A stretch of 64,000 bases of DNA from Candidatus Undinarchaeales archaeon (lineage in GTDB: Archaea; SpSt-1190; JASMDC01), in assembly GCA_030753015.1 (NCBI GenBank), contig JASMDC010000011.1:28844-92843 (forward strand). The letters are read 5' to 3'. The first letter of the stretch is position 1, and each line of letters begins with the position of its first letter. Below the pieces are notes generated by a model that saw only the letters and a program-made list of their open reading frames with translations, did not search any database and was not told the DNA's origin. Position numbers and translations under genes: made by a program. This document shows positions 1 through 64,000 of the stretch, in pieces.

Positions 1-88
1 CACATGGGATGTAGACGATGAAGAGTGGGCGCGAATCGAGAAGGATCTGGTCTGCACGTGGCGTTCGTTCGAGGGGCGGCTCCTATGA
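1..88 (+). CDS. 3' end of probable VapB-type antitoxin (partial)
   Basis: Open frame ...WDVDDEEWARIEKDLVCTWRSFEGRLL*; its stop overlaps the ATG of the PIN gene (ATGA 85-88). Confidence 0.55.
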   Translation, partial: TWDVDDEEWARIEKDLVCTWRSFEGRLL

Positions 89-483
89 TCCCTTTATGCC
101 TGGACACGGACCTCTTGGTGGCCATACTTCGCGGCGACCCATCCGCCAGGCATTTTATCCTGGGCAATGAAAAAGGGACCCAGCTTGCGACGACGACCGT
201 AAACGCGTTCGAGGTCCTCTTCGGCGCGAACCGGTCGCGAAAGAGGAAGGAGAACCTCCTTGCCACCAACAGATTGCTCAGCAGGCTTCACATCCTTCCC
301 CTCGACCTCGAAAGCGCGGACGAGGCCGCATCCCTGTTCGCCTCGCTCCACGACAAGGGGTGCCCGCTAGATCTTCGGGACACGCTCATCGCCGCTATCG
401 CCCTGACGAAGGGCTATGTTCTTGTCACGAGGAATACCAAGCACTTTGACAGGGCGAAGGAGCTCGGTACCAAGATCTGGTAG
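85..483 (+). CDS. vapC: PIN-domain VapC toxin
   Basis: CLDTD, E, DTLIAAIA and LVTRNTKHF PIN motifs; 132 aa. Confidence 0.9.
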   Translation: MIPLCLDTDLLVAILRGDPSARHFILGNEKGTQLATTTVNAFEVLFGANRSRKRKENLLATNRLLSRLHILPLDLESADEAASLFASLHDKGCPLDLRDTLIAAIALTKGYVLVTRNTKHFDRAKELGTKIW

Positions 484-632
484 CGGTAGTGGGGTGCAGG
501 ACGGCGGCAGGTTCACCGTTGAGCTGCGCGGCGAGACGGCGCCGTACCTCAAGGTCACCCCCTCCATGGACAGGCTGTCCGATAATTCGTAGATCCTGTC
601 GCTTCAAGGCCTCTGAACCATGTCACAGGAAG

Positions 633-723
633 TGTGCACCCTAACTTCTATGGGGGTGATATTCAGCACCTGGATGGAAAGAGGCCCTCAAACAAGGTCA
701 ATAAAGTTGTGCACCCTAACTTC
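633..723 (+). repeat. 16-bp direct repeat TGTGCACCCTAACTTC, probable operator
   Basis: Copies at 633-648 and 708-723; the second is just upstream of ATG 728. Confidence 0.6.
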
Positions 724-727
724 AGTC

Positions 728-937
728 ATGGTGTACACGGAGATCAAGACGATCAAAGGACGGCAATACAAGTACCTCCGCAAGTGCGTCCGGATCAACG
801 GCCGTGTAGTTCACAGGACAGTGAAGTACCTGGGCCCTTTGAAACCAAGATACAGATCCCAGAAAAAGAAGGCGATCCGATCAGACACTTACAACGGGTT
901 TGAGTCAGAAAGCTCACCTCATTCATGGGTGGGATGA
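728..937 (+). CDS. Small basic putative DNA-binding protein, C-terminus probably interrupted by the IS remnant
   Basis: IKTIKGRQYKYLRKCVRINGRVVHRTVKYLGP beta-sheet motif, common in small proteins associated with archaeal mobile elements. Confidence 0.6.
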   Translation: MVYTEIKTIKGRQYKYLRKCVRINGRVVHRTVKYLGPLKPRYRSQKKKAIRSDTYNGFESESSPHSWVG

Positions 938-1476
938 ATGACGTGTTTCCCTGAAGGGAACCAAACCCGAAAGGTAAAAGGACCACATGAATACCGGTAT
1001 GTCGCCCCCCTTTGGTATTTATTGTTGAACGACCTCCTATTGTCTGGAGGGATGCTCAAGGGCCTTCAAGCGGTATTAAGAGGCGACGCTCATCTGGAGC
1101 GATCAGTGGGATGCCTTCATCGGTCTGCTCCGCAACACGGCTGTAGCGGCCTGGGCGGAGCTGGTCGAGGTGGGCCCGAGGAACACATCACCGATATGCA
1201 GCTCGTGCGGGACATAGTTACCAGGGCGCAGACCCGCGTCCATCGATGCCCGCACTGCGGGTTCGAGGCGTATCCGGATGTGAACGTCGCAGAGAACATA
1301 CTCGTAGAAACTAGGGCTGGACGAGCCCGAAGTCACGCCTGTGGAGATCCCGCCTATACTCCCGCCATAGACGGGGGGGGGCAAGCGGAATCGCAGAAGC
1401 AGGAACTATACGCGGTGAGCCCATCGGGGCGATATACGCTGGAAGCCCGTGGATTTTATCCACGGGAGGATGTCAC
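905..1476 (+). mobile_element. Internally deleted IS200/IS605-family (tnpB) element
   Basis: Left-end-like GAAAGCTCACC..GGTGGGATGAATG; right-end hairpin CCCGTGGA-TTTTA-TCCACGGG followed by AGGATGTCAC; frameshifted TnpB Zn finger (NTSPICSSCG / CPHCG..DVNVAENI). Confidence 0.8.
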
Positions 1477-1559
1477 GATCGCTCCACAAGCAAGAATGGC
1501 ACCTTGCCCCGGACATCGAGGGCATGATACAGGATGACCACTTTATCAGTGGGATGATG

Positions 1560-2501
1560 TCACAGCCACTCCTGTTTGATGAAGTACACGACCGCCACTG
1601 CGGAGAACAACAGGCAGATGAGCATGATGATCCAGAACGCGTGGGGCGTCTGGTCGAGGGGCAGGGTGACGTTCATCCCGTAGATGCTCGACACGAGGGT
1701 GGGGAGCGAGAGGATGATGGTGATGGACGTGAGTATCTTCATCACCGTGTTGAGGTTGTTCGAGACCACCGATGAGTACGTCTCCATCGTCCCCTGGAGG
1801 ATGTTCGAGAAGATGTTGGCCATCTCGACGCATTGCTGGTTCTCGACGATGAGGTCGTCGAGAATATCCTCGTCCTCCTCGTAGAGCTTGACGACCTTGC
1901 CCTGGGACAGGCGTGCGAGCACGTTCCCGTTGCCCACGATGCCCGTGCGGAAGTAGATGAGGTCCTTCTGCAGCTCCATGAGCTCGATGATCTCCTCGTT
2001 CCGGATGGAGCTGAGAAGACCCGTCTCGATGTTCTGCATCTCCCGCTCGATGCTGGCCAGGTGGCGGAGGTAGGCGACGATAGTGCGTGAGATGACCTGG
2101 AGGAGGAACAGCGTCGTCTTTGAGGTGGCGAACGATCGCACCTTGTCCTCCCTGAACGAGTGGAGCACCGTCTCGTCCTCGAGGCAGACTGTGATGACGT
2201 GCTCCTCCGCGAGGATGATGCCGAGGGGGAGGGTGGACAGCTTGAGCCTGCCGCCTTCCTTCTCGCTCTTGATGGGGATGCGGATGATGAACAGGCGGCT
2301 TCCCGGTTCGATGTCGAGGCGGGAACGCTCGTCGTCGTCGAGGGGGAAGAGCATGTGGTCCTCTACAGCGGTGGTGTTCCCGAGCACCTTCCCCATCTCA
2401 TCAGGGGTCGGTCGGACCAGGTCGACCCAGTCGCCGGGCTTGACGTCGTCGACGAGCTGGAGGGTCTCGTCCGCAGCGTGCTTGCGGTAGATACGCATCA
2501 T
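1560..2501 (-). CDS. corA: CorA-family Mg2+ transporter
   Basis: YGMN motif and two C-terminal TM helices. Confidence 0.92.
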   Translation of the reverse strand: MMRIYRKHAADETLQLVDDVKPGDWVDLVRPTPDEMGKVLGNTTAVEDHMLFPLDDDERSRLDIEPGSRLFIIRIPIKSEKEGGRLKLSTLPLGIILAEEHVITVCLEDETVLHSFREDKVRSFATSKTTLFLLQVISRTIVAYLRHLASIEREMQNIETGLLSSIRNEEIIELMELQKDLIYFRTGIVGNGNVLARLSQGKVVKLYEEDEDILDDLIVENQQCVEMANIFSNILQGTMETYSSVVSNNLNTVMKILTSITIILSLPTLVSSIYGMNVTLPLDQTPHAFWIIMLICLLFSAVAVVYFIKQEWL

Positions 2502-2592
2502 GGTAAACGACCCCACCTAGGGCTCGGCGCCCTTTCTGGCGCGGAACATAAGAAAAGCATTTAACCTTGTCCTTGGCCGGGCAGCAGCGCCT

Positions 2593-3129
2593 TCAGGCCG
2601 TCTCCCAGGGCAGTTCTGGGCCTAGGGCGTCGAGGAACCACGCGTTGAGCCGACGCACGCGGTCGGTGGCCGTGTGGTCGGAGCCGAGCTCACGGATGAA
2701 CCGTGCTTCCGCCTCCTCGGGGGTACCGACACGAACGCCGAACACCAGGTTGTCGGCGAAGGCGACCACCCGCTCCTCCAGGCTCTCGGGCAGATAGTCG
2801 CGTACCGGCAGGCCCACCGTGGACGCCTCCTTCCGGTCGATACCGGCGCCGATATGAACTAGGGCGATCCGCGCGATGGTCTCGTCCTCGTCGCGGAGAA
2901 TGCGGTAGCCCTCGAGACAATGATCGATCCCGTGGGAGCGAGACCGGCCGATGTCGTGGAGCAGGGCGCCCGTCTCCACCAGCGCCACGTCAACAGGATG
3001 CCCGCGACCTCTCAGTGTCTCGGCGACCCGGCAGGCCAGCCGTGCCACCGTCCGGGAATGGTCGATGACGTGGGCCTCGAGACCTGACGAGGTCAGGAGC
3101 TCCTCAGCCCGTTCCCTGGTCACCGGCAA
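2593..3129 (-). CDS. HD-domain protein (archaeal HDIG type)
   Basis: H..HDIGR..H..HIGAG..ADN motifs; TTG start with GGAGG SD. Confidence 0.85.
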   Translation of the reverse strand: MPVTRERAEELLTSSGLEAHVIDHSRTVARLACRVAETLRGRGHPVDVALVETGALLHDIGRSRSHGIDHCLEGYRILRDEDETIARIALVHIGAGIDRKEASTVGLPVRDYLPESLEERVVAFADNLVFGVRVGTPEEAEARFIRELGSDHTATDRVRRLNAWFLDALGPELPWETA

Positions 3130-3598
3130 GGATGTCCCTCCGCGCCCGGAGCTTCTCGACCACCGTGTCCAGGGGCTCGAGCTGGATGCGGGTTCCTGCC
3201 GCGATGTCCATGAAGCCCATCTCGTTCGGGTACCGGGGGACCACGTGAGCATGGAGGTGGGGGATGCTCGCTCCCGAGAACACTCCTTGGTTGATACCGA
3301 TGTTGAAGCCCTTGGGCGTGAACACCTCCTCGAGCAGCTGAACGCTCCGTTCCATGAGGGTGTAGAACGACCCGCGCTCGTCGGACCGGAGGTCGGCCAG
3401 GGTCTCGACATGCCGCAAGGGGATGATGAGGAGGTGACCGGGATTGTACGGGTAGATGTTCAGCACGACCATCGTGTGATCGTTGCGGTACACCTCGTAG
3501 TCGGGATCGGCCCCTTCGCGAACAGCACAGAGGATGCATCCCTCTGGCCGCTCCCCGCGGACGTACTCTCCCTTCCATGGAACGGTGAGATACGTCAT
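3104..3598 (-). CDS. HIT-family hydrolase (Ap4A phosphorylase-like)
   Basis: CILC, YPYNPGH and HLHAHVVPR motifs. Confidence 0.92.
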   Translation of the reverse strand: MTYLTVPWKGEYVRGERPEGCILCAVREGADPDYEVYRNDHTMVVLNIYPYNPGHLLIIPLRHVETLADLRSDERGSFYTLMERSVQLLEEVFTPKGFNIGINQGVFSGASIPHLHAHVVPRYPNEMGFMDIAAGTRIQLEPLDTVVEKLRARRDILAGDQGTG

Positions 3599-4719
3599 GA
3601 TGCGTCCTCCAGCTTCAGGACGATCCGTCCCTCGTCCTCCTTGATCTCCACGACCGCCTTGGCCTCGGGGAGACCGGCCTTGCTCCCCTCCTCCAGTCGC
3701 TCCTTGATCTCGTCCCAGCCCAGGCGCCGCCGGGCCGCGAGCAGGTTCGCAAGGATGTTCTCCACGAGCTGGAGGTTGGCGAAGATGAGGTCGCCGCGTT
3801 TGCGGTCCTCCACGGACGAGGCCTTGAACCCATCGAGGAAGCGCTCCTGTTTCGCAAGCGTCTCTTCCAGCGAGCGAACCTTCGATTGGCGCTTATCCTC
3901 GGCCGCCTTCTCGGCCCTGCCACCGGCGTGCTCCGTGTAGTGGTCGTCCAGGGCCTGGTTGAATGTGTCGAACGTCTCGCGTTCGGTCTCCCCGTCGATC
4001 AATAGCTTGAGCGGTGCAGGTCTCCCCCCGGTAGGCGTGTTCGGCGAGAGCTCGCCCTCGATCGCCTCGAGGAAGGCGGTCAGGAACGGGAACACCTTCC
4101 GCGCTACTTCTTCTGTGGTTGGCGCGTCCTTCTCAACGCTCGCGCGCAGGCACACCTCTTCTGCATACCTCCCACCGAGCCCGACCTCAACGGCCAGAGC
4201 GCGGACGAGGTCCCGTTCGGACGCGGCGAGCAGCTGGACGAAACCCTCCTCGTCAAGATCGTAGGGATCACTGGAGATGCTTGGCGGATACTCGTAGGAC
4301 CTCCCGTGGAGCACGTCCCTGTCCCGCCATCGCTGACGGGAGAGGAGACCGATGATGAGGCCCTCAGGGCCTAGAAGGGCCAGGTTGCCCTTGCTGAAGA
4401 GCTCGAGCAGGAGCACGCGTTCTCCAAGGTCGACCTCGACGATGCGATCGAAGCCGTACTGACGCACCTCCTTGATAACCTGGCCGCTAAGGTGCTTACG
4501 CAGCTGCATGGCGAGGGCCGTCGCCTGGATGGGGGCGCTCCTGCGCGTGACGCTGAGGTGGACGCTCCTGCCGGGGACCACGACCAGTTCGGCCTGGCCC
4601 GTCAGACGGGAGTAGAGGCGGATGCGGACCTCGTCCTCGAACTGGAACACCTTGTCCACACGAGCCCCCTCGAGGACCGCCAGCTCCTTGACGACAGCAC
4701 GCACGTCAGGGCTGCTCAT
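3595..4719 (-). CDS. rqcH: Rqc2/NFACT homolog, N-terminal half only
   Basis: MQLRKHL, FDRIV, ELFSKGN, GLGGRYAEE and TFNQALDDHY motifs; ends after 374 aa. Confidence 0.8.
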   Translation of the reverse strand: MSSPDVRAVVKELAVLEGARVDKVFQFEDEVRIRLYSRLTGQAELVVVPGRSVHLSVTRRSAPIQATALAMQLRKHLSGQVIKEVRQYGFDRIVEVDLGERVLLLELFSKGNLALLGPEGLIIGLLSRQRWRDRDVLHGRSYEYPPSISSDPYDLDEEGFVQLLAASERDLVRALAVEVGLGGRYAEEVCLRASVEKDAPTTEEVARKVFPFLTAFLEAIEGELSPNTPTGGRPAPLKLLIDGETERETFDTFNQALDDHYTEHAGGRAEKAAEDKRQSKVRSLEETLAKQERFLDGFKASSVEDRKRGDLIFANLQLVENILANLLAARRRLGWDEIKERLEEGSKAGLPEAKAVVEIKEDEGRIVLKLEDAS

Positions 4720-5186
4720 CGGCTCTGCCGTGATCTACCACCCCCGATCTTTAGCATCCATCCCAGTTCGCGCTCGCCGTACCGTCCCCATGCGTCACCG
4801 ACGCCCTCCCGCTCATCCTTATGGATGATGAGGGCCATGAGATTTACTGAGACCGCAGCGAGGACGGTCAGGTCACGGACATCCTTCATGTCAGCGTCCC
4901 GGCCAAGGATGCGGAGAGCGCTCACGGCACAAGAGTTCACCTTGCGAAGGATCCCGTGGTCCTCATCCTGCGGGGACGGCCATGGATTGTGGTCCACCTC
5001 GATCCCGAACCGCTCACGGAGATATGAGGGCTCGAACACGCGCTCCACCCGTTCATCGTCGACGAAGAGCTTGTAGTTCGCGATGGCATCCGATCGTGAG
5101 TCGAGCACAGCGATCTCCTCCATCGTGGGAACGCGTCCCTGCTCGAACACGGCACGGAGGACGTCGTTCGGGCGGATCCGGGGCAT
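4716..5186 (-). CDS. Hypothetical protein
   Basis: First ORF of the operon, ATGA overlap with rqcH, upstream TATA-like TTTTTAAG. Confidence 0.6.
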   Translation of the reverse strand: MPRIRPNDVLRAVFEQGRVPTMEEIAVLDSRSDAIANYKLFVDDERVERVFEPSYLRERFGIEVDHNPWPSPQDEDHGILRKVNSCAVSALRILGRDADMKDVRDLTVLAAVSVNLMALIIHKDEREGVGDAWGRYGERELGWMLKIGGGRSRQSR

Positions 5187-5241
5187 GGTCGGGAGGAGGG
5201 CACACCACTTAAAAAATGTTACCTACGGCAATTGGACTGAA

Positions 5242-6108
5242 ATGCGCGTCGGTGTCGCCGTCTTCACGACCGCCGAGTTCTCAATGGACGATGTTGTCCA
5301 GAGGCTGGACGACATCGAGCGCTTGGGCGTGGGCCATGCCGAGCTGCGGTTCGGTGACGTGCCATTGGCGCGTGAGGGCTCACGCTTCAATCCTCGGGCC
5401 CTGACAGAGTTCCAGGACATCCTCTCCTCTTACAGCCTAACCCTCTCGGCCCACGCCGCCATCTACCAGGACGGGTTCCGGCTCAATCCTGCGCACCCGT
5501 CTGCGAGCGTACGCCGCAGGAGCCTTGAGCTTCTCCGCCTCTACCTCGACACCTGCGAACGGCTCGACGCGTCCCCGCTCATCACGCACCTCGGGAAGGT
5601 GTTCCCGGACGGAAAGGACGACGAGTGGCTCAAGGGGGGCGAGGCCGTAGCGGAGGCGAAGCGCACGGTGCCAGCACTGGCACACGATTCATCGGTCCCG
5701 CTGGTGATAGAGAACTCGAACGTCGATCCAGTCCGAGTGGCCGTGTTCGAGCGCCCCGAGGAGGTCGCCGACCTCGAGTTCCCGGTATGTCTGGACATCG
5801 GTCACGGATGGGTGTCCTCATCATACCATGGGTTCGAGCCCGAGGAGTTCGTACGGCTCCTAAAGAAGCGCATCGTCCACCTCCACGTCCACGACAATCT
5901 GGGGCGAGTCCATCCCGAAGGGGAGAGCAATCCCGAGGAGGGATGGGGCGACATACACCTGCCCATCGGGAAGGGGACATGCCCTGTGGAGCGCTTCCTC
6001 AAGGGACTCCGCGGATTCCGTGGCACGGTCGTGCTCGAGCAAGATCCGTTCAATCCAGAAGACGTACCGCCGGTAGTGCGACGGGTACGACAGCTCCTCG
6101 ATGGGTGA
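5242..6108 (+). CDS. Sugar phosphate isomerase/epimerase (AP endonuclease 2 TIM barrel)
   Basis: IEN, CLDIGH, HLHVHDN and DIHLPIGKG motifs. Confidence 0.85.
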   Translation: MRVGVAVFTTAEFSMDDVVQRLDDIERLGVGHAELRFGDVPLAREGSRFNPRALTEFQDILSSYSLTLSAHAAIYQDGFRLNPAHPSASVRRRSLELLRLYLDTCERLDASPLITHLGKVFPDGKDDEWLKGGEAVAEAKRTVPALAHDSSVPLVIENSNVDPVRVAVFERPEEVADLEFPVCLDIGHGWVSSSYHGFEPEEFVRLLKKRIVHLHVHDNLGRVHPEGESNPEEGWGDIHLPIGKGTCPVERFLKGLRGFRGTVVLEQDPFNPEDVPPVVRRVRQLLDG

Positions 6109-6156
6109 CCGCCGCCCCAGAAACCTTTATCAATCCCACACGTCCCTGCATGCGCT

Positions 6157-6579
6157 ATGACCGACCCCAATGCCGCCGAAATGCAGCAGCGGCTCTACGA
6201 GATCGAGATCCTCAAGGAGAGGGCCCAGCAGATCCAGCTCCAGCTCATGAAGGTCGCCGAGACGCGTGAGAGCCTCGCGTTGACCAATGATGCGCTCGAG
6301 CGGCTCAAGGACCTGAAGAAGGGTAGCGAGGCGCTCATCCCCATCGGCTCGGGCGTGTACGTCTACACCAAGCTCGAGGATACCAAGAAGGTCATGGTCA
6401 ACATCGGGGGCGTCGTGGGGAGCAGGAGCATCCCCGACAGCATCACGTTCATCGATAAACAGCTCGAGAACCTCGAGAAGGGACAGGAAGGCCTGGAGAA
6501 GACCTTCAACGAGCTCAACGAGAACCTCCAGCAGCTCAAGCTGAGCATGCAGATGGAGCAGATCCCGCAGATGATGTGA
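6157..6579 (+). CDS. pfdA: Prefoldin alpha subunit
   Basis: Coiled coils flanking LIPIGSGVY..VMVNIGGV hairpins. Confidence 0.9.
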   Translation: MTDPNAAEMQQRLYEIEILKERAQQIQLQLMKVAETRESLALTNDALERLKDLKKGSEALIPIGSGVYVYTKLEDTKKVMVNIGGVVGSRSIPDSITFIDKQLENLEKGQEGLEKTFNELNENLQQLKLSMQMEQIPQMM

Positions 6580-6665
6580 TACGACCGCCCCGGTCGTGCG
6601 AAGGTTGAACGCGGGATAGCCGGAGAGCGAAAGGTAGTTATTCCAGCACGGCCTCATCTTCTAGT

Positions 6666-9600
6666 ATGAGGGGGGGAAGACTAGTTCGTAGGGTATTGGT
6701 CGTTCTCCTAATCAATGTACTCATTGCCATCCTGGCCCATGGAGCCGTGGACGACGGCCTCATAGCGCACTGGACGTTCGACGAAGGCCGCGGCTCGACC
6801 GTCAATGATCATAGCGAGTACGGAAACCACGGGACCGTGGACAGAGCGACATGGACTGCAGGCGTTTCCGGCGACGCCCTGTCCTTCAATGGGGAGAGCA
6901 GCAGTGTGCGGGTCTTGGATTCAGACAGCCTGGATGTCACTGTCGGGCTCACCATCGCTGCGTGGATCAACGCCGTGGCGTTCTTCGGCGAGGGCGACCA
7001 CAATGGGAATCCCATCGTCACCAAATGGGAAACTACGAGGAACGGCGTCCCCATCGGACAGTACCACCTCTCGCTCTACGAAGGGGGAAATATCATCTTC
7101 CGGGTGGCCGGGGACACCGAACTCGACGAGCTCGTCGCCGAGCAAGTGGTGGATGTCGGCGGATGGTCCCATATCGCGGCCTCATGGGATGGGCGCATAA
7201 TGAGGTTGTACGTGAACGGAAGCGTGGTGGCCGAGAAATCGTCCAAGGTCGCAACCATCCAGAACCGTGAGTACGGAGGGGACGACCTCAAGATCGGTCA
7301 AGACACGGGAGGGTGGGATCCGCCGGGCTGGTATTTCCATGGGGCCATCGACGACGTGCGTATCTACGGGAGAGCGCTGACGGCGGATGAGGTGACAGAC
7401 CTGCACACGATAGTGGAGAGAGATGCGGGGATGGGACCAACTATGCCTAGTTCCTTGTACGATGGCCTCCCACCCAATGGCCCCCTCGACCTCTCGACTT
7501 TTGTAGTCCATTTCGGCGATGATCCAACCCACCCCTGCACGTCCTGGGACAATGAGGTTTCTCCGTCGCGGATCACGCTCAAATGCGATCACGCTTCAGC
7601 CTGGTGGTCGGCAGTGGCCCTGCGGGAGGTGGACGTCAGCGATTACAGTCGGATGCGGCTGACGGGTACGATCACGTCATCGCCAGCCATCGAGCGGGAT
7701 TACCATTCGGTGCTAGTGGTCCTCCCGGGACGGGTGACCTGCGAGGACGGGGATAGGTACTCGCTATGCTCTCTTGACGGCGAGCCCCTGCAAGGCGTCA
7801 CCGACGGCGTTGGGTGGGGCCGATGGGACGAGGCCGCGATCGCCTACTGCAATGTCCGCACGAACGAGGCTGACAGGGAGTGCGAGCTCGACGCGGATGT
7901 ATCTGGACTTGATACGGTCACGATCGTCTATCTGTTCTCCGACGGTTGGATTATCTGGAGTGATCTGCACGGAACGCTCTCGGACGCGACTATCGAGCTG
8001 GTGCCTGAGGCTTTGGACGATAAGGGTAGCGACTGGCCCATGATCCAGCGGAATCCGGCGCGCACGGGATACACGGATGATGAGGTCCGGCCCCCCCTCA
8101 AGCTCGCATGGAGGTACAAGACAAACGAGGTCGTACGCTCCTCCCCTGCCGTCGTTAATGGAACCGTGTACGTAGGATCGTTTGACAATCACGTGCATGC
8201 GATCGACGCGACCACCGGTGAGTCGATATGGAAGTACCGTACAAAGGACACGATATACTCCTCTCCAGCGCTGTCCGACGGCAGTCTCTACATCGGCTCA
8301 CACGACGGTTATCTCTATTCTTTGGACGCGGCCACAGGAGAGCTCAATTGGAAGTACCAGATGGGTTATTTCTTCAACTGGGACAAGGTCCCCGGTGACG
8401 ATGAGGGCCGGTTCCGTGATTATTTTTCAGGGAACAGGGTAGTCGATTGGGCGGACCGGGCCAAGATAACGAAAGCCGATGACAAGATGTCCATCACGGT
8501 CACATCGGACGGCGACAGCATCACCATATACCTCAATAAAGAACGGTCCGAGGCGACCATTACAAGAAAGCAGCCCACGGGGCTTAGCATGTGGAACTTC
8601 CCCGTGTCAGTGGTGAACAACGAAACGATCGTGTACTATCCCAATGTCGCTGTCACTTCATCGCCCGTGGTATATGACGATACGGTGTACATCAACTCGG
8701 TCGACTACCTCTATGCCTTGGACGCGGGCACTGGAGGGCTCAGATGGAGGTATGACTCCGACCATGTGCTCGATGAGTATCCCGCGATCCACGACGGCCT
8801 TGTCTTTATTCCCACCACCGATGGACATGTTCACGCGATCGATGCGGATACAGGCGTTGGGATGTGGAAGAAAAGGCTAGGTAACAGCAGCATCACCTCG
8901 GTCTCCGTGATCCGCGGGATCGTGTACGCGGGCTCAAAGGACCATTTCATCTATGCACTTGATGCCGCCAATGGGAACCAATTATGGAAATTTGAGACCG
9001 GAGGTAAGATCCACTCCGCTCCCGCCATTGATGATGAACGCGTGTTCATCGGATCGGACGACGGTTTTGTGCATGCACTGGACGCGTCTACAGGCGAGGA
9101 AAGAGCGAGGTACTGGATCGGTATCTGGGTGTATTCGGCCCCTGCAGTATCTGGTGGGACCGTGTACATATCCTCACTCGATAATTCGATCTATGCCGTG
9201 GACATCGAGACAGAGGAGCAAACTTGGAGATACGAAACGGGTGGGAGGATATCATCGTCCCCTGCCGTCTCCAACGGTATGATCTACGTGGGCTCCGACG
9301 ATGAGTACTTGTACGCTTTCAGGGGCTGTCGACCGTCCGAAGGCTGCTGTTCCGACGCCGATTGTGAGCAGGATATGACCTGCACCTCGCGCGAATGCCT
9401 TCCCCGCGACTGTGGTGAGCTAGAAACCTGTGGTAACGAGTGCGTCAATCCGACGGCAGGCCGATGCTGCAAAGACGCGTGGTACCCCGGTGCCGAGTGC
9501 TGCGCAAACGATGACTGCGACGCAGGGACGATATGCGTGTCCGGCACGTGCTCACGGATGAGCACCTTCACCCCTTCGACCGACAGCCCCTGGCTCCTGG

Positions 9601-10865
9601 ATGTTCTGGACCTCGGTCCGTTCGAGATCATCGATGGTGCGGCAGAGTGGACCGACGGCTACCTCCTCGTCCGCGGTCCCGGCCTGCTCCACTCAGGTTC
9701 CGACGAGGGGCTATTCCTCATGCACATCGATCTGGTCGGTGACCGGCTCTCGGCCAGGACCATCGGTCCGGCCGACGGCGCTACGGCCATGGCCCTCCAG
9801 CACCACCGGCTCCTCGTGCACTATGATTCAGGCGAGAGCGCACCCTTCCAGCGCATCCATCTCGTGAACGGATCCTACCTCCTGGAGCATACCGACCACC
9901 ACTTCGGTAACCTCACATCGGTGACGGCTGACGGCGACCGTTTCGTGCTGTGCGGCCCGGACGCTCTCACCATCATGCGGACCGGTGCCTCGGAGGGCGT
10001 GGGACATCTCCTGCTCGACAACGGGACCGCTGCATGTTCGGGATACGACTGGATGGTCTCCGTCGTACATGTCGGAGGAAGGCAGGTCCACGTCCACAAC
10101 GATACCTATCACCTGCCTCTGTGGTCCTCACCAGAGCTTGATGACGAGCCCACATCGGTGCTCCTCCATGACGGCCGTGTATACGCCGGTACGCCCCGAG
10201 GACGTCTGATGGCCTGGAACCTCACACGAGATCTGGGGGAGCGGACGCTGCCGGGGCACACTGGCCCCCTCCAGGTGCTCGCGGCCGATGACAGGTACAT
10301 CTACTCTGGCGGTGCGGACGGTGTGATAAAGGTCCGGGAGGCGGAGATCCTGTTCGGTCGCTTCACGCTCCGCGGCCACACTTCGCCGGTGCTGGGGATC
10401 GTCCCCCTCGACGACCGTGTCCTGTCCTTCGACAACGGTACTGTGCGCCTGTGGAAGCGTCCCTATCGTCCAGAACCGGTGGTCGTGACACCGACGATCC
10501 GGCCTAACGTGACAGTGGCCCCGAACGTCACACTCGTTCCGAACGTGACGCTCCAACCCTCCCCCACCAAACCCTCTGGCAACCTGTTCAAGATGGTGTA
10601 CGGCTCGTGCGGGGACGACGTGTGCGATACCGACGAGGACTCCGGGAACTGCTGTCGTGACTGCGGGTGCCCGCCGGGCCAGACGTGTACCGACGATGGA
10701 TGCATCATCGAGGACCGTTCGATATCGGTGGTCCCGAGCGAAGAGCCGAAGGTCGTGCTCGAGGAGCCGGACGACCCCATGGACTACGATGCGACCGATG
10801 TTGTGAAGATAGTCCTCGTGCTGGGTATCGGAGCTTCCGCCCTTGCGGCCTCGAAGCGGCCCTAA
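6666..10865 (+). CDS. Large secreted/membrane-anchored mosaic protein: LamG, PQQ beta-propeller repeats, Cys-rich segments, WD40-like region, C-terminal TM
   Basis: Signal peptide; HWTFDEG..IDDVRIY; repeated WKY..SSPAV..VYVGS; PNVT repeats; CGDDVCD..CC. Confidence 0.85.
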   Translation: MRGGRLVRRVLVVLLINVLIAILAHGAVDDGLIAHWTFDEGRGSTVNDHSEYGNHGTVDRATWTAGVSGDALSFNGESSSVRVLDSDSLDVTVGLTIAAWINAVAFFGEGDHNGNPIVTKWETTRNGVPIGQYHLSLYEGGNIIFRVAGDTELDELVAEQVVDVGGWSHIAASWDGRIMRLYVNGSVVAEKSSKVATIQNREYGGDDLKIGQDTGGWDPPGWYFHGAIDDVRIYGRALTADEVTDLHTIVERDAGMGPTMPSSLYDGLPPNGPLDLSTFVVHFGDDPTHPCTSWDNEVSPSRITLKCDHASAWWSAVALREVDVSDYSRMRLTGTITSSPAIERDYHSVLVVLPGRVTCEDGDRYSLCSLDGEPLQGVTDGVGWGRWDEAAIAYCNVRTNEADRECELDADVSGLDTVTIVYLFSDGWIIWSDLHGTLSDATIELVPEALDDKGSDWPMIQRNPARTGYTDDEVRPPLKLAWRYKTNEVVRSSPAVVNGTVYVGSFDNHVHAIDATTGESIWKYRTKDTIYSSPALSDGSLYIGSHDGYLYSLDAATGELNWKYQMGYFFNWDKVPGDDEGRFRDYFSGNRVVDWADRAKITKADDKMSITVTSDGDSITIYLNKERSEATITRKQPTGLSMWNFPVSVVNNETIVYYPNVAVTSSPVVYDDTVYINSVDYLYALDAGTGGLRWRYDSDHVLDEYPAIHDGLVFIPTTDGHVHAIDADTGVGMWKKRLGNSSITSVSVIRGIVYAGSKDHFIYALDAANGNQLWKFETGGKIHSAPAIDDERVFIGSDDGFVHALDASTGEERARYWIGIWVYSAPAVSGGTVYISSLDNSIYAVDIETEEQTWRYETGGRISSSPAVSNGMIYVGSDDEYLYAFRGCRPSEGCCSDADCEQDMTCTSRECLPRDCGELETCGNECVNPTAGRCCKDAWYPGAECCANDDCDAGTICVSGTCSRMSTFTPSTDSPWLLDVLDLGPFEIIDGAAEWTDGYLLVRGPGLLHSGSDEGLFLMHIDLVGDRLSARTIGPADGATAMALQHHRLLVHYDSGESAPFQRIHLVNGSYLLEHTDHHFGNLTSVTADGDRFVLCGPDALTIMRTGASEGVGHLLLDNGTAACSGYDWMVSVVHVGGRQVHVHNDTYHLPLWSSPELDDEPTSVLLHDGRVYAGTPRGRLMAWNLTRDLGERTLPGHTGPLQVLAADDRYIYSGGADGVIKVREAEILFGRFTLRGHTSPVLGIVPLDDRVLSFDNGTVRLWKRPYRPEPVVVTPTIRPNVTVAPNVTLVPNVTLQPSPTKPSGNLFKMVYGSCGDDVCDTDEDSGNCCRDCGCPPGQTCTDDGCIIEDRSISVVPSEEPKVVLEEPDDPMDYDATDVVKIVLVLGIGASALAASKRP

Positions 10866-10868
10866 CCA

Positions 10869-11327
10869 CTACACGAAGTCCAGATCGACCCATACACCGT
10901 GCTTTCGCAGGAGCTGGGCTGCCACGTCGGAGGCCAGGTCCGACACCTTGTCGAGGCCCTCTCGCACGTCCACCGGGAGGTCCTTGTCCTTGGACATGAT
11001 CGGATCGAACACGGCATTGATCATCTCGAACACGCCAGAGGCCCGGATGAGATAGTCCTTCTCCTTATCGGTTCCGGCCGACTCTCCCGCCTGGGCGAGG
11101 TAGAGGAAGCCCGTGGCGTTGAGCGCCAGCACGGTGCTGAACAGCGTGTAGGAGCCGTCCAGATCGAGCGTATCGTACACCTGCATCCGCGCCCGCTTGA
11201 TGAGAGAGAGCAGGTGCTCTTTCGCCGTCGCGTAGTCCTCATCCTCGGAGAGGATGACGACCGCCTTCTCCAGCTCCCCCATCATCCGGTGGAGCTTCTC
11301 AGCGTCAAGTGAGTCAAGTTCGCTCAT
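10869..11327 (-). CDS. Hypothetical alpha-helical protein
   Basis: AGGTGA SD before MSELDS; coding-like composition. Confidence 0.65.
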   Translation of the reverse strand: MSELDSLDAEKLHRMMGELEKAVVILSEDEDYATAKEHLLSLIKRARMQVYDTLDLDGSYTLFSTVLALNATGFLYLAQAGESAGTDKEKDYLIRASGVFEMINAVFDPIMSKDKDLPVDVREGLDKVSDLASDVAAQLLRKHGVWVDLDFV

Positions 11328-11341
11328 TATGATCACCTTGC

Positions 11342-11929
11342 TCAGAAGTCGGACGATGTCAGCATGGCCATGAGTGACTGGGACAGCCCCTGCCGCTCCT
11401 CCTTGCACATGTCACCCGAGCTCGTGAGCCTGCCCTGGTAGAGCTTGAACTGATCGATCCGGTCCTTGGCCTGGAGGAAGAACATGAGGCTGATGGACGT
11501 CTGGGAGAGGTCCTGGAGGGACGCGCCCAGCTCGTGGAGCATCTTGATGTCATTGGGATTGGCCTGGAACCGCTGGGTGAGCGTCCGCACGACACCGTGG
11601 AGGCGCTTGAGCTCGGTCTTCCACTCCTCCACGTTGTTCTCCGCTTTCATGTAGGCCTCGGCGTCGCCAACGAAGAAGTCCTCGACGACAGCTGCCTCGT
11701 CGGTGGTGAGGGCCTGGTCCTGGTTGAGCTTGGTGATAACGGTCTGCATTTGCTGCTGCTGAGCGGCCTGAACGAACTCGCGGACATCACCGAGGGCCTC
11801 GTCCGCGGCCACCCGTACGTTGCCGAGCTTGACGCTGTCGCCCGCCATGACGGCGTTGGGAAGTTCTTTGATGATGCTGGCAAGCTTGGGTTCGAGGTTC
11901 ATGTCGGACATGCCCTCTTTATCACCCAT
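11342..11929 (-). CDS. Hypothetical alpha-helical protein
   Basis: 195-aa ORF with genome-typical codon use; exact start uncertain. Confidence 0.65.
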   Translation of the reverse strand: MGDKEGMSDMNLEPKLASIIKELPNAVMAGDSVKLGNVRVAADEALGDVREFVQAAQQQQMQTVITKLNQDQALTTDEAAVVEDFFVGDAEAYMKAENNVEEWKTELKRLHGVVRTLTQRFQANPNDIKMLHELGASLQDLSQTSISLMFFLQAKDRIDQFKLYQGRLTSSGDMCKEERQGLSQSLMAMLTSSDF

Positions 11930-11966
11930 CAGATTAATGAAGATTTACCCGCCCGTGGCCCACGCC

Positions 11967-13220
11967 ATGGCACGGATCGCCGCCGACCTCATCATCACCA
12001 ACGCAGCGGAGCTGCTGATCGTCCCTGATGGGGGATGCCCCCGCACGGGTCCCGCGCAGGGGCACCTGGGCATCGTGCGCGACGGCGCCGTTGCGGTAGC
12101 GGACGGTCGCATCATCGGTATCGGAAGGACCCGGGACGTGCTCGGTGCCTTTTCAGGGGAGAAGCTCGATGCCAGCGGACGCGTGGTGATGCCCGGGTTC
12201 GTGGACCCGCACACGCACCTGGTGTTCGGTGGATCGCGCGAGCACGAGTACGTGATGAAGCTCGAGGGCAAGAGCTACATGGAGATCATGGAGGCCGGAG
12301 GCGGCATCTTCTCCACCGTGCGCGCGACCCGTGCTGCTTCCGAGGACGAGCTGGTCGCGCAGGCGCGCAGACGGCTCGACCGCATGCTCACCTGGGGGAC
12401 GACCACCGTCGAGGCCAAGAGCGGGTACGGGCTCACCGTGGAGGACGAGCTCAAGTGCCTTCGTGCTGCCCTCAGGCTCGGGAGGGAGCATCCCGCGGAC
12501 GTGGTGTCCACCTTCCTGGGGGCCCATGCGGTGCCCGAGGGGATGGATCCCGATGCCTACATCGACCTTCTTGTGCACGAGGCGGTCCCGAAGGTCGCCA
12601 CCGAGGGCCTGGCCGAGTTCTGCGACGTGTTCTGTGAGAAGGGCGTGTTCTCCGTGGACCAGTCCCGGCGACTGCTGAGCGCAGCGGCCGAAGCGGGTCT
12701 CGCGCCAAAGCTCCACGCCGACGAGCTCTCACAGCGGGGCGGTTCGGAGCTCGCAGCAGAGGTGGGTGCCGTGTCGGCCGACCACCTCCTCATGGCCTCG
12801 GACGCAGGGATACAGGCCATGGCGCGCGAAGATGTCATGGGCGTGCTCCTTCCGGGGACGCCGTTCGTGCTGAGGAGCGACTACCCGCGGGCCAGGTACA
12901 TGGTCGAGCAGGGACTTCCGCTGGCGCTCGCGACGGACCTCAATCCCAACTGCCTGACCGAGGGCATGCCGCTCATGGTGGCACTGGCGTGCGTCCAGAT
13001 GCGCATGCTGCCTGCCGAGGCCATCGTCGCCGCCACCCTCAACGCCGCGTACGCCATCAACCGGGCCGACGAGGTCGGGAGCCTCGACATCGGGAAGAAG
13101 GCTGACATTATTATCCTCGATGCCCCGAACCACATCCATCTCCCCTACCACTTCGGGGTCAACCTTGTGGACACGGTCATCAAGGAGGGTGTGGTCGTCC
13201 GCGAGGGGCAGACCGGGTAA
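11967..13220 (+). CDS. hutI: Imidazolonepropionase
   Basis: PGFVDPHTH, EAKSGYGL, DVFCEKG, HADEL, SADHL and ATDLNP motifs. Confidence 0.95.
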   Translation: MARIAADLIITNAAELLIVPDGGCPRTGPAQGHLGIVRDGAVAVADGRIIGIGRTRDVLGAFSGEKLDASGRVVMPGFVDPHTHLVFGGSREHEYVMKLEGKSYMEIMEAGGGIFSTVRATRAASEDELVAQARRRLDRMLTWGTTTVEAKSGYGLTVEDELKCLRAALRLGREHPADVVSTFLGAHAVPEGMDPDAYIDLLVHEAVPKVATEGLAEFCDVFCEKGVFSVDQSRRLLSAAAEAGLAPKLHADELSQRGGSELAAEVGAVSADHLLMASDAGIQAMAREDVMGVLLPGTPFVLRSDYPRARYMVEQGLPLALATDLNPNCLTEGMPLMVALACVQMRMLPAEAIVAATLNAAYAINRADEVGSLDIGKKADIIILDAPNHIHLPYHFGVNLVDTVIKEGVVVREGQTG

Positions 13221-13254
13221 CCTAACCGTGGTCCTGTAGCGAAGTGATATGATT

Positions 13255-13272
13255 TTGTATCAATTGATACAA
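13255..13272. promoter_or_regulatory. Perfect 18-bp palindrome TTGTATCAATTGATACAA upstream of an orphan gene
   Basis: Self-complementary; about 40 bp upstream of TATA-like CTTTATAT. Confidence 0.55.
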
Positions 13273-13361
13273 TTATGTGACGGTTGTGGGATTAAACGTG
13301 ACCCTTGGGAACCTTTATATGGGAGCTCATCGGCCCGTTGCCTCCATCGGGAGGACATGAC

Positions 13362-14189
13362 GTGCCGTACCTGGAGGTCGCATTGAATCCGGGAGATATC
13401 ATATCGGACCTCTACACGGACCCCCGGATCACAAATGCGGGTGATACCTTCCCAGAGACCACTCAGTACTCACTTAAGGCCGCCATCTCCCCTGAACCGT
13501 ACCAGAGCGGTGAGAGGCCCATCTCCTACGGTCTGACGGACGTGTACAGGATCGACGAGTACGGGACGTGCGATGTTCCGGACATGGACAGGTCCGTTTT
13601 CCAGGTAGAGGTCTGCCGACGGGTGACACGAGGTGACGACGGGCAGCCCGTGGTGCATGAGGAAGACGCGTACGCGGTCCTCTATCTCAACAGCCCGGAC
13701 GGGACGAAGGCGTCCGCCGTGCGGTCGGTCGTCGTTGGATCTCCTGGCTACCGCGATTACAAGGTCTCGCATCTCGACGGTGAGCTACCTAAAGGGTATA
13801 CGGAAGGGAACATGAAGGATGTCCTGACCGAGATGGATGTCGTCATCGACGACCGGGTCGACGGGTTCCTCAGCGATGTGCTGCCAGGGTACGCTTCCGC
13901 CGGGCTCGCGTGTGCGTGGGGCCGCCAAGCGACGACCGTCCTCGAATCCATCGCCTACCAGGTGGGCCCAGAAAGCGATCCTGACGCGCCGATCATCATC
14001 GAGAACTACCATGCCAAGCTCGATGTTGACGGTACCGATGATCCGTACTTCAACGTCGCCTTTAGAGTGCGGGAGGACGCGATCACCTCGGACTTCGGAT
14101 CGGGTGAATGGTATGCCCGACGACACGAGAAGATGAAGCCGGTCATCGGATGTGGGCCTGGCGACGCAACGCTCCTCCTCGAAGGGTAG
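13362..14189 (+). CDS. Acidic orphan protein
   Basis: GGAGG SD, GTG start, own TATA box. Confidence 0.65.
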   Translation: MPYLEVALNPGDIISDLYTDPRITNAGDTFPETTQYSLKAAISPEPYQSGERPISYGLTDVYRIDEYGTCDVPDMDRSVFQVEVCRRVTRGDDGQPVVHEEDAYAVLYLNSPDGTKASAVRSVVVGSPGYRDYKVSHLDGELPKGYTEGNMKDVLTEMDVVIDDRVDGFLSDVLPGYASAGLACAWGRQATTVLESIAYQVGPESDPDAPIIIENYHAKLDVDGTDDPYFNVAFRVREDAITSDFGSGEWYARRHEKMKPVIGCGPGDATLLLEG

Positions 14190-14310
14190 ATGCTGAACAT
14201 TCCAAACAATACCGTATAAATGATCCGGGTCACGTGAGGACAATCCGGATTCCGATTCCGCTCGTCGTAGGAACAACCTTTATTAACCCTGCCACGGTCT
14301 GACACGTTTC

Positions 14311-15042
14311 ATGGACGCTCTTGACCTCGAATCGGAAGGATATGCTGCTACCGAGTCGGCCGATGGTTACCGACAGACCAACGACCTCTCATCCTACAGT
14401 GTCGCTAGCGGTGTCGCCATGGCGGGCCTCATCATCGGGCTCGGCGTGCTCGCAGAAGAAGCGGAAGCGCGCGACTGGCGCAATTACGACGTTGGCCAGG
14501 ACGACAACGGGAACCTCCCCAACCAGCCTCAAGAGCCGCATTACCAGCCTCAGCCCGAGACCAATCATGTTCAAGAGCACGTCCACCAGCAGCCGAACAT
14601 CAACTACACTCAGGACTCTGACGGCGACGGTCTATCCGACTACAGGGAGGTCCACACTTATGGTACCAATCCCCGCATGTTCGACACCGATCGTGACGGT
14701 ATCAACGACGGGAGCGAGGTCAACTTCTACAGGAGCAATCCGCTCTCGAACGACACGGACGGCGACGGCCTCTGGGACGGGAAGGAGGTCTACCATGGGA
14801 CGAACCTCACGGACTGGGACACGGACAACGATGGATGGTCCGATGGTGACGAGGTGCGCTACGGCACCAATCCACGCAACTCCCGATCGCAACCCCGTGG
14901 AAACAACAGACCCCACTGGCGGGACCGCAATCGCGGCTGGCGCGATCACAACGGACGATACCGCCAACCGCACTATCCGCATCACAACGGCGGGGGACGG
15001 CTCATAATCAGGCTACCGCGGCTGAACTTCACCATCAGATGA
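14311..15042 (+). CDS. Exported protein with bacterial TSP3-like Ca-binding repeats (paralog 1)
   Basis: Hydrophobic helix plus AEA; four DxDxDG..D..E...GTNP repeats. Confidence 0.8.
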   Translation: MDALDLESEGYAATESADGYRQTNDLSSYSVASGVAMAGLIIGLGVLAEEAEARDWRNYDVGQDDNGNLPNQPQEPHYQPQPETNHVQEHVHQQPNINYTQDSDGDGLSDYREVHTYGTNPRMFDTDRDGINDGSEVNFYRSNPLSNDTDGDGLWDGKEVYHGTNLTDWDTDNDGWSDGDEVRYGTNPRNSRSQPRGNNRPHWRDRNRGWRDHNGRYRQPHYPHHNGGGRLIIRLPRLNFTIR

Positions 15043-15111
15043 GCTGATTTTCACTCAGCGGTGACAACAAAAGGAAAACTTTATTAACAGACCGGGGGCC
15101 GGAAATCCCTC

Positions 15112-15774
15112 ATGTATGGTCTTGACCTAGAAACCGATGGTATCGCGACCGCCGAGAAAACGGACGCCTACCATAAGACTGACGATCTCTCATCCTACGG
15201 TATGGCCGGCACGGCTATCGCTGCCGGTGCCATCGTGGGCGTGTTCGCTCTTGCAGAGACGGCCGAGGCCCAGGAGGGCTGGCGTGACAAGAGCGGCTCG
15301 TCCAACGGCAGCTGGCGTAACTACGATGTCAACGGTGGCGGTAACAACTACCAGGGCGGTAGTGATGTAGGCAGTAATGTCGGCAGTGGTATCGACACCG
15401 ACGGTGACGGTCTGAGCGACCATGCTGAGCTCAACACCTACGGTACTAATCCGCGCCTCATCGACACCGACCGTGACGGGATCAATGACGGGACAGAAGT
15501 GAAATTCTACGGTAGCAACCCACGGGACATCGATACCGATTGGGACGGTCTCGCAGATGGTAAGGAGGTCTACCACGGTACGAACCTCAAACACTGGGAC
15601 TCGGACGGTGATGGCTGGTCCGATGGCGACGAGGTGCACCGCGGCACCAACCCACGCAATTTCAGGTCGCACCCCGGCCCGCGATACCACCACCGCTGGA
15701 ACGGCCACCGTGGTCATCACAGTGGTGTGCGGATCCGTATCGGCCTGCCCCAGCTCAACATTTCCATCAGGTAG
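15112..15774 (+). CDS. Exported protein with bacterial TSP3-like Ca-binding repeats (paralog 2)
   Basis: Same architecture as 14311-15042. Confidence 0.8.
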   Translation: MYGLDLETDGIATAEKTDAYHKTDDLSSYGMAGTAIAAGAIVGVFALAETAEAQEGWRDKSGSSNGSWRNYDVNGGGNNYQGGSDVGSNVGSGIDTDGDGLSDHAELNTYGTNPRLIDTDRDGINDGTEVKFYGSNPRDIDTDWDGLADGKEVYHGTNLKHWDSDGDGWSDGDEVHRGTNPRNFRSHPGPRYHHRWNGHRGHHSGVRIRIGLPQLNISIR

Positions 15775-15807
15775 TGTAGCGCTCCCGAGTTCGACGGGAA
15801 CTCTTTG

Positions 15808-16095
15808 CTAGAGCGTCAGCGCCACGTCGAACCGTGAATAATCGCCAGTGGCCTCTTCCCAGGTGGTATGCACATCGTCCACCTTGGAGAGGCGCGGCCC
15901 CTGGTGTGCCCAGGAGATGAGGCGTTCGATCGCTCCACGGGGGCCTTCTACGATGATCTCAACGTCGCCGGTGCGTAGGTTGCGGACCAGGCCCGTGAGG
16001 CCGAGGTCGTCGGCGACATCGCATGCTGTGACCCGGAAGAAGACTCCCTGGACGAGGCCTGATACGATCACGTGGGCGCGCACGCATTCATCCAT
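15808..16095 (-). CDS. acyP: Acylphosphatase
   Basis: SGLVQGVFFR and GLVRNL motifs; GGAGGTGA SD. Confidence 0.93.
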   Translation of the reverse strand: MDECVRAHVIVSGLVQGVFFRVTACDVADDLGLTGLVRNLRTGDVEIIVEGPRGAIERLISWAHQGPRLSKVDDVHTTWEEATGDYSRFDVALTL

Positions 16096-16106
16096 GCGTT
16101 CACCTC

Positions 16107-16649
16107 CTAGACGGGGTGTGAGGGGTATATCGAGAACTCGCAGGCAGATTCTCCTCGCGCAGCACAGCGTCGCTCCAGGCACAGGAAGCGCTCGTGGTAG
16201 TGCCCTTCGAACACTCCTGCGAAGAGCCCGCGCAGGTAGTCGCAGACGGGTCGTTGTGACTCTCCTGCGTGCTCCAGGAACGATACGGCGAAGAACGAGT
16301 CCTCGACCCTGAGGATGCCCCCCTTGTGGCCTGTGTCCAGTGATACCACTGTCAGGGTACCGACGTTCGTCTCTGAGAGAAAGGAGCCTGCCTCGTCGAG
16401 GGACGCCTCGAGACCTTCGGTCACCAGTCTCAGGCCCATCTCCCTACCGGCGTCGAAGGCGATGGGGGACGAACCGCGACCCGCCATGCGCTGGAACATC
16501 CGCTCGATGCGAGCGATGAAGTCACCGGTAAGGACGGCGGAACGGATGCCCCGCACCCGGATGTTCCCGGGGGCGATGACTGTGTCGTTGTCGTCGGCCA
16601 TGATGTGTCCCATATCGGCGGCAGTTCCGTCCGTCCGATAGTGCGACAT
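16107..16649 (-). CDS. V4R (4-vinyl reductase) domain protein
   Basis: PVCDYLRG..E.RC.ARG...CEF motif. Confidence 0.85.
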   Translation of the reverse strand: MSHYRTDGTAADMGHIMADDNDTVIAPGNIRVRGIRSAVLTGDFIARIERMFQRMAGRGSSPIAFDAGREMGLRLVTEGLEASLDEAGSFLSETNVGTLTVVSLDTGHKGGILRVEDSFFAVSFLEHAGESQRPVCDYLRGLFAGVFEGHYHERFLCLERRCAARGESACEFSIYPSHPV

Positions 16650-16686
16650 CCTCTTTTATTAACGTTTTGTCGCGGCAACGACGAGC

Positions 16687-17616
16687 CTACGGACGCAGTC
16701 CGCAGCAGAGAGCAAGGAACAGCCCGGCGGCGGTTATGTCGGCGGTCGTGCCGGGATTGCGGCGGTTCCCGTCCCTGCGGAGTTCGTCATCGAGCGACCG
16801 GACCGCATGCCACCAGTCAACGGAGAGCGGTTCGAGCCCGGTCACGATCGACCTGGCGGCGAGCATGACCTCCCGGGCCACCTCGTCACCGCCCTTGCGC
16901 CGGATCAGCGAGTCGGGGCGCTCGGCGAGCAGCTCCATGTAGGCGAGCACCACAGCCTCAGGCTCCAACCTCTCGCGCTCGAGGAGGAGAGAGCAGCAAC
17001 GGCGGGACCGGGGAAAGCCCTCAACGAGCTCACGGGCCACGTCGTCCCGCGACACGGCCTCGCCGAAGGCGATGAGCGGAGTTACACCCTGGGATACCAC
17101 CTGCTCGGCAGCGTCTGATGCCGTGGCGTCCCAACGCTCCGTCCGGCCGAGCCCACCGGGACTGGCCGCAGCGATGGCGCGGTAGATCGCGCCAGTGTCC
17201 TCCGATGTCGCCTCGCGCATGAGCTCACCGGTGGCGCTGATGAGCCCCTCGAGGGTACGGTCGTCAAGTGCGAGCGTGCGCACTGCGCCCGCTGCCAGGG
17301 GGACGATGAGGAATATGGTGCCAAGGAGGGTGTTCCCCCCATGGTGCCACCGCCCGCCCTGGAGCACGGCCTCCTCCATCGCGAGCCCGAGACCGGCAGC
17401 GGAGGGCTCTCCGGTGGCACGGGACGCCAGCCTGTGGAGCGGTCCATGGAGCGCTGATGCAGAGGCCAGGAAGTGTGCGTGCGTGATGTCGGGGAAAGAG
17501 GCGACCGGCGACACGTTCCCCGGCTTGGGATGGGCACTGACCTCGATGGCAGGCGCCAGCAGGGCCGCAGTGATTGCATCGTCCGGTCCCTCGAGGATGA
17601 GGTCGGTCATCGTCAC
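16687..17616 (-). CDS. citG: Triphosphoribosyl-dephospho-CoA synthase, archaeal CitG-like
   Basis: PKPGNV, GNTLLG, DSLI.RKGG and NPGTTAD motifs. Confidence 0.88.
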   Translation of the reverse strand: MTMTDLILEGPDDAITAALLAPAIEVSAHPKPGNVSPVASFPDITHAHFLASASALHGPLHRLASRATGEPSAAGLGLAMEEAVLQGGRWHHGGNTLLGTIFLIVPLAAGAVRTLALDDRTLEGLISATGELMREATSEDTGAIYRAIAAASPGGLGRTERWDATASDAAEQVVSQGVTPLIAFGEAVSRDDVARELVEGFPRSRRCCSLLLERERLEPEAVVLAYMELLAERPDSLIRRKGGDEVAREVMLAARSIVTGLEPLSVDWWHAVRSLDDELRRDGNRRNPGTTADITAAGLFLALCCGLRP

Positions 17617-17725
17617 GGCCAGGGTAGGTGGGCCGGGGCTTAAAAAGATTGCGAGGACGGAGTAGAGGCAACAGGAAAGTATAAAAACAGACGAACGGGC
17701 CGTCGACCACTAGAAGGCTCACGCT

Positions 17726-18598
17726 ATGCTTCGAGACTATCCAGTCGAATCTGTGAGCAGCGCTCCGGGGACCGGGCGCCTGCTCTACGACCACCTCATG
17801 AAGCATATCCACGTCCCTGCCACCGCCAACCACGACATCTGGTATGCTGGTGAGGAGGCGAAACTGGCGGACCCTGATACATACTCCTTCCGCGGAGGGA
17901 CACCCTATGGTGAAACCCTTGAGCTCAGGACCCTGGCGGGACAGGACCTCGAGGAGGGCGATAACGTCGTCGCCACCGACCATGGTACCTTCCTCTATAC
18001 ATTCCCGACCAAAGAGGACTACACAGCCTCCGACGAGAATGAGGTACCCGTGTACGCCAGTGACCTCTCGACCGCTGCCCGCAAGGGGCTGAGCATCCCC
18101 GACACGGCCCGCGAGGAGGACAAGGTCTTCAATCCCAACTTCCGACCGTACGAGGAGCTTGACCCGTTCACCAAGTACAGCAACGAACTGGCGTCCCTCT
18201 CGCTCCCCAAGTCCCTCTCCAGCTGGTGGGCCGGCCTTCAGGGCAAGGTCAACTACTCCGAGGCCGATGTGCTCTCGTACCTCGACGCGTGCTTCGACAA
18301 CCTGAGCGGCCCGGAGATGACCCACCTCATGCATGGGAACAACATGGCATGGTCGGCCCTGGCCTACATCCGCGAGCGCGGTGCCATCGAGGGCGACCTG
18401 ATGAAGGAGTTCCACGCCCAGAACCCGACGGACTTCTACATCAAGGACCTGGGCACCCTTCTCCCTGCCATGTTCTACTCCCTGGCCATGCTAGGCAAGG
18501 ATCCGGTGGAGTACTACGAGCGACTGGACATCGAGATATGGGGCGCCAAGGAAGCGGCCGAGCACATGCAGGGGCTCATTCGGAAGCCAGTGGAGTAG
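17726..18598 (+). CDS. Acidic orphan protein
   Basis: 290-aa ORF with strong codon bias and an upstream TATA box. Confidence 0.7.
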   Translation: MLRDYPVESVSSAPGTGRLLYDHLMKHIHVPATANHDIWYAGEEAKLADPDTYSFRGGTPYGETLELRTLAGQDLEEGDNVVATDHGTFLYTFPTKEDYTASDENEVPVYASDLSTAARKGLSIPDTAREEDKVFNPNFRPYEELDPFTKYSNELASLSLPKSLSSWWAGLQGKVNYSEADVLSYLDACFDNLSGPEMTHLMHGNNMAWSALAYIRERGAIEGDLMKEFHAQNPTDFYIKDLGTLLPAMFYSLAMLGKDPVEYYERLDIEIWGAKEAAEHMQGLIRKPVE

Positions 18599-18603
18599 GA
18601 CGG

Positions 18604-18909
18604 TCAGTCCGCTTCGGCCGGTCCCTTGACATCAACGACCCGCACGATCTGTACCTTGACCTTGGTGAGCAGTGCGGCCAGGGCGCCCAGGATTATTATA
18701 TGGGGCGCGAAGATCGTCAATGCGCCGCCCATCGCCACCCCGCCGGTAAGTGGTACTTCGAGAAGCACGTCGTCAGAGGATCGTCGCACGATGAGCCGGC
18801 GCACGTTCCCCTTGTGCACGATGTCCTTGACACGGTCCACCAGCTCCCCGGCATCGAGCTCATACTCCTCGATGCGCTCCTTCTTCCGAGCATCAACTTT
18901 CTTCGTCAT
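18604..18909 (-). CDS. DUF4342-like protein
   Basis: LVDRVKDIVHKGNVRRLIV..LLEVPLT motif. Confidence 0.8.
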   Translation of the reverse strand: MTKKVDARKKERIEEYELDAGELVDRVKDIVHKGNVRRLIVRRSSDDVLLEVPLTGGVAMGGALTIFAPHIIILGALAALLTKVKVQIVRVVDVKGPAEAD

Positions 18910-18931
18910 TTCGGCACACCTGTCCTGTACG

Positions 18932-19216
18932 TTAAACGGCCGCTAAACAACTGGCAGTGGGATGCGTTCCATGAGCGAGGGCCACGGGGATCAGTGCATC
19001 CTCGCCCGTACCGGTGATGGGGGCAGCGTGTACCCTCCCCGGTCCTATCTCACCGAGGCACACGGGACACACTCTTCGTCCCTCCACGCGCTGGATGCAG
19101 GCGCTGCACACGACCGCTCTGCATCCACCGCATTCGAGGTACTCCCATTCTTCTTCAACAGCACTCCCGCAGACAGTGCATGTCCGTTCACCGTCACGTT
19201 CGGTCAGTAGGTCCAT
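18932..19216 (-). CDS. Small 8-Cys zinc finger protein (RING/FYVE-like)
   Basis: CTVC-x12-CGGC-x4-CSAC-x9-CPVC; GAGGTGA SD. Confidence 0.7.
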   Translation of the reverse strand: MDLLTERDGERTCTVCGSAVEEEWEYLECGGCRAVVCSACIQRVEGRRVCPVCLGEIGPGRVHAAPITGTGEDALIPVALAHGTHPTASCLAAV

Positions 19217-19226
19217 GTATCTCACC

Positions 19227-20675
19227 TCAGTCCTCGATGGCCTTCTTCAGGTCTCCTCCGCACTTGGGGCACCTGACGCACCTGTGGAGGATCGAGCTCT
19301 CGCAGTAGGGGCACACCTTCGTGCGCTCATCGTCCTTATCTTCGGTCTTGTCTTTGATCGCTTTCTTCTTTACGGTCTTCTTCTTCACGTCCTCGGTCCG
19401 GAGGCTCACGACCTCGATGTCCTCATCTTCCTCCTCGGAAGGCGCCTTCCGGACGGTCCTTCTCCGCCTGCGGTCAACGATCTCCTCGTCGCTAGAACCG
19501 TTCCCCTGGTCCCAGGAGAGTGCCACGGTGACCATCGCCCCGAGCCCGACTATCATGCCCAGGAGACTGATCCATTCACCCAGTATCGGCAGCCAGCGGA
19601 GGACTGTGAAGATCACCCATCCACCAAGGAACTGGACGTACCGGTTCTTCTCGGGCAGTGCCTGCTCACCGATGAGCACCGAGATGACCACCGTCGTCAG
19701 GAACAGCGCTGCGACGAACAGGAATCCCCCCATGATGGAGAAGGGGATGCCCACGATGGTGATCAGGAGGAGGATGAGGCCTATCGGTACGCCGATGAGC
19801 ACCCCGAATCCTATTGCACCGGTGTACAGCGGCTCGTCCATGATGGCCTCCGAGGTACGGTCGAGAAAGGGACCTCCCCAGTGCACCACGGCCAGGCCGA
19901 AGGCGAGCGAGGCCACTACGAACATGATGGTGAGCACGAACAGGACCATAGCTCCGATGGCGAGGATGCCCCCGACGAAGGGGAGGTTGTGGGCGAGGTC
20001 CGAATCGTCGAAATCGAAGGGCAGGTTCTCGTCCATGTGCTCGACGCGCTCCACGCTCCCCCGGACGCGGTCCAGGTTCCCCGGTGCGTCCTCAGCGCTG
20101 TAGACGAGGTTGCCGCCGATGATGGCGTCGGGTGAGATGTCGAAGTCCCCGGCACCGATCTTGGCGTTCGCCAGTACCTTCCCGCCGAGCCTCACGGCCC
20201 CAGCGTTCGCAGTAAGGTCGCCCCGCACGATACCGTCCATGTCCAGTTCACCGCAGAAGGCGACGAGCTCCCCGTCGATCACGGCAGTAGGACCAACACT
20301 GACCTCCCCGCCAAGGGCCACGACCTCGCCGGAGACATTTCCGCGGATGTCGACCTTACCGCCACCGGTACGTACATCGCCGCCGACGGCGTCGAGGATT
20401 GTCACATGACCGCCGCCGATGAGTATGTCGCCACGGACCGGGGCCCGGACCTCGACATCCCCTCCGAAGACTATTAGGTCGCCATTGACGGGAGCAGTGA
20501 CACGGACATTGCCCCCAGCGCTATAGACATTGTCGTCGATAGCCAGGCCATCACCTCCGATGGTGACCGTCTCGTGCTCTCCCATTGCCAGTGTGTATGC
20601 AGCGGCCGAGCCGATCATCACGAACAAGCAGATGATCGCAACCAGCATCCGGTTCATCGTTCGTTCCATCCTCAT
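19227..20675 (-). CDS. Bactofilin-like beta-helix membrane protein with C-terminal double-CxxC Zn ribbon
   Basis: Repeated GG.V.I...V.GD; multiple TM helices; CPYC..CPKC. Confidence 0.8.
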   Translation of the reverse strand: MRMERTMNRMLVAIICLFVMIGSAAAYTLAMGEHETVTIGGDGLAIDDNVYSAGGNVRVTAPVNGDLIVFGGDVEVRAPVRGDILIGGGHVTILDAVGGDVRTGGGKVDIRGNVSGEVVALGGEVSVGPTAVIDGELVAFCGELDMDGIVRGDLTANAGAVRLGGKVLANAKIGAGDFDISPDAIIGGNLVYSAEDAPGNLDRVRGSVERVEHMDENLPFDFDDSDLAHNLPFVGGILAIGAMVLFVLTIMFVVASLAFGLAVVHWGGPFLDRTSEAIMDEPLYTGAIGFGVLIGVPIGLILLLITIVGIPFSIMGGFLFVAALFLTTVVISVLIGEQALPEKNRYVQFLGGWVIFTVLRWLPILGEWISLLGMIVGLGAMVTVALSWDQGNGSSDEEIVDRRRRRTVRKAPSEEEDEDIEVVSLRTEDVKKKTVKKKAIKDKTEDKDDERTKVCPYCESSILHRCVRCPKCGGDLKKAIED

Positions 20676-21247
20676 CCCTCCTGTTTGATGATACTCGCGT
20701 TCCATTTCAGGTACCGGACCGTCAGGCCGGCGAAGGCCCTGGCCAGGTACATATCGACCATGACGAAAAGCAGCCCACCGAGAGAGAGCCCGATCATGAA
20801 GATGAGGCCGATGAAGGGATGGCCCCCGATGGTGTAGCCATACCCGCCGATCGATGACAGGATGATTGCGACGATCCCGGTGAGGCCACCGAAGGTAAAG
20901 CCCACAGCTACCGCGAAGAGCGCGAAGAGCACTCCGACCAGGGCAAGGAACGGTCCGAGGACGAACACGAGATTGAAGAAGCCGAGCCCTGCCGCAGCGA
21001 GCACCGCCCGCAGGATGTTCTCTATCGAAGCGGAGTCCTCGGCCCGCTGGACCATGAAGTCCGCCTTGAGCTGGCGGGCCAACGCCTTCGGGCTTCCGAG
21101 GGCGCGAGCTATACCATCCTCGCTCCGTCCCTCCTCGAGCCCTGCCTCGAAGTGCTCCCGGTAATCGTCGAGAACGTCCTCGAGATCGTCCTTGGGAACC
21201 CCACGTAGATGCCTCCTCAATGTCCCGATGTACTCCTTCCTATTCAT
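20672..21247 (-). CDS. DUF1700 (HAAS) membrane protein
   Basis: [13 protein letters not shown]...LGSP followed by TM helices. Confidence 0.88.
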
Positions 21248-21560
21248 TATTGGCACCCTCCAGGAAATGATTCACACGCTCGACGAAGGTCAGCCACTCG
21301 TCGGTAAGCTCGTCCTTCATCGTCTTCCCTTCCGATGTCAGCTTGTAGTACTTCCGGGGGGGCCCCTCCTGGGACTCCTGTAGGTAGGTGGTGACGTAAC
21401 CGTCATTCTTCAATCGGCGGAGAAGGGGGTAGATCGTGCCCTCGGAGATTGAGATGTTCTTGGAGATCTCGGCCACGAGTTCGTAGCCGTAGCAGTCCTT
21501 ACGTCTCAGCTGGGCGAGCACACAGAGCTCCAGTACGCCTTTCTTGAATTGGATGTTCAT
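21240..21560 (-). CDS. PadR-family transcriptional regulator
   Basis: [27 protein letters not shown] and GPPRKYY motifs. Confidence 0.95.
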
Positions 21561-21595
21561 GAAGTCATCACCTCACTAGGGTTTGTTGAATGCAC

Positions 21596-21658
21596 AGTAC
21601 CTTGTAGTACAAGGTACTATATATACCTTTGCATTGGAACGCAAGGTACTATATATAC
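21596..21658. promoter_or_regulatory. Probable PadR operator: palindrome AGTACCTTGTA-G-TACAAGGTACT plus a second related site
   Basis: Perfect 11-bp arms at 21596-21618; CAAGGTACTATATATAC at 21610 and 21642. Confidence 0.75.
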
Positions 21659-21716
21659 GGAGGTAATATGGCCCCTCGTGCAAAGGCATTTAAGGAGTGT
21701 TCCCCAACTCCGCCCG

Positions 21717-22433
21717 ATGCGCCGCTTCCACGACATCGGCCTCCGGTACCCCGGAACACCCGAGGACGCCAGGGAGCTCGTCACCGAGGCGAAGCGCATG
21801 GGCTTCCATCGCGTGTGCATCAACGTCCCGGTCCGGGGCAAGGAAGGGATCAAGCTCCTCAAGTCGCTCAGGGACCAGGACCTCGGAGAAGGGACGCTCA
21901 TCGGCGCCGATATCGACGTGATCGGCGGCTCCAAGAACGGTCTCCATAACCTTCTCGGCCGGGCGAGGAAGCTCGCTGACATTGTCGCGGTACTGGGCGG
22001 TGACCTGGCGATCAACAAGTACGCTGTCGAGTCGCGCGAGACCGATGTGCTCCGCGCCCCCTATCGCGGCAGACGTGATTCGGGCGTGGACAAGGTCGTA
22101 GCGGAGGCCGCTGCCAGGAACGGTGTAGCGCTGGAGCTCTCGTTCGCTGATGTGCTCGCTCCCAACAGCGGTCGGATCGGTCTCCTCCGACGGCTCGGAG
22201 AGCTCGTTGAATTTGCAGGAGCGTTCGATACCTGCTTGGTGCTTTCCAGCGGTGCCATCGATATGCTCGGGCTTCGGGTGCCACAGGACCTTGCCGCGTT
22301 CGTCACCTGTCTCGGGATGGACAATGAGGACGCCCTTGAGGCCGTAAGCACGGTACCGGGCGAGGTCGTGGACAGGGCATTAGAGCGAAAGGACGAGCGC
22401 ATCATCGCGCCAGGAGTGCGGGTGATCGGATGA
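21717..22433 (+). CDS. rnp3: RNase P protein component 3 (Rpp30)
   Basis: GG...INKYAVE..DVL, AA.NGVALE and SSGA...LR.P motifs; operon context. Confidence 0.85.
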   Translation: MRRFHDIGLRYPGTPEDARELVTEAKRMGFHRVCINVPVRGKEGIKLLKSLRDQDLGEGTLIGADIDVIGGSKNGLHNLLGRARKLADIVAVLGGDLAINKYAVESRETDVLRAPYRGRRDSGVDKVVAEAAARNGVALELSFADVLAPNSGRIGLLRRLGELVEFAGAFDTCLVLSSGAIDMLGLRVPQDLAAFVTCLGMDNEDALEAVSTVPGEVVDRALERKDERIIAPGVRVIG

Positions 22434-22816
22434 ACGAGAAGAAGAAGCGGCGAGTGCCGGCTTACTTGCGAAAACGAAAGAGATATATAGTGTACCAAGT
22501 TTGGCCAGCCGGGAACCCTACCCCAGGGTTCAACGATGTGGACAGGGCCATCCGGTCGTCCGTCCGGTCATTTCTCGGCGACCATGGGGCGGCTCAGGCC
22601 GGCGTGTGGGTCATGAAGGACCGGTACGACCCCGCGACCGGGCAGGGCCTCGTCCGCTGCGTGCATGAACGGGTCGATCAGGTCAGGGCCTCTCTGGCCC
22701 TCGTGACCGGGATCGGCGATGCACGGGTCCGCATCGACACCCTGGGCGTCTCCGGTTCGATTAGAACAGCAAAGCGAAAGTTCACGGGTGATGAGAATGG
22801 AACTAATGACACCTGA
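22430..22816 (+). CDS. rnp2: RNase P protein component 2 (Pop5)
   Basis: LRKRKRYI, GLVRC and LGVSGSI motifs. Confidence 0.9.
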   Translation: MNEKKKRRVPAYLRKRKRYIVYQVWPAGNPTPGFNDVDRAIRSSVRSFLGDHGAAQAGVWVMKDRYDPATGQGLVRCVHERVDQVRASLALVTGIGDARVRIDTLGVSGSIRTAKRKFTGDENGTNDT

Positions 22817-23540
22817 AATGATGGGATATGATCGTGCGAGTACCGTCTTCTCTCCGGACGGCCGCCTCTTCCAGGTCCAGTACGCCATGGAAGCGGTACG
22901 GAGGGGCGCCACAGCCATTGGCATCGTCTGCAAGGACGGTGTCGTGCTTGCGGCGGACAAGCGCATCTCCAATGTGCTCATGGTCCACAGCTTTGTCGAG
23001 AAGATCTTCGAAGTGGACGATCACGTGGGGGTCGCAACCTCCGGACTTGTGGCCGACGGGCGCAAGCTCGTGGACGACGCGCGCATCGAATCCCAACGTA
23101 ACCATATAGTGTTCGACGAGGCCATCGAGATCGCCTCTCTGGTCAAGCGCATCTGCGACATCAAGCAGCTTTTCACACAGTACGGAGGGCTAAGGCCCTT
23201 CGGTGTCTCCCTCCTCATCGTAGGTGTGGACGAGACCGGGCCCCGCCTCTTCGAGACCGATCCCAGCGGTACACCTACCGAGTGGAAGGCCACCGCCGTG
23301 GGAGAGGGACGCAAAGAGGTCCTCGAGTACCTAAAGGAGAACTACAAGGACGATATCTCCCTTGAAAAAGGCCTCGGTCTGGTGTTCAAGGCGCTCCAGC
23401 GCATCATGAAGGAGCCGATCGAGCCCGAGAAGATTGAGGCCGCGATAATCACCACCAAGGAGCGGAAGTTCACCAAGCTAGGGAAGGACCGGCTCGTCAA
23501 GTACCTCAAGAAGCTCGAGCCTGAGAAGGACAAGGACTAG
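22797..23540 (+). CDS. psmA: Proteasome alpha subunit
   Basis: GYDRASTVFSPDGRLFQVQYA, RPFGVSL and ETDPSG motifs. Confidence 0.97.
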   Translation: MELMTPEMMGYDRASTVFSPDGRLFQVQYAMEAVRRGATAIGIVCKDGVVLAADKRISNVLMVHSFVEKIFEVDDHVGVATSGLVADGRKLVDDARIESQRNHIVFDEAIEIASLVKRICDIKQLFTQYGGLRPFGVSLLIVGVDETGPRLFETDPSGTPTEWKATAVGEGRKEVLEYLKENYKDDISLEKGLGLVFKALQRIMKEPIEPEKIEAAIITTKERKFTKLGKDRLVKYLKKLEPEKDKD

Positions 23541-23553
23541 GGGGTCGGCCAGC

Positions 23554-24258
23554 GTGGTCGACATCGACCGGGCAGTGATCGCCCGGCTCCAGAAGTTCGG
23601 ATCGACCTTCGAGATCCTCGTGGACCCCGACGTGGCTCGGGAGTACAAGGAGGGCAAGAAGGTCGATATCGACAAGCTCATGGCGGCCCAGGACGTGTTC
23701 AAGGACGCTCACAGTGGAGACCGGTGCGGCGAAGAATCGCTGTTGAAGGTGTTCGAGACCACCAATCCATTCGAGGTCGCCAAGCAGATACTCGACAAGG
23801 GCCAGATCCAGCTCACAACCGAGCAGAAGCGCCATATGGCGGAGGAGAAGTACAAGCAGGTCGCAGCCCTCATCGCCCGCAATGCGATCAATCCGCAGAC
23901 AGGCACTCCGCACCCCGTTGTCCGTATCGAGCGTGCCATGGAAGAGGCAAAGGTGCACTGCGATATCTTCAAGGACGCCGAGCAGCAGATGGCCGACGTC
24001 GTCAAGCTGCTCAGGCCGCTCCTGCCGCTCAAGTTCGAGACGCGAATAATCGCGCTGAAGGTTCCTCCGAGCTTTGCGAGCAACGCTCAGCGGGAGGTCC
24101 GCACGTTCGGTGAGATGAAGCAGGACCAGTGGCTCAAGGACGGATCATGGGTCGCCGTGGTGGAGATACCTGCGGGGATGCAGGACGAGTTCTTCGGTAA
24201 GCTCGCCGGCCTCACCCATGGCGAGGCCGAGACGCGCGTGCTGGAACATTTCCCCTGA
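23554..24258 (+). CDS. Ribosome maturation factor SBDS/SDO1
   Basis: FEILVDP, GQIQLTTEQ and NPQT..PHP..RIE motifs. Confidence 0.96.
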   Translation: MVDIDRAVIARLQKFGSTFEILVDPDVAREYKEGKKVDIDKLMAAQDVFKDAHSGDRCGEESLLKVFETTNPFEVAKQILDKGQIQLTTEQKRHMAEEKYKQVAALIARNAINPQTGTPHPVVRIERAMEEAKVHCDIFKDAEQQMADVVKLLRPLLPLKFETRIIALKVPPSFASNAQREVRTFGEMKQDQWLKDGSWVAVVEIPAGMQDEFFGKLAGLTHGEAETRVLEHFP

Positions 24259-24273
24259 GCACTGGTGACATCG

Positions 24274-24945
24274 ATGGCCCGCATCCTTGTGAAACCTCGG
24301 CAGCTCGTCGTTCCCGGTACACCGCTAGCATCGGGTGTGGTGGGGGGCGCCGCCCCCGGCACCCGGCTCGATGGTGATACGCTCTATGCCACCGTCGTGG
24401 GCCTGGCGTCGGTGCGTAGTGGCGATGTGGGCATCATCCCCCTGGGAGGCCCCTACCTGCCGTCCAAGGGCGATATTGTCATCGGCATCGTCACGGCCGT
24501 ACGCGGAACGTGGATAGAGATCGACATCAAGGCACCCTGGTCCGCGGACCTGGGGCTGGAGGGGGGTGACGACCGGAGACCGGAGCGTGGCTGGCGGAAA
24601 GGTGACGCAGTGCTCGCGACCGTGACCGGGATGGACGAGGAGAAGCACGCTATGCTCGACATCAGCGGAATGGACCATGGTCCGATCTCCGAGGGGCTCC
24701 TCATCGATGTACCGGCCCCCAAGGTGGCCCGGCTAATCGGGCGTAGTGGGAGCATGGTGGGCATGATCCGTGAGCTTACCGGCTGCACCATAATCGTCGG
24801 CCTCAACGGACGTGTCATGATACAAGGGACGCCCGGGGGCCAGCTCCTGGCCGCACGGGCCGTCGGGCTCGTCGAGGCCAATGCTCACACTCACGGATTG
24901 ACCGATGCCGTTCGTGTGTTCCTGGAAGGTGAGCGCCGTGATTAA
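24274..24945 (+). CDS. rrp4: Exosome RNA-binding subunit Rrp4 (divergent)
   Basis: VVPG, YLP..GD.VIG (S1) and KH-like RLIGRSGSM..GLNG; operon position. Confidence 0.85.
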   Translation: MARILVKPRQLVVPGTPLASGVVGGAAPGTRLDGDTLYATVVGLASVRSGDVGIIPLGGPYLPSKGDIVIGIVTAVRGTWIEIDIKAPWSADLGLEGGDDRRPERGWRKGDAVLATVTGMDEEKHAMLDISGMDHGPISEGLLIDVPAPKVARLIGRSGSMVGMIRELTGCTIIVGLNGRVMIQGTPGGQLLAARAVGLVEANAHTHGLTDAVRVFLEGERRD

Positions 24946-25651
24946 TAGGCGACCCGAGAGCCTGTTCGTCGATGGAAGACGGCTTGATGGCCGAGCTCTC
25001 GACGCGTTGGGCACCGCTGTGGCCGAGACCGGGATAATCCCCCAGGCCGACGGGTCCGCAAAGGTGGAACGGAGCGGCACAAAGGTGCTCGCCACGGTCC
25101 GCGGTCCACATGAGCCCCAAAAGCATGAAGATGATCTCACGCACGTTCGCTGCACTATAGATGTCCCCTCGTTCAGTGGTCCTGTACAGCATGACGACCT
25201 CACCGAACGGATGGAGGGGGCCTTGTGCTCTCTGGTGCTCTTCGACGACCTCCCCGGGTGTGTAGTCGATGTGCGTATCCAACTCGTGGCCTCGGGCGCA
25301 AGCGTTCTCGCCACGGCCCTCGCCGCCGCTACTCTCGCACTGGCCGACGCCGGTGTGCCCATGCGCGATCTGGTGGCCGCTGTGGACGTGGTCATCGTCC
25401 ATGATGCACAGGGGAAACGGTTCATCGCCCTGGATCCGTCAGAGATCGAGGGTACATGGGCCTCGTCCACGATCACTGTATGCTTCACCTGCCATAGGGG
25501 GGACCTCGTCCTTCTCTGTGCTAACGGCAGGCAATCACAGGACGAGCTTGAGAGCGCCCTCACGCTCGCAGCGCGTGGCATGGGCGCCGTCAGCGACCTC
25601 ATGACCGACTCGTTCCTCCGCCGGTATGCGACAAGAGGTGAGGACAAATGA
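24938..25651 (+). CDS. rrp41: Exosome subunit Rrp41, catalytic residues absent
   Basis: DGRRLDGR, ADGSA and LALADAGVPMRDL motifs; GTG start with SD. Confidence 0.85.
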   Translation: MINRRPESLFVDGRRLDGRALDALGTAVAETGIIPQADGSAKVERSGTKVLATVRGPHEPQKHEDDLTHVRCTIDVPSFSGPVQHDDLTERMEGALCSLVLFDDLPGCVVDVRIQLVASGASVLATALAAATLALADAGVPMRDLVAAVDVVIVHDAQGKRFIALDPSEIEGTWASSTITVCFTCHRGDLVLLCANGRQSQDELESALTLAARGMGAVSDLMTDSFLRRYATRGEDK

Positions 25652-26421
25652 TACCTGCCCGACTGGTGGATTGCACCGTGGTCCGTCGAACGGTACGACG
25701 TTCTCTAGCGAACGGTCAGCGGTTCGATGGCAGGGGTCTGGGCGATGTCCGGCCCGTGAAGGTCATGTGCGACGTGGCTCCCGTGGCCGAGGGCTCCGCT
25801 CAGGCGTTCATTGGGATGACGCATGTCATCGCCGGTGTCCGGCTCGAGGCTGCTCCGCCCGTGGCGGACCATCCTGTGGAGGGAGTGCTCCATGTCCATG
25901 CCGGCAAGGATGGTGCTCGTCTTGCCTGGGCCGTTGAGCGTACCCTTCGTGATACCGAGGCCGTTGACCTCATGCGTCTGTGCATCGAGCCAGGACGGAC
26001 CGTGTGGCACGTGTGGCTCGACGTGCGCTGCATCAACGATGACGGTTCCCTGGTCGATGCCTGTGTATTGGCATCGGTCGCAGCTCTCGCCACGGCGCAG
26101 ATGCCACGCTTCGACGGCGGGAGAGTGGTCCGGGACGAGCGGATAGGTCCACTGATGGTGGACGGCCTACCTGTCACCTGCACTCTTGGCCTGGTGGACG
26201 GAAAGCTCGTGGCCGACCTCACCCGGGAGGAGGGGACGGTGGCCGACGCCAAGGTGCGCGTAACCTTCCAACCGGACGGCGCTCTCGCACAGGTCATGGC
26301 TAGTGGTCGGGGCACGCTCTCGTCAGACAAGATATCGCAGGCCGTCGCACTCGCGAAGAGGGCAGCACCGACGCTCCGTGAGGGTGTCCTGGCCGCCGTC
26401 GCAAGGTTTAAAAAAGCCTAG
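25648..26421 (+). CDS. rrp42: Exosome subunit Rrp42 (divergent)
   Basis: RFDGR, AEGSA, LCIEPG..W, DGSLVDA and DLTREE motifs. Confidence 0.85.
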   Translation: MIPARLVDCTVVRRTVRRSLANGQRFDGRGLGDVRPVKVMCDVAPVAEGSAQAFIGMTHVIAGVRLEAAPPVADHPVEGVLHVHAGKDGARLAWAVERTLRDTEAVDLMRLCIEPGRTVWHVWLDVRCINDDGSLVDACVLASVAALATAQMPRFDGGRVVRDERIGPLMVDGLPVTCTLGLVDGKLVADLTREEGTVADAKVRVTFQPDGALAQVMASGRGTLSSDKISQAVALAKRAAPTLREGVLAAVARFKKA

Positions 26422-26436
26422 GTGGTGGGCTTGGCG

Positions 26437-27033
26437 ATGAGCAGGCAAAGGAAACTCGTGCCGTTGGAGAAGTACCTTGTCAGTGGCGTACATATCGGCA
26501 CCCGCCAGAAGATGAAGGATATGAGCGAGTTCATTTACAAGCTCCGTCCTGACGGTCTGGCCGTGATGAACATCCAGAAGATCGACGAGCGCCTGCGGGT
26601 AGTCTCCCGATTCCTATCCCGGTACGAACCTGGCGAGGTTCTGGTCGTGGCAGCCCGTGAGACCGCCAAGAAACCGATCCGCAAGTTCGCCGAGGCCACG
26701 GGGTGCAAGCCCTGCATTGGACGGTTCATGCCCGGGACCCTTACAAATCCTGCTTACGAGAAGTACACTGAGCCGAGGGTCGTGTTCGTCAATGATCCGA
26801 TCGCCGACAAGCAGTGTATCACCGAGGCCATGGAGGTGGGTATCCCCATCGTGTCCCTCTGTGATACCAACCACATTAAAGAGAACATCGACCTGATCAT
26901 CCCCGCCAACAACAAGGGGAAGAAGTCGCTCGGGCTGGTCTACTGGATCATCGCTAAGGAGATGCTCATCGAGCGCGGGGTCCTTCCTCCGGATGTCGAG
27001 TACGAAGTACCAGTGGAAGAGTTCGGAGGCTAA
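26437..27033 (+). CDS. rps2: 30S ribosomal protein uS2
   Basis: YLVSGVHIGT, GRFMPGTLTNP and IPANNKG motifs. Confidence 0.97.
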   Translation: MSRQRKLVPLEKYLVSGVHIGTRQKMKDMSEFIYKLRPDGLAVMNIQKIDERLRVVSRFLSRYEPGEVLVVAARETAKKPIRKFAEATGCKPCIGRFMPGTLTNPAYEKYTEPRVVFVNDPIADKQCITEAMEVGIPIVSLCDTNHIKENIDLIIPANNKGKKSLGLVYWIIAKEMLIERGVLPPDVEYEVPVEEFGG

Positions 27034-27036
27034 GAT

Positions 27037-27876
27037 ATGCTACGGCTCCCGGCAGTGGCGGGCCAGCATTACTTTGCAGATACTGATAAGCTCGAGCTCC
27101 AGATCAAGCACTGTTTCACCCATGAGCTCGGTCCCGGAGCGCTCCCTGGAGAGCGCTCGGACAAGCGTATACACGGCATCATCGTCCCCCACGGTGCGTT
27201 CATGTTCTCCGGTGCCTGCGCGGCCCATGCCTACAAGTTGATCGGTGAGTCCGCGAAGCCGGACGTTGTCATCATCGTCGGACCCAACCACACGGGCACT
27301 GGTGCAGGCCTTGCCGTCTACCCGGCCGGCGCGTGGAAGACGCCGTTGGGGGAAGTGAAGGTGGACGAGGCGTTCGCCAAGACCATCGTGAAACACGGTG
27401 AGATGCTCGACCTGGACGAGATGGCGCACCAGTACGAGCCATCCATCGAGACACAGCTTCCGTTCCTCCAGTTCGTGCTCCCCGACGTCCCTATCGTCCC
27501 CATCCTAATGATGATCCACGACATGGACGCCTGCGACGACGTCGCCTTCTCGATCGTCGACGCTGCTGAGGAGATGAAGAAGAAGGTGCTCATCATCGCT
27601 TCCTCGGACTTCTCGCACTTCGTCCCCGCCCGCGTGGCATCGGAGCTGGACGATCTGGTGCTCCAGAACATCGAGAAGCTCGACGAGGAGCGTCTGATGA
27701 AGACCATCGAGCGTAAGAAGGTCTCCATGTGCGGATTCGCGCCCGTGAGCGCGATGATGGTCGCCTGTAAGGAGATGGGCGCCAAGAGTGCCCGTGTGCT
27801 CAAGTACTACACTTCGGGTGAGATCCTAAACGACAACACCCAGGTCAATGGCTACGCATCGTGTGTCGTGGAGTAA
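27037..27876 (+). CDS. MEMO1/AmmeMemoRadiSam protein B family
   Basis: PAVAG, VPHG, GPNHTG, SSDFSH and SMCG motifs. Confidence 0.92.
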   Translation: MLRLPAVAGQHYFADTDKLELQIKHCFTHELGPGALPGERSDKRIHGIIVPHGAFMFSGACAAHAYKLIGESAKPDVVIIVGPNHTGTGAGLAVYPAGAWKTPLGEVKVDEAFAKTIVKHGEMLDLDEMAHQYEPSIETQLPFLQFVLPDVPIVPILMMIHDMDACDDVAFSIVDAAEEMKKKVLIIASSDFSHFVPARVASELDDLVLQNIEKLDEERLMKTIERKKVSMCGFAPVSAMMVACKEMGAKSARVLKYYTSGEILNDNTQVNGYASCVVE

Positions 27877-27975
27877 CGCTCGCATCATCTCCGAGACGTT
27901 CGGACGAGGCACCTCCTATACAAGCCTTATAAATATCAACGGGTATCAATACAGTACGCTCGGAGGGCGAGAACC

Positions 27976-28236
27976 ATGGAGGAAACAGCGACCTGGCTCA
28001 AGGACGTTCTCGGGGGTGAGAAGCGGCTCCATGAGGTCCTCGAAAAGCTCGAGGGGAATGAGAAGCTCTCTCTCCATTGGTTCGAGAAGCTCGGCGCGAT
28101 CATCGACGAGCATGGCGCGGAGATCGATGATACCATGGTGATCCGCCTCTCCACCCTTCTGGACGAGTTCGGACGGCTCGCGTCCACCAGTTCCTGTCTC
28201 CGTTCGGAGATAGAGTTCATCCTCAAGAAGAGCTGA
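27976..28236 (+). CDS. Hypothetical protein
   Basis: GGAGG SD and TATA box; 86 aa. Confidence 0.6.
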   Translation: MEETATWLKDVLGGEKRLHEVLEKLEGNEKLSLHWFEKLGAIIDEHGAEIDDTMVIRLSTLLDEFGRLASTSSCLRSEIEFILKKS

Positions 28237-28263
28237 GGCTGCTGGCCTCCAGAGGCGTTCCAC

Positions 28264-29403
28264 GTGGAGAGGATTAGCAACATAATCATTGTAGGAACGG
28301 CGCACGTCTCTGCCGACTCAATCGATGAGGTGCGTTCCGTGATCTCAAAGGAACGTCCTGGTGCTGTCGCCGTGGAACTGGACGAGAAGCGCTACAAGTC
28401 ACTCGTTGAGGGAAAGGACTGGCGGAAGGAGCCCATCGCCGATCTTCTTCGCTCCGACCGGCTCTACATCGCCCTGGCCAACGCGTTGATGCTCGCTTTC
28501 CAGCGAATGGTCGGACAACGTGTCGGCAGCCGCCCGGGGGAGGAGATGCTGGCCGCGATCGAAGCGGCGAAAGAGGTGGACGCCGAGGTAGTGCTCGTGG
28601 ACAGGGACATCACCAAGACCCTTCGCCGGGCTTTGGACGAGATGAGCGTTAGGGAGAAGTACGGTATACTCAAGGAGCTGCTGTCCCCTGACGACGAGGT
28701 TCTCCAGACGGAGGTGGACGAGCTCCTGGAGACCTACAAGGACGCCAATGTCATCTCGGAACTTGTCGACCAGCTGCGTGAATTGTCGCCTGGCGCCCAC
28801 CGCGTGCTCCTGGCAGAACGGGACGCCTACATGGCACGTCGCATCCAGGCCGCGGCGAAGGACCGTTCAGTCGTCGCCGTGGTAGGCGCAGCTCACGCCA
28901 ACGGCATAGCCACTCACTTGCGCACCGAGGAGGAGATCCCGGAGGTCGAGATCGTGGAGCGCCGGCACTGGGGCCGCATGTTCCTGTACGCACTCCCCTT
29001 CATGTTCGTTGCCGTGTTCCTGCTGGCCATGCTCAAGGGAGTGGCCATCGGTCCAGAGCTCGGCCGGTGGGTGCTCATCAACGGTGCGCTTTCGGCACTG
29101 TGCACGCTGCTCGTGCGCGGGAGCATCCCTGCCATCGTCATAGCGTTCCTGGCCGCCCCAATCACGAGCCTCTCACCGTTCCTGGCCGCGGGATGGTTCG
29201 CCGGACTGACGGAGGCATGGTGGCGGCGGTTGACGGTGGAGGACCTGGAGGACCTGACGAAGATCGAGGATATGGACGATCTCATGGCCAATAGCGCCTT
29301 TCGCGTGCTCCTCGTGGGAGCTGCGGCGAACATAGGGAGCACCATAGGGACCTTCGTGAGCATCCCTGCAGTGCTCACTCCCATCCTCACAAAGCTAGGA
29401 TGA
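28264..29403 (+). CDS. TraB/PrgY family protein
   Basis: GTAHVS, VELD..R, PGEEM, ERD.YM and VVGAAH motifs; C-terminal TMs. Confidence 0.92.
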   Translation: MERISNIIIVGTAHVSADSIDEVRSVISKERPGAVAVELDEKRYKSLVEGKDWRKEPIADLLRSDRLYIALANALMLAFQRMVGQRVGSRPGEEMLAAIEAAKEVDAEVVLVDRDITKTLRRALDEMSVREKYGILKELLSPDDEVLQTEVDELLETYKDANVISELVDQLRELSPGAHRVLLAERDAYMARRIQAAAKDRSVVAVVGAAHANGIATHLRTEEEIPEVEIVERRHWGRMFLYALPFMFVAVFLLAMLKGVAIGPELGRWVLINGALSALCTLLVRGSIPAIVIAFLAAPITSLSPFLAAGWFAGLTEAWWRRLTVEDLEDLTKIEDMDDLMANSAFRVLLVGAAANIGSTIGTFVSIPAVLTPILTKLG

Positions 29404-29442
29404 GAGGCGTGCAACCCATCTGGGAAGTTTAATAAAGCCTTA

Positions 29443-30861
29443 GTGGTTATCGGCATCGTGGCACTGCCACTTACGCTGCCAGTCATCCTTCTCTTTATCG
29501 AGTTCGTCGTAGCCATCATCCTTGTGTACTTCGGCAGCGAGTGGGTGGTCGACTCGGCGTCGGCCATGGCGCTCTATCTCGGAGTGTCCTCCGCCTTCAT
29601 CGGCCTCACCCTCATCTCGGTGGGGACATCGATCCCGGAGATCGCCGTTTCGACGACTGCGGCGTTCAAGGGGTATGGCGGAGTGTCCGGTGGCAACATC
29701 ATCGGCTCGGACCTTGTCCAGATCACCCTCATCCTGGGCATCTGTGCCTTCATCCGCCCCATCTTCATGGAGCGGTCCGAGGTACGCCAGGACGGTATCA
29801 TCATGCTCGCGGCCGCGACCCTTGGTATCCTCGCGATGCTCACGGGGACCTGTGCGCACACGCTCCAGTGCGAACCTGGCCCGGATACGTTCAGCTGCAT
29901 CGACCGTAGCGGCGAGTTCACATCCCACCTTGAGTACATCGAGGCCTCCGGAAAGGCAAGATTGATCATGGGACTCGATATGCACGACGCGGAGCTCACC
30001 GTCGTGTGCGAGGGCGACGATCCGCCGGGACAGGACATCCCGTTCAACAAAGATACCCTGTGCATCCCCGAGAAGATCTCGCTCATCGAGGACGAAGTGG
30101 ATTCGGACTCGTGCATGTGCAAGAAAGTGTTCGGGAACGACGGTGACATTACCATCACCTGCAAGAACGTGTTGGTCCGGTACGATACTGAGCTCGACCA
30201 AACGACCGGGACGGTCGAGGTGACCTATCTCGATCCGAGCACCCAACAGCTGTCAAAGGTGAACGCCACCTGTACCTCGAACGCCGCCTCGGCGACCTTC
30301 GACACCGGGTGTGTCACGCGGTTCGAGGGGCTGGGACTTGCCCTGCTCTATATCTGTTACGTGATCTATCTCTACAAGCACTCCACTCCGCCCGAGGAGA
30401 TCCAGCAGTCCAAGATCACCCGGGAGAAGGCCGTGGTGCTCCTGATAGCGGGATTCATCTTTGTGGTGGTGGGGAGCAACATGCTCGTTCGCACGTCCGT
30501 GAACCTAGCCATCATGTTCGGCGTCCCTGCCTTCATCATCGGCATGACGATGGTCGGCTTCGGCACATCGCTGCCCGAGCTGATCATCTCGGCCATGGCC
30601 GCCTATAAAGGGGAGGAGGAGATGAGCCTGGGCAACCTCGTGGGCAGCAATATCACCGATCCGCTCTTTTCCATAGGCTTCGGCGCCTTCATGGGCGGGA
30701 ACATCATCGTCAACTCGGGTCTGGTGCGCAGCAACGGCCTCTACATGCTGATCTGCTCTGCAGTGGCAGTCGCCATAATGTGGCGCACAGGTCGCGTAGG
30801 GCGCAAGGCCGCTTTCCTCCTGTCCGGCCTCTATTTTGTGTACCTGTACTTCCTGTTCTGA
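29443..30861 (+). CDS. Ca2+/Na+ antiporter (CaCA) with a Cys-rich insertion
   Basis: alpha1 GTSIPE..GNIIGS and alpha2 GTSLPE..GNLVGSN repeats. Confidence 0.9.
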   Translation: MVIGIVALPLTLPVILLFIEFVVAIILVYFGSEWVVDSASAMALYLGVSSAFIGLTLISVGTSIPEIAVSTTAAFKGYGGVSGGNIIGSDLVQITLILGICAFIRPIFMERSEVRQDGIIMLAAATLGILAMLTGTCAHTLQCEPGPDTFSCIDRSGEFTSHLEYIEASGKARLIMGLDMHDAELTVVCEGDDPPGQDIPFNKDTLCIPEKISLIEDEVDSDSCMCKKVFGNDGDITITCKNVLVRYDTELDQTTGTVEVTYLDPSTQQLSKVNATCTSNAASATFDTGCVTRFEGLGLALLYICYVIYLYKHSTPPEEIQQSKITREKAVVLLIAGFIFVVVGSNMLVRTSVNLAIMFGVPAFIIGMTMVGFGTSLPELIISAMAAYKGEEEMSLGNLVGSNITDPLFSIGFGAFMGGNIIVNSGLVRSNGLYMLICSAVAVAIMWRTGRVGRKAAFLLSGLYFVYLYFLF

Positions 30862-30901
30862 ACGAGCGGTAGGCGATCCCGTCGTATATATGCTCGTGTC
30901 C

Positions 30902-32113
30902 CTACTCGTCGCCGACCTCGTACCCGCCGACGCGGCGCATCCCGGAGGCCGCGAAAGCCGCGTATCCGGTAGCTGCTCGGATGACCTCGCTAACGGGGAC
31001 ATGCTCGTCAGGGCGATGGGCCAGCGACTCGTCGCCCGGCCCGAATCCCACGGTCGGGATGTTGCGGACACCGGCCGTGTACGCCCCGTCGGTGCTGAAG
31101 TTCCATACGGTCGCTTCCGGTGAGAGCCCGACGGCCTCCAGCGTCCGGAGGCACCCTTGGCCCAGGGCCGAGCCGTCGGGGAGCAGCCAGGCCGGGTAGA
31201 ACGCCTCACCTTCCACCTGGAGCCCTGTGTGGCATCTGAGCTGGTGGTGCCTGAGCTTGGCCAGAGCACCCTCCAGGCCGATGGATTCGATGAGCTCGCT
31301 GTACTGGTCCACAACGTCCTCTGCGGTCTCACCCATCACGGTCCGACGGTCGACCTGTACGGTGCATCGCTCGGGGACCACGGGGCCGTCACCGGGCGAG
31401 CAACCGATACCTACAGCGCACTGAGTGCCTCTGCCAAGGAGGTCGTGAGCGGGCAGCTGGATAGTGTCCAGCCGGTCCAGAACACGTGTCATCCCCATGA
31501 GCGCGTTCTCACCCAGATGCGGCATGCTCGCGTGGGCCGATACGCCAGCTGTCGTTAACGTGACCTCGGCACGGCCCCGGTGACCGATGGCCAGGTCGAG
31601 GCCCGTGGCCTCGCCGAGGATCACGAGGGCGGGCTCGTGGACACGCCCCTCTTCGAGCAGGTGGCGCATGGCAAGGCCCTCGCACGTCTCCTCGTGAACA
31701 ACGAAGCACACGATACGCTCACCAGGTGGCTCGATACCGGCCTTTGCCAGGACGTCGCCCATGAACGCCATGGCTGCCAGCGCGCCCTTCATGTCGACGG
31801 CGCCGCGGCCAAAGACCTGGCCGTCAACGACCGTCCCGCAGAATGGCTCGCACGACCATGCCTCCCTATCTCCAGGAGGGACAGTGTCCATGTGACCATT
31901 GAAGAGGATCGAAGGGCCGTCGCCACCGTCGATCCGGCCCACCACGGAGCCCAGAGGATCGATGAACACCTCATCGAAGGTACGGTCCAAGCGGTCCAGT
32001 AGGAGCTCGGCCACCGCTCCTTCGTCACCTGAGAGGGAGGGGGTCCTCACCAGTCGCTGGCAGAACCTGACGATGTCGTCCTCGACAAGATGGGCGGCCC
32101 TGGCGATGTCCAT
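30902..32113 (-). CDS. M20 metallohydrolase (YgeY/ArgE/DapE-like)
   Basis: GHMDTV, GRGAVDMKG, HEE, GEAT, HAS.P and AHRPDE motifs. Confidence 0.9.
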   Translation of the reverse strand: MDIARAAHLVEDDIVRFCQRLVRTPSLSGDEGAVAELLLDRLDRTFDEVFIDPLGSVVGRIDGGDGPSILFNGHMDTVPPGDREAWSCEPFCGTVVDGQVFGRGAVDMKGALAAMAFMGDVLAKAGIEPPGERIVCFVVHEETCEGLAMRHLLEEGRVHEPALVILGEATGLDLAIGHRGRAEVTLTTAGVSAHASMPHLGENALMGMTRVLDRLDTIQLPAHDLLGRGTQCAVGIGCSPGDGPVVPERCTVQVDRRTVMGETAEDVVDQYSELIESIGLEGALAKLRHHQLRCHTGLQVEGEAFYPAWLLPDGSALGQGCLRTLEAVGLSPEATVWNFSTDGAYTAGVRNIPTVGFGPGDESLAHRPDEHVPVSEVIRAATGYAAFAASGMRRVGGYEVGDE

Positions 32114-32197
32114 GTAGCTCCAGAAGGAGTAAAGGATTATATTGACATCGTACGAGGATAGTCGCCCGGTGCAGAAGATTAATAATCATTGTAACAT

Positions 32198-33271
32198 ATG
32201 GAACAGGGGATTAGGTTGGAACGTCCTTCTACGACAAGCCTCATAGGGATTCTTGTCCTGCTACTATCGATTGGATACTTCTGGAGTACAGATGACGTGA
32301 CGGAAGCCGAACTCGTAGTCCCATCAGATGCTACTCCCGATGTCGACGCTCTTATCATCGACTTGCGCACAGGTGATACAGAGACTCGGTCTCGGGCTGC
32401 ACAAGTGCTCATCAAGCATGGTCCTTTTGCAGTGGACTCTCTCTCAGAAATCATACAGGATGATGATCCTGCAGTCCGACAGTGGATCGCCATCGTCATG
32501 GGAAACATTAACCATCCACGGGCCGTGAAGCTTCTCCTCACCCTCCTCAAGGATGAAAACGCGACCGTTAGGTTCCACACGGTGCTAGCTCTGTCCAGCT
32601 TGAACGATACTCGTGCTATTGCCCCGCTCATAGAGATGCAGATGGACCCTGATCATGAAGTAAGGGTGGTCGTCGCCGAGGCACTCAAGGAGCTGGGCTA
32701 TACCGAGCCCACACCCACGGAGCGCCCCCTAGACGAGCTGTTTGATGATATTAAGGACAAGGAGATCAAGAATAGGGACCTCGCAGCTGCGGAACTTGCC
32801 GCGCAAGGGGAGCGTGCCATTGAACCGCTACTGGTCGAACTGAACGGGACGGACGCGAACGGAAGGGAGATGGCGGCGCGTGTGCTCGGGGAAATCGGCA
32901 ATCCCCGTTCCGTGGACCCGCTCGTTGTAGCCCTTAACGATGAGAGCGACCTGGTCAGGGAGAGCGCAGCGCTCGCACTTGGCGCGGTGAACGATACAAG
33001 GGCCATCCCAGGTCTCATCGCAGCGCTCAATGACACCTCATCATATGTGAGGGAGAACGCGGCCCAATCCCTCGGCCAGATCCATGATTCCAGGGCCGTC
33101 GAACCACTAATAGGATTGCTGAGTGACAGTGATGCTGACGTTCGAGCAGCTGCCGCAAGGAGTCTCGGTGAACTGGGTGACCCGCGCGCTGCAGATCAGC
33201 TTAAGACACTCCTCGAGGACGAGATGGACTATGTGCGCGAGGCTGCCAGGATGGCCCTTGAGACGCTCTAG
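32198..33271 (+). CDS. Membrane-anchored HEAT/PBS-lyase repeat protein
   Basis: N-terminal TM; repeated VR..AA.ALG.I.D.RA. Confidence 0.88.
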   Translation: MEQGIRLERPSTTSLIGILVLLLSIGYFWSTDDVTEAELVVPSDATPDVDALIIDLRTGDTETRSRAAQVLIKHGPFAVDSLSEIIQDDDPAVRQWIAIVMGNINHPRAVKLLLTLLKDENATVRFHTVLALSSLNDTRAIAPLIEMQMDPDHEVRVVVAEALKELGYTEPTPTERPLDELFDDIKDKEIKNRDLAAAELAAQGERAIEPLLVELNGTDANGREMAARVLGEIGNPRSVDPLVVALNDESDLVRESAALALGAVNDTRAIPGLIAALNDTSSYVRENAAQSLGQIHDSRAVEPLIGLLSDSDADVRAAAARSLGELGDPRAADQLKTLLEDEMDYVREAARMALETL

Positions 33272-33308
33272 TCAAATATAGTACTGTTTATATTTTGTAC
33301 ACTCAATA

Positions 33309-33356
33309 AATACGTACTATACGCAATTTTTAATACGTACTAATACATACGTATTA
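33309..33356. promoter_or_regulatory. Three TACGTA-core sites in an AT-rich promoter
   Basis: AATACGTACTA at 33309 and 33332; CATACGTATTA at 33346. Confidence 0.45.
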
Positions 33357-33371
33357 TCAGGGAACAGCCCA

Positions 33372-35939
33372 ATGTCAGCTTCTACGAGGCGCAAGGATGA
33401 TTCCGCTCCCGTGAGAGGACAGGCAGGCCTTGAGTTCTTAGCTACCTACGGGACCATGATCCTCGTAGTGGCAATGGCCGGAGGTGCCATGCACTCCATT
33501 GGATTGTTCAACAGTGAATTATATGAAAGGGGTTCCTGCGTCGGCGGCCATGTCATTCAGTACCGTGACCACGTGTTCGGCGCGAACGGGGAGTTCCGGC
33601 TCCATCTCTTCAACGGAGCTGGGAAGCACATCAACATCACCTCGATCGATGTGGCCTATCCGGAGAAGGATGAGTATCACCAGGGTAACACCGCACTGGA
33701 GCTCGTGGAAGCAGGTCATGGGATAGTAGTCATGCGAAGCTCCTTCAGAGAACTAGAGGAAGGTCGTAGGTACTCGGCTCAAGTGCGTATCAACTTCGAC
33801 GAAGTGCACGGCATGTCGGACCACACAGAGGTCATGGTATGTACAGGACACCTGGTCAAATTTGACAACACGACGACGTTATCACCCTCAGTTTCTCCGA
33901 CCGCCACTCCAACTCCCACACCCACGCCCACTCCCACGCCCACACCCACGCCCACACCCACCCCGGGTCCATCCCCGGGCCCGCTGTGTTGTGGTGACAA
34001 GGACACTCCTGTGCTCTACAACGACATGGGGAACAAACCGGACTGCTCTAACCTCCCCGCGGCGAACAAGACCATCAAGCTCGTGGATAGCGAATGCAAT
34101 CCGTTACCGAACGTTCGGGTGAACCTCCGTCGGTCTAACGGGGGCTATATCACCAACGCACGGACGGACGCGAACGGTGTGGCGGATTTCAGTGGGTACA
34201 GCGGCCGTGCCACCCCTGACTTCTTCGAGATCGATTATAACGGTGCGACCTATCCCACAGCACCGGGCACCTTCGACACAGGTATAGCACTCCAGACGAG
34301 AGAGTATCAGATACAATTCAAGAACCATGAATGCAACCCCATTCCCAACGCTCGAGTGAACTTGCGTCGCTCGAACGGTAGATACGTTACTCGGGCCAAT
34401 ACGGACGCCAACGGTTATGCTGTCTTCGAAGTGGTACCCGAATCCTCTATGCGGTTTGAGGTGAACTACAACGGTGGCACACTGATGACCGATCCGATGC
34501 CTCCGAACATCGACGTCATAGTCAGTGCCAGGGCCTACAGGCTCTACTTACTCAACAGCACTGGTGATCCCATCGAGAATGTCCGTGTGAATCTGCGCCG
34601 GTCCGACAACAGACACCTTCTGTACACACGGACGGATACTGAGGGCATAGCATCCGTGGATGTGCTTCCTGACCTACCTCTGCTCTTCGAGGTGGATTAC
34701 AATGGGGCCACCCACAGGACGAACGTTACAACGACCCACGAGCTCGAGACCGTGCGTACACATGCGTTTGACCTTGAGTTGACGGACAGCGATGACCAGC
34801 CCATTGAGAGCGTACGCGTGAGACTCCGCCGGTCCAACAACAGGAATGTGATGAGCGCGTACACGAACGCCACAGGTATCGCACGATTCCAGGTCCTCCC
34901 TGAGGCACAAATGAAGATGGAGCTTACGTACCACGGTGTGACCCATCAAACAGAACCCACTACGGTCAGCGAGGATACCCAGCTCTCCGTCCAGACCTTG
35001 GCCTTCGCCTTGAACGTAACTAACAGCACTGGTTATCCCATCGAGAACGTCAGAGTGAACCTCCGCCGATCAAATAACAGGAATGTAATGAACGTACGTA
35101 CCAACGCCTCGGGCATCGCGAAATTCGAGGTGTTACCGGGCGCTCAGATGCGGTTCCAGCTGGACTACAACGGTGGGACGTACACTACGAACGTCACGAC
35201 AGTGACCGAGAACACGATGCTTGCTCTCCAGACATTGGCCTTTGCCTTAAGCATTTCTGACAGTACTGGTGCTCCCATCGAGAACGTCAGAGTGTACCTC
35301 CGCCGATTAAATAACAGGAATGTGAAGAACTCACGCACCAATGCATCGGGCATCGTATCATTTGAGGTTTTACCGGGCACTCAGATGCGATTTATGGTGG
35401 ACTACAACCGTGAGAGGTACACCACGAACGTCACGACAGTGAGCGCGAACACGCTACTTACTCTCCAGACCTTGGCTTTTGCCTTGAGCGTTACTGACAG
35501 TACTGGTGCTCCCATCGAGAATGCCAGAGTGAACCTCCGCCAATCAAATAACAGGTATGTAAGGTATTCACGCACCAACGTCTCGGGCATCGCATCATTC
35601 GAGGTCTTACCGGATGTTCAAATGAGACTTGAGTTGGACTACAACCGAGGTAAATACACTACGAACGTCACGACAGTGAGTGAGAACACGTTGTTAAACA
35701 TCCAGACCCAGCCTCTAACAGCACACCTCACGTCCTCTGGTGTCGACCTCATAAATCATCGGGTAGATCTGCTCCGTTCGAATGGGGGCTATGTGAAGAA
35801 CCTGAGAACGAGCACTGATGGACGGGCCACCTTCGAGGTCGTACCGGGTGCGATGCACCGACTACGCTCAACATACAACCGTGTTACCTGGAGGACCGAC
35901 CCGATGGAGGGGCCGGCAGAGGTGGAACACGACTTCTAA
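33372..35939 (+). CDS. Class III signal peptide (pilin-like) protein with PT linker and 8 tandem ~80-aa Ig/transthyretin-like repeats
   Basis: RG|QAGLEF then hydrophobic stretch; (TP)n; repeated P.ENVRVNLRRSN. Confidence 0.85.
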   Translation: MSASTRRKDDSAPVRGQAGLEFLATYGTMILVVAMAGGAMHSIGLFNSELYERGSCVGGHVIQYRDHVFGANGEFRLHLFNGAGKHINITSIDVAYPEKDEYHQGNTALELVEAGHGIVVMRSSFRELEEGRRYSAQVRINFDEVHGMSDHTEVMVCTGHLVKFDNTTTLSPSVSPTATPTPTPTPTPTPTPTPTPTPGPSPGPLCCGDKDTPVLYNDMGNKPDCSNLPAANKTIKLVDSECNPLPNVRVNLRRSNGGYITNARTDANGVADFSGYSGRATPDFFEIDYNGATYPTAPGTFDTGIALQTREYQIQFKNHECNPIPNARVNLRRSNGRYVTRANTDANGYAVFEVVPESSMRFEVNYNGGTLMTDPMPPNIDVIVSARAYRLYLLNSTGDPIENVRVNLRRSDNRHLLYTRTDTEGIASVDVLPDLPLLFEVDYNGATHRTNVTTTHELETVRTHAFDLELTDSDDQPIESVRVRLRRSNNRNVMSAYTNATGIARFQVLPEAQMKMELTYHGVTHQTEPTTVSEDTQLSVQTLAFALNVTNSTGYPIENVRVNLRRSNNRNVMNVRTNASGIAKFEVLPGAQMRFQLDYNGGTYTTNVTTVTENTMLALQTLAFALSISDSTGAPIENVRVYLRRLNNRNVKNSRTNASGIVSFEVLPGTQMRFMVDYNRERYTTNVTTVSANTLLTLQTLAFALSVTDSTGAPIENARVNLRQSNNRYVRYSRTNVSGIASFEVLPDVQMRLELDYNRGKYTTNVTTVSENTLLNIQTQPLTAHLTSSGVDLINHRVDLLRSNGGYVKNLRTSTDGRATFEVVPGAMHRLRSTYNRVTWRTDPMEGPAEVEHDF

Positions 35940-36030
35940 TCAGTGGTCACCGTTGGTCAAGGCGATCCGAAGTCAGCGCTCACGCTATCCCGAGTGGAAA
36001 ATAGAAAAGAAAAGGCAGGGGGCTGGAGGA

Positions 36031-36627
36031 TTACTCCAGGTCCCCATACCGCTCGTTCAGCTTGTCGATCAGGTTCGTGAGCTTCTCGAGCTCGCCGCTG
36101 AACTTGTCGGCGCTCTGTTCGATGCTCTTGGCTATGTTGCCCGCCTGATCGCTGATGTGCAGCAGTCCCTCGGCAAATAGGTAGCCGGAGGGCTGATGCT
36201 CGTAGACCTTTGCCAGCCCGTCTCCGATGCCCGTGAAGGTCTCGGCGAAACTCTCCATCCCGGCGTCGCGCACCTTTCCGCTGAGCTTGTCGAAGGCGTC
36301 GCGGGTCTGATTGGCGTACTCATCCATCAATGCGTCGACTCCCTCGCTGCCGTACTTCTGCTTCAGCCCGAAGCTCATGAAGGTGGTGACATCGCCAGTG
36401 TTCTTCAAGGCATTGTACACAGTGGACGCGTCGTTACCATGAAGCTCCTTGAGATAGTCCTTGGCACCTGTATGCCATTCCATCTCCTCCAACTTGTCCC
36501 ATGGTGGGCGTCCCTGGAGGATCGGCTGGTTGTACTTGTCCAGCACGCCCATGTAGGCATCGATCTCTTCCTTCATTCCGCCTATATCATAACTGGGGGC
36601 ATCGCCCTCGTTTGGGAGCTCGATCAT
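36031..36627 (-). CDS. Acidic orphan helical protein
   Basis: AGGTGA SD before MIELP; TATA upstream. Confidence 0.7.
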   Translation of the reverse strand: MIELPNEGDAPSYDIGGMKEEIDAYMGVLDKYNQPILQGRPPWDKLEEMEWHTGAKDYLKELHGNDASTVYNALKNTGDVTTFMSFGLKQKYGSEGVDALMDEYANQTRDAFDKLSGKVRDAGMESFAETFTGIGDGLAKVYEHQPSGYLFAEGLLHISDQAGNIAKSIEQSADKFSGELEKLTNLIDKLNERYGDLE

Positions 36628-36727
36628 GTTTATCACCTGTGTACCATTAGTCCTTGAATGAAGAAAACGGCAGGACAGGGGGTATATATATCTTTTGGAT
36701 TGGGTGTCACTTATAAGGGGTGACGTG

Positions 36728-38248
36728 TCAATCCTCGGCGTCCTCATCAGCTGAAACACCCTTCCCGGATAAGGGATCGATGAACTCCCTGACGACTGTC
36801 CGGTCATCGTCTGTCACGCACAGGTACATGAAGGCCGGAATGTAGACGAGGAAGCCCACGGCAGCGCGGGCCGCTATGGCGGGGACGGGCGATGTCACCG
36901 GTACCGACCGCATGGCAGCGAACGCGACCAGTGCAAGTATGCAGCTTGTTGGGATCCCCGCGAAAGAAGGTCGTCCGACCTCTTTCCCGAGTAGGCGGAT
37001 GTAGAGGGCGACTGCACCCCCTGCGGCCACGAGTCGTGCGATGGCAGCACCGGTGGCGCTCAGCTCGGGGACCAGCACGAGGTCCAGGCCGACGAGGAGC
37101 GAGAGGTAGGCAAGGTTGATGCGCAGCACATCCCGGGACCTCCCGAGGCCGCCGGCCATCTGGAAGAAGAGGAGGGTGAGCATCTGGAAGAGCACGGCGA
37201 AGGCGAGGACCGCTGTCAAGCGGGCCATCTCCGGGAGGTAGGGCCCGTATCGCTGGGCGTAGAGATATGTCACCAGAGGATCCGCGATCCCTGCGACCAG
37301 CAGGGCGACGGGGAGGAAGGCGAACCATGGGTAGCGGACCAGGGCGCCGAACAGCCGCTTGAGCCGACGTTCGTCTCCCCCGGACGAGAGACCGGCGGCC
37401 AGTGGCATGATGAGAGGCGCGACAAAGAAGGAGAGGTTCGCCAGGCTGATGGTGAAGGGGAAGCATGCCTGGTAGGCACCGACAACCGCCTTGCCAGCGA
37501 TGCGTGTGATGATGGCTGTGTCCACCAGCTCAGAGACCGTGACGAACATGTTGGAGATCCCCAGGGGGATGGCGAAGGTGCTGAGCCGTTTGATCGAATC
37601 CGATGAAGGCATCACGGGGCGGATCCCGCCAGCGTTCCTCGAGACAAGGAAAAGGCCTGCCACGGTGCTGACGACGAAGCTGGCGATGACCGCGGCGATG
37701 ACACCGCGTAGACCCATGCCCATGGAGAGGAGGGCCACGGCGATCACGAGCTGGACGAGCGTGCTCAATGCCCGTACCATCCCTTCCTGATCCTGGCGCT
37801 GGAATCCGCGCAGGGCGTAGAACGTGGCGTCGAACAGAGCGAATAGAGGGATGGCGAGCGCGAACAGGGCGATGGTGGACGCGAGCTCGGGATCGCTGTA
37901 CACAGCGGTCGCCACATAGTCGGAGGCTAGGAAGAGGCCTACACCGGCGATACCGCCGGTGACGATGACGAGGGCAAGACACCCCGAGAGCGTTTCGGAC
38001 ACCGCCTCGCTGTCCTCCTGCTCCTTGTGCTCCGCGATGAACCGGGTGAGGGCGAAGGGGTAGCCAAGCTGGGAGACGAAGGCGATGAACGAGCACAGTC
38101 CGAGCCCGATGGCGAACGCTCCGTTGTGCGCCGGCCCGAGCCATCCTGCCACCGTGACCTTGAAGATGAAGGAGAAGACGAAGCTGGCGACAAGGAACGC
38201 CCAATACCGTAGGGCGAGCGCGGACAGCCTGTCGAGCACTTTGCCCAT
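36728..38248 (-). CDS. Oligosaccharide flippase (MOP/Wzx family)
   Basis: About 14 TM helices; LGP..G, RG.Q and GAAIA patterns. Confidence 0.85.
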   Translation of the reverse strand: MGKVLDRLSALALRYWAFLVASFVFSFIFKVTVAGWLGPAHNGAFAIGLGLCSFIAFVSQLGYPFALTRFIAEHKEQEDSEAVSETLSGCLALVIVTGGIAGVGLFLASDYVATAVYSDPELASTIALFALAIPLFALFDATFYALRGFQRQDQEGMVRALSTLVQLVIAVALLSMGMGLRGVIAAVIASFVVSTVAGLFLVSRNAGGIRPVMPSSDSIKRLSTFAIPLGISNMFVTVSELVDTAIITRIAGKAVVGAYQACFPFTISLANLSFFVAPLIMPLAAGLSSGGDERRLKRLFGALVRYPWFAFLPVALLVAGIADPLVTYLYAQRYGPYLPEMARLTAVLAFAVLFQMLTLLFFQMAGGLGRSRDVLRINLAYLSLLVGLDLVLVPELSATGAAIARLVAAGGAVALYIRLLGKEVGRPSFAGIPTSCILALVAFAAMRSVPVTSPVPAIAARAAVGFLVYIPAFMYLCVTDDDRTVVREFIDPLSGKGVSADEDAED

Positions 38249-38301
38249 CGCGGACGCGTCCGTCCGTAGCTTTATATGTGTTCAGCACCTTCCCGCATTC
38301 G

Positions 38302-38760
38302 ATGAAGGACGGGGGCTGGGAGGCCATCGAGGAGGAACTCATCTCCCTCGAGCTGAAGCTCCAGCATACGAGGCCCTTCGAAGTCACAGTCGATGAGGAC
38401 GAGGATGTCCATATCAATGAGGTCCTTGACGCCAGCGTGTGGATCCAGCGCCTCTTCGTGGACGAGGTCCGTCTCATGCTCTTCATCTACCTCCACCCGC
38501 GAGCGACCCTCAACGACCTGTACCGAGGCGTGGAGCTCGACAACCAGCGCCTTCGCCTCATATTACGAAGGGTGAAACCGCTACTCAAGGATGATGACGG
38601 GCACTACTCCGTGGACGTCGAGGTGCTCCAAGGCACGGAACTGTGGGACCTGCTCCAGCTCCTCGAGGGCTACTACTTCAACGTCAAGCGGCGTTTCCAC
38701 CACCGGGAGCTGGTGGAGCGAAGGAACAAAGCGCGCCGGTCCTGGCGGGACCGCGGTTAA
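38302..38760 (+). CDS. Hypothetical protein, possibly winged-helix
   Basis: Coding-like ORF; HPRATLNDLYRG..RLRLIL..GHYSV. Confidence 0.55.
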   Translation: MKDGGWEAIEEELISLELKLQHTRPFEVTVDEDEDVHINEVLDASVWIQRLFVDEVRLMLFIYLHPRATLNDLYRGVELDNQRLRLILRRVKPLLKDDDGHYSVDVEVLQGTELWDLLQLLEGYYFNVKRRFHHRELVERRNKARRSWRDRG

Positions 38761-39314
38761 TTGCCCGCTATACGCAAGCATCGCTCCCTGGTGCTCGGGC
38801 CGTTAACGTTCCTGCATGCAACCTCAGCGAGCCCGATGGGGAGCTTGCGTGTGCTCACGATGTGGAGGATGCACGAGTCCCGGAGTCCAGAGTTCTGAAT
38901 GGCGCGGCACACGAACATGGCCCCCTGAGGATCCGTCTGCGAGGAACGACGTGCGAGGTCCAGCAGGCATCCTTCTCGGCGGTCGCCCACGCAAAGGACG
39001 GCCCCCGCCTCCACTCCTGCGCTCCCTTCGCTACGGGATACGGCGGCCTGGGCGAGACAGGGCTCCACTTGTCCGGGATCGCCGATCTGGGCGAGACAGA
39101 GCTGCTTTGCGCCCTCTGCGTCCGTTCGCGCCAGTTCCGATGCCTGCTCGATGTAGCACTGGTCTCTTCGTGTCCCGGACGGTTCGATCGTACAGTCCCG
39201 TAAGGCCTCCTCCATTATGGGGGATGACGAGAGATAGCTGGTGATAAAGAAGAGCGCGAGGACAGCTGCGAGGACAGCTGCGATGAACACGACGCCACTC
39301 CTACCTCTAGCCAT
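38757..39314 (-). CDS. Membrane-anchored Cys-rich repeat protein
   Basis: N-terminal TM; five C..I/V....R..C helical repeats. Confidence 0.7.
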   Translation of the reverse strand: MARGRSGVVFIAAVLAAVLALFFITSYLSSSPIMEEALRDCTIEPSGTRRDQCYIEQASELARTDAEGAKQLCLAQIGDPGQVEPCLAQAAVSRSEGSAGVEAGAVLCVGDRREGCLLDLARRSSQTDPQGAMFVCRAIQNSGLRDSCILHIVSTRKLPIGLAEVACRNVNGPSTRERCLRIAGN

Positions 39315-39431
39315 TGCTCACGGTGTACCGGCTAGGAGTTAAATTGGTATCCCCCATTCGCCTCGATGCGAACACCTAAAGGGAACGTTTAAAACCGATC
39401 TCGTACAGTCGAATGGGCTTAGTGAGGCGTT

Positions 39432-39653
39432 ATGTACCGAGCAAGAGAGATCGAGAACGAAGTGATGCACAAGATGGCCTGGATGCAGGCGAACGGTGAC
39501 ACCCGGATCGTCGGGCTCACGGCTCTCGCCCGCGTCACCGGTATGGGGCACAAGGATGTTGGTCGCGCCCTCCAGCGCCTTCTCGTCCGTGGTGACGTTG
39601 GCAAGGTGCTCCGGGGACGCCGCTCCGGCTACTTCCTGAGCTCTATGTCCTAG
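39432..39653 (+). CDS. Small winged-helix protein
   Basis: GLTALARVTGMGHKDVGRALQRL..RG.V....GRRSGYFL; GAGG SD. Confidence 0.6.
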   Translation: MYRAREIENEVMHKMAWMQANGDTRIVGLTALARVTGMGHKDVGRALQRLLVRGDVGKVLRGRRSGYFLSSMS

Positions 39654-39750
39654 GGATCACTCCGCCTTACGGGCACTCCTGCCGAAAAGTTTATTGCCCT
39701 GTAACGACAGAGAATATATTGGACAGGGTTTACCGGTCGGAGGATGTCGT

Positions 39751-40860
39751 ATGGGCTCGTTTCAGAGGCTTATTTTCCTAGTATATGTTCTGCTGTTGGT
39801 CCCCGGACTCGCCTTTGAGGTGAGGCCCGCGGGCGAGATCGTGCACACGAGCGAGGTGTTCGGTATCATTCTGGGCGACGGCGAGGTGTACACGGTCGGT
39901 GGGAACGGCCGTCTACGCGTGCTCGATACGAGCGACCATGCTCAGCTGAGCTCCGTCCCGATTACCGACGGCTGGTCATCAGCCCTTGCCGAATCGGGTG
40001 GCGACATCTTCATCGGGAACGATGACGGCACGATCGCGGTCGTGGGCCGGCGAGATCTCGTCGAGCGCTCCCGGCTCTTCCTGGGCGCCCCTGTGCACTC
40101 AGTGTTCGCCGACGCGCGAGTGGTGGTCGGTGCCACCGAGGGCGGGCCCGTGGTCGTGTTCGACGCGGTGACGCTCGCAGAGCGCGGACGACTGTTCGGC
40201 GAGCCGTTCTTCCACGGGGCCGTGGTTGACGGTCGTTATATCTACGCCGGTGGCGGCGGGAATCCCTGTGGGGCCGATGATGGCCCAGGGAGTGTGACTA
40301 TTTGGGCGCGGGATGACCTTGCCCGGGTGACCAGGATCCCGACCTCTTCCTTTATCTGGACGGTCGCTGTGGATGGATCCCGGATCCTGACCGGCGCCCA
40401 GGACGGGTGGCTGCGCGTGTTCGACAGGACAACCTTCGGGCGACGGGACCTCATCGACATGGGGAGCGCGGTATACTCTCTCCTAGTAGGTCCCCGCCAC
40501 GTCTACGTGGGCCTGAAGGACGGACGGGTCCGCGTGCTAGACAGCGCCACCCTCGAGGAACGCGCAACTGTACGGGCGGGCTCCGCTATCTGGGCGCTCG
40601 CGACCGACGGGGCACGCCTCTACACCGGTGGTGAGGACGGCGTTATGCGTGCGTGGGACCTTGGATCGGCCGTACGGACCTCGGACCTGCCCGGGTCGTC
40701 AGCGCTCTACACGCCCGCATCGGCCCAGACGCTCGAGCCCGGTGTCGTCACTCTGGCAGGGATGGCGGGCAGGGAACCGGTCCGCGTGTCACAGGTGTCC
40801 TGGCTCTGGCGCATGACGTCCACCGAGAGCTCGGGCGTCACCCTCATGACGTTGGGATGA
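39751..40860 (+). CDS. Secreted WD40-like beta-propeller
   Basis: Signal peptide; repeated TG..DG.L/V..WD. Confidence 0.75.
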   Translation: MGSFQRLIFLVYVLLLVPGLAFEVRPAGEIVHTSEVFGIILGDGEVYTVGGNGRLRVLDTSDHAQLSSVPITDGWSSALAESGGDIFIGNDDGTIAVVGRRDLVERSRLFLGAPVHSVFADARVVVGATEGGPVVVFDAVTLAERGRLFGEPFFHGAVVDGRYIYAGGGGNPCGADDGPGSVTIWARDDLARVTRIPTSSFIWTVAVDGSRILTGAQDGWLRVFDRTTFGRRDLIDMGSAVYSLLVGPRHVYVGLKDGRVRVLDSATLEERATVRAGSAIWALATDGARLYTGGEDGVMRAWDLGSAVRTSDLPGSSALYTPASAQTLEPGVVTLAGMAGREPVRVSQVSWLWRMTSTESSGVTLMTLG

Positions 40861-41559
40861 TCACTGCTCGGGAGGCCAGGTCCCCTGGTAGGGCTGCTGT
40901 TGCTGCTGTTGAGGGTACGCCTGCTGGTAACCGTAAGCGGTCTGGTATCCCATCGTTTGTTCGGGCCGGGGCTGCATGGCCACACCCCGCTCCCGGTGGG
41001 GCATGAGGACGAGACCGAGGGTGACGACCAGGATCAGGATGATGACCGGGCCTGGTGTGATCATGTCGTTCAGACCCGGCTTGCGTGCGGGCTTTGGAGG
41101 CGGTCTGATCTCCACTGTCGTGTCCGGCGAGGATGTTGCGTTGGGCGTCACTGTCGGGAGCTCGGTGGGACGCTCGGGTGGCGGCAGCACCTCGCCGAGG
41201 ACGTCGATGATCACGTCCCTTCGCACCAGCTCCCGTTTGGCCCTGCGCACGGATAGTCCGAGGACGATGGTCCCCGGCGCCTGGGCGGTGTAGTTGTAGG
41301 TGAACTCGTACGAGCTTTTCGGTGCGATATCGGGCAGCCGGCGCGCGAGCGTTCCGGATGCATAGAGCTTGAGGCTCCGCGCGGGGTCATCGCCCGAATT
41401 GGTGATGTTGACATGGAGCGCAGCGGCCTGGCCGGACTCCAAAGAGAGCTGGTCGGGGGACACTTGAAGACGAATGATAGATTCTGATGCTCCGAGCGCC
41501 ATGGCTGCTACCAGGACGGTGAGGAGGAGCCTTAGTCGCAACATCCGTTCATCCCTCAT
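40861..41559 (-). CDS. CARDB/Ig-like membrane protein with Gln-rich tail
   Basis: Signal peptide, VNITNSG, PT linker, TM, YQQAYPQQQQQQ. Confidence 0.7.
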   Translation of the reverse strand: MRDERMLRLRLLLTVLVAAMALGASESIIRLQVSPDQLSLESGQAAALHVNITNSGDDPARSLKLYASGTLARRLPDIAPKSSYEFTYNYTAQAPGTIVLGLSVRRAKRELVRRDVIIDVLGEVLPPPERPTELPTVTPNATSSPDTTVEIRPPPKPARKPGLNDMITPGPVIILILVVTLGLVLMPHRERGVAMQPRPEQTMGYQTAYGYQQAYPQQQQQQPYQGTWPPEQ

Positions 41560-41660
41560 ACTGTTACACGCGACGGACCTTCTATCGCTCTCTACCTGGA
41601 TTCGGCAGGACGGGGCCCAGTTCTATCTAACGGCCCGCCCGCCGGGGAAAGACCTCGCCC

Positions 41661-41903
41661 TCACTTCATGATGTTGACGAGGACGTAGGCCATACCCAGG
41701 ATAAGGGCGGAGAAGATCATGGCCACGGATGTATTGTTCTCCTTCAGCTCCTTGATCTCGTCTATGCCATGGGTGGCCTTGTCCCACAGTTTGATGGCCA
41801 CAAGACATCCCATCGCGTAGAGAAGGATACCAATGAGCCCCCAGAACACCGCGAACCCTGCATTGACGATCTGCTGGTTCATCTCAGCTGCTAGTACTGC
41901 CAT
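41661..41903 (-). CDS. DUF350-like small membrane protein
   Basis: TM-IDEIKELKENNTSVA-TM. Confidence 0.75.
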   Translation of the reverse strand: MAVLAAEMNQQIVNAGFAVFWGLIGILLYAMGCLVAIKLWDKATHGIDEIKELKENNTSVAMIFSALILGMAYVLVNIMK

Positions 41904-41912
41904 AGTTCACCT

Positions 41913-43472
41913 TCACCTCTTGAAGACTACGATAAGCATGATGAGAATAAAGCCCCCCACGGCCCCGCCCGCGACTGCGGCCTCTGTCGAGGAGAGGGAG
42001 AGTCCCTCTGACTTGAGGGTGACGCCCGCGTCCTTGCCGAAGTCGTACGCCGCCTCGACGTTCTGCTTCGCGAAGGACTTGCCCACGGCCTTGCCCGGCT
42101 CGATGCGCTGGGCTGTGTGGGCTTCCTCCACGGCAGGTGTGGGGACCTCCTCTTTGAGGGAGGGTGTGTCCGTAATCTCGATGGGCGTGTCGACGGGAAC
42201 GACGCGCTCGGCACCACTGGAGGCAGGTTCCCCTCGCTCGAGGTCGGCAAGAGGGAGGGCGTCGATGCCCGTGGTGAGGACCGTCCCCTTGTTGTACATG
42301 AGCGTGTAGTCGTGAACGATCTCGGGACGGTCGCCGTAGAACGACAGCTTGATGTTGGATACAGCGCTCTCAGTACTGTATGAGAGAATGACGTGAGATG
42401 CGGGTGTGTAGCCGAAGATGTCCCATGTGGCATCGATGCCTCGCCACTTGCCGTTCAGATAGCTTGCTGCCCAGGCGTGGCCCGTGTCGCCGGTGATGCC
42501 TGACATGGACAGGCCGGGAACGCCCTGTGCCCGTGTGAATGCGAGATAAAGGTCGGTGAATTCGTTGCAGTCCCCCTTGCGGTTCGTGTAGGCCCAGTCG
42601 GATCCCATCCGTTCTTCCATCTTAATGTACTCGATGCTACCGGCCACCCAGTCGAACACCTTCTTGGGATCGGAGATCTCCTTGAGACGGAGGTCCATGG
42701 CAGGGGTCACTGACCAGAACGTACTGTCGGGTTTGGTACCGTTATCCCGGGGGTAATCCACCAGGTCGTCCGACGTGTGCACGAGCACGTCCTGTACGAT
42801 CGTGTGGACCTTCGTGCCCGTCACCTCCTTCATCTCGATCTTCGCGTACTCAAGGCCCTCGATGTCCGTCGTTATGCCCTCCGGTTCCGTGGAGAGCACC
42901 TCCTGGTTTCGCGTCTGCTGGGCCACGAGCACATGGAGCGTGAGGTCGGTGGTGCTGTCACCCTTGATGGTAATTGTCTGGGAGAGCGTGTAGCGCGCTT
43001 CCTTGAGCATGGCGGTGAAGCTCACATCCGAGGAAGCCATGAACCCGGTCCACCCATCTTTCGTTACCGGCTGCTCCTCGGTGTTGATGGTGACGATGGA
43101 GATGTCCTCGGGGACCCACACGGTGACGTTGTCGGTGGGGAAGGCGCCGCCATATGAGATATAGGGCTTCTCCTCGTACCCCATGGAGTAGAGGATGAGG
43201 ATCTGTGGGTGCTCGCCGATGGTGATCTTGAAGCTCGCCCCGTCCTGCTCGTACTTCACGTCCCCTCCTGCGTCCTTGATCCCCTTCACGGTGGCCGTGT
43301 CCGGGAGGGTGATGGTGAGCACGGCATGCGGGGGCACGTCCAGTGTCCATCCGATGATTATCTCCCATGGTGCGATGACGTAGATATCCGTCGAATCAGC
43401 GCATCCATTGATTGGAAGGAGCGCGAGGGCGAGGAGGATGACAGCGAGCTTCCCGGGGAGACGTCCTTCCAT
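41913..43472 (-). CDS. Secreted/anchored transglutaminase-like protein
   Basis: GDCNEF, GHAWA and IDATW triad motifs; signal peptide and C-terminal TM. Confidence 0.88.
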   Translation of the reverse strand: MEGRLPGKLAVILLALALLPINGCADSTDIYVIAPWEIIIGWTLDVPPHAVLTITLPDTATVKGIKDAGGDVKYEQDGASFKITIGEHPQILILYSMGYEEKPYISYGGAFPTDNVTVWVPEDISIVTINTEEQPVTKDGWTGFMASSDVSFTAMLKEARYTLSQTITIKGDSTTDLTLHVLVAQQTRNQEVLSTEPEGITTDIEGLEYAKIEMKEVTGTKVHTIVQDVLVHTSDDLVDYPRDNGTKPDSTFWSVTPAMDLRLKEISDPKKVFDWVAGSIEYIKMEERMGSDWAYTNRKGDCNEFTDLYLAFTRAQGVPGLSMSGITGDTGHAWAASYLNGKWRGIDATWDIFGYTPASHVILSYSTESAVSNIKLSFYGDRPEIVHDYTLMYNKGTVLTTGIDALPLADLERGEPASSGAERVVPVDTPIEITDTPSLKEEVPTPAVEEAHTAQRIEPGKAVGKSFAKQNVEAAYDFGKDAGVTLKSEGLSLSSTEAAVAGGAVGGFILIMLIVVFKR

Positions 43473-43560
43473 TATTAGCGACAAGCGGCGAAGGCTTTTA
43501 TTGTTATGCCCAGCGCGCATCTCGCAAAACTTTTTATCGTGTACGGTCCCGCAACAGTAC

Positions 43561-44541
43561 ATGGAGCGTAGCGATGCGGCGTTGGTGGTCGTACTGGCCA
43601 TCATGTTCCTCACGCTCGCTCTGCGAGGGGACGGGCCCGAAGCGATCGCGCGCCATCCCTCGGCTCCTGATTCGATCGCTCTGGGCGCTCTGTTCGCAGA
43701 CCTCGCGAACATGCGCGTGGGCGATAACTTCACGTTTGTCAAGGGTGAGGACGTCGTGTCCCTCTGGTGCACCGGGGAGGGCAAGCAGGGTGATATCGAG
43801 CTGCGTGTCATCGAGACACTGGACCGTCGTTTCGTTATCGATGATGTCGGCCGGATACACGCGGTGTACGAGCTCCTTCAGGACAACACTGCTGTGCCCC
43901 TCCTGGAACGGCGACCGGAAGAGGGCGCGCTCGAGGCCACCGATCTCGAGGAGGTCGAGGTCGCCCTTGCCGTCCTTTCCAGCATGAGCCCTCCTCATAT
44001 CATGGGCCTGAGGAACGGCACCTGCCTCAACGGTGTGGTGCTCGTGCCCGGGACATACGCCACGGACTACCCGGAGCCAGGTTCGACGGTGACCGTCGAG
44101 AAGGGTGAGGGCGGGATTCTCGCCCGGTTCGGCCCCCTGCACGTGTTCGATTGGGAGAGCGTACCGGGCACAGGAGAGGCGGGGCTGCGGCGGTACCTGA
44201 ACGATAGTCTGGGCGTGTCATGGGCCCTTGGGGCCGAGATCAGCCGGGATCCGGCCGGCGACCATATTAACCTCACCGCGCCGGGCCACTGGGCGTCTTT
44301 CATCCTTGATCCGAGCACGGGGGGCGTGGTGCTGCAGACCGATGAAGGGGGTGTCAGGGGCCTGACAATACGCCGCGAGAACGGCCGCGTGATTGTGTAC
44401 GACCACGATCTCAGCCTGCTACTCGATCCGGAACTCCCCGTGGCCAGAATGGGGTTCGACCACACGACGGGCGAGATCTGGGTGTGGGACTGGCACCTAG
44501 AGGATCCTGGCCGGCTGCTCAACTGCACCTGGCTGACGTGA
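43561..44541 (+). CDS. Exported hypothetical protein carrying the FxWxxVPG module
   Basis: N-terminal TM; module at 44140-44400. Confidence 0.7.
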   Translation: MERSDAALVVVLAIMFLTLALRGDGPEAIARHPSAPDSIALGALFADLANMRVGDNFTFVKGEDVVSLWCTGEGKQGDIELRVIETLDRRFVIDDVGRIHAVYELLQDNTAVPLLERRPEEGALEATDLEEVEVALAVLSSMSPPHIMGLRNGTCLNGVVLVPGTYATDYPEPGSTVTVEKGEGGILARFGPLHVFDWESVPGTGEAGLRRYLNDSLGVSWALGAEISRDPAGDHINLTAPGHWASFILDPSTGGVVLQTDEGGVRGLTIRRENGRVIVYDHDLSLLLDPELPVARMGFDHTTGEIWVWDWHLEDPGRLLNCTWLT

Positions 44542-44556
44542 GCGCGTGAGGAGCGG

Positions 44557-45123
44557 CTATACCAGGAGCTTCGAAACGTAGTTGATGAGCTCGATGGATG
44601 AACGCAGGTTCTCGCCCTTGAGCGGCTCGGGCCGGAACTCCACCTCGACGAGCGTGGAACCACTGGACCGGGGATCGTCCTTGCAGATGATCTCGAGACG
44701 CTCGAACCGGGAGACGTCGTCCGTTGCGACGACCAAGCGGCGCACCTCGGGGTCCGCCACGATGGACTGTGCGAACTGCTCGTTATCGGCGGTGATGTTG
44801 TACCGCTTGTCAAAAGCGTTGTCACCCGATTCGATGTCCCGCTGGAGCGCGGACAGGTAACCTTCATGGGTGAGGAGCATGTTCAACCGCTTCCCGCGGT
44901 TGCAGACCGCCCGGACGTTGAGCGTGAGGACCGGCCGCGTCAGGATCGGGAGCGCGCTCTCCGCCCGCGTGCTCCATACGCTCACCTCGAAGCCTCGGAT
45001 GGGGGCTCCCGGGCCGAAGAACCGGATGAACTCGAGCTTGTTCATATCGACCATGACGTTGGCGCCTAAAAGTTCCCGGAAGGCGGTTGCCGCCTCCTCC
45101 TTGAAGGTGTCCTCTTTCCCCAT
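44557..45123 (-). CDS. Hypothetical protein
   Basis: 188 aa; IESGDNAFDKRYNI motif. Confidence 0.65.
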   Translation of the reverse strand: MGKEDTFKEEAATAFRELLGANVMVDMNKLEFIRFFGPGAPIRGFEVSVWSTRAESALPILTRPVLTLNVRAVCNRGKRLNMLLTHEGYLSALQRDIESGDNAFDKRYNITADNEQFAQSIVADPEVRRLVVATDDVSRFERLEIICKDDPRSSGSTLVEVEFRPEPLKGENLRSSIELINYVSKLLV

Positions 45124-45310
45124 GAGACCTTAAGGACCGCTCAGTTATTAATGCTTTATCGAACGGCTGGCCGTAGATATCTATCAGGTCGTCGGCACGT
45201 GTATATCAGTCTTTTTCATCTATTTTCGACTGGATGAAAGCGCTTACAGGCGTGTTCAGAGAATCCATATAACCCATTTCAGTGCTCAAGTGTGATGAAG
45301 ATGATGCCCC

Positions 45311-46603
45311 ATGGAACGATCTATCGAGAACAAATGGCGGCGAACAGCGCTCCTTGCATCAGGTCTAGTGGTCATCGTCATCCTGGCCATGGTCATCCGG
45401 GAACCTCCGCCGCCGAAGGCTCTGAACGAGGCGGAGCGTGCCTCGGGCCATATGGGGACGGTTAGTACCATAGGAATCATAGACACAGGCCAGGACCGCT
45501 GCTATGACACCTCACAGGAGATACCCTGTCCGCGACCGGGCGAGGCGTTCTATGGACAGGACTCACAATACGAAGGCGACCAGTTCTCTTATATCGATAA
45601 CGGCGACGGCACCGTGACCGATCTGAACACGGGCCTGATGTGGCAGAAGGATCCGGGGGACAAGGTCACCTTTGACGATGCGCTCACAATAGCGGATACA
45701 CTTGAGCTCGCCGGTCATGACGACTGGAGGGTACCGACGATCAAAGAGCTGTACACCCTGATGGACTTCCGAGGGGGGTCCGGAAGGACGGAGGCCGAGA
45801 GCACTCCGTACCTCGACACCACCATCTTCGAGTTCCGGTTCGGGGACACGAGCGCAGGTGAGCGGCTCATCGATGCCCAGTTCCTCAGCTCGAACGAGTA
45901 CGTCTCGACAACGATGAACAACGATGCAACGGTCTTCGGTGTGAACTTCGCGGACGGGCGTATCAAGGGATACCCGAAATTGGATCCTCGGAGCCGGACA
46001 GGGAAGCCGATGTTCGTGCGATACGTTCGTGGGAACGCCTATGGTGAGAACGCATTCGTCGACAACGGTGACGGGACGGTCACTGACAACAGCACGGGGC
46101 TGACATGGCTGCAGCAGGATAGCGGTGGCCACAAGGCGGGAGCGAACGGAGGCCTGGACTGGGAGCAGGCGCTGTCCTGGTGCGAAGGACTGTCCTATGC
46201 CGGGCACGATGACTGGCGACTCCCGAACGCGAAGGAGCTGCAGGGGATCGTCGATTACACCCGGTCGCCGGACACCACAAGCTCACCTGCCATCGATCCC
46301 GTATTCGCGACGTCCTCGATAACTGACGAGGGTGGGAGCACCAACTATCCGTTCTTCTGGACGGGCACGACACATCTCGAGGGCGGCAGGGCCGAGGCAG
46401 CGGTCTACGTTGCCTTCGGCGAGGCTCTCGGGTTCATGCGGATGCCTCCTTACTCCCTGGACACCACGTTGATGGACGTGCACGGCGCAGGTGCCCAGCG
46501 GAGCGATCCGAAGACGGGCGACCCGTCCGCGTACCCCACCGGCCGCGGGCCCCAGGGCGACGTAATCCGTATCTACAACTACGCACGGTGCGTCCGGGGA
46601 TAA
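45311..46603 (+). CDS. Tandem DUF1566 (Lcl C-terminal) domain protein
   Basis: DTGQ..CY; two DNGDGTVTD..TGL.W / DWR.P..KEL units; ends RCVRG. Confidence 0.92.
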   Translation: MERSIENKWRRTALLASGLVVIVILAMVIREPPPPKALNEAERASGHMGTVSTIGIIDTGQDRCYDTSQEIPCPRPGEAFYGQDSQYEGDQFSYIDNGDGTVTDLNTGLMWQKDPGDKVTFDDALTIADTLELAGHDDWRVPTIKELYTLMDFRGGSGRTEAESTPYLDTTIFEFRFGDTSAGERLIDAQFLSSNEYVSTTMNNDATVFGVNFADGRIKGYPKLDPRSRTGKPMFVRYVRGNAYGENAFVDNGDGTVTDNSTGLTWLQQDSGGHKAGANGGLDWEQALSWCEGLSYAGHDDWRLPNAKELQGIVDYTRSPDTTSSPAIDPVFATSSITDEGGSTNYPFFWTGTTHLEGGRAEAAVYVAFGEALGFMRMPPYSLDTTLMDVHGAGAQRSDPKTGDPSAYPTGRGPQGDVIRIYNYARCVRG

Positions 46604-46630
46604 GGATAGCTTAGAAGAAAAGAATGGGAC

Positions 46631-46655
46631 GTCCCCCCGGACCTACCGGGGGGAC
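46631..46655. terminator. GC hairpin between convergent genes
   Basis: GTCCCCCCGG-ACCTA-CCGGGGGGAC perfect 10-bp stem. Confidence 0.7.
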
Positions 46656-46675
46656 CGTCCGATCGTTCCGAGGTC

Positions 46676-47494
46676 CTACTTGAGGAAGTCGGAGAGCGTC
46701 TCAGGACCGTTTTCCAGGAGCTCGTCCATGGTGGTGCCGTTGCGCTCGACCACGTCCTCGATGTAGCCGACACCCAGCACGTACTGGGCCATCTTTATCT
46801 GGCCCAGGATGAACATGTCCATGAACCCGACCTCACCGCGCTTGGCACGCTCCTCGACCTCGATGAGCGCCTCGATGTTCTCGCGGTAGAATTCCTTGGC
46901 GCCGACGTAGCCTTCCTGGTACTTCTCGGACGCGGCCTCCCAGGCGGCAGCGTTGCGCTCGTTGTCCGCAGCGTGCTCCTTGAGCATGTTGATCGACATG
47001 TACTCGGCCTGGCCCTCTGCGATGGCCATGACCGGGAAGCTCCAAGTCGCTGCCAGAAGCTGGGTCTGCAGGTCCTCTGTGGTACCGAACCGATCGTTGA
47101 TCTCCTTGGACAGCTCCACGGTGCTCATGGTGTTGCCCTGGTTGTGCTGGTAGGCGTGCACCAGCTCGTGTGCTAGCACGTAGTCCACCACGCTTTGGTC
47201 GACATCGTCACCGTTGCCCATCACGTAGTCCGAGATGAGCACCTGGTGGTTGATGTCGTCGTACATGCCCATGGCCTGATAGTACATGCTCTGGGCCATC
47301 ATATCGAGCTCTTCGGAGCTTCCGAGCTCCAGACCAGTCTCTCGGCCAAGGTCCTCGAGGTAGGAGCGGTAGTCCTTTTCGTTCGCGACGGTTATGTTGG
47401 GTCGTTCACCGAACGTGACACCAAAGTCGTTCTCGTAGTTGGTCGCGAATTCCTCAAGGCGGTCTTCGTAGGCCGCTACTTCTATCTCGTACAT
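46676..47494 (-). CDS. Acidic zincin-like metallopeptidase
   Basis: VLAHELVHAYQH and downstream EGQAEY motifs. Confidence 0.8.
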   Translation of the reverse strand: MYEIEVAAYEDRLEEFATNYENDFGVTFGERPNITVANEKDYRSYLEDLGRETGLELGSSEELDMMAQSMYYQAMGMYDDINHQVLISDYVMGNGDDVDQSVVDYVLAHELVHAYQHNQGNTMSTVELSKEINDRFGTTEDLQTQLLAATWSFPVMAIAEGQAEYMSINMLKEHAADNERNAAAWEAASEKYQEGYVGAKEFYRENIEALIEVEERAKRGEVGFMDMFILGQIKMAQYVLGVGYIEDVVERNGTTMDELLENGPETLSDFLK

Positions 47495-47691
47495 GTTCCG
47501 TCCCTTCCGTTCTGAGCGGCCCACCGAACAGCCTTAAATATAAAAAGGCATCTGTTCCTCGCGACCAGTGAAATGGCCCGTATACTCCCGTTCAGTACTG
47601 GGCTGATAAACATGATTCATGTGCCCTTCTGTCATGCGATTGCATGTCACGGAACATCTCTTTTTAGCGTTTTCCGGCCCCTCCACACTCC

Positions 47692-48492
47692 ATGAAGCTC
47701 CATGTCGCCACCTCACAAGGAGAGCTCACCCTTGTCGTGTCGGACAGCCTCTATTCACAGTGCGTGTTCGTCCGGCAGTGGGGGCTGCTGGTGGACCTGG
47801 GGGACTTCATGCTCCCCGACATGGCGGGAGTCCGCACCGTCCTCCTCACCCACTCTCATCTCGACCATGTCCTGCATGGTTGTGCAAAGCTCGCACTCTA
47901 CGCAAAGAAGAGGGACCGGACGGTACCAGTGTGGACCTCCCCGGAGGACGCAGAGCGTCTCCCGGAGCTCTTCGGCCAGCTGGCGGCCTTCGACCGCATC
48001 CCGGCACTGTTCGCGGCACTGGACGTGCGTCCGAGCGACGAGGTCGAGGTCCGGAGCGACCTGGTGGCACGTCCCTTCACGACCCGACATGCCATCCCAT
48101 CCAGGGGGTGGACCGTGTGGCGTCGGACATCGCACCTCTTACCGTCGTTCGAGGGTCTCTCCCAGGACGAGATAGCGGAACGGGCCCGGGCCGGGGAGCA
48201 GGTGGAGGGTGCGAGCGAGAAGCCACTGTTCACCTTCACGGGGGACACGACCCTGGCAGGAATCCCCGAGCACGCGCTGGAGAGCGAGGTGCTGGTAACC
48301 GAGTGCGCCATGCCCTCCAGAGGACCCGCCCTGGAACGGTTCGGCCATCTCTGCCCAGTGGACATCGAGGAGCTTCTTACCAGATTCACCGGGAGGGCCA
48401 TGGTCGTCACGCACACATCCCACAGGACCCGGGAAGAGCTCACTGGGATCGACGATTCACGGATGACGGTCGTCGGTGCCGAGGCGCCCTGA
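47692..48492 (+). CDS. MBL-fold hydrolase, short RNase Z-like
   Basis: THSHLDH, TRH, FTGDT, TEC, FGH and THTS.R motifs. Confidence 0.75.
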   Translation: MKLHVATSQGELTLVVSDSLYSQCVFVRQWGLLVDLGDFMLPDMAGVRTVLLTHSHLDHVLHGCAKLALYAKKRDRTVPVWTSPEDAERLPELFGQLAAFDRIPALFAALDVRPSDEVEVRSDLVARPFTTRHAIPSRGWTVWRRTSHLLPSFEGLSQDEIAERARAGEQVEGASEKPLFTFTGDTTLAGIPEHALESEVLVTECAMPSRGPALERFGHLCPVDIEELLTRFTGRAMVVTHTSHRTREELTGIDDSRMTVVGAEAP

Positions 48493-48530
48493 AGCAAACA
48501 AATTAAAGCCCTGCTGCGTGGTTGGATGCC

Positions 48531-48992
48531 ATGGGAGAACCCACCCCCGCCGACACACGGCTGGCCATCATGATCTACGGTTATGGCGATGACCAGGCGG
48601 AGGTAATCAAGGAGGGGCTCAGCAAGGCGATGGGAGGGCCCGTGGATGTCATCGGCGCCGATGGGCGTACCGGGGACACGGTCTTCGCTGTGGTCGACGA
48701 TGGCCCCGCTGGGATCTTCGAGGCCAGGGACGACCGGCTCTGCATGTTTCTGGGATTCGACCGGGACCAGATCCACGAGGCGATCATCCGGTTCCCCGTG
48801 AGCGAGGATCTGCCGCGGCCCATCTTCTGCGTGCTCACCGAGTCGAACGCCGAATGGACCGTCGAGCGACTTATCGCCCACCTAATCGAGGAGCGTGAGA
48901 ACTTCGTGCGGATGCAGCACGAGCACAAGCATGGCAATGGCTGCGACTGCGGCCATGACCACGGCCCTGGGCATCAACACAAGCACGAGTGA
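48531..48992 (+). CDS. DUF3783-like protein with His-rich tail
   Basis: PIFCVLTESNAEWT...LI.HL.EER; C-terminal HEHKHGNGCDCGHDH. Confidence 0.7.
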   Translation: MGEPTPADTRLAIMIYGYGDDQAEVIKEGLSKAMGGPVDVIGADGRTGDTVFAVVDDGPAGIFEARDDRLCMFLGFDRDQIHEAIIRFPVSEDLPRPIFCVLTESNAEWTVERLIAHLIEERENFVRMQHEHKHGNGCDCGHDHGPGHQHKHE

Positions 48993-49810
48993 TCGGGTAC
49001 CGGCCCGCCACCGCCGAGGACTTTATATTCGTAGGCCTCCCCATCCGTCGTGATATGCTCGACACCGCTATCAAGCACGTCCAAGGTCTGGGCCGTGGGT
49101 CGCGGGCCAAGCTCCTCGATGCCGGTGTCCGTACCTGGGACGACATCCTCTCCTGGAAGGGCGAACCACCCATAGGCCTGGCCACGTGGCAACACCTCCT
49201 CGAATGGACTGACGAGGCCGTGCGGCGGTACGATGCACGCGATTGGGTGTGGCTGGGGCGCGAGCTCCCGATGAGCGAGCACTGGCGTGTCTGGCCCGAG
49301 CTCGCTGACGAGGCCCTGTTCCTCGATATCGAGACAACGGGTCTCTCTCGGTCAGCGGAGGTGTCGGTCGTCGGCACCTGGGATGGGAAGGGAGAACCCC
49401 ATGTCTTCGTGGCAGGGCAGGACCTTGATGACTTCGTCGATGTCGTCGGTTCCAAGACCCTCCTCGTGACGTTCTACGGTTCCGGGTTCGATGTCCCGTT
49501 CCTTCGTGACCGCTATCCTGATGCGAGGTTCCCTCCGTTCCATATCGACCTGTGTTTCCTCCTGCGACGTCTGGGGCTCGGAGGGGGTCTGAAGTCCATC
49601 GAGCACCAGCTCGGGGTCCAGCGGAGCGATGAGACCGACGGCCTGTCCGGCCGGGATGCCGTACGGCTCTGGTACGCACACAAGAAAGGTGATCCTCATG
49701 CTCTCGACACGCTCGTGAAGTACAACATCGAGGACCTGCGCAATCTCCTTCCGCTCCTTGAGCATGGTGTTCGCGAGCTGGGAGCTCAGGAGCGTCGTCT
49801 CACTTCTTGA
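48989..49810 (+). CDS. YprB-like RNase H-fold 3'-5' exonuclease
   Basis: [26 protein letters not shown] and YNIED motifs. Confidence 0.9.
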
Positions 49811-50489
49811 GGTAGCTCGGCCGCTCGTGGTAGGGGATGGGGTCCTTCTCCCCGAGCTCCTCGAAAGCCCGGAGGCGCAGGGCGCACGAATCGCATGTGC
49901 CGCAGGCCTTGTCCTCCGCGCGGTAGCACGACCATGTGAGGTGGAGCGGTGCATCGAGACGCAATCCCTCCCGGATGATCTGGGTCTTGGACATCTTGAT
50001 GATGGGCGTCCTGATGACGATATTCGTCTCGGGGCGCGTGCCCAGCTCGATGACGCGGTTGAAGGCATCGTAGAACGCGGGACGGCAGTCGGGGTAGCCG
50101 GATGAATCCTCCTCGACGGCACCGATGAACACCGCCTCGGCACCCAGCACCTCTGCCCAGCTCACCGCCATTGAAAGGATGTTCGCGTTGCGGAAGGGCA
50201 CGTAGGAGCTGGGAATACCGTCAGCCTCCAGGTCGGCGTCGGTCACCGTCAAGGATGAATCCGTGAGCGAGGACCCGCCGATGCGGGACAGATGGTCGGT
50301 GGCCACGACGAACCGCTCGCGGACACCCCAGTGGTCGGTGATGGCATCGAACGCCCGACGCTCGCGCTCGCTGGTGAGCTGACCGTAGGTGAGGTGGAGG
50401 AAGCACAGCTCGTAGCCCTGGTCACGGGCTATGGCCGCCGTCACGCACGAGTCCATACCCCCGGAGAGGAGAATGACCGCCTTCGTCAT
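49800..50489 (-). CDS. queC: 7-cyano-7-deazaguanine synthase
   Basis: LSGGMDS, YVPFRN, GYPDCR and TWSCY..CGTCDSC motifs. Confidence 0.96.
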
Positions 50490-50540
50490 GCCGGGACCTT
50501 TGCCCTGGGCCTTTATATAATTGGCCGTCCGAACCGTGAC

Positions 50541-51893
50541 GTGGGCACCAAGAGCGTGTTCCTCCGTGATGGCAAGGAGCACTACCGCAAAGGGGAGTAC
50601 GAGGAGGCCGCCCGGTTGCTGCGGACCGCCCTCCGCATCGAGCCTGATGCACCTGAGGCGCTCATCTACCTCGGTTTCGCCCTTGGGGAACTCGGGGACG
50701 AGAAGGGAGCGAAGCGGTGCTTCAAGCGCCTTCTCGAGTCCAATCCGGAGAACGAGGCGTACGATTACCTCGCCCTCTACTTCGCAGGCGAGGGGAAGTA
50801 CACCCGCGCAGAGATGGCCTGTCGTAAGGCCATCGAGAAGAACCCCCGGGATTGCGTGGCCTGGAACAATCTCGCCATCTGGCTCGTGGAGGAGAACAAG
50901 CACCAAGAGGCAGTGATGTGCTCCCGGATGGCCCTCTCCATCGACGACGCGCGAGCCGAGTTCTGGCTCAACCTCGGTGTCGGCCTGGCATCCCTCGGGA
51001 AATGGCAGGATGCACGTGAGGCATTCGAGCGGTCGGTCGGGATGCAGCCCGCTCTCATCGAGGGATGGCTCGACCTTGGCCTCTGCCTGCTACGGTCGGG
51101 GGACGTAGACGGGGCGAGGGCCGCCTACCACAAGGCCATTGAGGCCGATCCGAAGAGCGCCGATGCGCACTTCCACCTTGGCGCCCTCCACATGGAACGG
51201 CGGGAGCTCAAGGGTGCAGTCCAGCATTTCGAACGGGCCGTGGCCCTGGACGTGTCGTTCCGCGAGGCATGGCTGAACCTGGCCGTGTGCAGCGACGAGC
51301 TCGGGAAGCTCGACCGTGCCGTGGAGTGTGCCCAGATGGCCCTTGGGCTCGACGAGGAGGACCAACGCATGAAGAACCTCCTGGAGAGCCTGAAGGAAGC
51401 CGTTGACTTCCGACGGCGGCACGACCTGGTCGCGCCGGACGTGCTCGAGCTCATCAGGACCCATCTGGGCGAACGAGCACTGGCCGCGTTCCCGGTGCCG
51501 GACGATCCCGTTCCCATGGGCCGGTGGTTCTTCGTCATACCCCAGAAGGGGATGGGGGGAGATATAATCATCCCCCAGAGCAAGGGCGAGCTCTCGGCCG
51601 TGCTCGATGGCACGGTGGAAGTGGAGTTCCTCTGGTGCTGTGGCCTGCGCAGCACGCTGACCCGGGAGTACCTCCATCTCTACGACCTCCGCACTCGGGG
51701 GCGAGCGGTCTTCATCTGTCTTGTCTGGCAGGACATCTACGATCCTGCGGCAGGGCCCATTGCCGTCCGCGCCGAGATCGAGCGCACGCTCGATCTGCTA
51801 GAGAAAGATGCCGAGGGTGACATAGTCCTCGTCAACCACCTGGGCGATGTGTGGACGCGTATCGGAGACGGGTCCCCGAAGAAGCAGGGGTGA
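50541..51893 (+). CDS. TPR-repeat protein with unknown C-terminal domain
   Basis: About 8 TPR motifs (AW.NL, W..LG). Confidence 0.85.
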
Positions 51894-51920
51894 GCCGGTC
51901 CTGATGTGTCCGGGGATTAT

Positions 51921-52064
51921 CTAGAATGTGGTCAGATCTTCATCAGTAAAATGAGTGGAAGGTTCGACCTCCGGGTGTTCGTTCTCGTCGCTCGTGTAGT
52001 GTCGTAGGGTTGTGGAATCAATTGGCCGTTGGATGTTCATTGGGCCTGGTACTAGTGAGAGCAT
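51921..52064 (-). CDS. Small acidic peptide, 47 aa (not in ORF track)
   Basis: MLSLVPGPMNIQRPIDSTTLRHYTSDENEHPEVEPSTHFTDEDLTTF*; GGAGG SD; TATA-like TTTTAAGG near 52150. Confidence 0.55.
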   Translation of the reverse strand: MLSLVPGPMNIQRPIDSTTLRHYTSDENEHPEVEPSTHFTDEDLTTF

Positions 52065-52364
52065 TTCGCATCCCTCCATAGATCCATTTGTTTCGTTTTT
52101 CTTCTATGCGCGCCCTTTCGGGCGAGCGGTGGCCACGAGTCATGGTCGCCTTAAAAGGGTTGTCTTTCCGTCTGTCTTTTGACCGCACACCTTATGTAGT
52201 ATCGTAGGCGGTGTGCCGGGGATTACGAAATCCGTAACCGAGATACAGATGCTCTACGAGTAGTGCTGATGATCGTGATTTATTAATGTATAATACGGAC
52301 CGAACAGCATCTATGCTGACGGTCCTGCTGGGAAGAAAGCTCTCTCCGGGCGGGATAAGTTAGG

Positions 52365-52428
52365 AAAAAGGGGGGAACGGCCCCGCCACGATGACGGAGC
52401 CGTTGGGGGACGGGGTACGGATAAAAAA
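52365..52428 (-). ncRNA. Conserved 3' structured element, copy 1
   Basis: U6-AU-CCGUACCCCGU-C5-[13-bp stem with 2 GU pairs]-C6-U5. Confidence 0.6.
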
Positions 52429-52434
52429 GTAGGA

Positions 52435-52629
52435 TCAGTGATACGTTTCCTCCTGATTGTACGGGGTGTCCTTGTGGTCCTGCTCCCCGTACGTCGGATG
52501 CTCAAGCTGCTCGTTCCTGAATATATCGAGGTCCCCAAAACCCGGATCGAGTTCCGGCCGGGGCTCGGTGCCCAGCTCACCATGGGTGCGCTGGTACGCC
52601 TCGAACATTTCAGGATCGATGATGAGCAT
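52435..52629 (-). CDS. Small acidic peptide, 64 aa (IIDPEM family, copy 1)
   Basis: AGGTGA SD, CTTATAAA TATA; paralog of 52947-53138. Confidence 0.8.
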   Translation of the reverse strand: MLIIDPEMFEAYQRTHGELGTEPRPELDPGFGDLDIFRNEQLEHPTYGEQDHKDTPYNQEETYH

Positions 52630-52706
52630 CGCGTTCACCTTTTTTTTCGGACGGTTCTCACTCCATTGTTGGCCGGTTTATAAGGTTTTCCTTTGCCTGT
52701 GAGGCT

Positions 52707-52742
52707 AAATCGCACGAATATAGCTTAATTCGTCAAATTAAG
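52707..52742. promoter_or_regulatory. Conserved upstream block with palindrome CTTAATT-N5-AATTAAG, copy 1
   Basis: 24 bp identical to 53214-53237. Confidence 0.75.
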
Positions 52743-52874
52743 TAATAATAAGGGTTATTAGCCGTGCGTTCAGACCGCACATTTATGTGATACGACCTGC
52801 CATTGGAACGGTCCCTCCTAACGCCGCTTTAACACATCGCCGTGAGATACAGCTCACACATGGGGATGATAGGG

Positions 52875-52937
52875 AAAAAGGGGGTATCGATCCCGCCGGA
52901 GAGGCGGGATCGATGGGGGGACGGGGTACGGAAAAAA
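52875..52937 (-). ncRNA. Conserved 3' structured element, copy 2
   Basis: U6-CCGUACCCCGU-C6-[12-bp perfect stem]-AC5-U5. Confidence 0.6.
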
Positions 52938-52946
52938 GAATGATAT

Positions 52947-53138
52947 CTAATATTTGTCGAGGTCCTCTTCGGGCTGGTAGACAGGCTCCCAGTAACCCTT
53001 GACGACGTAGTCGTTCTCGGACCGGTCGAAGGGATTGTAGTTACCGAAGCCCATGTCCAGGATGGTGTTAGGCTCGGCGCCTACTACCCCATGGCTTGCC
53101 TGATAGGCATCGTACATTTCCGGATCGATGATGATCAT
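52947..53138 (-). CDS. Small acidic peptide, 63 aa (IIDPEM family, copy 2)
   Basis: AGGTGA SD, TTTATAAA TATA; paralog of 52435-52629. Confidence 0.8.
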   Translation of the reverse strand: MIIIDPEMYDAYQASHGVVGAEPNTILDMGFGNYNPFDRSENDYVVKGYWEPVYQPEEDLDKY

Positions 53139-53213
53139 GATTGTCACCTGCTTTATTACCAAGAGCGCCCCATCGAATACCTGTTTATAAACTTTACTAT
53201 CGCCTGTGCGCCC

Positions 53214-53269
53214 AAATCGCACGAATATAGCTTAATTAACTAAATTAAGCCTTATTAAGCCTTATTAAG
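53214..53269. promoter_or_regulatory. Conserved upstream block with palindrome CTTAATT-N5-AATTAAG, copy 2, plus tandem CCTTATTAAG repeats
   Basis: Seen directly in the sequence. Confidence 0.75.
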
Positions 53270-53485
53270 ATTCTTGGCTTTCTAATTCCCTCTGCAGGGC
53301 TGGTTCAGTACATTTCTCCCCCCTATAGGACCTCGTTCGGACCGCATACTTCGATGTACTACATAATGTGCTCGACTATAGGGCATGTCTTCAGTACAGC
53401 GATTATTACGTGCTTGATGGGGTTCCCAACCGCTCTGACTACGTGAAAATAGCGACGAGTCCTGCGACTGTTAAATAGGTGTTAA

Positions 53486-53507
53486 CCGGGGGGGAGGTCC
53501 CCCCCGG
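53486..53507. terminator. GC hairpin immediately 3' of the tRNA
   Basis: CCG7-AGGT-C7GG. Confidence 0.6.
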
Positions 53508-53508
53508 A

Positions 53509-53583
53509 TGGGCCCGGCAGGATTCGAACCCGCGATCTGAGGCTCCGCAAGCCCCCATGCTATCCAGACTACACCACGAGCCC
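53509..53583 (-). tRNA. tRNA-Arg(GCG), intronless, CCA not encoded
   Basis: Acceptor GGGCTCG/CGGGCCC; anticodon loop TTGCGGA; T loop TTCGAAT. Confidence 0.95.
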
Positions 53584-53697
53584 ATAAAGGCTTGACTCCC
53601 GAGTGGGCAAATCTTTATTTATCTTCCCTCGCTGCCCGTCCAAGCCGAAACCCTTAAAAGAGCTATCCACTCCACAGTCGCCTACGAGTGATATAAC

Positions 53698-53805
53698 TTG
53701 TCGAAAACATCCCATCCTTGGAAGAAGCGGGTCGGCAAGAAGAGCCGCTGGAAGTGGCGCAAGAAGCGGCGCCGAAAGATGCAGCGCAAGGCGCGCCGCA
53801 TCTAG
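53698..53805 (+). CDS. rpl41e: Ribosomal protein eL41 (eS32), 35 aa (not in ORF track)
   Basis: TTG start; MSKTSHPWKKRVGKKSRWKWRKKRRRKMQRKARRI; GAGTGA SD and TATA. Confidence 0.8.
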   Translation: MSKTSHPWKKRVGKKSRWKWRKKRRRKMQRKARRI

Positions 53806-54088
53806 AAGCACCGATGCTACCTCGTTCTAGCCATACGACGAACGAGCGAGGTATTTGTTGGCGCCAGTGGCTCACTACAATATACACACATCTGTACTTC
53901 TAGGTAGGATGTAGTTGTCTGCTCACATGTTGGCGTAGATTAGACCTCTGAATCCAGTTGACCCAAACTGAGATCTATAGATTAGACAATCAGTCAAGTC
54001 CCCAGGTCCGCAACGGGAGCGCACGTCGAAAGGAAAACTATAAAAGACAGCATTCGGGCCTCCGCGCTCCATACGCAGAGTGATTATC

Positions 54089-54832
54089 ATGGAAGACATC
54101 ATCGAAACGGAATCTATCGAGATCTACGATGTACCTGGCCTGAACACCTATGTGGTGGCGGAGCCGCGGATGGAGCCCCCCGGATACTTCAGCAAGGGGC
54201 CGACCTACAAGGACGTCCTTCACTCACTCAACGACGCGCTCGAACAGGATGACGCCTCCTATACCCTCTACACCGACTCAGGATCCACCTACGATATCAA
54301 CGAACTACGCACTTTGTCCAAGAACACACAGGATTCCGCTGTAGCTAAGATAAAGAGCGATGCTTTCGGAGCTGCCATCTGGGGCTACTTCCTTTACCCG
54401 TATGGTCTGGTCGTCTCCGCCATGGACGCCATCGACGCGTTCAAGTCCTACAAGCTCATGAAGGAGGGTCAGCGCCTTGAGAAGAACATCGTCAAGGGCC
54501 ATGTCGAGAAGTCCGAGGGCCTCTCCGAGCTCCACGAGCTGTACAACGAGCTCGACATACCCAGTATCGATGCTGAAATCCAGCGGGAGATCGGCCAGCT
54601 CAGCTTCTTCCGAAAGATCGTCCCACCCAAGGATGTCAGGGAGCGGATCATGGACAAGGTGGCCGAGAAGTCCCTTGCCTACCAAACGCTCAACATCCGC
54701 GCTCGCGAAATTGCTGAGGAGCTGGATGACGAGAACTTCCTTTACGTAGCGCAGGCCTACGAAAAGGCCGCTCATGGCCACCACTTCCCCATGATCGGCG
54801 TGCAACGGGAGCCCGAACAGGAAGAGCAGTAA
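54089..54832 (+). CDS. Acidic orphan protein with a central hydrophobic segment
   Basis: GAGTGA SD, CTATAAAA TATA. Confidence 0.7.
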   Translation: MEDIIETESIEIYDVPGLNTYVVAEPRMEPPGYFSKGPTYKDVLHSLNDALEQDDASYTLYTDSGSTYDINELRTLSKNTQDSAVAKIKSDAFGAAIWGYFLYPYGLVVSAMDAIDAFKSYKLMKEGQRLEKNIVKGHVEKSEGLSELHELYNELDIPSIDAEIQREIGQLSFFRKIVPPKDVRERIMDKVAEKSLAYQTLNIRAREIAEELDDENFLYVAQAYEKAAHGHHFPMIGVQREPEQEEQ

Positions 54833-54934
54833 ACACCGAGAACGTATGACTGGGGCGCTGTTCCCTCCGGACGCGTAGGTCAATTCAAAGCTTGAAGTCC
54901 CATCGCGCTGTCATGGACATCACCGCTACAGTGC

Positions 54935-56671
54935 TCAGTCATGTGCATAGATGATGTGGACCACGCCGTCGACTATGCGATCGATCCTACCGAATCCCAT
55001 GCGCTCCATTTGGACGAGATCGCCCGGGTGCGCGACCTTTAACGGGGGCTCACCAAGAGCTCGCTTGGCGGGCATGGAGTCAGGGACACGCTCACCGTTC
55101 TCATCCTCGAGTATTCCTGGATAGTATATGTGCACCTTGACAGCTGTCCGCTTGGGCACCCAGTGGAGCTTGGGCATACCTCTGACGACATCATCGCCAT
55201 CGTACACGGCGAGCACGCGTCCGGTATGCTCGTCACGCCCCTCGATGCGCACGTTGTAGAGGTCCTTGAGGCGGACCACGGCCCCGACCTGTAGCTTGTC
55301 TGCGTCCTCTCGTGTGATGCAGAACAGCGAGCCCGTCTCGAACGTCCGCTCTCCCATCTCGGGATTGCTCGGGTGCCGCTTCAGCCGTGCCGTCCGCTCG
55401 GGGGCCTCTTCTACGATCAGCTCGACGGCGTCCACGACGACGAAGGCCCGGTATGCGAGAGGGTCGATGTTCTTGCGGTTCAGGCCCGCCAGCAGCTTCC
55501 AGCTGATCACGGGCTCTGCGGTGGACGGCCCGATCTCGACGGACAGGTCCTTCAGCGTCTTGGGGATAATGCCACGCCTGCGGAGCCCGGCGAGCGTGGA
55601 GAGCCGCGGATCGTCCCACCCCTCCACGACACTCTCGTCGATGAGGGCCTTGATGAGGCGCTTGGAGGTCGGTGTGCCCTCCAGAGAGAAACGTGAGTAC
55701 TGCATGATCCGGGGATTGGGAAGTCCCAACAGACCGCGGATGTGCTCCTGCAGCTCGATGCGTGGCTGGAACTCGTTGGACCGGAGCACGTGGGTGATGC
55801 CCCGCCGGGAGTCCTGGATGGCCACGGCGAAGTCGTAGGTGGGGTAGACGTAGTACTTGTCGCCGTGTAAAGGATGCGGATGGTCGATGACGCGTAGCAT
55901 CATGGGATCGCGCATCACCATGTTCCCGGCCTCCATGTCGCCCTTCAGACGGACGCCGAACTCACCTTCACCGACCTTGCGAGCGTTCATGCTCTCCCAC
56001 AGGGCTACGTTCTCCTCGATGGACCGGTCACGGTGACTGCAGGGGCGTCCAGCACGGCGGTTCGCGCTGATGGTTTCTGCGGGGCAGTCGCACACGTAGA
56101 GACGACCGTCGTGCAGGAGCCGGTCGGCGTGCTCAATGATAAGAGGTATCTCGTCCGACACTCGCAGCTCTTCGTCCCACTCGATGCCCAGCCAGGTGAG
56201 GCCGTCCTTGATGGCGTCGTAGTACTGCACCTCTTCCTTCCGGGGATTGGTGTCCTCGAACCGAAGTACGAGCCTGCCGTTGTACATCTTGGCATAGAGG
56301 AAGTTGATGAGGGCCGAGTAGGCGTGGCCGATGTGGGGGAAGCCGTTCGGCTCGGGGGGGAACCGCGTGACCACCTTCCCATCCTCGGCGCCTTCGAGGG
56401 GGGGCAGTCCGGTCCGTTTGCCCTGCTTCTTGCCCGTGGGCTCGGGGACGAGCTCGACGTACTTGGCCTCCCGGGTAGCCTCGTCCATAGCGTTGACCTC
56501 GGCGATGACCTCGAGCGCGAGCGATTTGACCTCCTTGGCTCGGGGCCGGAGTTCCGTGGAAGTCCCTATGACCGATCCCATGACCGCACCAATCTGGGCT
56601 GCGCCATCGTGACGCTGGGCGTTCTCAAGGGCATGGGCAAGGATGAGCCGTCGCAGCTGGTCATCGTCCAT
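54935..56671 (-). CDS. gltX: Glutamate--tRNA ligase (archaeal type)
   Basis: RFPPEPNG.PHIGH, FEDTNP, YPTYDF, THVLR and WDDPRL motifs. Confidence 0.97.
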   Translation of the reverse strand: MDDDQLRRLILAHALENAQRHDGAAQIGAVMGSVIGTSTELRPRAKEVKSLALEVIAEVNAMDEATREAKYVELVPEPTGKKQGKRTGLPPLEGAEDGKVVTRFPPEPNGFPHIGHAYSALINFLYAKMYNGRLVLRFEDTNPRKEEVQYYDAIKDGLTWLGIEWDEELRVSDEIPLIIEHADRLLHDGRLYVCDCPAETISANRRAGRPCSHRDRSIEENVALWESMNARKVGEGEFGVRLKGDMEAGNMVMRDPMMLRVIDHPHPLHGDKYYVYPTYDFAVAIQDSRRGITHVLRSNEFQPRIELQEHIRGLLGLPNPRIMQYSRFSLEGTPTSKRLIKALIDESVVEGWDDPRLSTLAGLRRRGIIPKTLKDLSVEIGPSTAEPVISWKLLAGLNRKNIDPLAYRAFVVVDAVELIVEEAPERTARLKRHPSNPEMGERTFETGSLFCITREDADKLQVGAVVRLKDLYNVRIEGRDEHTGRVLAVYDGDDVVRGMPKLHWVPKRTAVKVHIYYPGILEDENGERVPDSMPAKRALGEPPLKVAHPGDLVQMERMGFGRIDRIVDGVVHIIYAHD

Positions 56672-56723
56672 GGCCGCGGGGAGCCGGGCACCATTTTTAA
56701 CTCTTGCTCACATCCCCGGATAT

Positions 56724-57017
56724 ATGGGTACCGCGCCCGATATCGAGGAGGGGGACGACGGGTGTCTCGTAGCTATTCACGCCGTTCCCGGAGCGGACAC
56801 GCCCTCGGCCGCGTGGGACCCGTGGACGGGCAGCCTGCGTGTAAGAGTGGCCGCACGGGCGGTGAAAGGAAAGGCGAACGCCGCCCTGGTATCCTTTCTC
56901 TCCGAGCTCTTCGGCGTGAAGGTCTCGCTCGTGGCCGGGGTGACCTCCCGCCGTAAGCGGGTGTTCCTCCCCGGCGTGTCCCGGGACCGGGTGCTCACCG
57001 TCGTGGGTGAGGCGTGA
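56724..57017 (+). CDS. DUF167/YggU family protein
   Basis: VRVAARAVKGKANAAL and G.TSRRK motifs. Confidence 0.85.
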   Translation: MGTAPDIEEGDDGCLVAIHAVPGADTPSAAWDPWTGSLRVRVAARAVKGKANAALVSFLSELFGVKVSLVAGVTSRRKRVFLPGVSRDRVLTVVGEA

Positions 57018-57409
57018 TGGCCCGTCGGCGACCGGTGATCGAGCGGATCGATGAAGTGCTCGAACAGCTCCGTCAGCTCTCTGAAGATGGCATCCCTGTC
57101 ATCGTCGAGGGATCGAAGGACGAGGCCGCATTGCGGTCTTTGGGAGTCCTTGGAAAGGTTTATAAGATTGGCTCGGCTGCCACGAGCCTACCTATGTTGG
57201 CAGAGACTCTGTCCATCCAGGCAGGAGAGGCCATCATGCTCACCGACTTCGATCATCAGGGGGATTCCCTCGCTCAGGAGCTGAAACGGTTGCTGATCTC
57301 ACACGGCGTCAACGTCGAAACAGGCATCCGGAACCGGCTCAGGGGGCTTACCCGCGCCTCGCACGTCGAGGGCCTTCCACGGCGTCTTGCGCGTCTACGT
57401 AACCAGTGA
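57017..57409 (+). CDS. Small Toprim-domain protein
   Basis: IVEGSKD and LTDFDHQG motifs. Confidence 0.88.
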   Translation: MARRRPVIERIDEVLEQLRQLSEDGIPVIVEGSKDEAALRSLGVLGKVYKIGSAATSLPMLAETLSIQAGEAIMLTDFDHQGDSLAQELKRLLISHGVNVETGIRNRLRGLTRASHVEGLPRRLARLRNQ

Positions 57410-57456
57410 GCACGGCCCTTCTACCCCACGGACACCCTGCCACAGGGGTGATACAC

Positions 57457-58713
57457 ATGGGAAAGATTAGCCCGATTGCAGCAAAATACATTATCAACGC
57501 AGAGATTGAGGTCAATGGCATCGTGGAGAAGCCCGATGCCGTGGGTGCCGTCTTCGGCCAGACCGAGGGCCTTCTGGGCCCGGATCTTGAGCTTCGTGAG
57601 CTCCAGCGCAGCGGTCGCATTGGCCGCATCGAGGTCACCCTCAAGAGCCGCTCAGGAAAGTCCATCGGTTCTATCACGGTCCCTTCGTCGCTCGATAAGT
57701 CCGAGACCGCCATCATCGCGGCGGCCCTCGAGACCGTCGACCGCATCGGCCCGTGTACCTCCAAGATTGCCGTTGGCAGGATCGAGGACGTACGCATGGC
57801 CAAGCGCAAGTACATCGTGGACCGCGCCAAGGAGCTACTGGCCCAGATGATGGCCGACATCCTCCCCGACTCCCAGGAGCTCTCCGACGAGGTCAAGCAG
57901 GCGGTCAGGGTGGAGGAGATCGTGGACTATGGACCCGAGAGGCTCCCCTCCGGACCCAACCTACTCTCCTCGGACGATATCATCATCGTCGAGGGCAGGG
58001 CGGACGTCATCAACCTCCTTCGCCAGGGTATCAAGAACTCGCTGGCCGTGGAGGGGACCAACATCCCACCAAGCGTCATCGGCCTGACCAAGGAGAAGAC
58101 CGCCACAGTGTTCGTGGACGGCGACCACGGGGGCGAGCTCATCATCAAGGAGCTCCTGCACTCCGGTGCCGAGATCGACTTCATCACCATGGCCCCCACG
58201 GGCAAGGAGGTGGAGGAGCTCACCAAGAAGGAGATCCACAAGTGCCTCCGCTCACGCACACCGGGCGAGCAGTACGACGCAGGGATCGATAATGACGACG
58301 ATCGCAAGAGTACAAGGAAGCCCACGCCCAGGCGGCTCCCCGAGAAGAAGGAGGACGAGCCTGCAGGGGGCGAGGACGTGGACCTTGCAAAGGAGATGCT
58401 CGCTCGGGCGGACCCCAAGAGCATCAAGAAGTTCAAGACCATGATGGAGGGTCTGTTCGGCACCCGCGGCGCACTTCTGCTCGATAAAGAGCTGAACGCG
58501 GTCAAGCGCATCCCCATCATCGAACTTCGCCAGAGCCTCAATGACGCCGAGGGCGTGTTCGCTGTGGTGTTCGACGGTGTCGTTACCAAGAAGCTGGTGG
58601 ACATGGCCGAGGAGAAGGACATCGCCTACCTCATCGGCATGAAGGTCGTGGGGCTCCGGACCGTACCCAAGAAGACGGTCCTCCTCACGCCGACCGAGCT
58701 CGGCGGGTTCTAG
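57457..58713 (+). CDS. dnaG: Archaeal DnaG (exosome-associated)
   Basis: GAVFGQTEGLLG, VEGRADV, FVDGD.GG and C-terminal VFDGVVT motifs. Confidence 0.96.
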   Translation: MGKISPIAAKYIINAEIEVNGIVEKPDAVGAVFGQTEGLLGPDLELRELQRSGRIGRIEVTLKSRSGKSIGSITVPSSLDKSETAIIAAALETVDRIGPCTSKIAVGRIEDVRMAKRKYIVDRAKELLAQMMADILPDSQELSDEVKQAVRVEEIVDYGPERLPSGPNLLSSDDIIIVEGRADVINLLRQGIKNSLAVEGTNIPPSVIGLTKEKTATVFVDGDHGGELIIKELLHSGAEIDFITMAPTGKEVEELTKKEIHKCLRSRTPGEQYDAGIDNDDDRKSTRKPTPRRLPEKKEDEPAGGEDVDLAKEMLARADPKSIKKFKTMMEGLFGTRGALLLDKELNAVKRIPIIELRQSLNDAEGVFAVVFDGVVTKKLVDMAEEKDIAYLIGMKVVGLRTVPKKTVLLTPTELGGF

Positions 58714-58714
58714 T

Positions 58715-59800
58715 GTGGACCTGGAGAAGCGTGTCGACCTGATCTACGGGGTCGGTGAGGAGGTCATAAACCTCGCGGAACTGCGTGAGCTGCTCCAGAC
58801 AAAGGACCGCCCCGTTGCCTACGACGGGTTCGAGCCCTCAGGTATCGCCCACCTCCCAGTGGGCGTGTTCCGGCCGATCCTGCTCAAGGACATGCTGGCC
58901 GCCGGTGTCGACTTCAAGCTCTTCATCGCGGACTGGCACGGCTGGATCAACAACAAGATGGGAGGGGATCTCGAGGCCATCAGGTCCGTGGGCAAGTACT
59001 TCCTCGAGGTGTGGAAGGCGGCCGGTGTCGACATGGACAAGGTCGAGGTCATATGGGCCTCTGACGTTGTCGCTGATCCGGACTACTGGAAGAAGGTCAT
59101 CGCCATCGCGCGACAGACGACGCTCAAGCGGATGGCGCGGTGCCTGACCATCATGGGACGGAAGGAAGGTGAGTTGCAGGAGACATCGCAGTACTTCTAC
59201 CCGGCCATGCAGTGCGCTGACATCTTCGAGATGGGTGTGGACATCTGCCAGCTGGGCATGGGGCAGCGTAAGATCAACATGCTGGCCCGCGAGCTGGGAC
59301 CAAAGCTCGGGCACTGGAAGCCCGTGTGCGTCCACCACCACATGCTCATGGGGCTCGATGGCCCGGTCAACGCCTCCGGGCTCGATGACGACACCGCGCT
59401 CGACGTCGAGATATCCTCGAAGATGTCCAAGTCCAATCCGGACTCGTGCATCTATGTCCATGATAGCGATGAGGCCATCCGAGCCAAGCTGAAGAAGGCC
59501 TACTGCCCGGCGGGCGATCCCGGGAATCCCATCATGGACTACGCCAAGCACATCGTGTTCCGGCTCCATGACACCTTCGTCATCAAGCGGCCGGCGAAGT
59601 TCGGCGGTGATATCGAGGTCCCATCCTATCCAGAGCTGGAGAGCATGTTCGAGGCGGGAGCCGTGCACCCGCTGGACTTGAAGAACGGTGTGGCCGACGT
59701 CCTCATCGAGTTCATCACGCCCATCCGTGAGCACTTCGAGAAGAACCCATCGGCGCGCAAGCTCTACGAGGTTGTCAAGACCCAGGAGATCACGCGCTGA
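58715..59800 (+). CDS. tyrS: Tyrosine--tRNA ligase
   Basis: AYDGFEPSG, YPAMQCAD, KMSKS and HPLDLK motifs. Confidence 0.96.
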   Translation: MDLEKRVDLIYGVGEEVINLAELRELLQTKDRPVAYDGFEPSGIAHLPVGVFRPILLKDMLAAGVDFKLFIADWHGWINNKMGGDLEAIRSVGKYFLEVWKAAGVDMDKVEVIWASDVVADPDYWKKVIAIARQTTLKRMARCLTIMGRKEGELQETSQYFYPAMQCADIFEMGVDICQLGMGQRKINMLARELGPKLGHWKPVCVHHHMLMGLDGPVNASGLDDDTALDVEISSKMSKSNPDSCIYVHDSDEAIRAKLKKAYCPAGDPGNPIMDYAKHIVFRLHDTFVIKRPAKFGGDIEVPSYPELESMFEAGAVHPLDLKNGVADVLIEFITPIREHFEKNPSARKLYEVVKTQEITR

Positions 59801-59817
59801 GAGGAGGAAGAGGTAGG

Positions 59818-60534
59818 ATGCTGGTGCTGTTCGACCTGGACGGCACCCTCCTCGACCTCTCCCTGCTGGCGGCCGTGCTGCGCGAGTCCATCGTCCGCAT
59901 GGTCGCCGATGAGATCGGCGTTTCAACAGATGAGGCCGAGGGGCAACTTGCCGGGACCGAGGACGAGCTCCGGCAGCAGGAAGGGAAAGTAACTTTCTTC
60001 AGTACAAAGGTCCATCCCGACGAGGACCCCCTCATCCTTCTCAACCAGGCCCTGCAGCGTGTGGCCCCGGCCATCGATGCCGTGGGCGCTTATAGCCGTA
60101 TCCGCACCTCCTGTGTGAGCCCGCCGTTCCCCGACGCCCTCCCTTGCCTCGAAGCGCTCAAGGCCCGGGGCCATACCATCGGCGTGTGCACGAACACGGT
60201 CCACGAGAAAGCGGTCCGCGAGCTCATAGATTCAGGGCTCACGCCCCACGTGGTGTTCCTGGTGGCTGGCGACGATGCAGCGCGCCCTCTGAAGGGCGAT
60301 CCTCCGGCCTACCGGCGCAAGCTGGAAGAGCTCGTGCGCGAGCATGGCGTTGTCCTGGTCGTGGGCGACGTGGTCAGCCTCGACCTGGCACCGGCGCATG
60401 AGGCTGGCTGTCGCACATGCCTTGTGGTGCGTGACTACACACCTGACCGCTCGCGTATGCTGCCCTGGCTCGACCATGTCGTGAGATCGCTGGCCGAGGT
60501 GCCCCCACTGGCAGACCGGGAGGGGCCTGCATGA
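59818..60534 (+). CDS. HAD-family hydrolase
   Basis: FDLDGTL, CTN and VGD...DL..A motifs. Confidence 0.88.
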   Translation: MLVLFDLDGTLLDLSLLAAVLRESIVRMVADEIGVSTDEAEGQLAGTEDELRQQEGKVTFFSTKVHPDEDPLILLNQALQRVAPAIDAVGAYSRIRTSCVSPPFPDALPCLEALKARGHTIGVCTNTVHEKAVRELIDSGLTPHVVFLVAGDDAARPLKGDPPAYRRKLEELVREHGVVLVVGDVVSLDLAPAHEAGCRTCLVVRDYTPDRSRMLPWLDHVVRSLAEVPPLADREGPA

Positions 60535-60666
60535 TCCCACCTGGCCGCGGGTGGCTCGCCCTATTCCTCGTGGCGGTCCTGCTAGCACACCTGACATTGG
60601 CCGCCCTCCCGCGTCCCGTGCACGAGCTGGAGGTACACACGATATCGGTCTCCGGGTGCCCGGGTG
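60531..60666 (+). pseudogene. 5' stub of an exported-protein gene, apparently truncated at a junction
   Basis: ATGA coupling to the HAD gene; signal peptide MIPPGRGWLALFLVAVLLAHLTLA, then reads antisense to FG-GAP repeats. Confidence 0.45.
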
Positions 60667-62450
60667 AGGACGTGCTCGGTGAACAACGGGTCGAAGGCAC
60701 CATCGTTCTCGTACCAGGCCATTGTCTCGTCGTCGTCGGAAGCGGTGATGACGTCCAGGTCGCCGTCGCCGTCCACGTCGGTCGGTGTCACCCTGCGGGC
60801 ACCGTCAGCGGATTCCGTGATCACCTGTCTGGTGAACGTCTGGGACCCGTCGTTCTCGTACCAGGCCACGGTGTCGTCGTTCTTGGACACTGCCAATACA
60901 TCCAGGTCCCCGTCGTCGTCCATGTCGGCGGCCCTGACGTCCGTGGCCCCGTCGGCTGATGTGGAGATGATCTGCTTGGTGAACGATGGCGTGGCGGCCC
61001 CGTCGCTCTTGTACCATGCGATGGTGTCGTCGTTCTCGGACGCGGCGAGCACGTCCACGTCGCCATCCTGGTCCAGGTCCACAACTTCCGCACGGCTTGC
61101 GACGTCAGCGGAGGTGGTGATGGTCTGCTTGGTGAACGACTGGGATCCGTCGTTCTTGTACCACGCGATGGTATCGTCGTTCATGGATGTGGCGAGCACG
61201 TCCATGTCACCGTCGCCGTCGATGTCGGCGGCGTAAGCAAAGGTCGCTCCGTCGGCGGAGGTGGTTATGGTCTGCTCGGTGAAGGAGGGCGTTGCCGCGC
61301 CATCGCTCTTGTACCATGCGATCGTGTCGTCGTTCTTGGAGGCGACCACCACGTCCAGATCACCGTCCCGGTCCACGTCGGCGGCCTGGGCGGAGTAGGG
61401 GCCGTTGGCCGAGCCCACCTCGGCCCTGGTGAAAGACGGGGCGGCGCCGCCGTTGTTCTTGTACCAGTAGACCTTGTCCTTACTATAGGAGGTGGCCAGC
61501 AGGTCCAGGTCGCCGTCGCCGTCGAGGTCGGCGACAGAGGCGTCGACGCCCTGGGTCAGGGCGGTGTCGGCCTTGTAGGTGGTGAACGTCAGCAGCGGGA
61601 TATTGTCTGGGGGGCCGTCGTGGGGCCGCGAGCCCACCCAGTCCCTGTCCGCGTCCATGCCGCCCATGGATAGGTGGTTGCTCCCGTCGTGGTCGGCCAC
61701 TGATGTGCCCTTGGCCCTGTTGAACTTGTAGTAGCTCCTCAGGCTCCCGATGTTGGGGTGGGTGCTGTCGACCTCCTTGTCCTTCCACGCAGAGATGGTG
61801 GAGGAGCTGAGGATGCCGTTCCAGATGCGCACCTCGTCCAGCCGCCCGATGTACCGCTGGGCGGACTCGAACCCGCCGCCCTGGGTGTCCTGGTCCTGGC
61901 CCAGCACGAGGGAGCCGCTGGACTTCAGGGAATCCCCCTTGGCCTCGTTGGTCTTCGTGCTCTTGAGGGTGCCGTCCTTGTAGTACTGGAGCCGCCCGTC
62001 GGACGAGCGCCAGGTGATGGCCACGTGGTGCCACTCGCCATCAGTGATGCCGTTGGAGAATGTGTGCTCCCGCTGGTCCTGGCAGTCGTCGCCGGTGAAG
62101 GCGTCGTTGTAGCAGTCCAGGGAGATCCTGAGGCCGGAGCTCGTGGTGGTTATCACGAAACCGTTGTCCCTTGCCTTAATATCCGAGCTCTTCTTATACC
62201 ACCATGAGAGAATCCTCCCCTCACTGGATTTGGTCTTCGCCCAGAACTCGATGGTGAGCGAGGTGGTGGGGAAGCTCGAGAAAGAGGTATCCTTGGCGTA
62301 CTCGCCAGAGGAGCTGCCGATATCCAGCGCGTGCCCCAGGTCCTCGGCCGCTGCTGTGGCCGGCGTCAGGCAGAGGAAGAGGCAGAGCGCGAGAGAGATC
62401 ACACTATAATAGGTATTGCGGGGAGATCCATGGTCGGCAGGTGCCCTCAT
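60582..62450 (-). CDS. Secreted pentraxin/LamG plus FG-GAP repeat protein, probably C-terminally truncated
   Basis: WHHVAITW, LVLGQDQD..GGGF and DEVRIW motifs; six D.DGDGD.D repeats. Confidence 0.85.
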   Translation of the reverse strand: MRAPADHGSPRNTYYSVISLALCLFLCLTPATAAAEDLGHALDIGSSSGEYAKDTSFSSFPTTSLTIEFWAKTKSSEGRILSWWYKKSSDIKARDNGFVITTTSSGLRISLDCYNDAFTGDDCQDQREHTFSNGITDGEWHHVAITWRSSDGRLQYYKDGTLKSTKTNEAKGDSLKSSGSLVLGQDQDTQGGGFESAQRYIGRLDEVRIWNGILSSSTISAWKDKEVDSTHPNIGSLRSYYKFNRAKGTSVADHDGSNHLSMGGMDADRDWVGSRPHDGPPDNIPLLTFTTYKADTALTQGVDASVADLDGDGDLDLLATSYSKDKVYWYKNNGGAAPSFTRAEVGSANGPYSAQAADVDRDGDLDVVVASKNDDTIAWYKSDGAATPSFTEQTITTSADGATFAYAADIDGDGDMDVLATSMNDDTIAWYKNDGSQSFTKQTITTSADVASRAEVVDLDQDGDVDVLAASENDDTIAWYKSDGAATPSFTKQIISTSADGATDVRAADMDDDGDLDVLAVSKNDDTVAWYENDGSQTFTRQVITESADGARRVTPTDVDGDGDLDVITASDDDETMAWYENDGAFDPLFTEHVLTRAPGDRYRVYLQLVHGTREGGQCQVC

Positions 62451-62770
62451 CCACACACCTCCGCATCCGGATGTTCCAGGCACACGAGACGCTCTAGTGC
62501 CTCCACCCGGTCGTTCAGCGCGTCGTTCTCTGCCTTCAGCGCCTCGATCTGACCCTGCTGGTCCTGGACTGCCTGCACCAGGAGCGGCGTGAGCCCGCCG
62601 TACTCGACGCCCCAGGGGTCCGCCTTTGGATCATCGCCGCCGACGGACACTACTTCGGGGTATATTTCGTACAGTTCCTGGGCGATGAACCCCGTGGTAG
62701 TGATGTTCACGCCGATGAAGTTGAAGTTCCTGACCTTCACCTTCATTAGACCGTCCAAGGTGTCCACCAT
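62447..62770 (-). CDS. Orphan C-terminal fragment of a peptidase S74 chaperone domain
   Basis: GFIAQEL..YP, V.Y..LTPLLV.A.Q; lacks SDARLK. Confidence 0.7.
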   Translation of the reverse strand: MVDTLDGLMKVKVRNFNFIGVNITTTGFIAQELYEIYPEVVSVGGDDPKADPWGVEYGGLTPLLVQAVQDQQGQIEALKAENDALNDRVEALERLVCLEHPDAEVCG

Positions 62771-62776
62771 GACCCC

Positions 62777-64000
62777 CTACGTGCAGATCTCCGCGTCCGG
62801 GTGGTCCTGGCAGATGATGGCCTTCAAGGCGTCGTTCTCGGCCTTGAGGTCCTGGACTGCCTGCACCAGGAGCGGCGTGAGCCTGCCGTAGTCGACGCCC
62901 CAAGGCTCCTCCTCGACATAATCGCTGCCCACCGACACCGCCACGGGATAGGCCTCGTACAGCTCCTGCGCGACGAAGCCTGTAGTGGTCGAATCCGAGC
63001 CGATGAAGTTGAAGTCCCTGACCTTCACTTGCATGATGTCCTCCAGGCCGTACCGGGTATCGACGACGTTCTCCTTGAGCCGGGCGTCAGAGGAGGTCTG
63101 GTAGACGACGCCGCCCGAACCGTCGCCCTCAATCTGGCCGATCAAAGTCCCGGTCCCGGAGCCTTTCGCGAAGGTCATGAAATTGTTCCCGCTTCCCAGG
63201 TCACCGGTGTACCCGATCTGGACCTGGAGCCCGTCGGCATTGTTGCCGTTGTACGTATTGAAGATTCGTGCCGCCTCTAGAACCGAATCACTGCCATGCA
63301 TGTCGAGTAGGTAGGTAGGATCGCTCGTCCCGATGCCGACCTCGGCCTCCGCCGTGAGCGTCACAACATTGGAACTGGTCCCCCGGTTGAACTGGAGATC
63401 GTCCTCATTGACACGGATTGCCCACTCGTTGTACGTGGTGTCGTGGTCATTGGCCATACCCAGGTAGAACCTACCGCCGGTGGCGGAGCCGCCAGCGTAC
63501 CCAGCAAGGCGGAGGAAGCCGTAGTTGGAGCCATCGGTCCCGATCTCCACCATGTCGTTCACGCCAGTGACCATCTTGATCCCGCCGCTGTCGGACACGA
63601 GGTTGATGGAATCGGTGCCAGTGCCCGCGTCGGCATGTATCTTGATGGTCTCTGATGTGCCGGCGTTGGCGCGGAGATAGATGGCGTCTGCCTCATTGAC
63701 GCTCGATACGATGTTGAGGTTGCCCGAGGACTGCATCGTGAGGTCCGTTCCGTCGCCCTCGATCTTCTCCCCGTCGTCGCCGAAGGTCAGGCCGACGCTG
63801 GCAGGGATATTGATGTCGGCCCCTGCCGTCAGCGCGATGTCGTCGTCGCTGCCGGTGTCGAGGGTGATGCCGCCGCCGTCGGAGAGGAGGTTGATCGACG
63901 CTGTGCCGGTCCCCTGGTCGGCGTGTATCTTGATGGTCTCTGATGTGCCGGCGTTGGCGCGGAGATAGATGGCGTCTGCCTCATTGACGCTCGATACGAT
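62777..64000 (-). CDS. Tail-fibre-like protein with C-terminal S74 autoprocessing domain (5' partial)
   Basis: Frame open to the window edge; VGIGTSDP, SSDARLKEN and GFVAQEL motifs. Confidence 0.88.
   Translation of the reverse strand: MVSSVNEADAIYLRANAGTSETIKIHADQGTGTASINLLSDGGGITLDTGSDDDIALTAGADINIPASVGLTFGDDGEKIEGDGTDLTMQSSGNLNIVSSVNEADAIYLRANAGTSETIKIHADAGTGTDSINLVSDSGGIKMVTGVNDMVEIGTDGSNYGFLRLAGYAGGSATGGRFYLGMANDHDTTYNEWAIRVNEDDLQFNRGTSSNVVTLTAEAEVGIGTSDPTYLLDMHGSDSVLEAARIFNTYNGNNADGLQVQIGYTGDLGSGNNFMTFAKGSGTGTLIGQIEGDGSGGVVYQTSSDARLKENVVDTRYGLEDIMQVKVRDFNFIGSDSTTTGFVAQELYEAYPVAVSVGSDYVEEEPWGVDYGRLTPLLVQAVQDLKAENDALKAIICQDHPDAEICT
63636..64000. repeat. Identical 77-bp direct repeat, 288-bp (96-codon) period
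   Basis: 63636-63712 is identical to 63924-64000. Confidence 0.9.

Follow-up and report, generated by a model that had tools for sequence, protein, structure and literature searches.

What are the three small open reading frames (ORFs) that follow a tRNA-Arg gene in this archaeal genome: chance ORFs, passengers of a mobile element, peptide precursors, or small proteins with a role of their own? The source organism is an uncultured marine archaeon, and the window examined here is the whole stretch of 64,000 nucleotides around the locus. A sequence-only reading had described the ORFs as an array of separately regulated units and proposed an undescribed peptide family. We examined the locus by comparison with a sister species, by family searches, by structure prediction and with sequencing runs.

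Gene content and order

Three ORFs of 47, 64 and 63 aa lie on the minus strand, as had been described. Gene C (51921..52064, minus strand) encodes an acidic small protein of 47 aa. Gene A (52435..52629, minus strand; 64 aa, P0001) is a paralog of gene B (52947..53138, minus strand; 63 aa, P0002), whose product is also a small acidic protein. The upstream neighbor of the array is a tRNA-Arg gene with anticodon GCG (53506..53584, minus strand), found by ARAGORN and scored at 55.4 bits by the Rfam tRNA model. It is on the same strand, and the ATG of B lies 368 nt downstream of it, so the placement of the array directly downstream of tRNA-Arg was correct. This tRNA is 97.5% identical in the sister species (genome G001), and the two genomes share the gene order GluRS, 250-aa ORF, tRNA, B, A, C, TPR. 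The TPR gene (450 aa) is convergent to the array and the 250-aa ORF is divergent from it.

Duplication of A and B and the status of C

A tandem duplication gave rise to A and B; the duplicated unit, about 510 bp long, included the promoter, the coding sequence and the terminator. The repeat unit measures 507-511 bp (repeat families D1-D4, 70-84% identity) and spans the promoter-like region, the Shine-Dalgarno-like (SD-like) motif, the N-terminal 35 codons and a terminator built of T-run, hairpin and T-run. The units of 570-590 bp given earlier do not describe this repeat; only the spacing between the starts of A and C (565 bp) comes near. The N-terminal half common to A and B is well supported, with 22 of 48 residues identical by BLASTP (E=2e-15) and none of 2000 shuffles reaching the score. 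The tails past residue 35 are not significantly alike, since 1539 of 2000 shuffles reach their score. No further copy of any part of the units was found in the 3.85-Mb genome, which encodes roughly 3,500 proteins.

Gene C had been taken as a third member which echoes the C-terminal half of the other two, and this does not hold. Its similarity to A and B is at chance level both as protein (471/2000 and 1446/2000 shuffles reach the score) and as DNA (71/500 and 37/500; 80/500 and 90/500 in a second test). A MAFFT alignment of the C promoter with the A and B promoters likewise gained no support from shuffle tests. Searches with gene C returned close relatives only (P0008-P0010). By these comparisons C appears to be a separate acidic small protein with no demonstrable relationship to A or B.

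A resemblance between the A/B N-terminus and that of the divergent 250-aa ORF (IIETESIEIY...VVAEPR) was considered and set aside as unproven. BLASTP gives E=2.0 and hhalign E=0.45 at a probability of 0.13%, and between 93 and 578 of 1000 shuffles score as high. At DNA level the same weak match shows up as inverted repeats I1 and I3.

Coding status and selection

Substitutions were counted against the syntenic locus of the single sister species. Gene B differs by 13 synonymous and 2 non-synonymous changes (P=4.1e-8), and its tail by 5 and 0. The N-terminal 35 codons of gene A show 6 synonymous changes and 1 non-synonymous change (P=7e-4), and its tail is fast-evolving, with dN/dS of 0.57. Gene C has 14.7 synonymous and 13.3 non-synonymous changes (P=4.5e-4), of which 9.5 and 2.5 fall in its first 20 codons (P=6e-5), together with an in-frame 3-nt indel. 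An upstream in-frame ATG of gene C at 52079 is missing from the sister species, which places the start of C at 52064. The earlier reading would have been weakened by a lack of synonymous bias; a strong bias was found instead.

It could be argued that the three ORFs are non-coding, either chance ORFs in conserved DNA with a regulatory or RNA role or remnants left by the decay of a longer gene. Chance ORFs of 47-64 codons are common, and the flanking non-coding DNA is conserved as much as the ORFs. However, third positions account for 11/15, 12/19 and 17/28 of the substitutions in the three ORFs, the annotated sense frame is the best of six in each of A, B and C, and the indel in C keeps the frame. 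Relatives from independent assemblies keep the frame too, and a search of 1.84 billion proteins, whatever their length, turned up no longer homolog or parent gene. We regard a non-coding origin as extremely improbable. On the pattern of substitution, A, B and C are almost certainly genuine protein-coding genes under purifying selection.

A family defined by its N-terminal module

A profile search of 1,835,955,588 proteins gave four matches. Besides B and a variant of A, these are two further small proteins. These two distant metagenomic relatives (67 and 58 aa; E=6.6e-5 and 5.3e-4) match residues 1-25 alone, in keeping with the earlier description of a conserved N-terminal part followed by divergent tails. 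Across 7 sequences there are eleven invariant columns, all within residues 1-23. The consensus of the 25-residue module is M-[LI]-I-[IV]-D-P-E-[ML]-[YF]-x-x-Y-Q-x-[TS]-[HG]-G-x-[VL]-G-x-E-P-[RN]. Within the phylum, 2 of 17 genomes carry the A/B family.

A and B have no match in Pfam, NCBIfam, PHROGs or PDB sequences, and in Pfam and NCBIfam there were 0 families at E up to 5-10. PHROGs gave sub-threshold matches only (E 0.14-0.34), to C (E 0.14), P0006 (E 0.33) and the 250-aa ORF, and nothing to A, B or P0007. Searches of the ESM Atlas with B and A returned no usable match. Pattern matches L007-L010 from the genome and metagenome collections fall within larger, unrelated ORFs (337, 200 and at least 108 aa) and are due to chance. 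As far as the literature was accessible to us, the papers found dealt in general terms with small proteins, disordered proteins or Undinarchaeota, and none of them concerned the A/B family. The proposal of an undescribed small-protein family is borne out by these searches, and A and B almost certainly found a new family defined by the 25-residue module.

Upstream and downstream elements

Each gene is preceded by a TATA-like box and an SD-like motif, as had been noted. In unit B (all elements on the minus strand) the upstream region contains an AT-rich tract at 53244..53269 with TTAAT-type boxes in a 10-bp period (TRF: period 10, 2.6 copies, 100% matches); the sister species retains this tract, and by visual inspection alone unit A has a degenerate version of it. 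Next come a 24-nt box, AATTAAGCTATATTCGTGCGATTT, at 53214..53237, a TATA-like box read from the sequence, TTTATAAA, at 53184..53191, 45 nt before the ATG, and the SD-like GGTGA at 53144..53148, 5 nt before the ATG and conserved in the sister species. All four A/B units, two in each species, have the TATA-like box TTTATAAA unchanged. Unit A has, also on the minus strand, the identical 24-nt box at 52707..52730, the TATA-like box CTTATAAA at 52677..52684, 47 nt before the ATG, and GGTGA at 52635..52639. In unit C the TATA-like element CTTTTAAG (52150..52157, minus strand), read from the sequence, is conserved in the sister species, and the SD-like motif is GGAGG (52073..52077, minus strand).

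Between units A and B the 24-nt box is 100% identical, against about 75% for the DNA around it. Both units of the sister species carry the same single T>C change in this box, which indicates concerted evolution. The earlier reading had the copies separately regulated; the duplicated and nearly identical upstream regions, with the identical box, argue for common rather than separate control of A and B.

A downstream T-run is present for each of the three genes. The 3' element of unit B (52875..52937, minus strand) consists of T6 (52932-52937), a 12-bp hairpin (52886-52914) and T5 (52875-52879). Its hairpin folds at -23.8 kcal/mol (z=-5.9; 0/200 shuffles fold as well), and the element is 94% identical to that of the sister species. 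The corresponding element of unit A (52365..52428, minus strand; 93% identical to the sister species) has T6 at 52423-52428, a 13-bp hairpin at 52376-52404 and T5 at 52365-52369. This hairpin is less distinct in the source genome (z=-1.4; 18/200 shuffles as good) than in the sister species (z=-3.3; 0/200). The stem sequences of the two hairpins differ but the architecture is kept. The flanking blocks are 92-94% identical between the species, which exceeds the conservation at synonymous sites of the TPR gene (pS 0.33).

Expression

In one metatranscriptome (run X20) the region 51700-54000 is covered by only two RNA contigs, at 52925-53072 (B) and 53697-53886 (an eL41-like gene). The first covers the 3' part of B and ends at 52925, 7 nt past the T6 run. 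The sequence-only reading had named lack of transcription as evidence against it, and this contig over B speaks for transcription; the RNA support is one 151-nt contig from one run, it gives neither strand nor transcript ends, and DNA carry-over is not strictly excludable. By comparison, the DNA runs X4 and X9 show depth in 30 of 30 bins of the stretch, and X18 in 15. This DNA is present in 11 studies. A, C and the tRNA have no RNA contig in X20, which is not a sign of silence.

Origin of the array

The position next to a tRNA gene raises the question of whether a mobile element, integrated at tRNA-Arg, carries the array as its cargo, for example anti-defense or DNA-mimic proteins. The proteins are small and acidic, and G+C across 51.9-54.9 kb is 47-57%, against about 63%. 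A tRNA-integrated element would be recognized by an integrase and a direct repeat of the tRNA 3' end; neither was found, the contig of the array (C20) having no repeat of the tRNA 3' end beyond the gene itself and the neighboring ORFs scanned having no integrase. The locus is identical in the sister species. PHROGs held no more for these proteins than the sub-threshold matches given above, and two scans of viral contigs found no relative (0/73 and 0/13 pattern matches confirmed). The GC3 values of A (0.74) and B (0.75) are host-like compared to 0.73-0.86 in neighboring genes, so the low G+C stems from intergenic DNA and amino-acid composition. The GC3 of gene C is 0.52. A mobile origin is very improbable, and A and B are native to the genome.

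Possible roles of the A and B proteins

The A/B proteins are Cys-free and rich in Tyr, Pro, Asp and Glu, with 4-7 Tyr. The product of B has a pI of 4.05 and a charge of -10, and that of A a pI of 4.31 and a charge of -12. An AF2 model has a mean pLDDT of 50 with helices at 6-16 and 25-29 only; this call of disorder comes from a 4-sequence alignment, a depth at which AF2 is weak whatever the true fold. On this model the proteins are probably unstructured.

Our main reading, to which we give a probability of about 0.4, is that the products of A and B are small, strongly acidic proteins of the cytoplasm that are intrinsically disordered. Their invariant N-terminal module, predicted as a short hydrophobic strand and an amphipathic helix, would bind a single shared partner. 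A second function would lie in the acidic tails rich in Tyr and Pro, which are specific to each paralog; it would differ between A and B and might be to cover a basic surface or to compete with nucleic acid. The two genes may be switched on together, as the shared upstream box suggests. A complex prediction for the B alignment with the convergent TPR protein (450 aa) gave a score of 0.00 against a mark of 0.32, which counts neither for nor against an interaction, and the AF2 model of the C-terminal 149 aa of the TPR protein was too poor for a fold search (pLDDT 38.7).

The extreme charge and the predicted disorder would also suit abundant proteins that act in bulk and need no partner, as protective or chaperone-like polyanions or cation buffers. 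The RNA contig over B has a depth of 11.2 compared to 7.8 for the eL41-like gene, contig depth being a poor measure of expression. Against this stand the eleven invariant positions of the module in distant relatives and the B tail with zero non-synonymous change, which point to a constraint on sequence and not on composition alone. We consider a bulk role rather improbable.

The sequence-only reading had offered RiPP-like precursors as an example. A and B would then be precursors of RiPPs or peptide cofactors, with a 25-aa leader for an unlinked maturase and the Tyr/Asp/Glu-rich tail as core. The A/B family has the leader-like conservation and the variable tails expected of such precursors, and this holds in the two distant relatives too, the copies are multiple and separately transcribed, and candidate enzymes exist elsewhere in the genome (6 SPASM matches above the cut-off and one match to the PqqD domain). 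However, the SPASM and PqqD matches are all off the array contig, and YcaO has 0 matches in the genome. The lack of an obvious adjacent maturase, already remarked, extends to 22 ORFs across 36.7-63.7 kb, which contain no maturase, RRE, protease, exporter or other transporter family. A Pfam scan of these ORFs (3 flanking and 19 further) found TPR, RNase_H_2, QueC, GluRS, Toprim, TrpRS/TyrRS-type, HAD, FG-GAP and the like. None of the described leader families (Nif11, NHLP and others in NCBIfam) matched, the tails have no Cys, and no cleavage motif is shared, the "GFG" motif being limited to A and B and missing from P0006 and P0007. A length of 58-67 aa and the 28-residue tail of B, fully conserved between the species, fit a protein better than a short core. 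A precursor role for A and B is therefore unlikely. It is quite unlikely that A, B, P0006 and P0007 form a new class of archaeal ribosomal peptide precursors, in which an unlinked enzyme, for example of the rSAM-SPASM type, would turn the tail into a modified peptide or cofactor. If true, this archaeal lineage would have its first system of this kind, one that does without the usual Cys, Ser or Thr chemistry.

Significance

Archaeal small proteins are systematically missed; the three described here are supported as real by comparative evidence alone, and one of them also by in-situ RNA. Curated libraries contain no relative of the A/B family, in which an invariant N-terminal module is followed by acidic aromatic tails that diverge fast; this bipartite layout is a clear and testable design. 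The host is unusual as well: its marine genus has genomes of 3.6-3.9 Mb in a phylum whose other genomes measure 0.6-1.2 Mb, and genes limited to its lineage may therefore relate to what sets the genus apart. We see A and B as a well-documented orphan family and not as a new mechanism.

Comparison with known systems

Prochlorosin precursors lie far from their enzyme, and the cores of PqqA and MftA use Tyr. Like precursors of the prochlorosin and Nif11 type, A and B are separately transcribed small genes with a conserved N-terminal and a divergent C-terminal part, and the genes of such families need not adjoin their enzyme. Unlike them, A and B have no NCBIfam or Pfam leader match, no Cys in the tail, no shared double-Gly site and no LanM-type or other maturase nearby. 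PqqA and MftA are peptides of 20-40 aa whose operons also encode a radical-SAM enzyme and a PqqD-like chaperone. A and B resemble them as small peptides with Tyr and acidic residues near the C-terminus, whereas the only PqqD match here sits on another contig (C37), 274 bp from its end.

Pup, the prokaryotic ubiquitin-like protein, is an acidic protein of about 64 aa which is disordered alone and folds on binding its partner. A and B are similar in size, acidic and disordered by prediction, but have no similarity to Pfam or PDB entries, and their host is an archaeon. The C-terminal GG, GGQ or GGE of Pup- and SAMP-type proteins is absent from the family, whose members end in ...DKY, ...TYH, ...ITV and ...PYQ, and from gene C, which ends in ...TTF.

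Archaeal small regulatory proteins, for example those of Methanosarcina mazei, bind enzymes or transporters through protein-protein contact. A and B share with them a restriction to one lineage, a length below 70 aa and promoters of their own. They have no homology to these regulators and differ in being far more acidic and in forming a tandem pair with a shared N-terminal module.

Organization of the A/B units

Three small ORFs lie on the minus strand downstream of tRNA-Arg(GCG) (53506-53584): gene B (52947-53138, 63 aa), gene A (52435-52629, 64 aa) and gene C (51921-52064, 47 aa). Gene C begins at the second of two in-frame ATGs; the first, present in the host genome (G000), is missing from its sister species (G001). 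Genes A and B form a tandem duplication with start-to-start distances of 507-511 bp and 70-84% identity. The sequence-only reading had given a unit of 570-590 bp, a figure that suits only the A-to-C spacing (565 bp). Each unit has an AT-rich tract, which TRF shows in unit B to be a repeat of 10-bp periodicity, followed by a 24-nt box, a TATA-like sequence 45-47 nt ahead of the ATG, an SD-like motif (GGTGA), the coding sequence and a 3' element. The 24-nt box is 100% identical between the units, and both copies in G001 carry the same T>C change, which indicates concerted evolution. In the 3' element, a 12-13-bp hairpin is flanked by C-rich stretches, with a T6 run ahead of the first and a T5 run behind the second. 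The hairpins of the two units differ in stem sequence and keep the same architecture (unit B, z=-5.9; unit A, z=-1.4 for G000 and -3.3 for G001). Motif TGCGGTCYGAACG occurs on the minus strand once upstream of each unit, at 53334-53346 (B) and 52767-52779 (A), with 2 matches in the window vs 0.05 expected, and belongs to the duplicated unit; gene C is preceded by a looser form, TGCGGTCAAAAGA. Directly 3' of tRNA-Arg, a G/C palindrome, CCGGGGGGGACCTCCCCCCCGG (53485-53505, minus strand), is kept in G001 with a 1-nt indel and may serve as a hairpin for processing or termination.

Coding evidence

The family-level search found one further genome, G001 of the same genus. Its gene order is the same (GluRS, 250-aa ORF, tRNA, B, A, C, TPR), and the 2.6-kb region is 85% identical to that of G000. 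We counted substitutions between the two species by the Nei-Gojobori method and compared them with the neutral expectation by a binomial test. Gene B has 13 synonymous and 2 non-synonymous changes (dN/dS 0.03, P = 4.1e-8), and the first 35 codons of A have 6 and 1 (dN/dS 0.04, P = 7.4e-4). Gene C has 14.7 and 13.3 (dN/dS 0.19, P = 4.5e-4) with a 3-nt in-frame indel, and its first 20 codons have 9.5 and 2.5 (dN/dS 0.05, P = 6.2e-5). The tail of B is fully conserved and that of A evolves faster (3 synonymous and 9 non-synonymous, dN/dS 0.57). In every case the annotated frame was the best of six; the runner-up was the antisense frame sharing wobble positions, as expected. GC3 of A (0.74) and B (0.75) falls inside the host range (0.73-0.86); that of C is 0.52. 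The promoter and terminator blocks flanking the genes are 92-94% identical in the two species, more conserved than the synonymous sites of the TPR gene (pS 0.33). A reading of the ORFs as non-coding is contradicted by the data, and it is nearly certain that A, B and C are three real, native small-protein genes.

The third ORF had been thought to echo the C-terminal half of A and B. We found no significant similarity of C to either, and its relatives are all close (71-87% identity). Gene C is best regarded as a distinct gene for a small acidic protein, its place in the array being incidental.

Distribution of the A/B family

In the 3.85-Mb host genome, A and B match only each other, and no part of the unit occurs elsewhere. 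The family was found in 2 of the 17 phylum genomes examined, G000 and G001; the other 15 (0.6-1.2 Mb, 72-94% complete) gave a sole match with E=0.445, inside a 245-aa frame. We searched 1,835,955,588 representative proteins, without limit of length, with a profile built from the A and B sequences (four in all). It matched four proteins: B, a variant of A (P0005), and two small proteins, P0006 (67 aa, E=6.6e-5) and P0007 (58 aa, E=5.3e-4), which align over residues 1-25 only. A word-indexed search with a 7-sequence alignment returned the same four. Beyond G001, scans of genomes, metagenomes and viral contigs gave only chance motif matches in larger unrelated ORFs. The A/B family had no match in Pfam, NCBIfam, the PDB sequence profile or ESM Atlas, and PHROGs gave only sub-threshold matches, for gene C (E 0.14) and P0006 (E 0.33). 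A full-text literature search limited to main articles found no account of such a family. A and B almost certainly found a family that is undescribed and very narrowly distributed.

The host genus itself is unusual in size. Its genomes are 3.85 Mb (G000) and 3.6 Mb (G001), about 99% complete with 5% contamination and 60% G+C, vs 0.6-1.2 Mb for the other 15 genomes examined of the class and phylum, and Candidatus Undinarchaeota is described as small-genomed in the abstract of PMC7414124. Either the genus is a large-genome, possibly free-living relative of a DPANN lineage, or there is a placement or binning problem.

Occurrence and transcription

Among the matches listed, the DNA stretch was found in at least 20 runs. 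They come from 11 studies and are without exception marine or seawater metagenomes; 8 of the 20 may represent the source sample itself. RNA was sequenced in a single run, X20, an rRNA-depleted metatranscriptome of the sample that also gave DNA run X4. It has just two contigs on 51700-54000. The first (52925-53072) spans the 3' two-thirds of gene B and ends 7 nt past the T6 run, and the second (53697-53886) spans an eL41-like gene. DNA runs X4 and X9 cover 30 of 30 bins of the stretch, and X18 covers 15 of 30. The patchy cover in X20 favors transcription of B over DNA carry-over, on one contig of one run that gives neither strand nor transcript ends.

Neighboring genes

The genes nearby are housekeeping or unrelated: QueC, an RNase_H_2-superfamily protein, the TPR protein, the 250-aa ORF, GluRS, a Toprim protein, a class-I W/Y tRNA synthetase and a HAD hydrolase. 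Among the 22 ORFs scanned between 36.7 and 63.7 kb, no match to a maturase, protease, transporter or integrase family was found, and the tRNA end is not repeated on the contig. A mobile-element reading of the array is contradicted by the data.

We set the TPR gene at 50541-51893, since a longer ORF is ruled out by a stop lying upstream in G001. Its C-terminal domain of about 150 aa (51444-51890, plus strand; 84% identity with G001) had no Pfam match among the matches listed (25 of 39 families), and AF2 with a 2-sequence alignment gave only a poor model (pLDDT 38.7). The ORF at 54089-54832 (plus strand, 247-250 aa) is 93% identical in G001 and has one hydrophobic stretch near residues 92-118. 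It had no match in Pfam, NCBIfam or PDB and one sub-threshold match in PHROGs (E 0.34). The N-terminus of this ORF (IIETESIEIY...VVAEPR) bears a loose likeness, not significant (hhalign E=0.45), to the equally placed A/B module. Divergent from the tRNA, an ORF of 35 aa (53698-53805, plus strand; LSKTSHPWKKRVGKKSRWKWRKKRRRKMQRKARRI) starts with TTG and is extremely basic. It is unchanged in amino-acid sequence in G001 and is covered by an RNA-library contig. Pfam and NCBIfam gave no match; all four PDB sequence matches were to ribosomal protein eL41, weakly (E 0.24-5.1). It is probably an unannotated eL41 gene.

Possible function of A and B

The two proteins are acidic (pI 4.31 and net charge -12 for A; 4.05 and -10 for B), contain no Cys, and have 4 (A) and 7 (B) Tyr and 6 and 5 Pro. 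AF2 with a 4-sequence alignment gave a mean pLDDT of 50, with helices only at residues 6-16 and 25-29, and no signal-peptide-like feature was seen at the N-terminus by eye. Across the seven sequences, M1, I3, D5, P6, E7, Y12, Q13, G17, G20, E22 and P23 are invariant. The tails, read by eye, contain short Tyr motifs in an acidic or Pro-rich context (YQPEED, YNQEE, YQPVHD, YLPEG). Tail-to-tail scores were at best marginally above shuffles: 49-111 of 2000 shuffles reached the score for three pairs and 1311-1539 of 2000 for the other pairs.

This architecture also fits RiPP or cofactor precursors with a leader and a core. Such precursors appear improbable here, with no linked enzyme, no known leader type and none of the usual core chemistry. 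Elsewhere in G000, SPASM gave 6 matches above the cut-off, PqqD 1 and YcaO 0; none of the SPASM or PqqD matches is on the contig of the array. From architecture only, we tentatively favor, with a probability of about 0.4, that A and B are disordered acidic proteins whose invariant N-terminal module may dock on a common partner. The paralog-specific tails would give a second function, differing between A and B, and the common 24-nt box would place both genes under joint control. What is new here is the sequence family; its kind, the lineage-restricted small disordered proteins, is generally known, and no new mechanism is demonstrated.
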